Positions 1-64,000 of a DNA stretch of 64,000 bases are shown here, piece by piece. This DNA comes from Isurus oxyrinchus (taxonomy: Eukaryota), in the NCBI GenBank assembly GCA_026770705.1, contig JANJGN010000012.1, positions 45,756,001 to 45,820,000 on the forward strand. The letters run 5' to 3'. Position 1 is the stretch's first letter; the number at the start of each line of letters is the position of its first letter. The position numbers and the translations under genes are program-made. The notes below the pieces were generated by a model, which worked only from the letters and a program-made list of their open reading frames with translations, was not told where the DNA came from and did no database searches.

Positions 1-525
1 AAGTCAGGAGTGTGATGGAACACTCTGCACTTGCCTGGATGAGTGCAGCTCCAACCACACTCGTGAATCTTGACATCATCCAGGACAAAGCAGCCCGCTT
101 CATTGGCACCCCATCCACCACCTCCAAAGTACATTCCCTCCACTATTGATGCACAGTGGCAGCAGTGTGTACCATCTATTCTATAAGATGCACTGCAACA
201 ATTCACCAATGCTCCTTCAACAGCACCTTCCAAACCTGCGACCCCCCTACCGCCTAGAAGAACAAGGGCAACAGATACATGGAACACCACCTGCAAGTTC
301 CCCATCAAACCACACACCATCCTGACTTGGAAATATATTGCCGTTCCTTCAATGTTGCTGGTTCGAAACCCTGGAACTCCCTTCCTAACAGCACTGTGTG
401 TGTACCTACACCACATAAACTGCAGCAGTTCAAGAAGGTGGCTCACCACCATCTTCTCAAGGGCAATTTTGGCAATAAAAACCCTGGCCTAGCCAGCAAC
501 GCCCATGTCCCCTGAAAGAATAAAA
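1..525 (+). mobile_element. CR1-group LINE family A, 3' end fragment
   Basis: Same 3' region and tail (aaggtggctcaccacc...gggcaatt...gccagcaacgcccatgtcc) recurs near 4700-4820, 11050-11190, 12840-12985 and 24530-24680; degenerate. Confidence 0.8.
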
Positions 526-1395
526 AGACACACTCAAAGCTGGAAGAAGAACTCTGTGGAAGCAGAAGCTGGCCATCAAGTGAGGGAGAGGGACACCCCA
601 AGAGAGTTCTCTGTCCAACTTTTTAACATTTAAAATAAAAAGAAAGGTTAAGCAGTTGGGCCACCATTGTGTGGGACAGGAGCCCTTTTTGGCAGCCTGT
701 GTAATTGCTGCTGAGACCTGGCAGGTACAAATGTCTCTAAGCCTGCCTGGAGCACTACCTGGAGTCTGCCACTGAAAGGCCAACCCCAGGCAATTACATT
801 GTTCTTTGGGGACCCATAGGCCAACTGGAAAATTACAATTGGCTTTCGGCAATAGGCCTTGCCTAGACCTTTAATTGGTTGAGTTGGCTATGTCATGCTT
901 GCAAGCAGACCTGTCGCGCATCCATCCCATCTTCGGGAATGTGACCTGGGAGCAGGTTTGAGCTAGGGACCTGGCACACTGGCCAGCAACATGAAATTCT
1001 GCGCCTGCCCAGCTCTGTGCCTACCCCAATGCAGCAGGGCCTAAACGCTCAGCCTGAAGTTTAAGGGAGAGATGAACAAACTAAGGTTTCAAACTTCAGT
1101 AAGACGAATTTCAATGGGATGCGACATCAATTGACCACTGTAATCTGAGCTGAATTATTAAGAAGTATATCTAATGGGCAAACCACACAGTGGGAAGTAT
1201 TCAAAGAAGTATTTGGTACAACCCAAGTCAAGTACATACCCCTAAAAGGCAAAAGCTCCATGTGTGCTTTTAAGCACTCATCATTAATAAATGAGGTAAG
1301 AGACAGAATCATGCAGAAAAGAAAAGGCTTACAAAAAGGCAGGGAGAATCAAAATCCAGCAGGCAAGGAGAGATATAAAAGGATACAAAGAAAAT

Positions 1396-1591
1396 TAAAA
1401 CAGAAAACATGGAAAAACCCAGCAGGTCTGGCAGCATCTGTGGAGAGCTCTGAAGAAGAGTCATATGGACACGAAACGTTAACTTTTGCTTCTCTCTCCA
1501 TAGATACTGTCAGACCTGCTGTGTTTTTCCAAAATTTTCTATTTTTATTTCAGATTTTCAACAACTGCAGTATTTTGCTTTTATTTTAGAT
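1396..1591 (+). mobile_element. Short non-autonomous PLE-terminus element (inverted arms around a hammerhead-like core)
   Basis: cagcaggtctggcagcatct...agatactgtcagacctgctg inverted arms; core ctgaaga-agagtc-atatg-gacac-gaaa-cgtt at 1446-1484; flanking duplication caaagaaaat (1386-1395/1592-1601). Confidence 0.7.
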
Positions 1592-2619
1592 CAAAGAAAA
1601 TATTAGGATGTGCGAAAAAGATTGAGAAAACTTGCACAGCATAAAGCTGACAGTGAGTTTTTAATTAATATATTAACAAAAAGAGCTTGGTAATCATGAA
1701 TGTGGACTATTAAAGTCAGACGCGGGTGATGCTGTAATTGATTATAAAGAATTGATAGACATGTTAAATGACTGCTTTATGTTTTTCTACAGAAGGTATG
1801 AATAAATGAACAATGATTGGCAGGATGTGACAAATAGTGTTGACTATAGCCATGCCATTCCCCAAGAAATGCATGACCAATAGTCGGCCTTTAACTTTAT
1901 GGCTTCAAATATCCGCAGAGATGAACACTCAGCAGTGTGTGAGGTCAGGGAAGGAGCCAGCAGGACTGTATTCTTGAAAGTACACTTGTGTAACCCCACT
2001 ACTGAAGACTTCAGAAATATTGCCATGCTTGGGAAGATGCCACATTATACTACAACCCACCCCATCATCACCTCCCACATACAATGGGACATGGCTCATG
2101 AGCTCAATATTTTTTATATGTTGAAAACTCTATCCATGAACTTTGGGAGTCTAGGCCCAGAATCCAGCCTGGACTCTCTCTCTGGTGGAGCCAACTTGCA
2201 CCATTTAGAAAGGTGGTATGACTCATCTCCTTGGTTGTAAAACCATACAGCGTATCCCACAGAGAGGAAGCAGGAATTCATATCACAATATGTTTGCTCT
2301 CCTTCCCCTTCCCCCTCCACATCAATGGCTTAGAACGATGGAAGTGAACTGGGAAAGTGGCTTGATATGGGGAGGAGGCGGGGTGGGGTGGGATTGATGC
2401 TATCAAAGTGGTACAGCAAGGGGAGGCTACAAAAGACCAAGAAGTAAAGTTATTATCATAGGCAGCAAGAGACATGAGGCCAATATTTTCAACAACCCCT
2501 CAGATGATGTAGATACTAAGCAATTGCATGCTAAGCAATGAAAGCAGCCGAGACAGGGCTAAATGACCCCATAACCAATGGATCAAATCAACGTTCTGTG
2601 GTTGTGAATAGTGCTGAAC

Positions 2620-4820
2620 AATTAAACAACTAACTGAAGGACATCCTCACAAACATTCCCATTCTCAATGATGGCAGAGCCCACATCCACTACAGTACTG
2701 AAAACCTATGCTCCAGCCAAGCTGTTCTAGTACAGCTACAACACTGGCATCTAGCTGACAAGGTGGAAAATTACCCAAGTATATCCTGTCCACAAAAAGC
2801 AGGACAAATCCAATCCAGCCAGTTACCCCCCTTCTATCTACTCTTAATCATCAGCAAAGCGATGGAAGGTGTTATTGACAGTGCTATCAGATCGCGACAC
2901 TTACACAGTGTCATGAAAAGTCCATTACAGCCATGAATTACTTATGGGCATATTGAACTGTGTGTGTTTTTAAAGAAATACAACCCAAGACACTGAGCAA
3001 AAGATGGCTGATAATGTAAAGTGACCACTTTCTGGAAAAATTCTTATGTGGATCATACTGACAAACCTGCCCTAAGCGGACATGGAATGTTGCACCTGAA
3101 AAGGTGTCATGGCATTCTTCAAGCAGAGATACTTAAAAGGGAGATAGGAAAAATGCAAAAGACTGAACTTTAATCTCCTGTGGTTACAGAGACAAAAGAA
3201 TGATTACCACACGTCAACTGTCATCTAAAATCCATCTCCTGTTGATCCATATCTCAGTATGTGTAAAATGGTTGGAGATCAAAGAAAGCAGACTCTGGGT
3301 GTAAGACATGGTTTCTTTCCCTTACAGGAATAACAGGGAAAAATGGCTAACAAGCTAGCTGCAGAGCAGTGCTAGTGTGCTGTGAGAGTGACAGTACAAG
3401 AAGGCTGATTAGTCACCCCTGCAGTTGCAGGTAAAGTCTCTCTCTCTGCTGCTGGACGCAAGGCTCAGCAAAGCCACAATCAAAAAGGAAATAGTCCAGC
3501 CTCTTCAAGCCAACCTGCAGAACCAAGTGTCGCCAAACCAACTGCTAAACTGCCAAAGTCAGCTCTACCGGAATCACCCAACTTAACGGACGCAACGTTT
3601 CACCATTTATGCCTCACAGACAAGCCAAAGACTGATTTTTATATCATTTTTAACTTTTATTTGGACTCTTAACTTCTCATTTCTGATCTGTGTGTATGTT
3701 TGTTGCGTTCTTTTATTTTTCTTGTGTTTTTAGTAACTAATAAACTGACTCTTCCTTTGGCTCAAAAAAGCCTGGTTAAATTGGCTCCTAAAAAAATTGA
3801 ATACATTTGCACTGGGAAAAGGTATCCATGGGGAAAGGGATCCCTTTCAAATTAACCTTGTTGTGACCAACTGAGGGGGTTGAATAAAGGAGGGTAGCCA
3901 ATTCATCCCTCCTTACCCAGGATCATAACAAAATTGGGGTCCTTTTCAGGGTTAACAAACTGGGGAACCTTGCCTAGGGACCGGTTATAACAGCAGAAAT
4001 AATCTGCTCGCTGATGCTCAGTTTAGGTTCTGGCAGGGCCACTTGGCTTTGATCCAAACATGGGCAAAAAAGCTGAATTTCAGAGGTGAGGTCAGGGTGG
4101 CTGCTCTTGACATGAAGGCAGCATTTGACCGAGTATGGCATCAAGGAGCCCTGGCAAAACTGAAGTCAATGGGAATCAGGGAGAATACTGCACTGGTTGG
4201 AGTCATACCTACTACAAAGGAAGATGGTTGGGTTGTTGAAAGACAATCATCTCAATTCCAGGACATTGTTTCAGAAGTTCCTCAGGACAGCAGTGTCCTA
4301 GGCTCAACCATCTTCAGCTGCTTCATCAATGACCTTCCTTCCATCAAAGGACAGAGTGGAGACACCCAGGACAAAACAGCCCACTTGATTTGGCATCCCA
4401 TCCACCACCTTAAACATTCACTTCCACAGTGGGGGCAGCATGTACCATCTACAAATTGCACTGCAGCAACTTGCCAAAGCTCCTTCAACAGTATCTTCCA
4501 AACTCATGACCTCTACCACCTTGAAGGATAAGGGCAGCAGATGCATGGGAACACAACCCTCTGCAACTTCCTCTCCAAGTCACACACCACCCTGACTGGG
4601 AGTTATATTGCCGTTCTTTCATTGGCACTGGGTGAAAAACATGAAACTCCCCCTCACCGCCCCCCCTACCCCCAAAACAGCACTGTGGGTGTACCTATTC
4701 CAGATGGACTGCGGTGGTTCAGCAAGGTGACTCACTGCCATCTTCTCAAGGGCAATTAGGATTGGGGAATATATTGGCCCTGTCAGTGATGTTCACATTC
4801 CCATAAATGGATAAAAAAAA
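2620..4820 (+). mobile_element. CR1-group LINE family A (RT remnant), interrupted by an LTR
   Basis: ORF 4043-4531 has ALDMKAAFDRVWH...VPQD.SVLGSTIFSCFINDL RT motifs; frameshifted; family tail at about 4750-4820. Confidence 0.85.
2909..3991 (+). mobile_element. LTR retrotransposon LTR (solo-like) inserted in LINE
   Basis: Begins TGTCATGA and ends TAACA; contains AATAAA; near-TSD acag/gcag; LINE sequence is contiguous on both sides. Confidence 0.6.
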
Positions 4821-6569
4821 TTGAAAAACAATTCCCTGCTGCACCAGTGGCTGTGATTGCTCAGGTTTTCAATGGGGTATTTCTGTTAACGTGATTAAGT
4901 GGGTACGCAGCTGGGACCCAATTTTTCAGCGGGAGAAAAGGGGCAATTGTCGCAATGGCGGGATATTTTGGTGGCAGCTGAAGTTAGATTGATGAGGCAG
5001 GAGCCGGGTAGGTATGGACTGGGTGAACTGACATAGACAAAAACGGCATCAGACAGTGGGAAAGGTGGAGGAAGGTTTGGGAGGTGACTCAGGTTTTCTG
5101 GCACTAGGGTAGATGGTGTTTCTTGTTAATAGAACCATTGCTTATTATTGGTGGGGTGGTGTGGATGGATTGCGAACAACTTCAGTTGGGTAGCATTCTT
5201 GGCTTTTTCTGAACTCAGGAGACACATAAAGTTCCATCTGCCTCACTGGTATTTGCTATGCTCTTTAGTTTACTTTATATGGACTGTTTTTTATGTGCAT
5301 CAAACACTTTCCTTATTACTATGCAAATCGCTGGAGTTGAATTGCTTCCTTTGCTGTCACCCAGTGGCTCCTACAGAAACTGCAGGTGGACTAAAGAAAA
5401 ACCAAGTGCACAAAAATATAGTACTTGTACAAAAAAATATATTTGATGCTAAAATAATTATCCAGCGATAAAGGACATAGCTTGGACAATTTCACTCACA
5501 ATTCTTGATGAGACTTTTGTTATGAAATCCTAAATAATAAAGTGCAGTTTGGAGAGAAGACCATCGTAAATCGCATTTACAAAGAGCTTGAGTAGCTTTG
5601 AATTTGGCTCCAATTTTTGCCCAGAAATAAATATGATTCAAAGTTCTGATCGAAGGATAAGGGCAGGTGAATTATTTTCCCAAGTGTCCTGCCAGATTTG
5701 GGGTTTGTTTGAGTATGTACCCAGATTATTCTGGGAATTAAGTTCAGTGCCACGTAGGACTGCGAAGAGCAGGAGTACATCCCATACAGGCAAGGGTAGG
5801 GTTCAATACATGCAATTGGATAGGCCTCGATTGAAGGATTTTCAGCTATCCTATAATTGAGACCTGTTATTAAAGGGCTCTTTAGTAACAGCTTGCAGTG
5901 CCGTGACCTCACCACTCACCTTGCCGCCTACCCCACTCACAATGAAATTCAGCTGTGAGTAAAATGGAAGGACTCCAAATCGAGCCATTATTCGGGGCCC
6001 TATGTAAGCACTCCTCCTGCATACTGGGCTTTAAAATTGTGTGAAAAAGTGCTTCCTGGTTTTGTCCTTGGGTGGCCAAGCTCTATTTTTAAGATGACAT
6101 CCCTTCGATTTCCTTGCCAGCAGGAATTATTTTTCCATATCCACTGTACCAAATCCTTCCAACATTTTACCTTGATCAGATCACACTACAATCCAATAAA
6201 CTTGAAGGAATACAAGCCAGGTTTATGCAACCTGTCCTCATCACAGGATTGAGGGGCTGAATGGCCTTCTCTTGCTTCTATGTTCTTTAAGAGCTGTGGA
6301 TTCTAATCCCATTACTATCCTGTCAATATGTATCTCAATCTGTATCTCAGCTCTGTGCCAAAGCAGCCTTAGATATCTTGCAATTCTTATATGGAGAGAG
6401 CAGGAGTGGGGGATGGGGTTCTCTCTGAGGTAAATGGATTTCACAAATAGGCCAAATACAGATCATAAATGAGGACAAAGCCGTGTTTCACAAACCAACA
6501 CCTATCCTCTGACACATTTCAGATCCCTCACAGTAGCCAGAAGTTTCTTTTAAAGTTAGCATAGGTTCA

Positions 6570-8510
6570 TAATTCATAGGAGCAGGAGTGGGCCAGCCTT
6601 GAATATATTCAATGACTCAGCCTCCACAGCTCTCTGCAGTAGGGAATTTCCCTCTGTGAGGAGAAATCCCTTCTCATCTCCGTCTTAAAAGGGTGGTCCC
6701 TTATTTTTAAACCGTGACCCCTAGTTCTATATTCCCGAGGGCTAACATTCGCTCAGCATCTTCCCTCTTTAGCTCCCTCCAAAACTTATATGTTTCAGTG
6801 AGGTCAGCTTTCATTCTTGTAAACTCCAATGAGTGCAGGCACAACCTGTTCAATATTTCCACATTAGACAATCCCTTCATCCCAGGAATCAACCTACTGA
6901 ACCTTCTTTGAACTGCCTGTAGTTACAAGTATATTCCTCATTAAGCAAGGAGACCAAAATTGTACATGGGACTCTAGATGTGGTCTCACCAACACAGTTG
7001 TAGTAAGACATCCTTGCTATTATACTCCATCTTCCCTTGCAACGAAGCAGAGTCAACATAGCTTTATGAAAGGGAAACCAAGTTTAACAATTTTATTAGA
7101 GCTCTTTGAGGATGTAACTAATAGGATGGATAAAAGTACATGTCGTATATTTGGATTCCAAACATTCCATTTGCCTTCCTAATTACTTGCTGCACTTGCA
7201 AGCAAACTTTTTGTTGCACATACAAGGATAACCAGGTCCCTCTGTACCATGGTATTCTGCAGACTCCCTCCATTTATATTTTGTTTGTCTGTTTCATATT
7301 TTTTCACACACTTTTTTTCCATTTAGGGGATGGTGGGTAAGTATTGGAAGGATTAGCAGGCTGATTATTAAATTGCATCATTAACGTCCCTTCCATGACC
7401 AACAAGACTTGCAGTGGAACTTGAACCTGGAGTTTCTGGCTCAGAGACAGGGCCACCAGCTACTAAGCCACGACCTCCTCTCACCATTGTTTAAATAATA
7501 TATTGCTTTCTATTCTTCATACCAAAGTGGATAACTTCACGTTTTCCCACATAACACTCCATCAGCCAAATTTTTATCCACTCACATAACCTATCTACAT
7601 ATATCCCCTTGCAGACTCTGTGTCCTCCACACCTCTTGCTTTCCCACCTATCTTTGTATCAGCAACAAATTTGTCTAGAATACACTCGGTTCCTTCATCC
7701 AAGACATTAATATAGATTGTAAATAGTTGAGGGCCCAGCACTGATTTCTGTGGCACCCTACTAGTTACATTTTGCCAATATGAAAATGACCTGTTTAACC
7801 CAACTCTCTGTTTTCTCTTAGTTGGCCAATCCTCTATCAATGCCCCAACACCATGGTGCTGTATCTTGTATAGTACTTTATATGGCACCTTATCAAATAC
7901 CTTTTGAAAATCCAAATACACTACATCCAATGGTTCCCCTTTATCCACCTTGCTTGTTACATTTTCAAAGAGCTTTAATAAATTTGTCAAGCAAAATTTT
8001 CATCTCATAAAACCATGCTGATTCTGCCTGCTTGTATTGTGATTTTCGAAATGTCCTGCCACTGCTTCCTTAATAATTTATTTCAGCATTTTCTCAATGA
8101 CAGATGTCAGGCAAACTGGCCTGTCGTTTCCTGTTTTCTGTCTCCCTCTTTTCTTGAACAGAGACATTACTTCTTCAGTTTTCCAATGCACTGGGACCTT
8201 GCCAGAACCTAGGGAATCTTGCAAAATTAGAACTAATCCATCCACTTTCTCTTCAGCCACTTCTTTTAAGACCCTAGGATGCAAGTCATCAAGACCTGTC
8301 AGCAAGTAATTCCAGAAGTTTGCCTGGTACTTTTCCTTTAGTGATAATCATTACTTTAAGCTCTTCCCTCCCTTTGCCCACTGATTTTTTTCCTTTTATT
8401 CAGATGCTTTTAGGCTCTTCTACCATGAAGATAGATATAAAGTACTTGTTCAAAGTCTCTCCCATTTCCTTGTTTCACATTATTAATTCCCCAGTCTCAT
8501 CCTCTAATGG
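6570..8510 (-). mobile_element. CR1 LINE family B (RT remnant)
   Basis: ORFs 8078-8305 (GLDDLHPRVLKE...RPVCLTS) and 7595-7990 (DVVYLDFQKVFDKVP...[17 protein letters not shown]...KFVADTK). Confidence 0.9.
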
Positions 8511-8799
8511 ATATATAACTTATTAAGGCTGAGTCAATGGAATTACTGCTCAACAGTCTGCGATGGATGCCTGCATACATCTTGAACAATTGGATTCTCA
8601 ATTGAACAAGCCCAATGCATCTGATTTAATTAGAATCTGAACCTGCCTGAACAGTATTTTGAGCTTGGTGCCTTTACAATTTAATGTGACAAAGGGTACA
8701 CAAATGTGACTAGGGTGCTTTACACTGAAACTGAAGTTATAACCACAGCTGATGTTAAATGCTGCACAAACCAAATCCCAGAAACTTGGCTTACCAGCC

Positions 8800-9768
8800 A
8801 TACCCTTCTTTTTTAATTCTGAAAATGAGAAGAAGACATACTGACCTCAGCAGCAAGAAGTCCAGTAATACTTTCAAGATTTTAAAAATTAAAAAGTAAA
8901 AGTTTTATTAACAAGAATAAAAGAAAGCTTAAGCACCCAAGATTACAGTTGCACAGTTAAAAATTAGTCTTATGAAACATTTCTCCAAAAAGTCTCTCCA
9001 CTTGATCAGACCCACAGGTAAACACCTTCCAGGCAACACAACCTGATAGATGTTTCACTATAAAAATACAGTAATATTACCCAAGGCAAACTGCTGTAGC
9101 TTTAATAAAGGCATACCACATGACCTGTAACTCTCTTCCACTCTGCGGTGGAAAACTCAAGACTTAAAAACAAGTCTGCTTGTTGCAGCCCAAGACCTGT
9201 CTGGCTTGACTGGATGGCTGATTCAAACTGCATCGTCTCCCAGCCTAGAGCCACAGCTCCCAACTTAGCTCTAGCTCTACAGCTACCACAGCTCAAACAG
9301 TCCCTTAAGCTCTCCACAGTAACTCTAAAACATTTTTTTCCCCGATCATCTCAGGTTCCATTGTTTTCACGCCTCTTTGAAACTCAAATTCTTCCAAATA
9401 TAAGAGCTTTCATGTTTCCATCTTGTCTTTGCTTTCAGGTCAATAAAATATAATATCCCCACTTCTATTTACCTATTGAACTTCTACAAGATGCAAGCAT
9501 GTGTCTTGTTATCTCTGACTTCCCTTTGATATTCAAACAAACTCTCCACTTATCTAAAAATGCAAATGATAGATCTAACCTATTCACTTGTACGTCACAC
9601 ATAACAAATGATTCTATCCTTTTCATGTTTTAAACCCCCAGACAACCTGTCTCCTATTAATTACTGTCCAGCTTAATTGAATCATACACACACAGATACA
9701 CACAGACACATGCAACCTTATTCACAGACTATTCCCTCAAAATATTAAAAAAAAATCCATTCCTCACA
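8800..9768 (-). mobile_element. Probable LTR (reverse orientation)
   Basis: Shares tttattaacaa / aagattacagtt.cacagttaaa / aaatgcaa blocks with 44779-45539 and 33690-34540; ends TCACA; boundaries approximate. Confidence 0.45.
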
Positions 9769-10349
9769 CTATGATTACTCTTTGTGGTCTTCTGAAACAA
9801 ATCTTACTTCAGGTCCTCTCCCCCAGGTGCCTCTAAGTCACATTGAGCACAAAATAGAATGAATAATATAAATGAGAGACTATGAACAAAAGGGAACAAG
9901 GACACTACCTCATATCTGCTGACATTTTATAGGTAAGAGCTTAGTGATGAAATATAGTGACATTGCAGATCTTGGGAGACCTGAATGGGTGATTGCTACT
10001 AGGGCCTGGGAGAGGGGGCTGCAGATGGTGCCAAACAATGGGGCCTGAGGGCTAGGGGATGCCCAGGCTCGGTGTTGCAAGGGCATCCAGAGTGAGGAGC
10101 CAGACCCAAAAGACTATTTATTAAAAAGAATCGGGGCCATCAGCCTGAAATCTCTGATTTTTTAAAAGCTGGTTTATCAGCTTAGTTTCAATGAGTTGCT
10201 GTGCTACTGAATCTGACCTTCGGGTAACTTTGTGGTTCCGATTCTGAAAAGCCCACCAAAAAAACCACAAAATCTTCAAAGGTCAGAAGCAGCAACTGAG
10301 CTTGTTCTTGATTGACGATCTATTTGAAAGCTGGTCTGCCCCTTCATCA

Positions 10350-11195
10350 ATTAATTCACCTCCTGACTCCCCAAAGCCTGTCCTCCATCTGCAAGGCACA
10401 AGTCAGACTGTGATGGAATACTACTCTTCACTTGCCTGGATGAGTGCAGCTCCAACAACACTCAAGAAACTTGATACCATCCAGGAGAAAGCAGCACATT
10501 TGACTGGCACCCCATCCACAAACATTTGCTCCCTCCACCACTGACGCACAGTAGCAGCTGCACTGTCTGCGGCCCCCTCTACAAGGCTCTGGTAGCAGTC
10601 ACCTAATCAGGACAGATCTGCGATGTCACTATATTTCATCATTAAGCACTTACCTATAAAATGTCAGCAAATATGAGATAGTGTCCTTGTTCTCTTCTGT
10701 TCATAGTCTCTCATTTATATTATCCATTCAGTCTTATGCTCATTATGACTTAGAGGCACCTGGGGCAGAGGACCTGAGATAAGATTTCTTTCAGAAGACC
10801 GCGGAGAGTAATCATAGTGTGAGTAATTGGATGCATGTACCATCCACAAGATGCACTGCAGGAGTTCACCAAGGGTCCTTAGGCAGCACCTTCCAAACCC
10901 ATGACCATTACCATCTAGAAGGACAAGGGAGCAGATGCATGGGAACACCACCACCTGGAAGTTCCCCTCCAAGCCACTCACCATCCTGACTTGGAAATAT
11001 ATCGCAGTTCCTTCACTGCTGCTGGGTCAAATTCCTGGAACTCCCTCCCTAACAGCACTGTGGGTGTACCTACACCACATGGACTGCAGCAGCTCAAGAA
11101 GGCAGCTCACCACCACCTTCTCAAAGGCAATTAGAGAGGACGTTAAATGCTGGCCTAGCCAGTGATGCCCACACCCTATGAATAAATCAAAAAAA
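10350..11195 (+). mobile_element. CR1-group LINE family A 3' fragment with nested insertion (about 10556-10828)
   Basis: VMEY.SLAWMSAAPTTLKKLDTIQEKAA and the family tail. Confidence 0.8.
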
Positions 11196-11199
11196 AAGT

Positions 11200-11660
11200 T
11201 AAAGATGTTTGGGCCTAGGTCACAACCCTGAAGAACTCTTGCAATGGTGTCCTGGATCTGAGATGATTGACCTCCACAACCATCTCCCTTTGTACTAGGT
11301 TTGACTCCAACCAGCGGCAAGTTTTCCCCCATTGATTCCAGTTTTGCTAGGGCTCCTAGATGCCCACCTGGTCAAATGTTGCCTTGATGCCAAGGGCAGT
11401 TGCTCTCACCTCGCATCTGGAGTTCAGCTCTTTTGTCCATGTTTGAACCAAGGCTGTAATGAGGTCAGGAGTTGAGTGACCCTGACAGGACCCAAACTGA
11501 GTGTCAGTGAGCAGGTTATTGTTTCCATCATTTTACTGATGATCAAAAGTAGGCTGATGGGGCGGTAATTGGCTGGGTTGGATTTGTCCTGTGTTTTGTG
11601 TACAGGACATAACTGGGCGATTGTCCACATTGCTGGGTGGATGCCAGTGTTGTAATTGTA
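11200..11660 (-). mobile_element. CR1-group LINE family A RT fragment
   Basis: WTIAQLCPVHKTQDKSNPANYRPISLL (11424-11630). Confidence 0.8.
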
Positions 11661-11669
11661 CTTGAAGCT

Positions 11670-11790
11670 GTGCTTCTCATACTGTATAAATTTGTTGTTT
11701 CCCCTGATATTGATGTTTTCTTGCGAATTGTCCTAATGAGCACAAGATGAAAAGTTTTGTCAAAAATGTCTCTTTTTTCAGCAATAATCA
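11670..11790 (+). mobile_element. Fragment of second hammerhead-bearing PLE-terminus family
   Basis: Matches 62880-62995 (cttctcatac.gt.taaattg...tgtcct.atgag..caagatgaaaag...tctcttttttcagcaata). Confidence 0.65.
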
Positions 11791-11904
11791 AGTTAGTTAA
11801 ACATAATTTGTTGATTCATGCTGGGATGATAGTTGTATGAAACAAAAACCATCCTCTCTCTCTATCTAATGACCATTTTCTATCTGTGAGCAGATGACAA
11901 AGCT

Positions 11905-12985
11905 GGTTTTCCCTCACGTGATATCAAGAAACAGCTGAAGGCACTGGATACTGCAAAGGTTATGGGCCCTGACAATATTCCAGCAATAGTACTGAAGACT
12001 TGTGCTCCAGAGCTTGCTGGGGCCCTAGCCAAGCTGTTCCAGGACAGCTAAAACACTTGATCTATCTGGCTATGTGGAAAATTGCCCAGGTATGTCCTGC
12101 ACACAAAAAGCAGGACAAATCCAACCATTTGTGACTCCTCAGATACTGAAGCAGTCTTTGTCCAAATGCAGCAAGACCTGGACAATATCCAGGCTTGGGC
12201 TTACAAGTGGCAGATAACATTTGCGCCACACAGGTGCCAGACAATGACCACCTCCAACAAGAGAGAATCTAAACTTCACCCCTTGATATTCAATAGCATT
12301 ACCAATACTGAATGCCCCACTATCAACATTCTGGAGGTTAACATTGACCAGAAGCTGAACTGGACTAGTCATATAAGTACTGTGGCTACAAAAGCAGATC
12401 AGAGGCTAGGGATCCTATGGCGAGTAATTCATGTCCTGACCATCCACAGCCTGTCCAGGCACAAGGCACAAGTCCGGAGTTTGACAGACTCCACTTGCCT
12501 GGATGAGTGCAGCTCCAACAACACTCAAGAAGCTTGACACCATCCAGAACAAAGCAGCCCGCTTGATTGGCACCACATCCATGAACATTCACTCCCTCCA
12601 CCACTGACGCACAGTGGCAGCAGTGTGTATCATCTACAAGGTGCACTGCAGGAATTCACCAAGGTTCCTTAGACAGCACCTCCAAAACCCACAACCACAA
12701 CCATCTAGAAGGACAAGGGCAGTAGATAGATGGGAACACCAACATCTGCAAGTTCCCCTCCAAGTCACTCACCATCCTGATTTGGAAATATATCGCCGGT
12801 TCTTCACTGTCGCTGGGTCAAAATCCTGGAATTCCCTTCCTAACAGCACTGTGGGTGTACCTACACCACATGGACGGCAGCTGTTCAAGAAGGCAGCTCA
12901 CCACTACCTTCTCAAGGACAACTAGGGATGGGCAATAAATGCTGGCCCAGCCAGCAAAGCCCACATCTTGTGAATGAATAAAAAA
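11905..12985 (+). mobile_element. CR1-group LINE family A (deleted, 3' part)
   Basis: MQQDLDNIQAWA.KWQ.TFAP.RCQ...DQKLNWTSHI; family tail. Confidence 0.85.
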
Positions 12986-13084
12986 AGCCACTAGCCGTGG
13001 GAGTAATTTCAACGTTGAGCAATGACATAAAACGCTGCTATCGAATCAGCCATGAAACACCTCATCTGAGTTTGTTTCCCTTTA

Positions 13085-13243
13085 AAAGGATCTGATCTGA
13101 AAGATAGCATCTCTGACAGTGCAAGACTCCCTCGGGACTGCATTCTAGTGCCAGCTTAGATTTTGTGCTCAATTCCCTGTACTGGGACCTTGAACCCATA
13201 ACCTGATGACTCCGAGATGCTCAAAGGGAGCCAGCAGCTGACA
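13085..13243 (-). mobile_element. tRNA-derived SINE fragment (Deu-domain-like)
   Basis: Reverse strand reads tgtcagctg...gggttcaag (B-box-like)...gagcacaaaatctaagctggcact...gagggagt...gcactgtcagagatg. Confidence 0.5.
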
Positions 13244-14789
13244 TCTTGTGTATTGGCTGTGATTGTGTGAGTATGTCTGCCTGAATAGATGCAAATCAAC
13301 AGATTTTTCTCACCTGATGTCCACACATTATATGCTCAGGCACTGGTGTAAAACTGGTGATAGGAAATTAATCACCCAATACCCAACCTCGCTTTTGTTT
13401 CTTTCCATTGAAGCCATAGGAAGGGAACATAGCGAGGTGTGAAATGGACAGCTAATTAATTGTCGTCTGTTTTAGATTATTTCCCAAAAAAAAGATCCAC
13501 ATGCACACTTCCTTACTGTGTAGTGATCAGGTAAGAGAACATTGACTGAACTTTCCTTTCAATTTTTCTGAGGGTGGCAACACTAATTTTTGCCCTGTCT
13601 GGCTTGTTTCAGTACAGGCAGAGAGTCCAATCTGAACCTTCTGGCTTCTGTGCCTTAGCCCTACATCAGCCTGCACATTGAACTACAAATCAGTGAATGA
13701 GTTTTATTCCTGTTTTTATATCTAAACATGCATGTTTTTTTTTTTTACTTATTGAATCCAGCTCCATTTTCTAATCATTTCATGGATTCACAGTCTGGTA
13801 TCAATCTTTGCTTTATAGGAACAATAAAGTCCAAGATTCAAAACTTGATCTGTCCAGGATAGCAGTTGAGAGCACTTGAACTAGGCTTGGTCCTCCTGGG
13901 TGAGGGTTGGAAGGAGGCCGGAGTAAATCAGCCAGGTAGCTACACAGTGACTCCTCCACAAGCAAATGTCAGGTGAGGGCAGAATTGAATTCAGTGATGA
14001 TGCCTTCCACAGTCGAATGGTCTGCTGACACTCACTTTTTAAACTCATGTGAAGAAGGGCACAGCCAGGGATAATGGAATGACCTCAGCATGCTGAATTA
14101 CGGTGGTGTGTCACAACATGGAGTTAAACTTCACAAACTACAGCCAGGAATAAATGTAATGAAAGATTAGCTGGGCAATGCCAATGAGCAGCAATAAAGG
14201 TCCTGTGTAGAGCAGTCAACCCTCCAACATTGTCTTGGAGTTCCCAGGAATTAAAGATTAATCTCCTGGACATTGTTGCAAGCAATTTAAGAGAGAAAAG
14301 AATCATAGAGGTATTAAAAATATTGTGGAGGTTTCATTTCCCCTGAAATATTTATCAGTTATCAAAATATTAAAGTTAGGAAGAAGGTCTTTTGATTCAG
14401 ACAGGATAGTTGGAAGTCACGATGAAACCACCTGGGTTACATCAAATCAGAATTGAAAATCCTAGGCAGTGAATTCACCTTTTATGTGGCTGGTTACACC
14501 AAAGACTTAGGATTCTAAGATAGTGGTACCTATATGGAGGAGTCTCATGGTCACATACTCAGAACTGAGGACTAAGTCTGGTGATGCTGCAACTTGTAGC
14601 CAGCTGAGTCTTGATAAGACTGGGGAAGGATCCCACCTACGTACAGTACAATTGTTTGCAGAAGCACTGAATTCCCTGGGAATGGTAATTTGGATAGGAT
14701 ACTAGTGCTCCAGCAAGAATCAGAGCTTTAAAGGAAGGAAATTTGGAACCTGCTGATAAGAAATGAACAACCAATAACCCTGAATATAT

Positions 14790-15195
14790 CATCTAGCCAG
14801 GTGAAAACAGATCATTCCCTACAATGGCTCCTGGTTAATCAACGCCTTGATTTAAAAATTCCCAAAGTTGTTTTCAAATCCCTCCAAGACATCTCCCCTC
14901 CCTATCCCTATAATCTTTTCCACCCCCACAACCCTCCAAGATATCGGTTCTCCACTAATTCTGGCCTCTTTATCATCCCTGATTTTAATCACTCCACCCT
15001 TAAGCTCTGGAATTCCCTCCATAAACCTCACCTCTCCTCTGCCTTTCGTCCTCCTTTAACTTGCTTCTTATAAACCTCTTTGAACAAGCTTTTTGTCCTA
15101 ATATCTCCCTATGTGGCTCTGTGTCAGATTTCTGTGAAGGCCTTGGGATGCGTTACTTTGTTAAAGGTGCTTTATAAATATAAGTTGTTGTTATT
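14790..15195 (+). mobile_element. L2-like LINE 3' end
   Basis: SLQWLLVNQRLDLKI...FKSLQDISPPY...PPRYRFS resembles the L2 ORF2 C-terminus; tail tgtgaaggccttgggatg...tataaatataagttgttgtt. Confidence 0.6.
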
Positions 15196-15524
15196 AATCA
15201 TTTATGTTGTAACATACAATGTTCCATTACTCAGAAATGTATCAAATGGTTAGAAAGATAGTACAGGCTTCAGGAGGACACAGACTGAAAATGCGTAGAC
15301 ACGTGACAGGTGATATTTAATACAGAGAAGTGTGAAGTGATACAATTTGAAAGGAAGAATGAGGAGAGGAAATGAGCTTGATAATACAATTTAATGGGGG
15401 AGAGATTTAAGGGTGGAGGAACAGAGAGATGTGGGGGTGTTTGTGCACAAACCTTTGATGGACAAAAGATAAGTTGAGAACGCTGTTTAAAAAGCCAGAT
15501 AGGATCTTTGGCTTTATATGTACA

Positions 15525-16680
15525 TACGAAATAGGAGCAGGAGTAGGCCATTTGGCCCTTCGAGCCTGCTCCGCCATTCATTAAGGTCATGGCTGATCTG
15601 CTTGATGTTTCAAATTCAACATTCACATTTACCCCCGATAACCTTTGATTTCCTTGCCTAACAAAATCTGTCTGTTACCAAATTAAAAATATTCAATGAC
15701 CCAGCCTCCAATGCCTTCTGAGGCAGAGAGTTCCAAAGTCTCACAACCCTCTGAGAGAAAAAAGTTTCTTCTCACCACTGTCTTAAAAGGGCAACCCCTA
15801 ATTTTAAAACAGTGCTCTCTCATTCTGGACTCACCCACAAGAGGAAACATCATTTCCACGTCCACCTTGTAATACCATTCAGGATCTTATGTACTTCAAT
15901 CAAATCACCCCTCACTCTTCTAAACTCCAGCAGAAACAAGTCCAGTCTGTCTAATCCTTCCTCATAAGAAAATTCGTTCATTTCAGTTATCAGTCTAGTA
16001 AACCTTCTTTGAACCGTCTCCAATTCATTTATATCCTTCCTTAAATAAGGAGACCAAAATTGCACACAATATTTGAGATGTGGTCTCACCAATGCCCTGA
16101 ATAACAGAAGCATAACATCTTTACTTTTATGTTCAATTTCTCTCGTAATAAAGGATAGCATGCCATTAGCCTTCTTAATTACATGAAATACCTGCATAGT
16201 AACTTATTGTGACCCATGCACTAGAATACCTAGATCCCTCTGCAGCTCAGAATTCTGCAACCATTCTCCATTTAAGTAATACTCTTTTTTTATTTTTCCT
16301 ACCAAAGTGAACAAATTCACATTTTCTCACTTTATATTCCATCTACCAGATTTTTGCCCACTCACTTAACTTATCTATATCCATCTGCAACCTCTTTATG
16401 TCCTCTTCACAACATACTTTGCTATCTTTGATCATCTGCAAATTTAGCTACCATGCCTTCACTCCCTTCATCCAAGCCATTGATATAAATTGTAAAAAGT
16501 TGAGGCCCCAGCACAGATCCCTGCGGGACTCCACTCGTCACATCCTGTCAATCAGAAAATGATCCATTTATGCATACTCTCTGTTTTCTGCCAGCCAGCC
16601 AATATTTTATCCATGCTAATACGTTACTCCCTACACCATGAGCTTTTATTTTTCACAGAAACTTTTGATGTGGCACCTTA
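15525..16680 (-). mobile_element. CR1 LINE family B 3' part
   Basis: KKANGML.FI.R.IE.KS.DVML.L.RALVRPHLKYCVQFWSPYLRKD (15850-16197). Confidence 0.9.
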
Positions 16681-16714
16681 TGTATAGCACGTCTATGGGC
16701 ACTTATTACCTACT

Positions 16715-17210
16715 TACATTTATTCCACAGCACAAGAGGATCTTTAGGATTATAAAAAATGCAAATAGCAGTAAAAAGTGTTCCAAGCTGACTAGGCACT
16801 AAAGAGGTGCATCTACTTAAGTATTTTAACATTCAGAATCATCGTCCAAAAGACCTATTTCAGTTCCTGCATTCTTGTACATGGAACATATTTTTTCTAA
16901 GCTGCGAAAGCAGTAAGTGCATTTTGAATAAGTGTTTAAAGTGTATGACAGAACTACATCTCCTTTGCCATGTATAATACACGAGTGTTAGAGCTTTTCC
17001 TTGTTCCTGCAGGACCATACTAAAAGAATGTTTTGTTTTCCTTTGTAGACTGTATGCAAGTCTCATCAACAATTGCCTTTTGATTGTGGTTAAGTTTTTC
17101 TTTATCAAGATTGTCTTTGCCTTCTTCCAAAATGCTGAAATCACCCTCCATAGGGTAAAGGATGAGTCAAAGTGCTTGCTGGTAATCTCTGGTTTTGTAA
17201 ATGGTTATTA
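16715..17210 (-). mobile_element. Helitron RepHel remnant (two fragments)
   Basis: Manual minus-strand translation gives KLNHNQKAIVDE...KTFF*YGPAGTRKS (Pif1 helicase motif I) and IGLLDDDSEC...PSQLGTLFTAICIFYNPKDPLVLW (Helitron linker); stops present. Confidence 0.7.
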
Positions 17211-17544
17211 TTGTCCTTCAAAAATTGCTCAATGTGATAGTGAATGAGAAAATAAATGTTGCCTTTAAATAAGAGCATTAGAAACAGGAGCAGGAGGAGA
17301 CTTTATGGCCCTTTGAGTCTGCTCCACTATTCAATACAATGAACAGAGGCTTAGAATGCAAAAACATTATGCTAATCCTTTATAAATCACTGCTTAAGCT
17401 CCAGCTAGATTGTTGTGTCCAATTCTGGGTACCATGCTTTAAAAAGGATGTCAAGGCTTTAGAGAGGATGAAGAGATTTATTTAAATGATACCAAGGATA
17501 TGGGTCTCCAGTTATATAGAGGTTCTGAAAGTACAGAGGTTTAT

Positions 17545-17792
17545 TGTTGTAATTATGGTTTTGTTAAATGTTAGACTGTACCTTTAAGAATAGTCCTGTG
17601 TTGTAAGATTACATGACCTGTGTAAACCAATGTGTCAGCAATATGGGCTACCTCCACAGTCAGTAGAGAGATGGAGTTGAAAGCACATGCGTAGTTGCTG
17701 CTGGCTGTATTGTAAATAAACCTATATTTCCATTAAAAAGTTGTCTGCAAATCAACTCTATTACAAATAGGTGACAAAACCACACTACAACA
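17545..17792 (+). mobile_element. Solo LTR
   Basis: TGTTGTA...TACAACA termini, AATAAA, near-TSD tttat/gttat. Confidence 0.65.
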
Positions 17793-18016
17793 GTTATTCA
17801 GAATCATGAATGTTTTGACAGTGTAAATAAGAAAAAATATTACCAGTGGCAAAAAGTTTGGTAACCAAAGGACACAAACTTAAGGTAATTGGCAAAACAA
17901 CCAGAGGCAGAATGAACTTTGTTTAATACAACCAGTTGTTATGATCTGGAATGCACTGCTTGAAAGGATGGTGGAAGCAGATGCAATACTTATTTTCAAG
18001 GATGGGTTAAACATTT

Positions 18017-18737
18017 ATAAAAATAAAAAAACTGCGGATGCTGGAAATCCAAAACAAAAACAGAATTACCTGGAAAAACTCAGCAGGTCTGGCAGCATCG
18101 GCGGAGAAGAAAAGAGTTGACGTTTCGAGTCCTCATGACCCTTCAACAGAACTGAGTGAATATTAGAAGAGGGGTGAAATATAAACTGGTTTAAGGTGGG
18201 GTGTGGGGGAGAGAAGTGGGGGGGGGTGATCTTGAACTCCCTCCTCCATCCCCACCCCCTTTCCGTTTCTTCCCTCTTCCTTTTGTTTTTTCCAATAATT
18301 TATATAGATTTTTCTTTTCCCACCTATTTCCATTATTTTTAAATCTTATATGCCCTGCTAGTCTTTCCACCCCACCCCCACTAGAGCTGTACCTTGAGTG
18401 CCCTGCCATCCATTCTTAATTAGCACATTCGTTAGATAATATCACCACCTTCAACACTTCTTTGTTTCTTTGTCTGTGACATCTTTTGATTATCTGCTCC
18501 TATCACTGCTTGCTTGTCCCTACAACCACACCACCCCCCCCCACCCCCCCACTTCTCTCCCCCCCCCCCCCCCCCCCCCCCCCCCGCCACCTTAAACCAG
18601 CGTATGTTTCACCCCTCTTCTAATATTCACTCAGTTCTGTTGAAGGGTCATGAGGACTCGAAACGTCAACTCTTTTCTTTTCTGCCGATGCTGCCAGACC
18701 TGCTGAGTTTTTCCAGGTAATTCTGTTTTTGTTTTGC
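18017..18737 (+). mobile_element. Non-autonomous Penelope-like element: inverted terminus plus forward 3' UTR
   Basis: Near-identical inverted arms; hammerhead-like cores at 18115-18153 (-) and 18633-18671 (+); TSD ttaaacattt (18007-18016/18738-18747); interior resembles the 3' UTR of the 29083-30642 ORF. Confidence 0.9.
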
Positions 18738-18806
18738 TTAAACATTTGAAGTGGAAAAGATTTGCTGGACTATGGGAAAAGAGCAGGGGGATGAGATTAA
18801 TAATTA

Positions 18807-19502
18807 CAAAAGTAGCTGGAAAAACTCAGCAGGTCTGACAGCATCTGCGGAGAGGAACACAGTTAACGTTTCGAGTCCGTATGAGTCTTCATCAGAACTG
18901 AGGAAATATAGAAATGAGGTGAAATATAAGCTGATTGAGGGGGCTGGGACAGGTAGAGCTGGATAGAGGGCCAGTGATAGGTGGAGGCAAAGAAAAGATT
19001 GCCAAAGATGTCATAGACAAAAGAACAAAGGGGTGTTTACGGTGGTGATATTATCTAAGGAATGTGCTAATGATGACATTAAGGGTAGAAAGCAGGACAA
19101 GCAAGCGACAGATGGCCCTAGTGGGGGTGGGGGGAAGGGATCGAAATGGGCTAAAAGGTGGAGATAAAACGATAGATCGAAATAAATTTAAAAATAGGTG
19201 GGAAAAGAAAAATATATTAAAAAAAATTATAAATTAGGGGGATCAGAAAGGGGGTGGGGATGGAGGAGAGAGTTCATGATCTGAAGTTATCGAACTTGAT
19301 GTTAAGTCCAGAAGGTTGTAAAGTGCCAAGTCGGAAGATGAGGTGCTGTTCCTCCAGTTTGTGTTGAGCTTCACTGGAACAATGCAGCAAGCCAAGGACA
19401 GACATGTGGGCATGAAAGCAGGGTGGAGTGTTAAAATGGCAAGCGACAGGGAGGTCTGGGTCATGCTTGCGGACAAACCGAAGGTGTTCCACAAAGCGGT
19501 CA
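18807..19502 (-). mobile_element. 5'-truncated Penelope-like element (GIY-YIG C-terminus plus 3' UTR)
   Basis: EHLRFVRKHDPDLPVACHFN...GTLQPSGLN matches the ORF end at 30420-30642; core CTGATGA...GAAA at 18861-18899; TSD attaataatta (18796-18806/19507-19517). Confidence 0.9.
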
Positions 19503-19994
19503 ATTAATTAATAATTAATTGGGCAGCTCTTTCAAAGAGCTGGCACTGGCAAAATGGGGCCCAATGACCTCCTTCTGTGCTGCATCATTTCATGATACTT
19601 GAATTCCAACGAAGCCACATAACGCATACTTGCTAGATTCAAGACGAATGCCTAAGAATCTGGAAATCTGAAATTAAAACTGAAAATGCAACACCAATTC
19701 AGGCAGCATTTGTTAACGAAACAGATTTAATGTTTCAGGTCGTTGGCCTTTCATCTTAACCGGGGGAAGACAGAAATTTAACAGTTCATAAACAAGTTTA
19801 CATTTGGTGCATTTTGACGTTTCCGTTCCAACTCCTAAAAATGCCCTGCAAGAGGACAATAGGCTCAAAGCCTCTTGCAGAACCTGACGAATTTCAGTAG
19901 GAAAGAGGAATAAATAGGAACTATTTTTCATTCTTGGGTTGTACGGGGGGCAGATTTGAAAGTCGGGCCGCATCAAAGGTCAGTAGTAGAGAAG

Positions 19995-20065
19995 AATTGT
20001 TTCCGGTATCAGGGTATAAGAAGGGAGCGAGGACACACTTCCGGTCTCTCCAGCGCGCAGTGAAA
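19995..20065 (+). promoter_or_regulatory. RPL37 core promoter / 5' UTR (TOP-like pyrimidine tract, ETS-type TTCCGG motifs, TATA-like TATAAG)
   Basis: TTCCGG at about 20000 and 20039, TATAAG at about 20014, CTTCCGGTCTCTCC just upstream of the ATG; locally CpG-rich. Confidence 0.7.
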
Positions 20066-20068
20066 ATG
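20066..20068 (+). CDS. RPL37: Ribosomal protein eL37, coding exon 1 (ATG only)
   Basis: ATG immediately followed by GTGAGT donor; exon 2 starts at codon 2 in phase 0. Confidence 0.9.
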
Positions 20069-22515
20069 GTGAGTGAGGGGGATATAGCCTTGTGGGAGGC
20101 AGAATCCGTGTCCATCCACTCCTGGTCGGCCCATTAGCAGCAGGCCGCCGCTGGGGCTTAACTCTACACATATTCAGCTGTTGTATCGTATTGATATTCC
20201 CGGGGCTGACGGTTGAAAATGAAGTTAGGAGAAAGATGTAGGCCTCAGTCGCCCTGTCATTGTAGCTGACGCTTATACTCCAGCCCGGGGCCTGAGGTTG
20301 GGCCTAGTACTTCTGCCTTCTAGCAGGTAGAGATCTGTATGGTGTGCTGCTGGTTATAGGGTGTAATGCTCCGTCTGTGCCCCTTCTGGGGTTATTTTAA
20401 CTGATCAATGAGCCTCCTTTCCCCAGGCTGGAGGCAGTGGTCCATTCACGGCTCAGTGTCCTGGGGAAGGTTTGCACTGATGTCACTGTCTGTCGCTCAG
20501 TGGTAATTCTGCAGTTGTTCCGTCTCCATAATTAACTCTTGGTGTCTTACCCATTTTAGCGTCGAACAACACTATCCCAAATGGAAACAAAATGCTGGAA
20601 ATACTCAGCTTAGCCAGGCAGCATCTGTGCAGAGGGAGTAAGAGTTAACGTTTCAATTCTTTGACCGAGATGTGCTGAAAGGTCACAAACCTGAAACGAT
20701 AACTACTACTGTCTCTACAGACACTGCCTGGCCAATCTAAATATTTACAATATTTTCTGTTTTGTATTTCAGATTTCCAGCATGCGCCTTATTTTACTTT
20801 TGTGATACAATCCCAAATCTGGCTTCTTATGTGCAACAGTTCTGAGCAGTCAGGAGAGCACAATCTTTCAGATTCTTTTGTTTATTGTTTAGGGGTCTAG
20901 ATTGTTGTCCTTTCAATTCATATTTCTGGTCATGTTCATTGCAGAGTTGAGAGTCCATAATAGGGATGTTGTAACACATACCCAAACTTGTCTGGAGAGC
21001 ATGTTGAGGAAGCCAAATGATGAGTAAAAAGACAAGTTCAGTCAATATTTGAAAGGATGATGGGTTAAGTATTCAGGTGTGACCCTTCACAAGGATACCT
21101 AGTAAAGCACTTACCTGTGTCTGGACTCTTCATACAGCATTATAAAAATTAACAGCATTGTGGGTGGGAGAAAAATTCAGCCCATCGTGCCTGTATTGAT
21201 TCTAGCTTTTCAACTCTCATCCTATTTCCCTGTATCCTTTTTCAAATACCTACTGACTGCACTTGAAAGATGGTGTCTGCCTTATTCGTTTATCCTGATG
21301 AGCTTGGTTTTCATTTCATATTTGTGTCTCTGACCACTACTCTGATGTACAAATTATTTCTTCGAAAGCAAATAAATTGACTCACTCCTGCCCCAAGTCT
21401 ATTTATTATAAAATGGTGCACACAATTGTACACACAACACCATCAAAATTAATTGGTTATTACAGGAATGAAAACCTGAAATTCAGTCAGTGTCACATTT
21501 ATGGTGCCCAACGATGCAGTCAGACCATCTCTGCCAGTCCTGAATGAAGCAGGAGATGATCATCTCTGCACAGCAGCAAAATAAAGTTAATCCAATGAAA
21601 GATTATTCACCTGAAATGTTAACTGTTTCTCCACCAATGTTGCCTGAATTGCCGAATATTTCCCAACGTTTTCTGTTTTTAACCAGATAGTAGTTCGTTG
21701 GAGAGAGATATTGTTCTCTCTACAGCCCTCATTTGTAACATAGATGCATTTAAGGAAAACCTAGATCACTATATGAGGGAGAAAGTGATAGACGGATATA
21801 TTAATAGGGTTAGATGAAATAGTGGTCTTATATGGAGCATAAACGCTGGCATAGAACAGTTGGGTTGTGTGGCTTCTCCGTGCTGTCCATTCTATGTAAT
21901 TCTATGCTTGACCAATGCATTCAATTGTATTTAGTTACGCTGCGTTCAGATTGATGTTTGATACCTCTCAGCTAATTAACCTAGGGCCGTTAACAAAAAT
22001 GTTAGCTTTTGCATAGAGTCTGTTTTAAGTGAGAAAAGTCTGCCTAACTGAGATAATTTTGCAGCATCATGTTGTATACAATGTGCTGTTAAATGGAGGC
22101 CTTGTGTTTCAATGATTTCCCAATTGCAGATTCCCCACTTCTGCCATGTTGAGGACAGAATGGTGAAAGTCAGGTTGTCTCCCCTTCCCCATACCTGGTG
22201 GTTGTTGGGAGCAGCATCTTAAAAGTGCTGCTATATTGAGGCTGTGGTGATAGGAGAACTGTTCTTGGCTGGAGTCTGAAACCTCTGACTGTCACTCCCT
22301 TTGTTCCTGTGCCGTTCGCAATTAGAGTTATGTTAACAGTTGCTTGTTTTCATCTGGTTTCCAATAGGCTGGACTTGACATTCTGGATAGATCGGCTGGA
22401 GTTGATTGCTCTCCCACTCCTTTTCCTTATAACATCTATAGGGATGGGATGATCTAAGGAGATTGTATAATCACAAACAATTTGGTGAGGCTTTGCCTGA
22501 GAGTGGGTGTGATAA

Positions 22516-22704
<189 letters not shown>

Positions 22705-23028
22705 TGAGCAGGTAGCCATGACCCAAATGGTCTAACACTCTTGAGGATGCAAATGTGTTTTCTTCCTGCCTCCACTAGAGGTTTGGTTCTAGCTGAAGTG
22801 AGATTCTAGTATTGTACCAACCATGGCATGAAATTGATTTTACTTTGTGCTTGAGACAGGGTTCTGAGTGTTAGAAGGTTATTTGGAAATCCCTGCAGTT
22901 CAAGTCTATCCTGGTCTTGTGACATGTATGTTTTAGCAGGAGTCATTGGAGCAGGAGCCTGAGTTGGGTGAAAAAAAATTTCTGCCTGACTATGAACCAT
23001 CACCCACCCTGACTACTTTGGGCTATGA

Positions 23029-23250
<222 letters not shown>

Positions 23251-23514
23251 TAAGAAATGTAGTGACAGTGAGAATCTACTCAATGACCATGGAAGCCATG
23301 TTAATGTGTTTGATCGATGTGCCCGTGTGTGATGGTCGAACGGCTACTTTTCGATAAGGTGATAGAAAATTGTAGCAGGCTGTTAGAAAGATGTGTTGGT
23401 ATATATCCCTGGGAGGAGGTAGTGTTGGGAAGTGGGGTGTGTATCTGGGAGAGGAGTTGTATCAATGGGATTTCAAGTGTTGGGATAGGGTTTGTATCCA
23501 GGAGAGTGGATGTT

Positions 23515-24685
23515 GGGGGTGAGGTGAGAGTGACTGCCTTTGACATCAAGGCAGCATTTGACCAAGTGTGGCATCAAGGAGCCCTAGCCCTAGCAAAACT
23601 GGAGTCAACAGGATTCGGGGGGGAAATTCTCCAGTGGTTGGAGTCATACCTATCACAAAGGAAGATGGTTGTGGTTGTTGGAGGTCTGTCATCTCAGCTC
23701 CAGGACATTTCTGAAGGAATTCCTCAGGGTTCCTAGGCCCAACCATCTTCAGCTGCTTCATCAATGACCTTCCTATCAAAAGGTCGGAAATGGGAATGTT
23801 TGCTGATGATTGCACAATGTTCAGCACTAAATTTGCGACTCCTCAGATAGTGAAGCAGTCCATGTTCAAATGCAGCAAGACCTGGACAATATCCAGGCTT
23901 AGGCTGACAAGTGGCAAGTAACATTTGCGTCACACAAGTGCCAGGCAATGACCATCTGCAACAAGAGAGAATCTAACCATCATCCCAATACATTCAATGT
24001 CATTACCATCGATAAATCCCCCACCATCTACATCCTGGGAGCTACCATTGTCCAGAAACTGAACTGCACCAGCCATATAAATACTGTGCTACAAGAGCAA
24101 GCCAGAGGCTAGGAATCTATGAATAAGTCACCACAGCCTGTCCAGCATCTACAAGGCATAAGTCAGGAGTGTGATGGAATACTCTTCGCTTGCCCAGATG
24201 AGTGCATCTCCAACACCATTCAAGAAGCTTGACACCATTCAGGACAAAGCAACCTGCTAGATTGGCACCCCATCCACAAACAGTAACTCCTTGCATCACA
24301 AATGCACAGTGGCAGCAGTGTATACCATCTTCAAGATGCACTGCAGCAACTCACCAAAGCTCCTTAGACTACACCTTTCAAACCCACAACCGCTACCATC
24401 TAGAAAGACAACGGCAGCAAGCATGTGGGAACATCACCACCTGGATGTTCCTCTCCAATCAACACAGTAACCTGACTTGGAAATTTATTGTTGTTCCTTT
24501 ACTGTCGCTGGGTCAAAACCCTGGAACTCCCTCCCTAACAGCACTGTGGGTGTGCCTACACGGCATGGACTGCAGCGGTTCAAGAAGGCAGCTCACCACC
24601 ACCTTCTTGAGTGCAATTAAGGATGGGCAATAAATGTTGGCTGCGCTAGCAGCACCCACACCCTGTAAATGAATATCTTAAAAAG
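23515..24685 (+). mobile_element. CR1-group LINE family A in RPL37 intron 3
   Basis: EVRVTAFDIKAAFDQVWHQG...IPQGS RT motifs running through to the family tail. Confidence 0.88.
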
Positions 24686-25799
24686 GATGCATCTCTGGGT
24701 GGGGGTGTTGTATCTGGGTGTGGCTGGGTCAAAGCACTAACTCTATCCTCTGAAATCTAGTTTGAATTTAACCCAAGCTGCTGAATTTTCAGTGTCCCAA
24801 GTCAAATGAGTTTGGACACTTCTGGAAGTCGGACTGATGTGAATTCTCGAAATATTTAGAATACACTGTAATTCTTGCTGCTGACCTGTCAGGAGCAATT
24901 GCACATGTGCCTACACTAGCTGCTGGTGCAAGTGCAATTGTTTGGAGTTTGGAACACATGCAATGCGATTGGCTTCAATTTCACTGCAACAAAGTCTTTA
25001 GAATTTTTTAAGGCCATAAAACAGGAGGAAAGTATCATAATGCTGTTTTATGATTTGGTTCAGGTAGTGAGCTGGACAGTGGAGCAAAGATGAATCTAAA
25101 ATGCCTAAAGCAATGTAGCCAAATTTTGTGATTAAAATTGTGTGCATGACAGCTACAGACTGGGTGTGTAAATGTGTCATGTGGTAATTGCTGGCAATGA
25201 ATGTGCTGTAATCTTGTTTTGGTGTTTTGTACCATCTCTTAATTGCCCAGAGTTTTGCTGTTTATAATATAAAATGAAAATATTAGCAGACATGGAATTG
25301 GAGTCAAGTTAGAGAGTAAGTGATAATTGGATCAGGGTGTGCTTTTAAACGTAGCCCCATTTTAAAGCCTTTATTATTGTATACTTTCATATATATTACT
25401 CTTGGTTAAAGAACGAAGAACTTAACACCTGTGATGTCCTCATGACATTCCTAAGTGCTGCATAGCAATGAAATTAAACGGCAAAGCCTGGGGCAGTTTG
25501 GGAAATAGTTTATTGGAGCTTAGGGGTTTCCCTGCAATAGCAGTCATGGAGCTTGGAGATACATAACTAACACTATAATGTGGCCATGAGCTGGCAGACT
25601 TAATTTCAGCATGAAAAGCATCAAATTTAGTATAAAACCCCTGACCCAGAGGGATTGCATCTGCACATATTAAGAAATTAGGAAGAGGCAGCAGAAGCAC
25701 TATTATGTTAATCTATAAAATAAAATTATTGGAAAAAGGAAATAGTGCCAGAGGACTGGTGGACAGTTAATGTTATTCTTATAGTGAAAAAAGAAGATA

Positions 25800-26200
25800 G
25801 ACCTCGTGCAGGAACAAGGAGTGGACAATTCAGCCCCTTGAGCCTCTTCTGTTCAGTGAGATCATGACTGATCTGTGACTTAACTCTATAAACTTGTCTT
25901 TCCCCCAAATGCCTTATACCTTTGATTAACAAAAATCTATCAACCTCAATTTAAACATGAGCAATTGATCTAACACCAGTTGCAGTTTGCAGAAGAGTTC
26001 CAAATTCCTACCGCTCTTTGCACGCAGAAGCATGTCTTCATTTCAGTCCTGAAAGGCCTGACTCTTCATTTTTTGACTCTGTCACCTAGTGCTAGAATCC
26101 CCAACCAATGAATATAGTTTCTCTCTACTCTTATCTGTTCTGCTCAATATCTTGACTTTGCTTAAATCATCCCATAATCTTATAAATTCTAGGGAGTACA
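25800..26200 (-). mobile_element. CR1 family B 3' tail
   Basis: Same tail as 15525-15900 and 27540-27960. Confidence 0.7.
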
Positions 26201-26680
26201 GCATCCTTATGGGACACCATTAGTCACATCCTGCCAGTACATGTCAGCATTTGACTACAGCTTTCCCAACAACCCAATAGGGGTTTGGTGCTCCAGCTTA
26301 CTGTGCACTCACTGTATAGGCTTAATGTGGAAGAATAGCCGCTTGGGCAAGGGATCTGGGCTGCTGGCATCCATGAAATGGTACCCAATAGGAATTGTCA
26401 CCTTTATGAGAGGATAGATAAGGAAAAATTAAACTGCATTTGGTCACAGCCTGTAGATACAATGATTCCTGCAGAAGAGTTAAGTGGTGCTGTGGGTTTG
26501 AGAGAGTGCAGTAACATGATTAAAAGATGGTATGCCTATGGAGAGTATTTGAGAGCAATCTCTTGAGATTTTTCTGACGCTAGCAGAGACGCATGTTGGG
26601 AACTCGATTTGTATTCACTTTAAATCTTTGCTGCTGAGTATTACACTATCCTAACCTCTTCCTTACTGTCTTATTTGCAG

Positions 26681-26750
26681 GAATGGATTCCGCGAAGGGA
26701 CCACCCCGAAGCCCAGACGTTCCACAATGGCTTCCTCCAGCACTGCATAA
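26681..26750 (+). CDS. RPL37: RPL37 coding exon 4
   Basis: (R)NGFREGTTPKPRRSTMASSSTA*; spliced CDS 3+136+85+70 = 294 nt = 97 aa plus stop. Confidence 0.97.
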
Positions 26751-26773
26751 ACTACCAGTGTATCTACACAACA

Positions 26774-26779
26774 AATAAA
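26774..26779 (+). terminator. RPL37 polyadenylation signal
   Basis: AATAAA 23 nt after the stop, followed by GT/T-rich sequence. Confidence 0.85.
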
Positions 26780-27539
26780 GCTATGGTTTGGAAAGTTTTC
26801 CTTGTCTCTCTGTGCCCCTCCTACATCAGTTGAAAAAGTCTGGCCCACAAGAAAAATCTTAACTCCAAAGAATTTTGATCAGTGACATCTAAATTAATGT
26901 GTAAAAAGTGCCATAGAAGGTGTCAGCTCTTCTCAAAGAGCTATACAATTAGTTCTGCTTTCCTGCTCTTTCTCCACAGTCCTGCAGAATTTTATTCAAG
27001 TATATATCTTTCAAAAGTTACTAATTTATCTGTGTCTACTACCTTTTCAGACACTGCATTCCAGATCATAACTCACATCAAAAAAAATCATCCCTTCTGG
27101 CTGTTTTGCCAAGTTTTGAACATCTGTCCACTGGTTACTGGCCCCCTGCTAAAGCAAGAAGACCTTGGGTTTGATCCTTTGTTTGTTCAGTTTAACTAGG
27201 TTGACGAAACAGGTATACTACAACTGGCTTATGTACAAAGATAGGAGAAAACAGTCAGCCATTGTTTCTAATCTATCCAGTACCCACTGCTGGAAACCAA
27301 CTGGCTGGGTTTTGGATTTGATGGTGCAGCATCAATGATTGAAAAAGATGTCAGATTGGGTGTACACATGAAGATTGGATGCTTGGATAGCAAAGGGTGT
27401 GCTGTCATAGGTGAGAAGGGCTCTTGGGAAAGTCAGGAGTACTTTGACAAGGGAGGGTGCTGAATCCTTAAGGGAGAGGGGACTGATCATGGTTTGGGGG
27501 AGAAATAAAAGTGAGAGGGTGATCTAGCTGTGAAGCATA

Positions 27540-28218
27540 GGAACATAAAATATAGGAGCTGCAGTAGACCATGTAAGCCCCTTGAGCCTGCTCTGTCATT
27601 TAATACAACCATGGCTAATCTGCCTCAACTCTTATTTTCCCACCTGCTCCCCATATCCCTTGATCCCCCAAGCTCAAAAATCTGTCTTCTCTCAGCCCTG
27701 AACATACTGAAATCATGGAGCATCCACAAACCTGAGGTAGAGAATTCCAAAGTTTCTCAATCCTACGAGTGAAGAATTTTCTCCTGATCTCAGTACAAAA
27801 TGATCAGCCCCTTTACCCTGAGACAATGCTGAGTTCTAGATTCCCTAGCTAGGGCAAACAACCTCTCAGTATCTACCCTGTTTTGCCCTTTCAGAATCTT
27901 GCATCCTTCCATGAGATCATCTCATTCTTCTAAACTCCAGAGAATATAGACCCAATTTAGTCAGCCTTTCATGATGGGACAACCAGTTATATAGATTGTA
28001 AACAACTGAGGTCCAAGCACTGATCTTTGCAGCATTTCACTAGTTACAGCTTGTCAACTTGAAAACGTTGCTTATACGCATTCTTTGCTTCCTGTCCATT
28101 AACCAATTCTCTATCCATGCTAATATATTACCCCCAATTCCATGAGCCCTTTTATGTGTATCAAATGCCTTTGGCAATGTAAGTATACTTCATCTACTGG
28201 CTCCTGTTTACTGACTAA
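27540..28218 (-). mobile_element. CR1 family B fragment
   Basis: Tail and RT remnants similar to 15525-16680. Confidence 0.7.
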
Positions 28219-28234
28219 TTACATTGTTACAATG

Positions 28235-31133
28235 ATAAAAACAAAGAGAACTGCGGATGCTGGAAATGCAAAACAAAAACAATTACCTGGAAAAACTCAG
28301 CAGGTCTGGCAGCATCAGCGGAGAAGAAAAGAGTTGACGTTTCGAGTCTTCATGACCCTTCGACAGAACTTGATTTCGACTCCAGGAAAGAGTTGAAATA
28401 TAAGTTGGTTTAAGGTGTGTGGGGGGGGGGGGGGGGGGCGCGGAGAGAGAGAGAGACAGAGGTGCTTGTGTAGACAAACAAGCAGTGATAGAAGCAGATC
28501 ATCAAAAGATGTCAGTGACAATGGGACAAAAGAACACATAGGTGTTAAAGTTAAAGTTGGTGATATTATCTAAACGAATGTGCTAATTAAGAATGGATGG
28601 TAGGGCACTCAAGGTACAGCTCTAGTGGGGGTGGGGGGAGCATAAAAGATTTTAAAATATTTAAAAATAAGTGGGAAAAGAAAAATCTGTAAAATTTATA
28701 GGGAAAAAAATCTGTTTGTGGATTTTAGGTAGGAGATAGAAGCGGGCCGTCCGAGGTTGGGCGACTATCAGGTTGGAAGCTGCGGGAGGGAGATCCCCAG
28801 AGGAGATGAGGTCAGTGACAGTCCTGGAAACAATGGCTTGATGTTCAGTGGTGGGGTCATGGTCCAGGGAGAGGTAGGAGGAAGTGTCTGCGAGTTGACG
28901 CTCAGCCTCCGCGAGGTAGAGGTCAGTGCGCCAGACAACAACAGCACCACCCTTGTCAGCGGGTTTGATGACAATGTCAGGGTTGGACCTGAGAGAATGG
29001 AGTGCAGTAAGTTCAGAGAGAGACAGGTTAGAATGGGTGAGAGGAGCAGAGAAATTGAGATGACTAATGTCGCGCCGACAGTATCCACAAACAGAACTGC
29101 CCCGGTAGACCGATCGTCTCAGCTTGCTCCTGCCCCACAGAACTCATTTCTCGTTATCTTGACTCCCTTCTCTCTCCCCTTGTCCAGTCCCTTCCCACCT
29201 ACATCCGTGATTCCTCTGACACCTTACGTCACATCAACAATTTCCAGTTCCCTGGCTCCAACCGCTTCCTCTTCACCATGGACGTCCAATCCCTCTACAC
29301 CTCCATCCCCCACCAGGATGGTCTGAGGGCCCTTAGCTTCTTCCTCGAACAGAGGCCCGAACAATCCCCATCCACCACTACTCTCCTCCGTCTGGCTGAA
29401 CTTGTTCTCACGTTGAACAATTTCTCCTTCAACTCCTCTCACTTTCTCCAAATAAAAGGTGTGGCTATGGGTACCCGCATGGGCCCCAGCTATGCCTGTC
29501 TCTTTATGGGATATGTGGAACATTCCTTGTTGCAGTCCTACCCCGGCCCCCTTCCACAACTTTTTCTCCGGTACATCGATGATTACTTCGGTGCCGCTTC
29601 ATGCTCTCGTCGGGACTTGGAAAAATTTATTAATTTTGCTTCCAATCTCCACCCCTCCATCATTTTCACGTGGTCCATCTCTGACACTTCCCTTCCCTTC
29701 CTTGACCTCCCTGTCTCAATCTCTGGTGATAGACTGTCCACTAATATCCATTACAAACCCACCGACTCCCACAGCTACCTCGACTACAGCTCCTCACACC
29801 CCGCTTCCTGTAAGGACTCCATCCCATTCTCCCAGTTCCTTCGCCTTCGTCGCATCTGTTCCGATGATGCTACCTTCAAAAACGGTTCCTCTGACATGTC
29901 CTCCTTCTTCCTTAACCGAGGTTTTCCACCCACGGTCGTTGACAGGGCCCTCAACCGTGTCCGGCCCATCTCCCGCGCATCCGCCCTCACGCCTTCTCCT
30001 CCCTCCCAGAAACATGATAGGGTCCCCCTTGTCCTCACTTATCACCCCACCAGCCTCCGCATTCAAAGGATCATCCTCCGCCATTTCCGCCAACTCCAGC
30101 ATGATGCCACCACCAAACACATCTTCCCTTCACCCCCCTTATCGGCATTCCGTAGGGATCGCTCCCTCCGGGACACCCTGGTCCACTCCTCCATCACCCC
30201 CTACTCCTCAACCCCCTCCTATGGCACCACCCCATGCCCACGCAAAAGATGTAACACCTGCCCCTTCACTTCCTCTCTCCTCACCGTCCAAGGGCCCAAA
30301 CACTCCTTTCAAGTGAAGCAGCATTTCACTTGCATTTCCCCCAACTTAGTCTACTGCATTCGTTGCTCCCAATGTGGTCTCCTCTACATTGGAGAGACCA
30401 AACGTAAACTGGGCGACCGCTTTGCAGAACACCTGCGGTCTGTCCGCAAGAATGACCCAAACCTCCCTGTCGCTTGCCATTTTAACACTCCACCCTGCTC
30501 TCTTGCCCACATGTCTGTCCTTGGCTTACTGCATTGTTCCAGTGAAGCCCAACGCAAACTGGAGGAACAACACCTCATCTTCCGACTAGGCACCTTACAG
30601 CCTTCCGGTCTGAATATTGAATTCAATAACTTTAGGTCGTGAGCTCCCTCCCCCATCCCCACCCCCTTTCTGTTTCCCCCCTTTTTTCCCCCCCTTTTTT
30701 TCCCTATAAATTTTACAGATTTTTCTTTTCCCACTTATTTTTAAATATTTTAAAATCTTTTATGCTCCCCCCACCCCCACTAGAGCTGTACCTTGAGTGC
30801 CCTACCATCCATTCTTAATTAGCACATTCGTTTAGATAATATCACCAACTTTAACTTTAACACCTATGTGTTCTTTTGTCCCATTGTCACTGACATATTT
30901 TGATGATCTGCTTCTATCACTGCTTGTTTGTCTACACAAGCACCTCTGTCTCTCTCTCTCTCTCCGCGCCCCCCCCCCCCCCACACACCTTAAACCAACT
31001 TATATTTCAACTCTTTCCTGGACTCGAAATCAAGTTCTGTCGAAGCGTCATGAAGACTCGAAACGTCAACTCTTTTCTTCTCCGCCGATGCTGCCAGACC
31101 TGCTGAGTTTTTCCAGGTAATTCTGTTTTTGTT
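28235..31133 (+). mobile_element. Penelope-like retroelement (Neptune-like), 5'-truncated, with inverted terminal arm and internal inversion
   Basis: TSD ttacattgttacaat (28219-28233/31134-31148); 28235-28710 is an inverted copy of the 3' end; 28711-29082 is the inverted upstream ORF segment; forward ORF from 29083. Confidence 0.95.
29083..30642 (+). CDS. PLE reverse transcriptase plus GIY-YIG endonuclease (N-terminally truncated, frame open)
   Basis: IHKQNCPGRPIVS, MDVQSLYT, GVAMG, RYIDD, Cys linker CPRKRCNTC, LVYCIRC..C.LLYIGET.R.L..RF.EH; frame is open from 29083 (ORF track starts at the Met at 29278). Confidence 0.95.
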   Translation: MHKQNCPGRPIVSACSCPTELISRYLDSLLSPLVQSLPTYIRDSSDTLRHINNFQFPGSNRFLFTMDVQSLYTSIPHQDGLRALSFFLEQRPEQSPSTTTLLRLAELVLTLNNFSFNSSHFLQIKGVAMGTRMGPSYACLFMGYVEHSLLQSYPGPLPQLFLRYIDDYFGAASCSRRDLEKFINFASNLHPSIIFTWSISDTSLPFLDLPVSISGDRLSTNIHYKPTDSHSYLDYSSSHPASCKDSIPFSQFLRLRRICSDDATFKNGSSDMSSFFLNRGFPPTVVDRALNRVRPISRASALTPSPPSQKHDRVPLVLTYHPTSLRIQRIILRHFRQLQHDATTKHIFPSPPLSAFRRDRSLRDTLVHSSITPYSSTPSYGTTPCPRKRCNTCPFTSSLLTVQGPKHSFQVKQHFTCISPNLVYCIRCSQCGLLYIGETKRKLGDRFAEHLRSVRKNDPNLPVACHFNTPPCSLAHMSVLGLLHCSSEAQRKLEEQHLIFRLGTLQPSGLNIEFNNFRS

Positions 31134-32391
31134 TTACATTGTTACAATCCCTGACCCAAATTTAAGATCTGGTTGGAGACTAGTAACTTTTGTTGCGAAG
31201 TAGGTTAAATTTGAAATCCCAGTTAACTACTAAGAATAAAGCCAAAAGATACCACGGTTTCAAACAAATGGACAAAATTTTATTATACAAGAGTCAATAA
31301 AGCAAAAGGTCAATGCAATCTAATACTCAACATCCAGAATTAATGTGAGGTAAACATGAATTAACAGGTGAACTGGTAAAACACACTGCAAGCTACACAA
31401 CTGGCACACGCCAAAGTCAGATCAAACATTTCTCAGCAACTCACCCAGACGTCAATGATCAGTTACAAAATGCTGTGTATCTTGTCACTGCATTGGAACA
31501 GGAAGTTGGTACTACTAATGTCATCATTGGGCGCCTGGAACAGGAAGTCGGCACCCACTCCTGTAGGTAAGAATGATGCCACTGACATTGCATGCCTATT
31601 GTCTGTCGCCTCTGCTGCTTTCTCACCATCCATTTCCAACAATCAATATTAAATTTTTGCTTTTTAGACAGATATAGAACAAATAGATTTCACCTGTTAT
31701 TTTGCTTAAATTAGGTAAGCTTAAAGAAATTGCTTACAGACAATTCCAGGATTTATCAGCTCACTAAAGAAACACTTTTTAACCAAATTTGCCACTAACT
31801 CGAATGTCCCTATAGCCCTTTTGCTGAGCTGCAGGTATTACCGCTCCTTCTGCTTGTGTTACATCAGTTGCATTATCCTTTGATGCAGGCAACTACCTGA
31901 GGCATCATTGTCAGTGACGCTGTCACTGTGTTTGCATGTGTGGTGAGTGCACCCCCTGCAGTTACAGTGGCAGCAAACAGCTGTTTAAAAAATCCTTTAC
32001 AACTCCACCCATGTCATGAAGGATTTCCAGTCCTCTCTGAACAGCCACTCTAACTTGGACTGTCCCAACGATTGTTCACCTCCTCAGTCTTCTCACAAGA
32101 CTGCATCCCCCTGGATTCACAAGGCTGCACCCCAACATCTAATAACCACACAATCACAGATGTCTAGCTTCTTTGAGCATAACACCACTGCTCCTCTCAG
32201 ACAGGACGCCAGGACCACTCAGTTCCTGACTTCATTACAGCCTTAGCTGAAACATGGACAGAAGAGCTGAACTCAAGAGGTGGGAGTGACTATCCTTCAA
32301 GGCTGCATTTGCCGAATGTGGTATCAAGGAACCCTAGCAAAACTGGAGTCAATGGGAATAAGGGGGGAAAACTGTCCACTGGTTGGAGTCA

Positions 32392-33300
32392 TAAGAACTA
32401 GGAGCAGGAGTAGGTAATTCAGCCCCTTGAACCTGCCACGCCATTCAATACGATCATGGTTGATCTCATTTTGGTCTCAACTCCAATTTCCTGCCCTCTG
32501 CCCATAACCTTTCAACCCGTTACTAATTAAAAATCTGTATCTCCTTAAATTTATTCAGTGTCCTGGCATCCACTGCACTCTGCGGTAGTGAATTCTGTAG
32601 ATTCACGACCCTTTGAGAAAAGTAATTCCTCATCTCTGATTTAAATCTACCATCCCTTAGCCTAAAACTATGGCCTCTTGTTCTAGAATGCCCCACAAGG
32701 GGAAACATCTACTCCACGTCTACTTGTCTATCCCCTTTAGCATCTTATGTACTTCAATTAGCTCTTCTCATCCTTTTAAACTTAAGCGAGTATAGGTCTA
32801 AACTGTTCAATCTCTCCTCAAGACAAGCCCCGAACTTCCTCTGAACTGCCTCCAATGTAACTACATCCTCAAGTAAGGGACCAAAACTGCACAGTTCTCC
32901 AGATGCGGTCTCACCAATGCCTTGTACAGTTGCAACAACACTTCCTTATTTTTACACTCTATTCCTTTAGCAATAAATGCCAAAATTCCATTTGCCTTCC
33001 TTATTACCTGCTGTACCTGCATACTTGCTTTCAGCAATTCATGCACAAGGACACCCAGATCCCTCTGCACTAAAGCATTCTGAAGTTTCTCTCTATTTAG
33101 ATAATAAGTTGCCTTTTTATTCTTCTGACCAAAATGGATAACCTCACACTTGTCCACGTTAAACTCCATTTGTCAAATTTTGGCCCATTCACCTAGCCTG
33201 TCCATATCCTTTTGTAAATTTCTTATTCATTGCAACTTACTTTCCCACCTATTTTGGTGTCATCTGCATATTCTATCCCTGATTCCAAGACATTAATATA
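32392..33300 (-). mobile_element. CR1 family B 3' part nested in a family A LINE (32250-33690)
   Basis: MEFNVDKCEVIHFG...ERDLGV-like...LYKALVRPHLE; the flanking LINE resumes at about 33300. Confidence 0.85.
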
Positions 33301-34676
33301 ACTAGCACAAAGGAAGGTAGTTGTGGTTGTTGGAGGTCAATCATCTCAATCCCAGGATATGGTGGCAAGAATTCCTCAGGGTAGTATCCTAGGCCCAACC
33401 ATTCTCAGCTGCTTCTTCAACGACCTTCTTTCCATCATGAGGTCAGAGGTGGTGACATTTGTTGGTGATTACACAATGTTCAGCGCCATTCATGACTCCT
33501 CTGGGCTGACAAGTGGCAAGTAACATTTGTGCCACCCAAATGCCAGGCAATGACCATCTCTCCAACAAGAGAGAATCCAACCATCGTCCCTTGACATTCA
33601 TTGGCTTTACCATCGCTGAATCCCCCACTATCAACATCCTGGGGGTTACCTTTGACCAGAAACTGAACTGGACTAGTCACATAAATACTGTAGCTTATGT
33701 GGCAGATGATCTGTGCCAGGTGGACCAAAACCGCAAGGGAAACTTGGCTATGCTAGCACAACGGTTTTGCAATTAGTATTTATTACGAGATGATGTGTGC
33801 ACTGAATTCAGAAGTAATGGGTCCACTAAGACCTTTAGTGATTTTTATAAATTAAAATATTTAACAAAAAGAAAAGATTTCAAGAACATACATTGGAGTA
33901 CCATTACTTAATACTATAACAAATTCTAAAATTCCTAATTAACTTGACTCTAAATTACACACCCCCTTTAAAGAAACAGTCCAAATTAAATTTTAAATTT
34001 AAAAAGCAAGCCAGCAAGTTAACACAGTACCCACTTGACAGTGGAATTCCAAAACTTGCCTCCAGCTTTATTTCCTGGACACAGCAGACTTACGCACAAA
34101 TGGCTGGAGGCTTCCCAAAGGCTGTTTCACACATTCCTGTTAGACCTTACATGGCCTCCCCAACATAGCCTTTCATTCCCCTTTATATATGTTTCCCTCT
34201 CTTTAATCTGTAAATTCCATTGCTCCATATGCCTTTGGAAATGCACTTTGCCCATAATGTAAAAGCTTTCATGTTGCCAATATTATCAGTAACCTTTGGG
34301 AAAAATAAACACACTGTTTGGCCTTGCTTATCTGCCTAATTGTAAACATCCTAACATCCATTTGAAATCTGAACAACTCCACTTACCTAAAAATGCAAAT
34401 TCCCTTCATATCTTAGATGCTAAGACAACATCCATGTTTACTCTTTAGCATTTCAAGTACACTTCTACACCTAACTTATTTTGATAATTTCAAGCTTGCA
34501 GTCCACCTGACTCCAATGTAATTAAATCACACAGACAGAACCATCTACACTCAATGCACTACAATGTAGTGCAGCTCCATTGATACTCCAGAAGCATGAC
34601 ATCATCCAGGACCAAGCCTGCTTGATTAGTACCCCATTCAGCACCTATAACATCCACTCCCTCTACCACTGGCACA

Positions 34677-35058
34677 GGCTTGGCCTAAATAGCCAAGTGG
34701 TTATGGTACTGGGTTTGTAAACCCAAGATCAAGAGTTCAAATCTCACAATGGCAAGGGGCTTGGCCTGAATAGCCAAGTGGTTATGGTACTGGGTTTGTA
34801 AACCCAAGATCAAGAGTTCAAATCTCACAATGGCTGATTGGCCTAAATGGCCAAGTGGTTATGGTACTGGGCTTGTAACCCCAAGATTGTGAGTTCAAAT
34901 CTCACAATGGCAAACTATGAAACAATGTAACTTCATCTGAAACAGATGGAAACGGGTTTGTACTCGAAAGAGTTACCACTGGCACAGGCTTGGCCTAAAT
35001 AGCCAAGTGGTTATGGTACTGAGCTTGTAAACCCAAGATCAAGAGCCTTTACAATGGC
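34677..35058 (+). repeat. Four tandem tRNA-Thr(TGT)-derived units (trimer plus structured tail, then a fourth unit); SINE-like
   Basis: Units start at 34677, 34758, about 34838 and 34987, with A-box TAGCCAAGTGG, TTGTAA anticodon loop and B-box GAGTTCAAAT (lost in unit 4); poor acceptor and anticodon stems; 13-bp duplication taccactggcaca (34664-34676/34974-34986). Confidence 0.85.
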
Positions 35059-35944
35059 TTTAACATTAAACTGTTGATGAGGCGCAAGGAAATACTGTGG
35101 TAGTAAAGAGTGGCACAACCTTATGATGCACCTCAGTTGTTATTCTATGCACTCCACAAAGATGTTGTTGAATGCTAGAGAAAGAAGCATCTAAGCAGCC
35201 CCGGTGCCTCCTGATGTACCTTTCCTACGCCTGATCCAGCCTGTTATGGCATCTGATGCAACAGCTATTACTGATAAATCCCACAGCAGGGGGAGCTGGC
35301 AGACAACTTTTGGAAGACATTTGGCTGCCCCTAGAGGTAAGATTAGAAAGAACGCTCAGTTGAGCATTCCAACCATGATTTCAGCAGCCTCGACTGTTAA
35401 AAATCAAAGACTCAGGAACATTGGTCTCACATGCAGCCAGTGAGACTGGTCTCTTCTTCTTATGCTGCTGATGATGGGACATTTGGAGGAGTATCTGCAA
35501 TGCAGTAAGGGAGCAGGATATGAAGTGAGGAAGACCCTGGTGTCTGGCAATCTAGGAGATCAAGATAGCCACCAGCCAGGCATTAGGAGGAGGATATAAG
35601 AGCTGTTATCACTTTTGTGCTGGTGACAGTTACTGCTTGCATGGATCATATTGTTAGAAAGTAGACTCAACTGCTCAGAAACTGCAGTTTCAACATAGTA
35701 GATGTAAAACCCTGTCCAATCTGTGTTCTAGAATCCTACCTCCATGCATTTGCATTGAGCCAATTTCCTTCCCATTTGATTCCAGTGGTTGTGCTTCCAG
35801 CACAAGGAGGTCCTGGGAGCAAAAACATGGCAGAAATTGAATTGGCCAGTTATGATGCGGAGTTTTGCTGAAGGGCCTGCCTCACCTGACTTCCCAGATC
35901 ACCACCCTGAAATGGTCATGTTTCAGAAGAAGTTCTAGGCCTTT

Positions 35945-36750
35945 AGAGCCATTACAGCACAGGAGCCCATTCAGCCCATTGAGCCCATGCCAGCTGTCTG
36001 CAGAGCAATCCAATGCCCTGCTTTAACCCTGCAGCCCCTTAAGTTTATTTTCCTCAAGTGCCCATCCAATTCCCTTTTGAAATCAGTGATTGTCTCCACT
36101 TCCAGCGCCCTCATAGGCAGAGTTCCAAATTGTTTCCTCTGACTTTGTAAAAAATTTCTTTCTTACATTCCCCCTGCAATCCTTGCCAAAAACCTTGGAC
36201 CCGTGTCTCTAGTCCATATATCAGCAGCTAATGGGGATGGCTTTTCTTTGTCTACTTTATCTAAACCTATCATAACCTTGTGCACCTCCAACAAATTCCC
36301 CCCCCCCCAGCCTTAATACCCTTTGCTCTAAGGAGAACAACCCCAGTTGTACCTAAAATCTCATCCCTGGAACCATTGTGGTAAATTTCTGCACCCTCTC
36401 AAGGAGCCTCACATTCCTCCTAGGGTGTGTTGACCAGAACTGGATGCAATACTCTAGTTGTGACCTAACCAGAGCTTTATATAGATTCAGCATAACTTTC
36501 TTGCTTTTGTATTCAATACTTTTATTTATGAAGCCCAAGTTCCCACATGTTTTGCTAACCACACTTTTGATATATCTTGCCACCTTCAATGATCTGTGCA
36601 CAAGAACCACCAGGTCCCTTTGTCCCTGTACTCTCTTAAGGATTGTGCCATTTAGTCTACATTGCCTCTCCCTATTCCTTCTACCAAAATGCAACACCTC
36701 ACACTTTCTGTATTAAATTCCATCTGCTACTTGTCTGCCCATTTCGTTAG
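35945..36750 (-). mobile_element. CR1 family B 3' part
   Basis: HFGRRN...QRDLVV.VHRSLK...LYKALVRSQLEYCIQFWS (36353-36697). Confidence 0.85.
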
Positions 36751-36779
36751 CCACACGCTGAGCTGAAAATCCTGCCCAT

Positions 36780-39700
36780 AGGTTCAGGTGGTCTGGAGAC
36801 CTTATAATCTTTCCATATCTTGTTCTCACTACTTTCGGAGGAGTGATAGACTCTGTCGCTACCAGTAATCTTTGTAGGATAGGAGGTTGTTCTTTTCATT
36901 CTCTTGAAACATTCTTTGGCCTTGAATCGCTCTTTGTTGATTCACCAGTTGTAGTGATAGATGGCAGTTGCTTTATCCCAATCTTTTCGGTGCTGACAAA
37001 CTCTGGGCTCGTCTCTATAGTGAATTTTGCTTTCCTTTCTTTGTGCGGGTCACCGTGATGGCTGGAGGATGGCTCATGAACCCTTTTGGGATCATCTGTG
37101 CATTTTGGTGTTTGGGCTTTGCACAGCTTCCCGAAGCGTCCTGGTCAGTTATATTGAAAGCATTGTGCTGAAATTGCCAGACATTGATCACTCTTGTGAG
37201 GGCTCTTTGCTCCATAGCGCTGGTGTAGTCCCTCTACTGATTAGGATATTGCTTCCCTTGACCTGGAGTGCCCCTGTTTCTGTGCTATTTCACCAGCTGG
37301 ACAACGGGCTTTGCTTTCTATCCTTAATATGGATCTGTGCTGTAAATAGATTTCAGGTTGCCTGACAACCTGGACGGCTTTCTCTAGGGTTAGATCCTCT
37401 TTCACTTGAAGCAAGCCTGAAAGTGCATCTTCCACCACCCGTACAACTATTCTATTCTGATTAGCTGAGATTTTAGGTTGCTATAATCACAGCCTTCAGC
37501 CATTCTGTACAGCGTTAATGAAGGAGTCAACAGGTCCTCCTGGCTGGTGGACTCTGTTGGTAGTTGTAAAATCAATAATTTTAGTGTGACTTGACCATTT
37601 TGTAGTCTGATTCAATGTGTTATTTTATATAGTAAGCTAACATGGTTAAGAAACTATTTTGAACTAATCCAGGAGACATTTTATAATGAACCAGTTACTG
37701 CATGATTGGAAGCCAGCCAGGGATGATTGAACAAAGAGATCATCAATTGTGAGACAGTTGAAGGTTAAGTAATTAATCAATAGATGTTTTGGTAAAGGCT
37801 GGACATATAACCTGCAACAGAAAGTCTGTAATGTTTTATCATAACACATAATTATAATTTTAAATATTCTATTTACACATTATGAGACTGTACATTATAA
37901 AATGATGTTTCTTAAGCTTGTCTAGAAAGGTAAGGTGTGCTAAGCCGATGCTTTCATGACGTTGGGATCATATTAAGATGGGTAAAGAATAAGGCATTAT
38001 TCAAGTATTATACAACAATCAGACATTGAAACATTCTGAATAGCCCCATTGTATTACTATATGGAAAAATGTTCACATGTGTTAGAAACCAATTATAAAT
38101 AAGCAGGCAGTTAAGTTAACCACTTATTGTTTGACAGTTAGGCTAATTCAATATAAGAAAACACAAACTGAGGGGTTAAAATGAAGGCTTCAAGGAAGCC
38201 ATGTTTGTTAGCATGCTATCCACGTACTGAGTGTCCTAGACGGAATTCCGAAAGACCTATTGTCCAAAATGGACCAGAGGGTTACCATCACCTCAAGCCT
38301 TCGGCCTGATCAATCGAGGAAGCAGTGAGAAGTCTGTTTAGTTGTTAAGTTAAACTTTTGTCCTTTTACCGTTAATTGAAACTTTGTCTTCTATCTATTT
38401 AACTTGTTACCTTTCTACCCTATAATTGTTACTATATCTTTTGAATTTACCATCTGCAGTGTTCAGTCTTGCCTGATGGTTGAGCCTAGTGCGAACTAAA
38501 TGGTTTATCAGATAATTCACAATTGGTGAGTTACTGAATAGTTGAAACATTGTGTCAAATGAGTTGTATTCCATAATTATCGTAACAACACGTTTATTAA
38601 ATTTAGCCCTTTCAAGGGTTTTGTTACTTTGTCAAAATAAGTGTTCAATGATTTTAAAACTCCATCAAATTTTGCAGATGATTCATTGATTCCTTGTCTA
38701 GCCATTATATCATCGGCTGTTGGGCCTACCATGTAAAGCACTGTGTTATCTTGCTCAGCTTCTGTCTTTTCATCCAGACCTGAAGCAATCTTGCATCTAA
38801 GGAATCTCTTTCCGCAGAGTCCCCAATTTTGTGATTGATCTGGGCCTTGAATAAATCCAACTCAATCTGGAAGAATGCATTTCTGATCCAAGGTTAAAAC
38901 TTTTAAATTGCAGGTTCAGCTTTAAGAGGTTTCCAAGATCCAAGCCTTATGCCTTTTCATAAAGGATTTTCCCATGCTTGTCAGTCTTGGAAGGCTCCTG
39001 CAGTAATGGTGTTCGCGATCTCAGTATTTAAATTTTTTCAACAGTGCCTGCTTCGAATGACCGATTAGAGTCAGCCCACTTTAGTACAATGTTCTTGGGT
39101 CTTGGGAGCGTCGAGTCCCAGCTTTTGCTGGGTTTTTTTAAGCTGCCTACTCAGTCATGATTAATTTTTAATTAACTATTATTTTTTTCCTTGTTTGGAG
39201 TGAGTTCAGCTATGAGCAAGCACATGTTCAGGTGACAACTCGGGAATTGGGTTTCTCAGACTGCAATTTAAATGGCAATTTCTGACGACTGAAATATTTA
39301 ACTTTTTTCAGGGCTTGTGTTGTCCAGGAATTTTAAATTTTTAGCTCACTTCTGCTAGGTCGTTGATTCTGTACAATCTGGGTATTGAAGATGGACTTTC
39401 TTGGGATCCAATGGAGCCTTCTGCTGCAGTGAGGAATTTAATTTCTGCCTTCAGCTTCTAAGTCTTTCTTTGCAGCTTTTCTCTGGTGATTTCCTTCTGT
39501 GCCTTCGCATCTTAAGCTTTTCTTCAACTCAGAATGCTTTTTTGATTTTTTTCTTCAGTTTTCCTGGATTTTAATGTTCTTTTGCAGCCTCTGTGAGATT
39601 TTGAGTTGTTCCTTTCACTGCCACCATGTTGTAAGATGTTGGACATTGTTTGGTAGATCTTATTAAGGTATTTTTCATCTTAGATAGTTCAACTGTAAGT

Positions 39701-39903
39701 ATGTATTATTTACTGGAAACTATATACATAGGTACAGTAAAGGTGCAAGTAAGGAGCCGTCTCTGTGTTTGCCTCTACACACAGCCCTGTCCAACACTAC
39801 ACTGACTGCTAAGTGCAGGTCATACGTTCTCTTACATCGCTGTGTGGGAGGTGCTGCACTCAGCCCCATGTTAACCCTTTATGTGCCAGACCCTTATACT
39901 ACA
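36780..39903 (-). mobile_element. Gypsy LTR retrotransposon 5' half (LTR, PBS, gag remnant) with nested LTR at about 37566-38587
   Basis: LTR about 39627-39903 followed on the minus strand by TGGTGGCAG PBS-like sequence; gag remnants IASGLDEKTEAEQDNTVLYMVG, RAKFNKR, LQVKEDLTLEKAV. Confidence 0.75.
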
Positions 39904-42900
39904 CTGTGTTGCTCAACCACCTGGATTTATGTGGTTAAACTCCAGCAGTACATCTGAAGTCCTGAGGTTTGTCTCTCATCATCTGCACCTAACTCACGTG
40001 GACATAGCCAAGTGAGATATTACGACAGGGAGAACATGGGCACCCCACAATCAGGCAACTCTTAAGTTTCAAAATCTTTAAGTAATGGAAAATGATTTGA
40101 TTGAATTACTGAATTTTTTGACATCAAACCAACTAGAAGAAAACTGAGACATGGGGAAAGACCATCAGATCAGGTACCCAATGGAAGCCAATTCTTGCTG
40201 GAGTGATACCATGGACATCGGGAACTGTGTCTCCTGTAGAATAATTCTGGGACAGTCCACATCAATGTCACCATCGGTGTTACCTGAGCAGCTTTAGAGT
40301 CAGGCCTGGCTTAACATTCTCTAAATTTCTAGAATTAAAATTCCCATTTTTACTAAAAGTAAAATATAATTCTGATCAGACAAGTCTTTACTCCAAAAAA
40401 ATAGCAACACTTCTCTTAATCTTTCCTTCCCTTTACTGAGAGTTGATAAAGTAAGTTGATCCAAAAACTAACCATGCCACAAACTCTCCACAGTACTGCA
40501 GAAGGTAGCCTCTTTACACAGTGATGTGTCCTATTGTTACTTAAGTGAGTGGAGCTGAAACTGAGACATTTGTTTAATGCTATAGTAAAATAAGAATATA
40601 TTGAATTTGATTCTGTTCTGGACAGTCCCTGTCCTTAAAATAAAATTGCACAGTTCCTGCCTGTTCCCCAAGTTACACCCACTCAGAGCAGCTGGTTGGG
40701 CTGCACTGAACTGCCTTTAAATATTGAAAGCTGCTTGGCTGAAGCTGCCAACTCAGTGCAGTTTAGCTTCAACCAATCTCCTTCAACATTTAAAGGAGTT
40801 GCAATTAGGTCTCAATGTTCTGATTCCATGAAAATAACAGATACTGATATAGGAGGTCTTATTCAGGAGTTAGTGCAATATAGTAAATTGTTAGAATAAT
40901 CAACTGCTGGTTGATGGCAGATTAGAATATGATAGTCAGGTGATGAGCAAGTTAGTACATCAGTAACTAGTTAAATCTTCAGCCTTTTCCTGTTAAAATG
41001 TTCACTCAATGTGGCAATACTGACAGAGCAAGATTGTCTAAACTAACTGAAGGTGTTCACCAACACATTGGGCTGGATTTCCATCTGAAGGCAGGAAATA
41101 GAAGCTGGGATTGTTATCAAGTTCAAATCCTGCCCTCAACGGGGGCTGGGAACAATCACCCATCGGGATTTTCACAGAGCTGCACACTTAATTGACACAA
41201 AGATAGGTTCCCTGTCAATTATGTGCGGCAGGTGAGCTTTTGGAGCTAGAGGGCAAATGAAAGGTCTTCCAGTTGAGAAGAGCAGCAAAATACAGGAGAG
41301 GATAAGTAACTGAGAGGGTGCTTCAACATGGAAGTACCTGCTCACCAACCTTTGAAAAACTTTATAAAAAGATTGTTGTTGCAGCCGGGCCGCCACAGAG
41401 ATGGAGATGGTGTGAGTCCTTTAGACTCAGGGGTGGTGCCAGAGGAATTGCAAATGTTACACCCTTGTTCAAAAAATGTGTAACTACAGGCCATTAAGTT
41501 TAACTGCAGTGGTATAGAAACCTCTAGATATAATAATTCAGGACAATATCAATAATCACATATGTCATGTTAATATAATGATATAGTCATCAATTGTTCA
41601 TAAAGGATTAGGTAGACACATTGTGGGTTCATTTATTGAGACTAGGCACATGAGAACAGAAATACATAGGTATAAAACTTAAAGACATCAGAGCTGTGAG
41701 CGTTCTACTCAAACAAAAGTGAAACTAAGACTGGATCGCATGACACTTCCCTTCTAGTGATGTCATGCTGCTAGTCCTTAAAAGTACATTACAACATCTC
41801 CTTTTCTTTTTAAAGGTACTTTCTCTCTTTCCAAAGAAGTATAACTATTTACAATACATGTTCATGTTTAGTTACCTTTACATAAGTGCATGGAGCTGAT
41901 GAGTATATGAGTCTCTAAAGTGTAAAGGTAATCTGCTGGTATGCCCAGATCTTGCGATGTTAACCTTGTCTGGAGGTGTCTTTAATTGCTCATGGTGACC
42001 TGTACGATTGTCATTCTTAAATGTTGTTCCTGGTTACATTTGGAATCTTGTCCCAGATGCAATAGGACTGTATGGTGGTTGAGGAGCTGGAATGGATCTG
42101 ATTTGTCCTCTGTTACAACTCACCTATGTCTTTGTGTCTAATAACTTCAAGGGACCTTGGTTCTGAACAAATCCTTGTCACTTTGGCTAGTTGCCACATA
42201 CATTCTGTGGGATCCTAGATGCAAATTTGTTGCCCCAGCTGTAAACTTGGCAACTCTGTACCTGCATTTTTATTGTGCACTTTGGTCATCTTGTCTTATA
42301 GCTTTTAAAGTTGCTGTTTAGTTTCAGAGAGAGTAGAAAGGGTAAAAGTAGGTAAATTGGTGTGCACTGGTTTGCCAAACATGAGCTCAGTGATGAAATA
42401 GATGCACTTAAAATGAGATGCATGCTCTCAGATGTAACATTGCAATATGTAGATCTTGCTTGGTCTGTCCACAATTGAGAATTAGCGATTTCACTGTGCA
42501 AATCATCCATTCAGCCAGGCCATTAGATCTAGAGTAATGAGGAAAAGTAGTGTGATTGATATTCCATTTCTCACACACATCCTGAAATGGCTTACCAATA
42601 AATTGTGGACCGTTATCCATAATGATCTCTCTAGGCACACAGATTAACTGAAGATAATACTTAGCTTGTGTGCGACAGTTGTGCTTGACATATTGCGCAC
42701 TTGTTGAATAATGGGGTTCTTGGTAAAGCAGTCGACAATGACCATGAAGTTAGTGCCATGGACATGAAAGAGGTCGGATGTGATTTTGTACCAAGGATGG
42801 ATAGGAACTTAATGTGTAATCAGCAGTGCTTTGTGCTGACTGTGCATATGCTCTAATATCATTGCTCAGACCCGGCCAAAGACTGTCTCCATTGAGTCTC

Positions 42901-43931
42901 CTTGTCCAATCTATGCCCATGTGTGAGTGATGAAGTTGCTGAAGAATATCAGTTCGCAAAGATTCCAGGTGATGATCTGAAAGGCTTTAAATTTGACTCC
43001 CCAGGAGATGCCTACCTCATCCTGATAAGGCCAAAATGGTCCTTCAGTCGTGGTTTTCCACAGTTTCTGCAGTATAAGGGTTTGGCACACATAGGGCTAA
43101 TGTGTTCAACTTGCAAGAAATGAGTTAGAGTAGCAACCACCAATCAGTGAAACAGCTGAACTGACCAAGTGCAGTTCACTTGAAGGATTGGAAGAAAAGA
43201 ATGAAAAGAAACCCAAATGCCAGCTCAACCTCCAAACCAACAGAAAGCACCAGTGATGACAGAGCCTACCACCCCTTTGCCAGTAGTGTGAGCAAGATAC
43301 AATAGGGTTATAGGGCCTCCCGGCCATCTGAACCTTTGAATTCAAGAACTTGAATTGGGTAGTGATAACGTAGTAATGGTGATATAATGTAATAGTAGTC
43401 ATAATGTGGTATTAACAATGAGATACATGAAATAAGCTAGTGCAACACTAATTGTGCTGGATAAAGACTTGGGGGAGGTGTAGTATAAGGTAATGTTGCA
43501 GCTCCATTGAAACTGCCAATTTTATTGAAACATTCTGAATATTTCAATGTTAGGTCATGAACTGAGCTGATCAGAATAGTTTCTGCGGTTGATCTGCCAA
43601 ATGAGGCCTGACTGATTCCATGGATTGTCCCTAGTGTGAGGTCACGGCATGCCTGTAGACCTGCAATCGCTGGACATTTAGTTTCCATGATGTAGAACCT
43701 TTGAGACACCCAAGAGGATTGATTTTACTTGTATTCCAGGGCTTTGGATACTGCATGTAGAATTAGTGAACTGGGTACGCAGAAGGTTTCACAGCCATAG
43801 GTTTCACCATGGCCTACAATGTCTGTGGATACATGTCCTTTTAGAATTCACAGAGATAGTATGTTGGCACTTGCCCCTTTGTCAATCTTGGCAAATAATG
43901 AATAGTTACCAACTTTCCTAGGACAGACACA

Positions 43932-44300
43932 TGGGAGAGTTGGTGGCATTGTGGTAATGCTACTGGACTAGTAAATCAGAAGCCTAGGCTAATGCCCTGG
44001 GAATATGTGTTCAAATCCCACCCTGGCAGCTGGTGGACTTTAAATTCAATTAATAAATCAAGATGAGAATCTTGTCAATTGATATAAAAACCCATCTGGT
44101 TCGCTAATGTCCTTTAAGGAAGGAAATCTGCCACCCTTACTTCGGCTGGCCTACACAAGACTCCAGACCCTCAGTAATGTGGTTGACTACTAACTGTCCT
44201 CTGAAATGGCCTCACAAGCTAGCCAGTTCAAGGGCAATTAGGGATGGGCAACAAATGCTGGTCTTGCCTGCAATGCCCACATCCCATGAAAGAGTTGCAA
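43932..44300 (+). mobile_element. tRNA-SINE with family A LINE tail (SacSINE1-like)
   Basis: A-box tggcattgtggtaa, B-box gttcaaatccc, tail gggcaattagggatggg...gcccacatcccatgaa shared with LINE A; second copy at 55370-55675. Confidence 0.75.
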
Positions 44301-44778
44301 AAAGATAATTTGAATCTTGGCAAACACTTCAGATGGTGTGACAATATCAATGATTTCCATGAAACTGATGGTGTGAAACATGTGTTCTCCACTCTTCACC
44401 TTGTCATGCACAACATTGTCATTTTTTGGCATGTCAATCATCTAACGTATATGTTTCTGTCTGGATACAGGATGATCATTCTTGTTGCTTGAAGGTACCT
44501 GTTGTGTACGGTCTGTATGGATCAGTGCATGGCTCTTTGTAGCTGCATCAGCCTTTGCTCGAGTGCATTGCCACTGCCACTGCCTATGGCCCTTTCTGCC
44601 ATATGCCTTGCAGAATTGCTGGAGATCTGGACATTTCCTTGGTGCATGCAGAAAGCCAAATCTCCCACATGTTTTGCTATGTTTGGGTGTTCTAGTGAGT
44701 GCATCAACAAATGAGGTTGTACTCAGGATTTGTAAGCTTCACCAACCCACAAGGATCAATTCATACTTTTGTCTATTG

Positions 44779-45539
44779 TTGTGATATGACAGGTGGTAAT
44801 TACCAGGCTGAGGAAATCCCAAAGGCAAAATTGGCCAAGTTATCACAACAATTTTTCAAGTTGTATTTATTACAAGAAGGTATGTGCACTGAAGTCAGAA
44901 GAAAAGAGTCCACTATCACCTTGGAGATTTTAAATATTAGATTAAAATATTTATTAACAAAAGAAAAGAAAATTAAACACACAAGATTACAGTTACACAG
45001 TTAAATTTAGTCTTACAATATTTACCAAAAGATTTCTACTGTCTTGTCTTCACACAGTCCATCTTTCAAGATCTCACATGGCCACTCACATACAGCTTTC
45101 AATTTTTCCTTAAATATATTTCTCCCCTTTGATTTTCCATTGTTTCAACCTTGCTTTGGAAGTTACTTTTTCCAGAATATAAAAACGTTTCATGTGTCCT
45201 TATGGCCAGCACTTTTGGGAAAAATAAATTTAAGGCAAAGTTATTATTTATCGATGATTTTGCCAGTTGTAAAACATCCAGTCATGTCCCTTTGAAATTC
45301 AAACGAACTCTCAACTTATCTACAAATGCAACTTTCATTCATACTGTATCTACTGGGACCTCCTGTTAGTTCACCCATTTCCATTTCAAAACTCCTAATC
45401 CCTTTGATGATTTAAATTTGTTGTCTGACTGTCATCAGTTTAATTAAATTAATCAAACACACACATAAACATCCACACCCATAAGCCTGCTTCAGTATCC
45501 CAAAGTAATATTAGGAAAAAAAATGATATTTCCTTTACA
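44779..45539 (-). mobile_element. Solo LTR nested in Gypsy gag
   Basis: TGTGA...TTACA termini; related to 8800-9768; gag sequence resumes after it. Confidence 0.55.
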
Positions 45540-46793
45540 CCACCCTTGAGTAGCTCTTTGATGCAATACATTTTGGGCTTGCCTAGCAGATCTTTCTGTA
45601 ACACTTCCATGGGAGTGGATGTGATCACCAACTCAACAATTCTGTCTGCTAGCTCTGCATTTGAAAATTGACAGTACATACCCTTTTCTCTGCATCTGCT
45701 GATGAAATGGTCCATGGATTCTGTAGGCTGTGGCTGAAATGACATGGATGCTAGTTGATTAAATTGGAAGCTAACCTGATTCTGAACCGGTCTTTCAATG
45801 TAGTCTGTATCTTTTAGGGATCCTTTAGCTTTTCTTCTGATAATCCTCACGTGTTTAGCCTGTGTAGACCTTCATTCCCAATTGCTGGGCAAATTTTTAT
45901 GTTTAAACATTTTGAATTTGGATAGTAGATCAGCTACATCCCAATTCAATCTGGGGAATTTTGTGGACATTCTGACAATATCCCTTTGACTTTCCTTCTT
46001 CTGTAGTACCTGGGATGAATGATGCTGTAACTGCTTTCAGGCACTTTTCCAAAACTCCACCCACGAAGATGAGTTGTGGTGAGAGTGCATCATGGAGTAA
46101 TTGTGCTTTTGCTTTTTATTCAGTTTATTGATCAGCAACTCCCTAAGCCACATGTTATAGTCGCAAACTTCTCTGGCCCATTTTTTATACTGTTTTTTTG
46201 TTAAACAATCTCTTGCTTGCTATTGATCTGGCCCACACCCTGGTCCCTTTTTTTATCCTGACTGAATTAACTCGGTGCTTGTTCTCTTGACTTGCTATCC
46301 CACTCACAGAACTGACAAACTGTGAGCTGCAATCTTGCCACGAGGGATCAGGCTGCTTACCAGCTCTTTACTTAAGCACTATCTTGACGCTGTGTCTTCA
46401 AAGCTTTTCTATGCAGTCCTACACTGTTCTCAGCACACTCTTGATGCTGACCAAAAATGTTGAGGGTCTTCTTTCGCTATGTAGCATGATCTAAGGCTGT
46501 CCACCATGTTGTACCCATAATTAATCTTACCACCAGGCTGTTTGACCACTGCTGATCATCGTGTCATGTTATTATAATGAGATAGTCACCAATTACTCAT
46601 AAGGGATTGTGTAAACATGTTGTGGGTTCATTTATTAAGACTAAGCACATGAGAGTTTCTACATAGGTAGAAAACCTGAAGACATTAGAGCTGTATGCTC
46701 TGCTCAAGAAAAAGTGAAACTAAGACTGGATAGAATAACACATTTCCTTTCTAGTGATGTCATGCTGCTATCCATTAAAGGCACATTGCAACA

Positions 46794-48885
46794 ACATGGA
46801 CAAATGCAAGTTAATTAAGGAAAGCCAGCATGGATTTGTTAAGGGAAAATCATAATTAACTAACTTGCTTGAGTTTTTTGATGCGGTAACAAAGGGTTGA
46901 TGAGTGCAATGCTATTGATATGGTGTATATGGATTTCCAAAAGGCATTTGATACAGTGCTGCACAACAGACTTGCGAGCAAAGTTATAGCTCAAGGCATA
47001 AAAGGGACAAGAGCAAAATGGATGCGATATTGGCTGGGTGACAGGAGACAGAGTGGTGGCTAATGGATGTTTTTCAGGCTGGAGAAAGATTTGTAGTGGA
47101 GTTCCCCATGGGTCAGAGTTAGGACCCTTGCTCTTCCTGATATATACAAATGACACGGATCTTGGTGTACAGGACACAGTTCCAAGATTTGCAGAGTATA
47201 CAAAATTTGGAAGCATTGAACAGTGAGGAGGACAGTATAAAACTTCAAAAGGACATAGACAGGTTGGTGGAATGGGTGGACGAGGGGCAGATGAAATTCA
47301 ATGTGAAGAAATATGAAATGATTAATTTTAGTAGGAAGAAAGTGGAAAGAAAATATAAAATAGAGTCCAATTCTAAAGTGGGTGCAGGAGCAGAGGGACC
47401 CTGGTGTATATCTGCATAAGTCATTGACAGGTTGAGAGAGCATTTAATAAAGCATACAGCATCCTAGGCTTTATGAATATACTGTCATGACTCAAGGGGG
47501 ACAGTGTGCTGTAGTATTAAGCCCCACTTCTCCCCGAGCCGTGACAAATGTGAGAAATTTAATCTGACCACCAAACTGCCCCAATTCTACCTAACTGCCT
47601 AATGTAGGTTAAAAGAATACTAGCACCAGGTTTGTAAACTTAACAAATAAATAACTGTTTATTAAACAAATTGTCTGTAACCAGTGGCAAAAGAAAGAAA
47701 GAAATATGAAATGCTAACTTTTAACATAAGACACACACACACACACACACACACACAACACACACGATACACTCCCACATGAACACACACACGACACACA
47801 AAACATGGATTTTAAGGGTGAGATAAAACAGTTCAATAGCACTATCCAGAGTGCAGGATTAGATGGGTTGACTTTGATTGTTTTCTTCTAAATTCCTTGC
47901 AGGTGGTTGTGGCTGACACGAGGTGGTCTCCCAGCACTTGTCATCTGTGGTTCTCTGGTTGAAACTTGTTTTCAATGTCTTTACTGGTGATTTTTCCCCT
48001 TTTCCTCCTGACTGGGATTTCTTAAAGAAAGTAGGATACAGCGGTGTGAAGAATAGCCTGCTAGCTACTATGGCAGGATTACTGGAGTCTTAAAAAACAT
48101 AGAAGAGAGAGGTTTAAGGTCTTTTCTCTTTCCAGGTTAGGAGCTGATCTACTGCACTATCCTCACACAGAACTTGGTCAGGAGCTAATCAAAACGCCAT
48201 CGCTAGGCAGTTTCCTCTTAAACCAGGTCTCCTCTCCAACACTAATTTGTCCAACCTGGCACAAAGTTCCAGGAGAAAGCAAAGTTGTAGATTTTCTTTC
48301 CCTGCTCTAGTGAACATCTCTTTTAAACTGCAGCCATAGTAGTTTTTGAAGCCACAGTCCAAAAAAATAAAACTATGTTCTTTACAATAGGCATATAGCA
48401 CAAAAGCAAGAAGGTTATACTGAACATGAATAGGACACTAGTTTGGCCTCAGTTGCAGTATTGCATTCAGTTCTGGGCCCTGCACTTTAGGAAAGATGTG
48501 AAGGCATTGGAGAGACTGCAGAAAAGATTGGTCCCAGGACTGAGGAACTTCAGTTATGAAGGTAGATTGGAGAAGTTGAGACTGTTTTCCTTGGAGAAGA
48601 GAAGGTTGAGAGGAGATTGGATGGAGGCATTCAAAATGATGAGGGGTCAAAACAGAGTAGATAGAGAGAAACTGTTCCTATTTGTGAAAGGATTGAATGC
48701 TGTGCCTGAGAATGTGGTAGAGGCAGGTTCAATCAAGGCTTTCAAAAAGGAATTAGGCTGTTACCTGAAAAAGAAGGATGTGCAGGGTAATGGGGAAAAA
48801 GTGGGGCAATGGCACTAGTTGAGTTGCACATTCAGAGAGCTGGTACAGAATGCCTCCTTCTGTGTCGTACAGTAATAATTCCGTG
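46794..48885 (+). mobile_element. CR1 family B RT/3' region (continuing from 41400-41562) with nested LTR at about 47483-48385
   Basis: VPHGSELGPLLFLIYTND; PQLQYCIQFWALHFRKDVKALE. Confidence 0.85.
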
Positions 48886-49155
48886 ATCCTGTGGAATTGA
48901 GAATTTTGCACCAGGCTGTAGTATAGCAGAAAGGTCTTGTTATTGGACATATGAACTGCAATTTATGCTCCAGACCAAGATAGGAAAAGCAGGCAAACAT
49001 AAAGTAGCAAAGTGAGAAATAACAGATAATGAACTATTTTCTGTTTAAAATGCAAGACCGTATCTAACAGGACTGAGGTGTCACTAAATCAAACTGAATC
49101 TCTGAAACTGAATGGGAGGGTTTCAGATCCTTGCTCTGATTGGTGAATCACTCTA

Positions 49156-49195
49156 ATTTGCATGGATTTCCTTCCTGATGTGAATGGGTCTATAA
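49156..49195 (+). promoter_or_regulatory. Ig light-chain V promoter: octamer ATTTGCAT and TATA
   Basis: ATTTGCAT at 49156-49163 (light-chain orientation) and TATAA at 49191, about 75-110 bp upstream of the leader ATG. Confidence 0.8.
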
Positions 49196-49264
49196 CTGGG
49201 TTCAATGGGCAGCTGCTGCCACAGATACACTCGGTGAAGGGAGGCAGAAAGCTCACTGGCAGAA

Positions 49265-49728
49265 ATGATGTGGATGTTGTGTTTTGCCTGGTCTCTGGTA
49301 CTGGTAAGTACAAACACTAAACTCTGCTCCTCCCAGAGCAGCAGATGTGGGGGTGTGGAATCACTTTGAAAGATTCAATTTATAATGTTTAATCCCTGCT
49401 CTTTTACAGATGGGCAATCTCAGACTCTGACTCAGTCTCCAGACCTGACAGTAAAACCAGGAAACATGGCCACACTGGACTGTAATTTTGGAACAGATGA
49501 TGGCAACATGAGCTGGTACAAGCAGACATCAGGAACAGCTCCACAAAGGTCCCTCAGCTTGTACTATTCATGGATTACCCCTTACTATGCTCCTGGGTTT
49601 GGTAGCGCCTGTGTCACACGAATAGCCAACAGTGGCCACAATATTTACCAGTTAATCACAAAGGACGTGGAGATGAATGATGCTTCCATCTATTATTGTG
49701 GAAAATGGGTTTCATCAAGCAGTGCTTA
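49265..49728 (+). pseudogene. Ig light-chain V segment, sigma-like (leader 49265-49303, V exon from 49410)
   Basis: QTLTQSP...LDC...WYKQ..G.APQ...long CDR2 PYYAPGFGS...YQL..KDVE..DASIYYCGKW; leader ends in phase 0 but the V exon needs phase 1; 3' end interrupted by a transposon. Confidence 0.85.
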
Positions 49729-52700
49729 CAGGCGGAATCATCCCAGATGTGCACTAAGTGCAGTAGCGGGTGGGAAAATGTGCCGGCTGCAATGATGGCT
49801 TTTCATGCCGTATCGTCCCATTACTAATTCATTCCTGGGAAACAAGCTGGGTTGCTGGCAGAACAGCCTCTGATTTGTCCGCCCTGCCGTCACCTCAGAT
49901 GTTCAGTAAACTGGGCGCCACGTTTAAAGGCTGCCCTTGCACAGAGCTAGCTAGCACTGTTCAAGGGATAGGAAGCTGCTGGGAACCGATGGCTGCCAAA
50001 GGGAGGAAACATGCTGCCCCCAAATTTAACAACGTGTCCCTCGAGAGCCTACTGGACGTAGTGGAGCTCTGCCATGATGTTCTCTACCCTAGCAGGCAAG
50101 GTCACCAATCCAGCATAGGAGGCGATGGCAGCGGTGGTCAGTGCCAATGCCCTGCAAAAGAGGACAGCCACGCAGTGCAGAAAGGGGATGAATGTTCTCA
50201 TCCATTCTGCCAGGGGAAGGCACTCTTCTCATCACTGTCAACTCACACGCTCACAAACCCATCACACATCCACAAGGATCTCCCCATTCAAGGGACAACA
50301 CCACTAACTCACACTCACCCTCACATCTCCATCAGGCTGGAACTTGCATCCTCATCCTGTCCATGGCTTCGCTAACTGCACAAACATTCCATGCAGTGCC
50401 ATGTGTCCTGCTTGCACTCTCCCCATCAGTTTTCATGCAGGAGAAGCTGGCACACAACAGCAAAGGAAGGTCCCAGATGAGGGTGGAATGGCCCACATTA
50501 AACCCCTGACTCACTTTGAGGAATGTGCCATTGTGCTGACTGGTGAGGACGTGGACCATGTCTGTGGTGATGGTGAGGTCGGATGCGAACACCCATGTGA
50601 GGATCCTGCACCACACCATCCCTCTCTCAAAGCAATGGTGAGTGTTCTCACTCATGTTTTTGACTCTGCTGCCATGCATAATCACCTCAATGTTGGGTCA
50701 CGGGGAGCTCTGTCAAGCAACCAACAGCCTCAGCCAGTCAGTCTCTCACCTCCAGCAAAGAGGACATGTCCTGCTTTGAAGAATTGGAAGTAAGCAGTCT
50801 GGAAGACCCGTCACAGTGCTTACCCACACCCTCCACCAGTGCAGAGACCCACACCTCCATAGGACCTAGATCTAGAGCAGGCTTGTGTTCACAACCTGGT
50901 GGTCACTGCATGGACATGTGTCTACAGCAGGAGGAGATAGGTTCAGCCGAGCTCAGCTGAACCTGCCTCTTCTTGCTGCGGTACTTGGAGGAATGCTGGG
51001 GAAGAGGCATCTGCGAGGTCTGAGTCAGATGACGAGCATCTGGATTCAACCTTCCAACTCATCGTGGAGAGTCAGCAGAAGGCGGAAGTACATCATGCAG
51101 AGCTGTTGGAAACGCTCAACAGAGTGGCAGGTGAGTTGAAGGAGTAAATCCATCTGCTCGCTGATGAAGTGGTGCCCACATATGTGTGCATGGAGGTCTC
51201 CGTGGGAAGGATGGCAGATGCCATGGAGACTCTGGACCAGCAGAACGCGGAGACGCACGCAGACCTGCACTCCATCGTGGAAGCCATGGGTGAGTTCCTG
51301 CAGTGGCAATGTGAGAGGGAAATGGGGCATCGCAATGTCCCTCCAGGTGCTCCTTCCCTCAAGCCGGGGTAGCTGGACAGCTCTGGGTCATCCACTCAGG
51401 AACCTGAGAAGCTGTCCTCTCCCTCCGAGTCCCCTTTGCCTGTGAACCCCTAAACCTTGTTCTCTGTCACCACAGCGGGAGCAGCTGGCCCACAGGGGGA
51501 CAGACAAAGCAAGCCAGGGCCCTCAAGGCCTCAGCTGTCCAGAGGACCAACGTCAAAGTCATCAGAAGCAACAGGGCCAACCATCGCACAGGCTGTTTCT
51601 ACCCTTCCAGTGAATGTCAGAACAGCAACTAGAAGAAGTTGTAGGCCTAGAAAAATTAAAAATTTTTCATCACAAGTGGTTGCATGGGTGAATACATTTT
51701 GTCACTTTATAATCTGAAAATATATTCTGTGAAAATGGATGTTTTTTAAAAAATACTTTGGGGAAATATTGTGTTATTCTGTAAAGAAGGCTGTGTGTCT
51801 GTGTCTTTTTGCATGTGATTTTATTAAGCTGGGTAAGAGTTTGATAGGAGTCAGGTTGTCTGGGGTTTTCGAAACATGAAAAGGATAGAGGTTTTAAATA
51901 AAAGGTACAAGTAAATGGGTTAGATCTAACATTTGCATTTTTAGCTAACTTCAGAAGTTGCTTGAATTTCAAAGGGGAGTCAGAGATTGCAAGGAAAATG
52001 TTTGCACCTTTCAGGAGTCCATAGGTAAACAATAGTGGGTTATTATATTTTTATTGACCCAAAAGCAAAGACAAGGTGGAAACATGAAAGATCTTATATT
52101 TGGAAGGGTTTGAGTTTCGAAGGGGTGTGCGAACAATGGGACTGAGATGAAAGGGAGAAAAGGTATATTATAGTGACTATGGATAGCTGTTTTTTAGCTA
52201 TTGAGCTGGACAGCTATTAAACTGGATAGCTGTTAAGCTGGATATGGCTGGAGATAGCTAGAGCTGTTAGAGCTGCCAAGATAGCTGGAGCTATGGACGG
52301 GGGTGGGGGGGGAAGGTGGAGGTCGGTGGGGGGGTGCGGGGAGAGTAGGATGAAGTTTGAATCACCCCTCTCTTCAAACCAGAGAAGCCTTGGGCTGCAG
52401 GAAGCAATTTTATTCTGAAGTGAATTCCATAGCAAAATGGAAGTGGGTAAAGGTCACATGGTACATCTTTGTTGAAGCTACAGTAGTTTGCTTTGTGCAA
52501 TATTACTGGATTTTTCATATTTAAACATCTATAAGGGATTGTTGCCTGGAAGATGTTTACTTGTGGGTTTGGCCAAGTAGAGAGTTTTTGGGGAAATGTT
52601 TTGTAAGACAATCCTTAATTGTGTAGCTGTAATCTCTCAACTGGATCATCCTCTCCTCCACCTCCGACAATCATCCGTAACAGCCCATGGCTAATACCAT

Positions 52701-53153
52701 GAAGTCCCAAAGCAGACCCCAGACATCAACGGAGACCTTCCACCTTCAGTGAGCTGCTTCACGCAGAGCCATGTCCGTGAGAATCCACCTGGCATGCACT
52801 TCTTCTTCCAGGGTCGGGTAGCTGTAGGGCTCCAGCTTCTTCTGCTCCTTGGAAGTCAGCAATGTGAGCAACGAGAAGTCCTGACTTCCTGCACATCACA
52901 CTTGTCATGGCGTTTGCTCGCCTGGCATGTTTTCCTGCCGACGTGGGTGGTAAATTGGTGTGGGGTGGTGATTCCGGTGAGCAGGGCTTATAATTAGATG
53001 CAAATGCATTAAACTGACATTCTCGATGTGCAGCCGCAGGAAGCATGACTTGTGGAGCAGATGATTGCAAATGTGAAACTGATTTTTGGCCTTCTCGCTA
53101 TATTGTCCGCTCATTCCTGCCATGACGCCAACGGGGATGGAAAATTCCGGCCC
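49729..53153 (+). mobile_element. PIF/Harbinger-like DNA transposon with Myb/SANT-like ORF remnant; nested LTR at about 51729-52620
   Basis: Imperfect TIRs (aggcggaatcatccc / gggatggaaaattccggccc); AAPKFNNVSLESLLDVVE...DVLYP and AAVVSANALQKRTATQCRKGMNVL are Myb/SANT-like; no transposase recognised. Confidence 0.7.
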
Positions 53154-53159
53154 ATGTGT

Positions 53160-53187
53160 CACAGCAACAGAAGGTAAAACAAAAACT
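53160..53187 (+). promoter_or_regulatory. V-segment recombination signal, 12-bp spacer
   Basis: CACAGCA + ACAGAAGGTAAA (12 nt) + ACAAAAACT, 6 nt after the transposon end. Confidence 0.85.
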
Positions 53188-53503
53188 AGGAGCTGTAAGG
53201 GTTACACTCTTAATATTGTTTTATCTGATAAAACATTTTAGTGTTTTACATTTCATAAAATCACTTTTTAATTTTGTCCTTTGTACAACATTTTCCAATT
53301 CATATCATTTCATAATTGATAACATTCTGAATCTCACTGCCCAGTATTGGGTGTTGATGATATTTTAATGTCAGTGTATAGGTGTTGCTGTGAGTTCATT
53401 CCTCACTGTCCCTCACCAGCAGGAACACTGGAAATACATGAAGCCTGATTAATGCTGGGACTGGAGAATCTGAATGTGTTTTCTGTCTGATTCCAGGATC
53501 CTG

Positions 53504-53579
53504 GATAACTGTATGGACTGAGCCCTAGAATATCACACTGTTAATGAGTTCAGCCAAGGGACCAAGCTCTTTGTTGCAG
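53504..53579 (+). pseudogene. Ig light-chain J segment (coding 53543-53579) with degenerate 23-RSS
   Basis: NEFSQGTKLFVA followed by a phase-1 GTAAGT donor; heptamer CACTGTT at 53536-53542; weak nonamer GATAACTGT 23 nt upstream. Confidence 0.85.
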
Positions 53580-53772
53580 GTAAGTGCTTGGAAATTCCCT
53601 CCTGCAGAAACCAGCTGTGTGAATTTAGGCAACATAAATGAATGAATAATTCAAACTCAGTTATTTCTTAGCACCTACTTGTTAAATGTCAATTTTACAG
53701 TGAAAATACTAATTACATCTTTAGTCTCCAGCACCAGTTGTGTTAAATAGGCACACAACAATAATTATTAGG

Positions 53773-54389
53773 ATAAAAACAAAAAAACTGCGGATGCTGG
53801 AAATCCAACCTGGAAAAACTCAGCAGGTCTGGCAGCATCGGCGGAGAAGAAAAGAGTTGACGTTTCGAGTCCTCATGACTCTTCGACAGAACTGTCGCTA
53901 TGTCGTAGGGTAGAGATTGCACCGCAGTAGTAAACTGTTAATGAGCCTGGATTGTTTAATGTTGAAACAGGTTTTCGTCCAGGAATTAGAGGCATAGTCA
54001 TTTCCATAATACTCGATGCTGATTCCTTGGCATTGGAGTTTGGTCCACTTCCGGTATTCCACCTCCCTCCAAGCCGCGTATCTGTTGATGGGTTTGGGCC
54101 TGGACGTTTGGGTAGTATCTGTCCATCCCATAGCGATACCAATTTCATCCGCGCCATTTCCTTCCTCAGTCCCTCTTAGACCTCCACTATCCTTGAGGCC
54201 TTCTTCGATCTCTCTGAGTACTTTGAGGTTCCTCAGGGAGTCGATTATTTGTTTGTTGTCAATTCCGCTGAATTGAAAAGAGGTCTCTGTCACCGTGTCC
54301 AGTTTTGTCGAAGCGTCATGAGGACTTGAAACGTCAACTCTTTTCTTTTCCGCCGATGCTGCCAGACCTGCTGAGTTTTTCCAGGTAAT
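53773..54389. mobile_element. PLE inverted-terminus cassette carrying 407-bp non-PLE cargo (53894-54300)
   Basis: Arms 53773-53893 (-) and 54301-54389 (+); TSD (a)ataattattagg (53760-53772/54387-54399). Confidence 0.9.
53898..54299 (-). other. Cargo open frame of unknown origin (about 133 codons, no ATG start; overlapping second frame from ATG 54157)
   Basis: Frame is open from the cargo edge (DTVTETSFQ...) to a TAG 4 nt before the other edge; no family recognised. Confidence 0.45.
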
Positions 54390-54990
54390 AATTATTAGGG
54401 CTGCATATGAGCTTGTACTGCCTCTGACATTAGCAGTTTATTAATACTGTTTCTGTATATTAGTATTGTTTCTGTTAATAAGCACTCTGATTTTACAAAT
54501 TCATTTCCAAAATTGTCTATGGACATTAGTTGGTTTATATTTTTGAAATACGGTTGGTGCAGATAGATTTTTGATCAGTATATGGTGCAGTTTTTTCAAA
54601 CCCTAATGAAGGACAGTGTTGGAGAAAGGGATAAATTGTGGTGTTCTCTCATGGTTGAGCTGTTTTGTTGAACAACTAGGGGAAGGTGAGTCACTATTAG
54701 AAGAACTGGGAGGAATTAAGTTTAAAGAAAGGAATTTCATTTATCTAACACCTTTTCATGTCCTGAATTGTTTCATATTGAAGCGAGTAGTTTTGAAGAG
54801 CCATTATTGCTGTAGGCAGTTAATGCACAGCAAGATCCTGCGCACAAGACCAATTATTACTTTACTAGAATGAATTTAAGGCTTATTGACCAGGACACTG
54901 GGACAACAATGTTATGGGACATATTGCATCCACTTGAACAAACATTCTTTTCAGAAACAAAGCATTGTTCATACAGCAGTGTATTTACAT

Positions 54991-55090
54991 AGTTCTGTCG
55001 AAGGGTCGTGAGGACTCGAAACGTCAACTCTTTTCTTCTCCGCCGATGCTGCCAGACCTGCTGAGCTTTTCCAGGTAATTCTGTTTTTGT
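54991..55090 (+). mobile_element. Solo 100-bp PLE terminus starting exactly at the hammerhead-like stem I
   Basis: AGTTCTGTCGA...GAAACGTCAACT...TTTTTGT with perfect TSD agtgtatttacat (54978-54990/55091-55103). Confidence 0.92.
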
Positions 55091-55369
55091 AGTGTATTTA
55101 CATGGTACTCCAATGAAGTGTTGATCAAAACATAGTTCCTGGTTCCATATTTCTTTACTCAAGTCCCCTTTCTCATCGCTATTTTCTGGTATATTGATGA
55201 TGGTCTCAGTGCTATTTCCTATTCTTGCATTGAACTGGAAAATCTCATCAACTTTGCTTCCACTTTCTACCCTTCTACCTGCGCATGGTCCATTTCCAAC
55301 TCTTCCCTTCCTCAACTTCTCTGTCACAATTTCTGGGGATAGGTTAACAAACTGGGGAGATTATCACCG

Positions 55370-55675
55370 GAGAGGCGGTAGTATAGTGGTATTGTCACTG
55401 GTCTAGTTTTCCAGAGACCCAGGGTAATACTCCAGGGACCCAGGCTTGAATTCCACCACGGCAGATGGTGAAATTTAAATTCAATAAAAACCTGGATTTA
55501 AAGTCTGATGATGAATGTCATAAAAACCCAACTGGTTCACTAATGCCCTTTAGGGAAGGAAATCTGCCATCTTTTTGTGTGATTCCAGATCCACAGCTAT
55601 GCGGCTGGCTCTTAAAGGCAATTAGAGATGGACCCAGCCATTGTCACTCACATCCCATGAACTAATAAAAAAAAT
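55370..55675 (+). mobile_element. tRNA-SINE (SacSINE1-like) inserted in an older PLE RT remnant (about 55150-55830)
   Basis: Similar to 43932-44300; the flank encodes LPFLNFSVTISGDRL, matching LPFLDLPVSISGDRL of the PLE RT. Confidence 0.7.
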
Positions 55676-56211
55676 CCAATATCCACTGTAAGTCCACTAA
55701 GCCTCCAAGCTAGCTTAAGTGCAGTTCTCCCATCCTACTTTCTGTAGGGTCTCTATTCCATTCTTCCAGTTTCTCAATCTCTGTTGTAACTATTCTCTTA
55801 TGATATGTTTTCTCTTCTCCTGCTTAAGCAAACATTCTGCCACCTCCATCAACTTGTATTTATATAACTCTTTTAATGTAAATAAAAAACATCCCCAGGA
55901 GGTTTACAATTGTCAAACAAAATATGTTGCTAAGCCAGACAAGAAGATATAAGGTTAGCGGTCAAATAGATAGGCTATTGTATTGCTGGAAAAAGAGACA
56001 TGTCAAAGCTTTTGGTCTTGCACTCATCAGGACACTTCGCAAGAATACCAATGTAAGAGGAAAACAACTATTTATACTGTATGAGAAGAGAGTGCTGATT
56101 GGTGTGGTTGACAAGCAGGCTCTGATTGGTAGAGGTGTTACCATGCAAAATGTAACTACATATATTAATAAACAGGACCCTGTTCTTTGCAGATGGAAAG
56201 AACATGTACAC

Positions 56212-59200
56212 TGTCAGGGGGGAATATAGGGGTATAGTAAGAACTTATTGAAAGGGAATGAATTACTTAAAATCTCCAAGCAGCCAGTGCGACCAAGCAC
56301 ACTGGTAGTTAAAGGTTACCAGATGAACCTTGCACAGCCTTAGGGCCTGCAAACAACAGAAAGGCGTTGGGAATCGGACTGGAGTCAGAGGATGGCAATA
56401 ACATAGATTAAGTGTACTCTTCAACAGATAGGGGAAGAACAGATGGTCCTAGTTTAGGTAGTAGGGAAGGTTTCTGCCTGGATGAAATCAAATAGGGACA
56501 TATGATGCATGTACTTGTTACCAGAGATGTCTGTTTAATGTAAACAAAATACGTTGACGAGACTGGAATCTGGAAACTGTTCTTGTATGTATAATGTATA
56601 AATATACTGAACACTTGTAATTTAGCAGAATGCTATCTCAAGCTGAATGAGATGGTTGTCCCCTTGCAATTGCTCAAATAAATGATCGTGACCTGTGACT
56701 GAGACTCCTGTGGTTCGTTTGTCAAAGTGACCACGACAGTTTGGCATAGTTGGCAGGATACTCGGATTGGATCCTTGGGATGGCTCTGCAGAGTGGGTGA
56801 GTATATTTTATGTACCATCCGTAGTTAGTGCAGTAAGCCTACCCGTGAACGGTCTGGCTGAGTATCAAATGAATTGGGGGGAGGACTCGGGACAGGAGAT
56901 AAGAGGTGCCGAGAGGAGGTAGAGCCGCGCTGGCGGGCTCCGGTTTGAGATACAACCTTAGCCGAAGCCACGCAGGCCAGACCCCAGTAAAACAAATTGA
57001 CCGCAAATAAGTAAGTTGTCAGAGCCGCATGAATTAATTGTGCAGAGACAAACAAATAGAATGCTGTGAGCAAAATAGGAAAGTGCTTTGGAATTCGACT
57101 GGAGAGCCGTGGATCCATTACAAGGTTCATAGCGGAACAACAGTCAAGATTAATCACAAAAATGCAGCAAAGGGGGTGGAATCCACAGGGAACCCCCAGA
57201 GAACAAAAACAGTGGTGGGTAGAACAAAAAAAGGATAAGGAGAAGAAAGGGGTGATGGTTATTATTACCTTGTATAATTGATCTAAGTTACAAGAGCTGC
57301 TTGTGCTGAAGAGAGAGAGACAGAAAGAAAGAAAAGGGGAGGTACCCCTAGGGAGTTAATAAGCACTGACAGGCAGGAGCAGGGGAAATGTGAACAAGTT
57401 TGATGGTCCCTATAGGTGGAGACTTCAAGATCCCTTTATTTCCCCCACTGCTATTTGAAGTTTTGTTTAGAACATGAGAGTTTTAAGTTGTTAAGTTAAG
57501 GATACAGGAATATAAATACATACCTCTAAATATATGTTTGTTTGTGTGCAAGGAAGCATTCATTTGTGAGCTTTAATGTGTTTTCTTCCGTAAATTGTTG
57601 TTTGTGTGTGTAGTTCAGCACTTTAGGGTTGAAAGCCTCATGTTAGATTAAAGGAAAAGTATACTAAAACGTTCCAAAATTTTGAGTATAAGATTTAAGT
57701 TGAGATTTCTGGCAAAAAAATTGCAATTTGAAGGTATCATAAAGCTAAACAGGGTTAGATGAACCAACCTTTGTAGCATCCCCTTGCAGACTAGTATCAC
57801 CAGCTTCCAAGCTGATTGGGATTGATGCATATGAGTTGCATTAATTCATACGAGTTAGTATTCTAAACATTCTGAGGGAAAAAATTACCTGAAGTTCAAA
57901 GAATTCTAGGAAAACCAAAAGGCATAAACACACGGTCTAGGTGGTTCCAATGGATAAAAAGGGATTTCTTTTGAAGAGATGAATTAAATATGAAAGGAAA
58001 TCTGCATCCCAACAGCACTGTTATTTGAATTTGGGGCAAGGCTTGAGGTGTAAAGTGCAGTGTACTTTAGAAGGTTACTTTTGAATCACTAGGATGCTAT
58101 CTAAAATTAAGAATGTGTCGATAAACATATGGGACTTTTCACTTGGATACAAATCAGTACACATAAGAAAGAGGTAATTTTAATTTTGATAGCGTAAATT
58201 ACTTTTCTTATAAAGTTTAACATTTTGAAGTTTGGTTCGTGAATAAGTTCTCAAAAGGGAATTTTCATTTTAAAAGGTTTGACAACAATTGGCACTAATT
58301 CAAATGCTGCAAGCTTTTGTATTTGTAGGTCTGTTCCCAAAATATGAAGCTAAGCTCAAGACCTTGACAAAGTTTGGCAGAAATCCAATTTTTGGCCGAG
58401 TTAATGAATCTATTCATTAACATCTAAAAGAAAGGGGTCAGACACAATTTAGTGGGTTACTTTTGAGACAATAAAATGTTGTTTGAGAAGAAGATAAGGA
58501 AACAAAACATGTCAATGCCTGATTTCTGTTTTAAAACTGTTATGAGAATACTTTATTGGATTTTAAATTCTCTCCAGACACCTGAACAAGAAAAGATTGT
58601 AGTTTGTTGTATGTGTAAAATGGTATGAGGCAAGTAGGAGAAAGAGTTAGGGAAAGAGTACACAATATACAAATTGTTTTAAGGGAACTGAATTTGATAA
58701 TCTGGCATCAACTGAGACATTGGAAATGCATAGGGGGAGATAAGCAAGGATCTAGGGACAGAGATCCTCATTGACACGGAATAGTTAATATGGCCTAAAG
58801 AGCAAGAAAACATTATAAACGATCAAGACAATAGAGAAACTGACATCAAGAGAATCTTAGGATGATCATGGTCAGGGGAGAAAATCTTAGAGGTAAAACC
58901 AGGTGGAATCTGTAGTTCAGGAATTGAAATGTAAGGAGAAATAATACTTAACAACAATTTACCACAAGATGGATACAGGTAAAGGGAAAGCTGGAAAAAG
59001 GCTAAATAGATGTATTACTGATTGTATTAATGTGCCTGCGAGCTACAAAAAGTAAGACCACAGGATTAACACTATGATGACAGACAGAGTTAAGCAGCCC
59101 CCAGAGAGAACCGTCACTGGAAGTGAAGATACTGAGCCATTGAAAGATAGGATAGGAAGGTGCATTGTAGAGTTGTGTCGGCAGTTTAAGGAATTGAGAT

Positions 59201-62200
59201 CTAATGTGGGACAGCAGCAGGAGACAGTAGACTGGAAGGAGTGGAGGTGCCTATCCAGATGGATTCAGATCAGGGAACTCATTTCACAAGAAGAGTCATT
59301 AAAGAAATGTATAAGTTTAAATATAAACATAAATTCCACATTCCCTACCAGCCACTGAGCTCAGGAATGGTGGAAAGGATGAACTGAACTTTTAAAAAAA
59401 AATCAATCACAGCCCAATATTCTAATGCGCCTTAGGGCTACCCCAAGGTGGACCTCTGGGCTCACCCCATTTGAAATAATGACAAGGAGAGCAATGCAGG
59501 TACCTGAGGGAATCATAGTAGGAGTGGGAGATGTAGGACCACTAAAAGGAAGGATGCGAGACGATGTGAGGGAAATAAGTAAGCAATTGCATGAGTTAAG
59601 AAAGAAAGTCAGAGACCAACAGGTGATTAAGGATATGGAAACAGGCAAATCCAAAGAGCAACAATGGACCAAGTGGGGAATAAGGTGATGGTCAAGGTGA
59701 GCTCAGAGCGAACAGGCATGGACCATACGAGGTAATTATGACAGGTGATACATGCGCATTTGTAGATATGTAAACGGGAAGTAAATGGAGGCATTACATA
59801 CAGTTAAAGATACATGACAATTGACCAAGTGATAACCCGGAAAACGGGAGCTGATATTAATATCTCCACAGATCCATGATCCTGGTTGTGGGCGTATCAG
59901 TACTGGCAACAAGGTTGGGGATCATCACTGCTCATCCTGCACCGCAGGAGGGACTTTGGTACAGCACGGACAGTGCCTAATGCGATACACAATGGGGAAT
60001 GATAAATGTAACAGCAGGGGAACACAAGTGCTCTTGAATTGTAGTTAGGGTTTGCTTCACATCGGGCACGATCTGGTGAGAGGTTGGTGGGGGCTGCATG
60101 CGAAAGTTGGCACTTATGTTAAATTCCCAAATCTAACTACTGTGTGTTTTAAGCATAAGGAATGGGAAGAGCAGTTCGACTTTGACTGTGGATCAGAGAG
60201 CCATGTTTATGTAATGTGTTTAACAATGTACAAGACCGTTACTCATTCTCATTTTAGGGATTCTAAATGGAACATTTGTAGCCCAATTGATAACATTATA
60301 CCGACTTGGGGAAACAGTGACAAAGGTGGAAAAAAGAGGTCCGCCCAAAAGAGAGTACCACTGCCCCCACACCAACCGACTAACCTTGTTCGGCCATGCA
60401 TCTAGGGCTGACAAATGGTCTCACATTGATCAATAAAAATAAAGTTTTATATGATAATGTACACCATGAGCTGGTACCCATGGTCTTGAACATCTCCGGT
60501 GTCGCCCTGCCCCAGTGGTGCTCAACCCACACCCAAGCTCTCTATACGGCTCTGACGCGCCAGTTGATGACTGAAGTAGTTCAGCTTAATGGCGGGATGC
60601 GATCAGGTCTAGAAGGAAACCGAGACAAGCGCAGCCTGATGAATGACGCTGCCAAAATATTCAATACAGGGACATCAATAGTTAATTCCATCGACCTAGC
60701 AACTGTAGATCAGAAGATCTGTACCCTGAGCTTTAAGCTTAAGGAGATTTTAGAACGGGGACAGGGAATTCATAACACCCAATTAAATACAGACCTGAAC
60801 ATGACATGGTTAATCCAAAACCTGGCTACTGTGCTTGAAAGTCATGTGGGGCTATCAACAAACTGATTAATATAGGGGAAAATATTTCAGACGAAGCGAG
60901 CAGAAATGATGTTTGCAGCACCTATGGATCTTGGGCACTGGAACAAGCCTGAGAGAATTTAAGACAGATTAATGAAGGAGTAGTTCCTTTATGGGTGACT
61001 AATGAGCATTTATTTAATCTTTCACGCCACAAAGATCATGACTTGACCGGTTGCCAGCTCAGAGGTTTAACACACGTATATAGGATGAATGTTGAATATA
61101 TAGTGAATAGTAATATGCTAATAGGCATTGTATTAGTATACCTGTCATACCTATGTTGACACTCGGCAGGATAGTATATAGAGTAAAAATATTGGGGTTA
61201 TACGGGGGGATTACTATATTAAGTACTACGATATTCCGCCATATGCAGTGGACATAGAAGGGAATATAATTAGCACCACATTAGAAGGGTGTAGTATAGA
61301 GGCCTCCGCAGTAGTATGTGCACATCCAATATATGAGACAGAAGAAGCAAAGTGCGGATTTAAAGCAGCAGCAAATTGTACAATGGAAACTATATGGCCT
61401 GCAAAAGAACCGACCCATGTTGCATATACAGGGAATGGGAGGTATTATATCACCACGTGGCAGCAGAAGATCCAATACGGGAACAACCGGATATGCCCCA
61501 TCCAAAATCATTCAGTGTGCCTACACCTACAGGCGCCAGCAAGGGTAGGGAAAGTGGGACTGGTCGAAATATACAAGAGAGGAACGACTATTATTCAGGT
61601 CAAGGAAAGCCTTAAGGATAACCTGACACAATATTTGAACCAGATCTCCTATGAAATTCCCTTATTACCTGGGCACCTAATTACGATTTGGAGACAGGCA
61701 GCAGATATACAGAACTTACAAGACACTGCAGCAACAGGTTAGAGCCTTAAAGGAGGATATCGAGCAAATAGATTCTTCCACATGGTGGGAGGACCTGTGG
61801 AACTGGGGCTCAAACGTACAGATATACCCCTAGATTTGGATTATCTCCCATGCCCTAATTGTACTTCAACAGATATTGATTATCTATCTAACATACTTGA
61901 TTCATCGCCCTTGGAAGTCACAAAAAAGATGGTGCTGGGGGAGTTTTAACAGGTGGAGAAGGAATTTGGTAAGTCAGAGGTTTAAATTAAAGGACCAGAT
62001 GATACAGATGGTCTGACCAGTAATTTTTATATGCCAAAGCTGGATACCTGGCCAGTATCAATGGGCAGTGGTATGTAAAGAGGGTGGACAGCAGCACCAC
62101 TGTAGTTGGCTACCTTGGGCTAGGCCAAGGGCCAAAAGGGGAGACTGTTAGGGGGGAATATAGGGATACAGTAAGAAATTATTGAAAGGGAATGAATTAC

Positions 62201-62674
62201 TTAAAATCTCCAAGCAGCCAGTACTACCAAGCACATTGGCAGTTAAAGGTGACCAGATGAACCTTGCACAGCCTTAGGGCCTGCAAACTAGAAAGGCTTT
62301 GGGAACTGGACTGGAGTCAGAAGGTGGCAATACATAGATTAAGTGTGCTCTTCAACAGATAGGGGAAGAACAGATGGTCCTAATTTAGATAGGAGGGAAG
62401 GTCTCTGACTGGGTGAAAACAAATAGGGACATATGGTGCATGTACTTGTTACCAGAGATGTCTGTTTAATGTAAACCTATATGTTGACGAGATTGGAATC
62501 TGGAAACTGTTCTTGTACGTGACCAATAATGTATAAATATACTGAACCCTTGTAATTTAGCAGAGTGCTATCTCAAGCTGCATTGAGATGGTTGTCCCCT
62601 TGCAATTGCTCAAATAAACGATCATGGCCTGTACCTGAGACTCCTGAGGTCCATTTGTCAAAGTGACCACAACA
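56212..62674 (+). mobile_element. Defective provirus (lokiretrovirus-like): LTR-gag remnant-integrase remnants-env-LTR
   Basis: LTRs 56212-56738 and 62146-62674 (TG...CA); PBS TGGCATAGTTGGCAGGAT at 56742-56759 (tRNA-Ser-like, two CpG-type changes); PPT at 62134-62144; integrase SSGMVERMN / LRATP...GLTPFEIM; no RT recognised. Confidence 0.9.
59876..61990 (+). pseudogene. env: env remnant, class I fusion F-protein-like
   Basis: Splice acceptor ctccacag just before ATG 59876; signal peptide MILVVGVSVLA; furin site RDKR (60621-60632); heptad region; Cys-rich block; Trp-rich pre-TM WWEDLWNW and hydrophobic TM; stops and frameshifts. Confidence 0.8.
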
Positions 62675-63479
62675 CACATTGTACCTATCTTAGCTAAACA
62701 AAATAATTGGTAGCCATTCATTGACTTATTCCTCCGGGCAATGCCTTGACCAATCATGGTCAAGCTGCCTGGTATAAATTTCAAACAATGCTCAGCAGTT
62801 AACTGTCAGTCACCATCAATTGGTGCATTCTCACAGCAATGCCCCTACCAATCAGAGAGCACTTGCCTATCAATCAGCACTCTCTTCTCATACAGTGTAA
62901 ATTGTTGTTTTCCCCTTACTTTGGTATTCTTGTGAAGTGTCCTGATGAGTGCAAGATGAAAAGCCTTGATATGTCTCTTTTTTTTTCAGCAATACCCAAT
63001 TTCTTTACTACCAAACCACTACTTATTAGGCTTTAAGGAACCTCATGATCAACACTGCCTTCCTACCTCATTTGAGAGGCCCTTGTCTCTCTCCTGCTTT
63101 AATACTCCAAGCTCCTGCTGGAACACCTTCTGCTCCCTTCCCTCTTCACTTTGCTGTCATCCATTGACCTTATTGCTGTTCCTTTGGGACATTTTTTGTG
63201 ACTCTTGTGTTGCACATTCTGAGGCTAGATCTCAGGTCTGGGTGGATTCATTCTGATATTGTGTGGACCAGAATGCCTAAGTAATTGGACTCCGGTAGGA
63301 GTGACACTGTGGTGAAAGGTCTTGCTGGGTCTGTGCTGAAGTTTGGCTTTGAGCACTGACACCCAGACCAGGCCTCACACCATTGGCTCACTGTGAATTG
63401 CTACTGGTTGTCAAGTCAACCTTGTACCTGTCCAGTGGGCTAATGTTGCAGTGTACATTGCTAGCAGCCTCATGGAACC

Positions 63480-64000
63480 CGAGGACATTGAGGAAAGTAA
63501 AGGTGGAAATTGTGGAGATGCTGGCCATGATCTTCTAATCACCCTTAGATACAAGGGTGCTGCCAGAGGATTGGAGAACAACAGATGTTACATGCTTCTT
63601 CAAAAAAGGGTCCAAGGATAAGTCCAGCAACTACAGTCCAGTCAGTTCAACCTCTGAAAGCTTTCAGAAACTAATCCAGAACAAAATTAACAGTCACTAA
63701 TTAGTCAAATATGGATTAAGGAAAGTAGCATGGATTTGTTAAGGGCAAATTGTGCTACATACATACATACGAACAAGGGGCAGGAGTAGGCCATTCAGCC
63801 CCTCGAGCCTGTTCAACCATTTAATAAGATCATGGCAATCTGATAGCAACTTGAAATCTGAATCCTGCCTACCCCCAATAACCGATCACTCCCTTTGCTT
63901 ACCAAGAATCTATCCACCTCTGCCTTAAAAATATTCAAAGACTTTTCTTCCACCACCTTTTCAGCAAGAGACTTCCAAAGATTTATGACCCTCTGATTGA
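63480..64000. mobile_element. CR1 family B fragments (+ RT piece about 63480-63750, - tail to window end)
   Basis: LPEDWRT.DVT..FKKG.KDK.SNY.PVS motif; tail as at 15525. Confidence 0.75.

Follow-up and report, generated by a model that had tools for sequence, protein, structure and literature searches.

A fragment of an R2 retrotransposon between inverted Penelope-like termini in Isurus oxyrinchus

In a 64-kb window of the Isurus oxyrinchus genome (the whole stretch of DNA that was analysed), two arms of a Penelope-like element (PLE) stand head to head at 53773..54389 inside a single 13-bp target-site duplication (TSD), and the cargo between them is a piece of an R2 retrotransposon. We consider it moderately probable that this unit is a twin-primed PLE insertion in which cDNA made by the PLE reverse transcriptase (RT) jumped onto R2 RNA. 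It is best read as a dead by-product of PLE insertion and not as a mobile cassette. Capture of sequence between PLE termini has already been published; the recurrent PLE–R2 joins may be new.

Structure of the focal unit and origin of its cargo

The two TSD copies (AATAATTATTAGG, 13 bp, as read in the sequence) lie at 53760..53772 and 54387..54399, the right copy overlapping the end of the right arm by 3 nt. With positions counted from the A of AGTT in arm sense (+n), the left side, on the minus strand, comprises a tail (53773..53807) that reaches to about +134 and an arm (53808..53893) that starts with AGTT at +0, carries a degenerate minimal hammerhead at +0..+39 and is identical at 84/86 positions to an intact tandem unit of the parent element; 16 nt are absent directly before the tail, where it meets the arm. 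The right arm (54301..54389, plus strand) has no tail and agrees with the intact unit at 81/86 positions. Compared as 53808-53894 and 54300-54386, the arms are complementary over 87 nt at 95%, and the spacing from AGTT to AGTT is 407 nt. An initial sequence-only reading had described such an inverted pair around 407 nt, a single TSD around the whole unit, a tail on the left arm only (likewise at 18017 and 28235) and a solo arm at 54991 starting at AGTT, and each of these was borne out; the solo arm (54991..55090, plus strand), an independent insertion, has its own TSD. The same reading had placed both cargo junctions exactly at AGTT. The arms do start there, but the joints themselves are less simple: at the left, six bases (53894..53899; up to nine) match neither R2 nor PLE and are untemplated or micro-templated, and at the right, where the arm reads AGTTTTG, 2–3 bases are shared as microhomology with R2. 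A spanning contig was present at the left junction in 3/3 large runs and was listed for the right junction in 1 of 3, so the unit is not an assembly artefact. No empty-site joint for the insertion was among the joints listed (15 of 150). A presumed RNA run, under another organism code, gave no coverage of the cargo, which carries no evidential weight.

The cargo does not match the PLE, and neither the 64-kb window nor the 10 kb on either side contains another copy, in keeping with the earlier description; it is, however, recognisable. A genome-wide search gave 236 candidate matches, of which 40 were scored, and the piece (53900..54303, minus strand; 401 nt) corresponds to nt 3169-3570 of a 4.7-kb natural R2 copy, coding, with one frameshift, for the region between the RT and the zinc knuckle. 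Its sense is that of the tailed arm, with the R2 3′ side at the left junction and the 5′ side at the right, and it ends 1.1 kb inside R2. Longer relatives encode an RT, a CCHC knuckle, a restriction-like nuclease and N-terminal zinc fingers with a Myb motif, as read from their motifs; the Pfam hits on these copies (Myb, E 4.5e-04, and C2H2) were all below the cut-offs. When an R2 RT/linker query was searched with phmmer, R2 structures were matched at E 4.5e-89, compared with 3e-09 for L1, and the cargo encodes residues 292-423 of that query at 83% identity. Three further candidates for the cargo were rejected: a viral or unrecognised sequence, by the identity with R2; the missing 5′ part of the same PLE, as only the arms match the intact PLE unit in the focal region; and an internal region of one non-autonomous family (a retrozyme or SINE-like cassette), the breakpoints being different.

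Full-length R2 was found at the 28S site in all three long rDNA units checked, where it is 84% like the cargo. Intervals of R2 size made up 5/66 of the rDNA intervals, and R2-free units outnumber them by about 12 to 1. In trees built from natural copies and short alignments, with rough support and a midpoint root, an older group A holds the cargo, a group B is dispersed, and the present rDNA copies are nested within B. For the subfamily to which the cargo belongs, the only link to 28S is given by three read-through copies (L148, L149 and L157), in which the R2 3′ end runs on into 28S (LSU rRNA, E 1.8e-269). The end branch of the cargo (0.019-0.022) is of the same order as the divergence of the arms (2 and 5 of 86).

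Outside rDNA, we also observed long R2 copies with intact 3′ ends and without PLE arms (L006, L007, L009, L011, L013, L014 and L017), one of which, L009, has a 30-bp duplication; these may be off-target or relaxed R2 insertions of the middle-aged group B. A further set (L210-L214 and L217), about 70-80% like the reference copy and with 28S read-through, consists of older dispersed R2 types and appears from its sequences to be a record of earlier R2 lineages.

The PLE family and its AGTT boundary

The parent element was found as a tandem array on contig C38 (8900000-8927400; L083-L085) of about eight near-identical, full-length units of 3316 bp, with a 918-aa ORF from ATG whose frame is open in most units. 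This ORF gave RVT_1 at E 7e-08 and GIY-YIG at E 8.6e-04 (20 bits, just missing the Pfam cut-off of 22.6), and a CxxC between GIY and YIG was read directly in its sequence. The family thus shows the hallmarks of EN+ Penelope-like elements, namely an ORF with RT and C-terminal GIY-YIG, a tandem array, an inverted truncated copy, a tail and a TSD. The linker carries CPRKRCNTC, a zinc-finger-like motif, and an extra motif of this kind in the RT–EN linker is the criterion given for Neptune in part of PMC8557442; by its linker cysteines the parent would therefore fit the Neptune type. In the parent, the arm and tail adjoin the ATG (+174) on its upstream side. Two relatives lie in the window: an autonomous-PLE copy at 28235..31140 (plus strand), 5′-truncated and 5′-inverted, with its own TSD and an ORF piece at 29068-30642 covering RT and GIY-YIG, and a two-arm unit at 18017..18736 with its own TSD and PLE sequence only inside, which serves as a comparison without cargo.

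The exact arm 54-mer occurs 50,075 times in the 4.98 Gb searched, which by arithmetic is one exact match per 100 kb, so chance adjacency of an arm to any given sequence is well below 1%. We scored 121 young arms, drawn from nearly all of the first 100 matches listed, on contig C1. In 80 of them the arm abuts other PLE sequence, 19 are solo arms with a TSD, 17 were unresolved and 5 were cut; a cargo-bearing unit was proven for one of the 121. The TSDs of the family are mostly of 13-15 bp, and head-to-head arm pairs without cargo are common. Arm 3′ ends fall into two classes, +96..110 (56/121) and +125..150 (60/121), around +102 and +134, which supports the earlier proposal that both DNA ends are primed from a short terminal RNA. 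At the other end, 52/116 arms start at −8..+10 (the five arms cut by a locus edge having been dropped), and the A of AGTT is the very first base in 20 of 40 truncated, non-colinear arms. The fixed AGTT junctions of the sequence-only reading were accordingly real as a position, although the stop is common to nearly all arms, with cargo or without, and is not a ribozyme cut. Because 5′ ends cluster there whether or not cargo is present, the sharp AGTT stop is a property of the PLE family and not of the cargo.

The arm motif has the layout of a minimal type-I hammerhead (AGTT/AACT, GGGTC/GACTC and GAAA-CGTC, compared with the part of PMC4209133 on this motif), with helix I, helix II and an extra base after position 9, GAAA, a palindromic stem III and an NUH site. 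The consensus of the hammerhead core is CUGANGA. Young arms have CUGUCGA or CUGUUGA (CUGUYGA) and the arm at 54301 has UUGUCGA, and two older copies in the window retain CUGAUGA and CUGAAGA cores. Rfam gave no family at E<=1 over 52000-56000, and no stable fold was found for three 86-nt arms (z = +0.9 to +2.0). The hammerhead-like terminus that had been suggested therefore stands for the layout, but not for the core or for a stable fold. The predicted cut is at +35, 35 nt beyond AGTT, and 0/33 arms that lack the selecting 54-mer start at +30..40, on which ground the hammerhead cut was rejected as the junction. Stalling of the RT by a hairpin at AGTT was also rejected, as the arm does not fold stably.

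AGTT is presumably the start (5′ end) of the PLE transcript. By analogy, it could alternatively be a splice acceptor at AG|TT: in D. virilis Penelope, the intron ends at helix I (PMC4209133, in part), and the element has an internal promoter with a transcript start further upstream (PMC2377424, in part). A spliced exon joined at AG|TT was rejected in our data: of 293 arms, two are joined to another PLE piece in sense orientation, each at +277 and with the AG kept, and no recurrent spliced join was seen. PLE self-joins, in which a sense PLE piece starting near 0 precedes an arm ending near 0, have piece 3′ ends at +271..279 (five loci), +232, +253 and +1092/1094 (two loci), within size windows that favoured shorter pieces. 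They look like jumps at the end of the RNA, for which tail priming alone is insufficient.

Such self-joins were seen at L339, L346, L352, L356, L358, L092 and L330, and the ends at +271..279 adjoin a pyrimidine tract and TAG. The inner piece of L346 begins at +35, the predicted hammerhead cut site. In another two-arm insertion (L287; C5:51743249-51746404, about 1510-1790), a unit of ~40 nt (about −5..+36) is repeated six times in tandem, as if a tiny RNA running from the presumed start to the predicted cut had been copied round or jumped onto repeatedly.

Foreign middles and PLE–R2 joins across the genome

To collect two-arm units without regard to cargo, we searched for three patterns that all have AGTT as a fixed left junction and that differ in the gap, which was about 110-170, 240-300 or 380-440 nt. 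These gave 54, 29 and 20 matches, of which 35, 26 and 20 loci were examined (strand duplicates dropped, and part of the 54 taken); one locus could not be delimited. Most contained PLE sequence only or separate neighbouring insertions, and 20 units had a foreign middle inside one outer TSD. For 18 of these 20 the middle is a copy, 90-100% identical and up to 420 bp long, of DNA at a distance of 18 to about 1000 bp; two remain unresolved, and R2 or rDNA was found in 0/20. Only 3/300 random pieces had a local twin in the control. Among the short local cases, 13 in number and 12 of them with a TSD, donors lay on either side and in either orientation, with the free right junction at −10..+8. Five more two-arm units had no TSD, with local donors for L288 and L357 and no clear donor for L337, L342 and L362. 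Thus the constant arms with varied cargo that had been postulated do exist, as many different cargos between arms inside one TSD, but most of the foreign middles are copies of neighbouring DNA. In a separate two-arm unit (L311; C25:9452988-9480811), the middle is AT-rich and recurs at least nine times in a tandem array close by.

Joins between PLE and R2 were sampled from the other side with two R2 probes, whose top 20 and top 30 matches gave 50 loci, or 42 events after repeats and apparent segmental duplicates were merged. PLE-joined R2 pieces made up 24 of the 42 independent dispersed events, all with different breakpoints, and seven of the 24, the focal unit included, are two-arm units inside one TSD. 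Where breakpoints are identical (L004/L005 and a C3 group), the flanks are shared as well, which suggests segmental duplication. In the 3′-UTR tree, 16 of 19 group A pieces were PLE-joined, compared with one among 14 later dispersed pieces (Fisher p 1.3e-05, L211 being excluded; relatedness among the copies makes this value overstate the case). Counting L004/L005 once, eight chimeras found with the cargo probe stop inside R2 at nt 3570-3973, 700-1100 nt from its 3′ end; one of the chimeras, L003, has an extra inverted 3′-UTR piece. No second R2 copy lay within the 10-kb context of any of the five chimeras checked, or near the window. Group A pieces become fewer with distance from the R2 3′ end: three probes found about 19, 7 and 2 of them, the last figure coming from 20 loci of the third probe, which lies 2 kb from that end.

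Ribosomal sequence outside the arrays was also found. One arm picked without regard to cargo (L036) is joined, within a single TSD and without R2, to a 71-nt stretch that is 99% identical to the rDNA 5′ spacer. Of 11 dispersed 28S sites, eight adjoin a clear R2 and one a faint R2; the two dispersed 18S sites seen have no arm within 1.5 kb. A probe for one mRNA family, EF-1alpha (domain 3), gave six matches, namely five intron-flanked exons and one weak match, with no processed copy, and no viral cargo was met among the units examined. As a separate observation, an rDNA piece of at least 7.5 kb, with repeats of the upstream spacer, lies outside the arrays and shows no PLE match in the stretch (L318; C9:134190000-134199999); it probably moved as DNA.

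Mechanism, alternatives and known systems

In the account that we favour, the GIY-YIG nuclease would make a cut staggered by 13-15 nt, and the RT would start within the PLE RNA at two tail sites, from both cut ends, much as an anole PLE does in vitro. If the PLE RNA begins at the A of AGTT, each cDNA would run off after 100-135 nt. Its free end would normally join the other arm or the target, and would sometimes take up PLE RNA again, sometimes nearby DNA and, rarely, R2 or pre-rRNA. In the focal case, a few untemplated bases would have been added before a jump onto R2 RNA from rDNA; the R2 cDNA would then have annealed to the right-arm cDNA through the 2–3 nt of microhomology, and repair would have closed the joint. 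The single TSD and the outward-pointing arms fit one insertion event, and joins of this kind recur at other sites. A jump onto an unrelated RNA, as proposed in the sequence-only reading, is the likeliest source of the focal cargo. A jump by the PLE RT onto R2 RNA is favoured by the shared sense of the cargo, the untemplated bases, the end 1.1 kb inside R2 and the lack of a local donor, and an RNA donor by R2 3′ ends that run into 28S and by the over-representation of R2 relative to plain rDNA. That the jump departs from the end of the PLE RNA is suggested by the self-joins, which start from the same point near 0. For the anole PLE, two internal RT starts define the tail, and both strands are cut and extended (Frangieh 2024, PMC11167929); the anole element tested in vitro belongs to Poseidon, whereas the parent PLE here has a Neptune-type linker motif.

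Several observations weigh against this account. Jumping driven by abundance predicts that rRNA and mRNA cargo should be common, yet there are two dispersed 18S sites and 0/6 EF-1alpha matches that are processed copies. A step that copies DNA exists, as most foreign middles attest, and rDNA could have been copied by it. Moreover, the thinning of group A pieces away from the R2 3′ end fits the R2 protein acting in cis. The main alternative, on balance unlikely, is that two retrotransposons met at one break, the PLE having made the arms and the R2 protein, on its own RNA, having extended a free PLE or target end. In its favour, most non-local cargos are R2, with hardly any plain rRNA or EF-1alpha mRNA, and the R2 pieces are biased to the 3′ side. 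Four one-arm units (L148, L153, L154 and L157) abut the flank directly with an end in 28S or at or close to the R2 3′ end. In vitro, the B. mori R2 RT can switch templates and add untemplated bases, as stated in part of PMC8857657, and armless R2 copies with intact 3′ ends also occur outside rDNA. The R2 protein starts copying at the R2 3′ end. It is the less likely copier because the eight chimeras found with the cargo probe, the focal unit and seven others, stop 700-1100 nt inside R2 and not at that end; the rDNA spacer on the L036 arm lacks R2, and the self-jumps of the PLE from AGTT need no R2 sequence.

It seems to us improbable that the donor was distant DNA (an rDNA unit bearing R2, or stray R2 cDNA) that was invaded by the free cDNA end and copied by host repair synthesis. 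Local DNA was copied in both orientations and from both sides into 18 of the 20 TSD-bounded foreign middles, against 3/300 in the control, and the C9 piece with its upstream spacer repeats suggests that rDNA moves as DNA too. However, R2-free rDNA is in excess by ~12:1, and yet plain rDNA was met as cargo once (L036) against 24 R2 joins, a comparison made with unequal probes (400 and 320 nt for R2, three 24-mers for rDNA). We give very little credence to the cassette system first proposed for this unit, a dedicated archive of constant arms and variable cargo that stores RNA of cellular or viral origin and gives hairpin-closed transcripts. Many different cargos do lie inside one TSD with both junctions near AGTT, and some non-local cargos come from transcribed sequence. 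Cargo units are nevertheless rare (one proven among 121 arms) and mostly hold local DNA, the focal cargo is a piece of multicopy R2, neither viral nor mRNA cargo was met, and arms without cargo share the AGTT stop. A mobile cassette is likewise disfavoured by breakpoints that vary from site to site, apart from apparent segmental duplicates, and by the lack of any sign of re-mobilisation. The archive reading is largely refuted.

A wider scheme may also be considered, which we advance only tentatively. The telomerase-related RT would make a strong-stop cDNA like that of retroviruses: it would start at the tail, run off at AGTT and have to transfer template in order to copy the gene, as a rule through a terminal repeat of 35 nt that has the hammerhead cut as its 3′ limit. 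Solo and head-to-head arms would be left when this transfer fails, and R2 particles from rDNA would repeatedly take over the stalled ends. If so, one retrotransposon superfamily would carry another out of its fixed target and leave a dated record of R2 versions gone from rDNA.

Among known systems, EN+ Penelope-like elements (PMC11167929 and part of PMC8557442) share with the present family the RT with C-terminal GIY-YIG, tandem array, inverted truncated copy, tail of 30-40 nt at one end, two internal RT starts and hammerhead just upstream of the tail; those texts describe neither a sharp 5′ stop at stem I nor foreign DNA at inner junctions, as seen here. Unrelated host sequence inside one TSD is known from the Penelope pLTRs of Adineta vaga (Arkhipova 2013, PMC3846280, in part). 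That capture concerns an intron-containing gene between direct pLTRs of a low-copy family, while the units described here have short fillers, head-to-head arms of 90-135 nt and traced donors (mostly local DNA, repeatedly R2) in a family of at least 50,000 copies; a few non-coding captures between solo pLTRs are also mentioned in that part of the paper, and capture between PLE termini with a TSD is reviewed in part of PMC6431247. In L1 twin priming (Zumalave 2024, 10.1101/2024.08.27.596794, and PMC11702581, both in part), both nicks likewise prime, microhomology closes the joint, local DNA is copied in, and chimeras of two RNAs form in the same or opposite sense. The local templates of L1 are mostly <250 bp and within 15 bp according to these sources, compared with up to 420 bp and 18 to about 1000 bp away here; the present system also differs in that a single short terminal segment serves both primings and that a second autonomous retrotransposon is the partner.

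The donor R2 shares its zinc fingers, Myb, RT, CCHC and nuclease motifs and 28S site with R2 bearing three N-terminal zinc fingers (Kojima 2016, PMC5035012, and PMC13188248, both in part), and differs from described R2 in having dozens of pieces outside rDNA, the older ones mostly PLE-fused; non-site-specific R2 families and R2 of cartilaginous fish are mentioned in parts of the literature. Animal (non-LTR) retrozymes are, like the arms, short, hammerhead-bearing and PLE-dependent; they form tandem-repeat families in the portion of 10.64898/2026.07.22.740005 that describes them, whereas the focal unit consists of one inverted pair around a one-off filler. A literature search by title and start of abstract, thin for subscription journals and with supplements outside its scope, found no recurrent PLE–R2 chimeras. 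If these joins are what they appear to be, they would represent an interaction of two unrelated autonomous retrotransposons at one break that has preserved older R2 sequence. The completion of PLE insertions and the origin of their tandem and inverted forms are stated to be unresolved (PMC11167929; PMC8557442, in part). In this family, at least 50,000 young copies bear signatures that are sharp to the base (two starts, the AGTT stop, self-jumps, local fillers and R2 joins); from these, predictions follow directly for the in vitro assay already in use, and the unfinished insertion steps become testable.

Two other features of the window were observed. A stretch at 53497-53580, 190 bp to the left of the insertion, is bounded by AG and GT, with a contig from a presumed RNA run ending at the GT, and is possibly a host exon. 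At 34677-35063, a 77-nt tRNA-like unit is present in four tandem copies.
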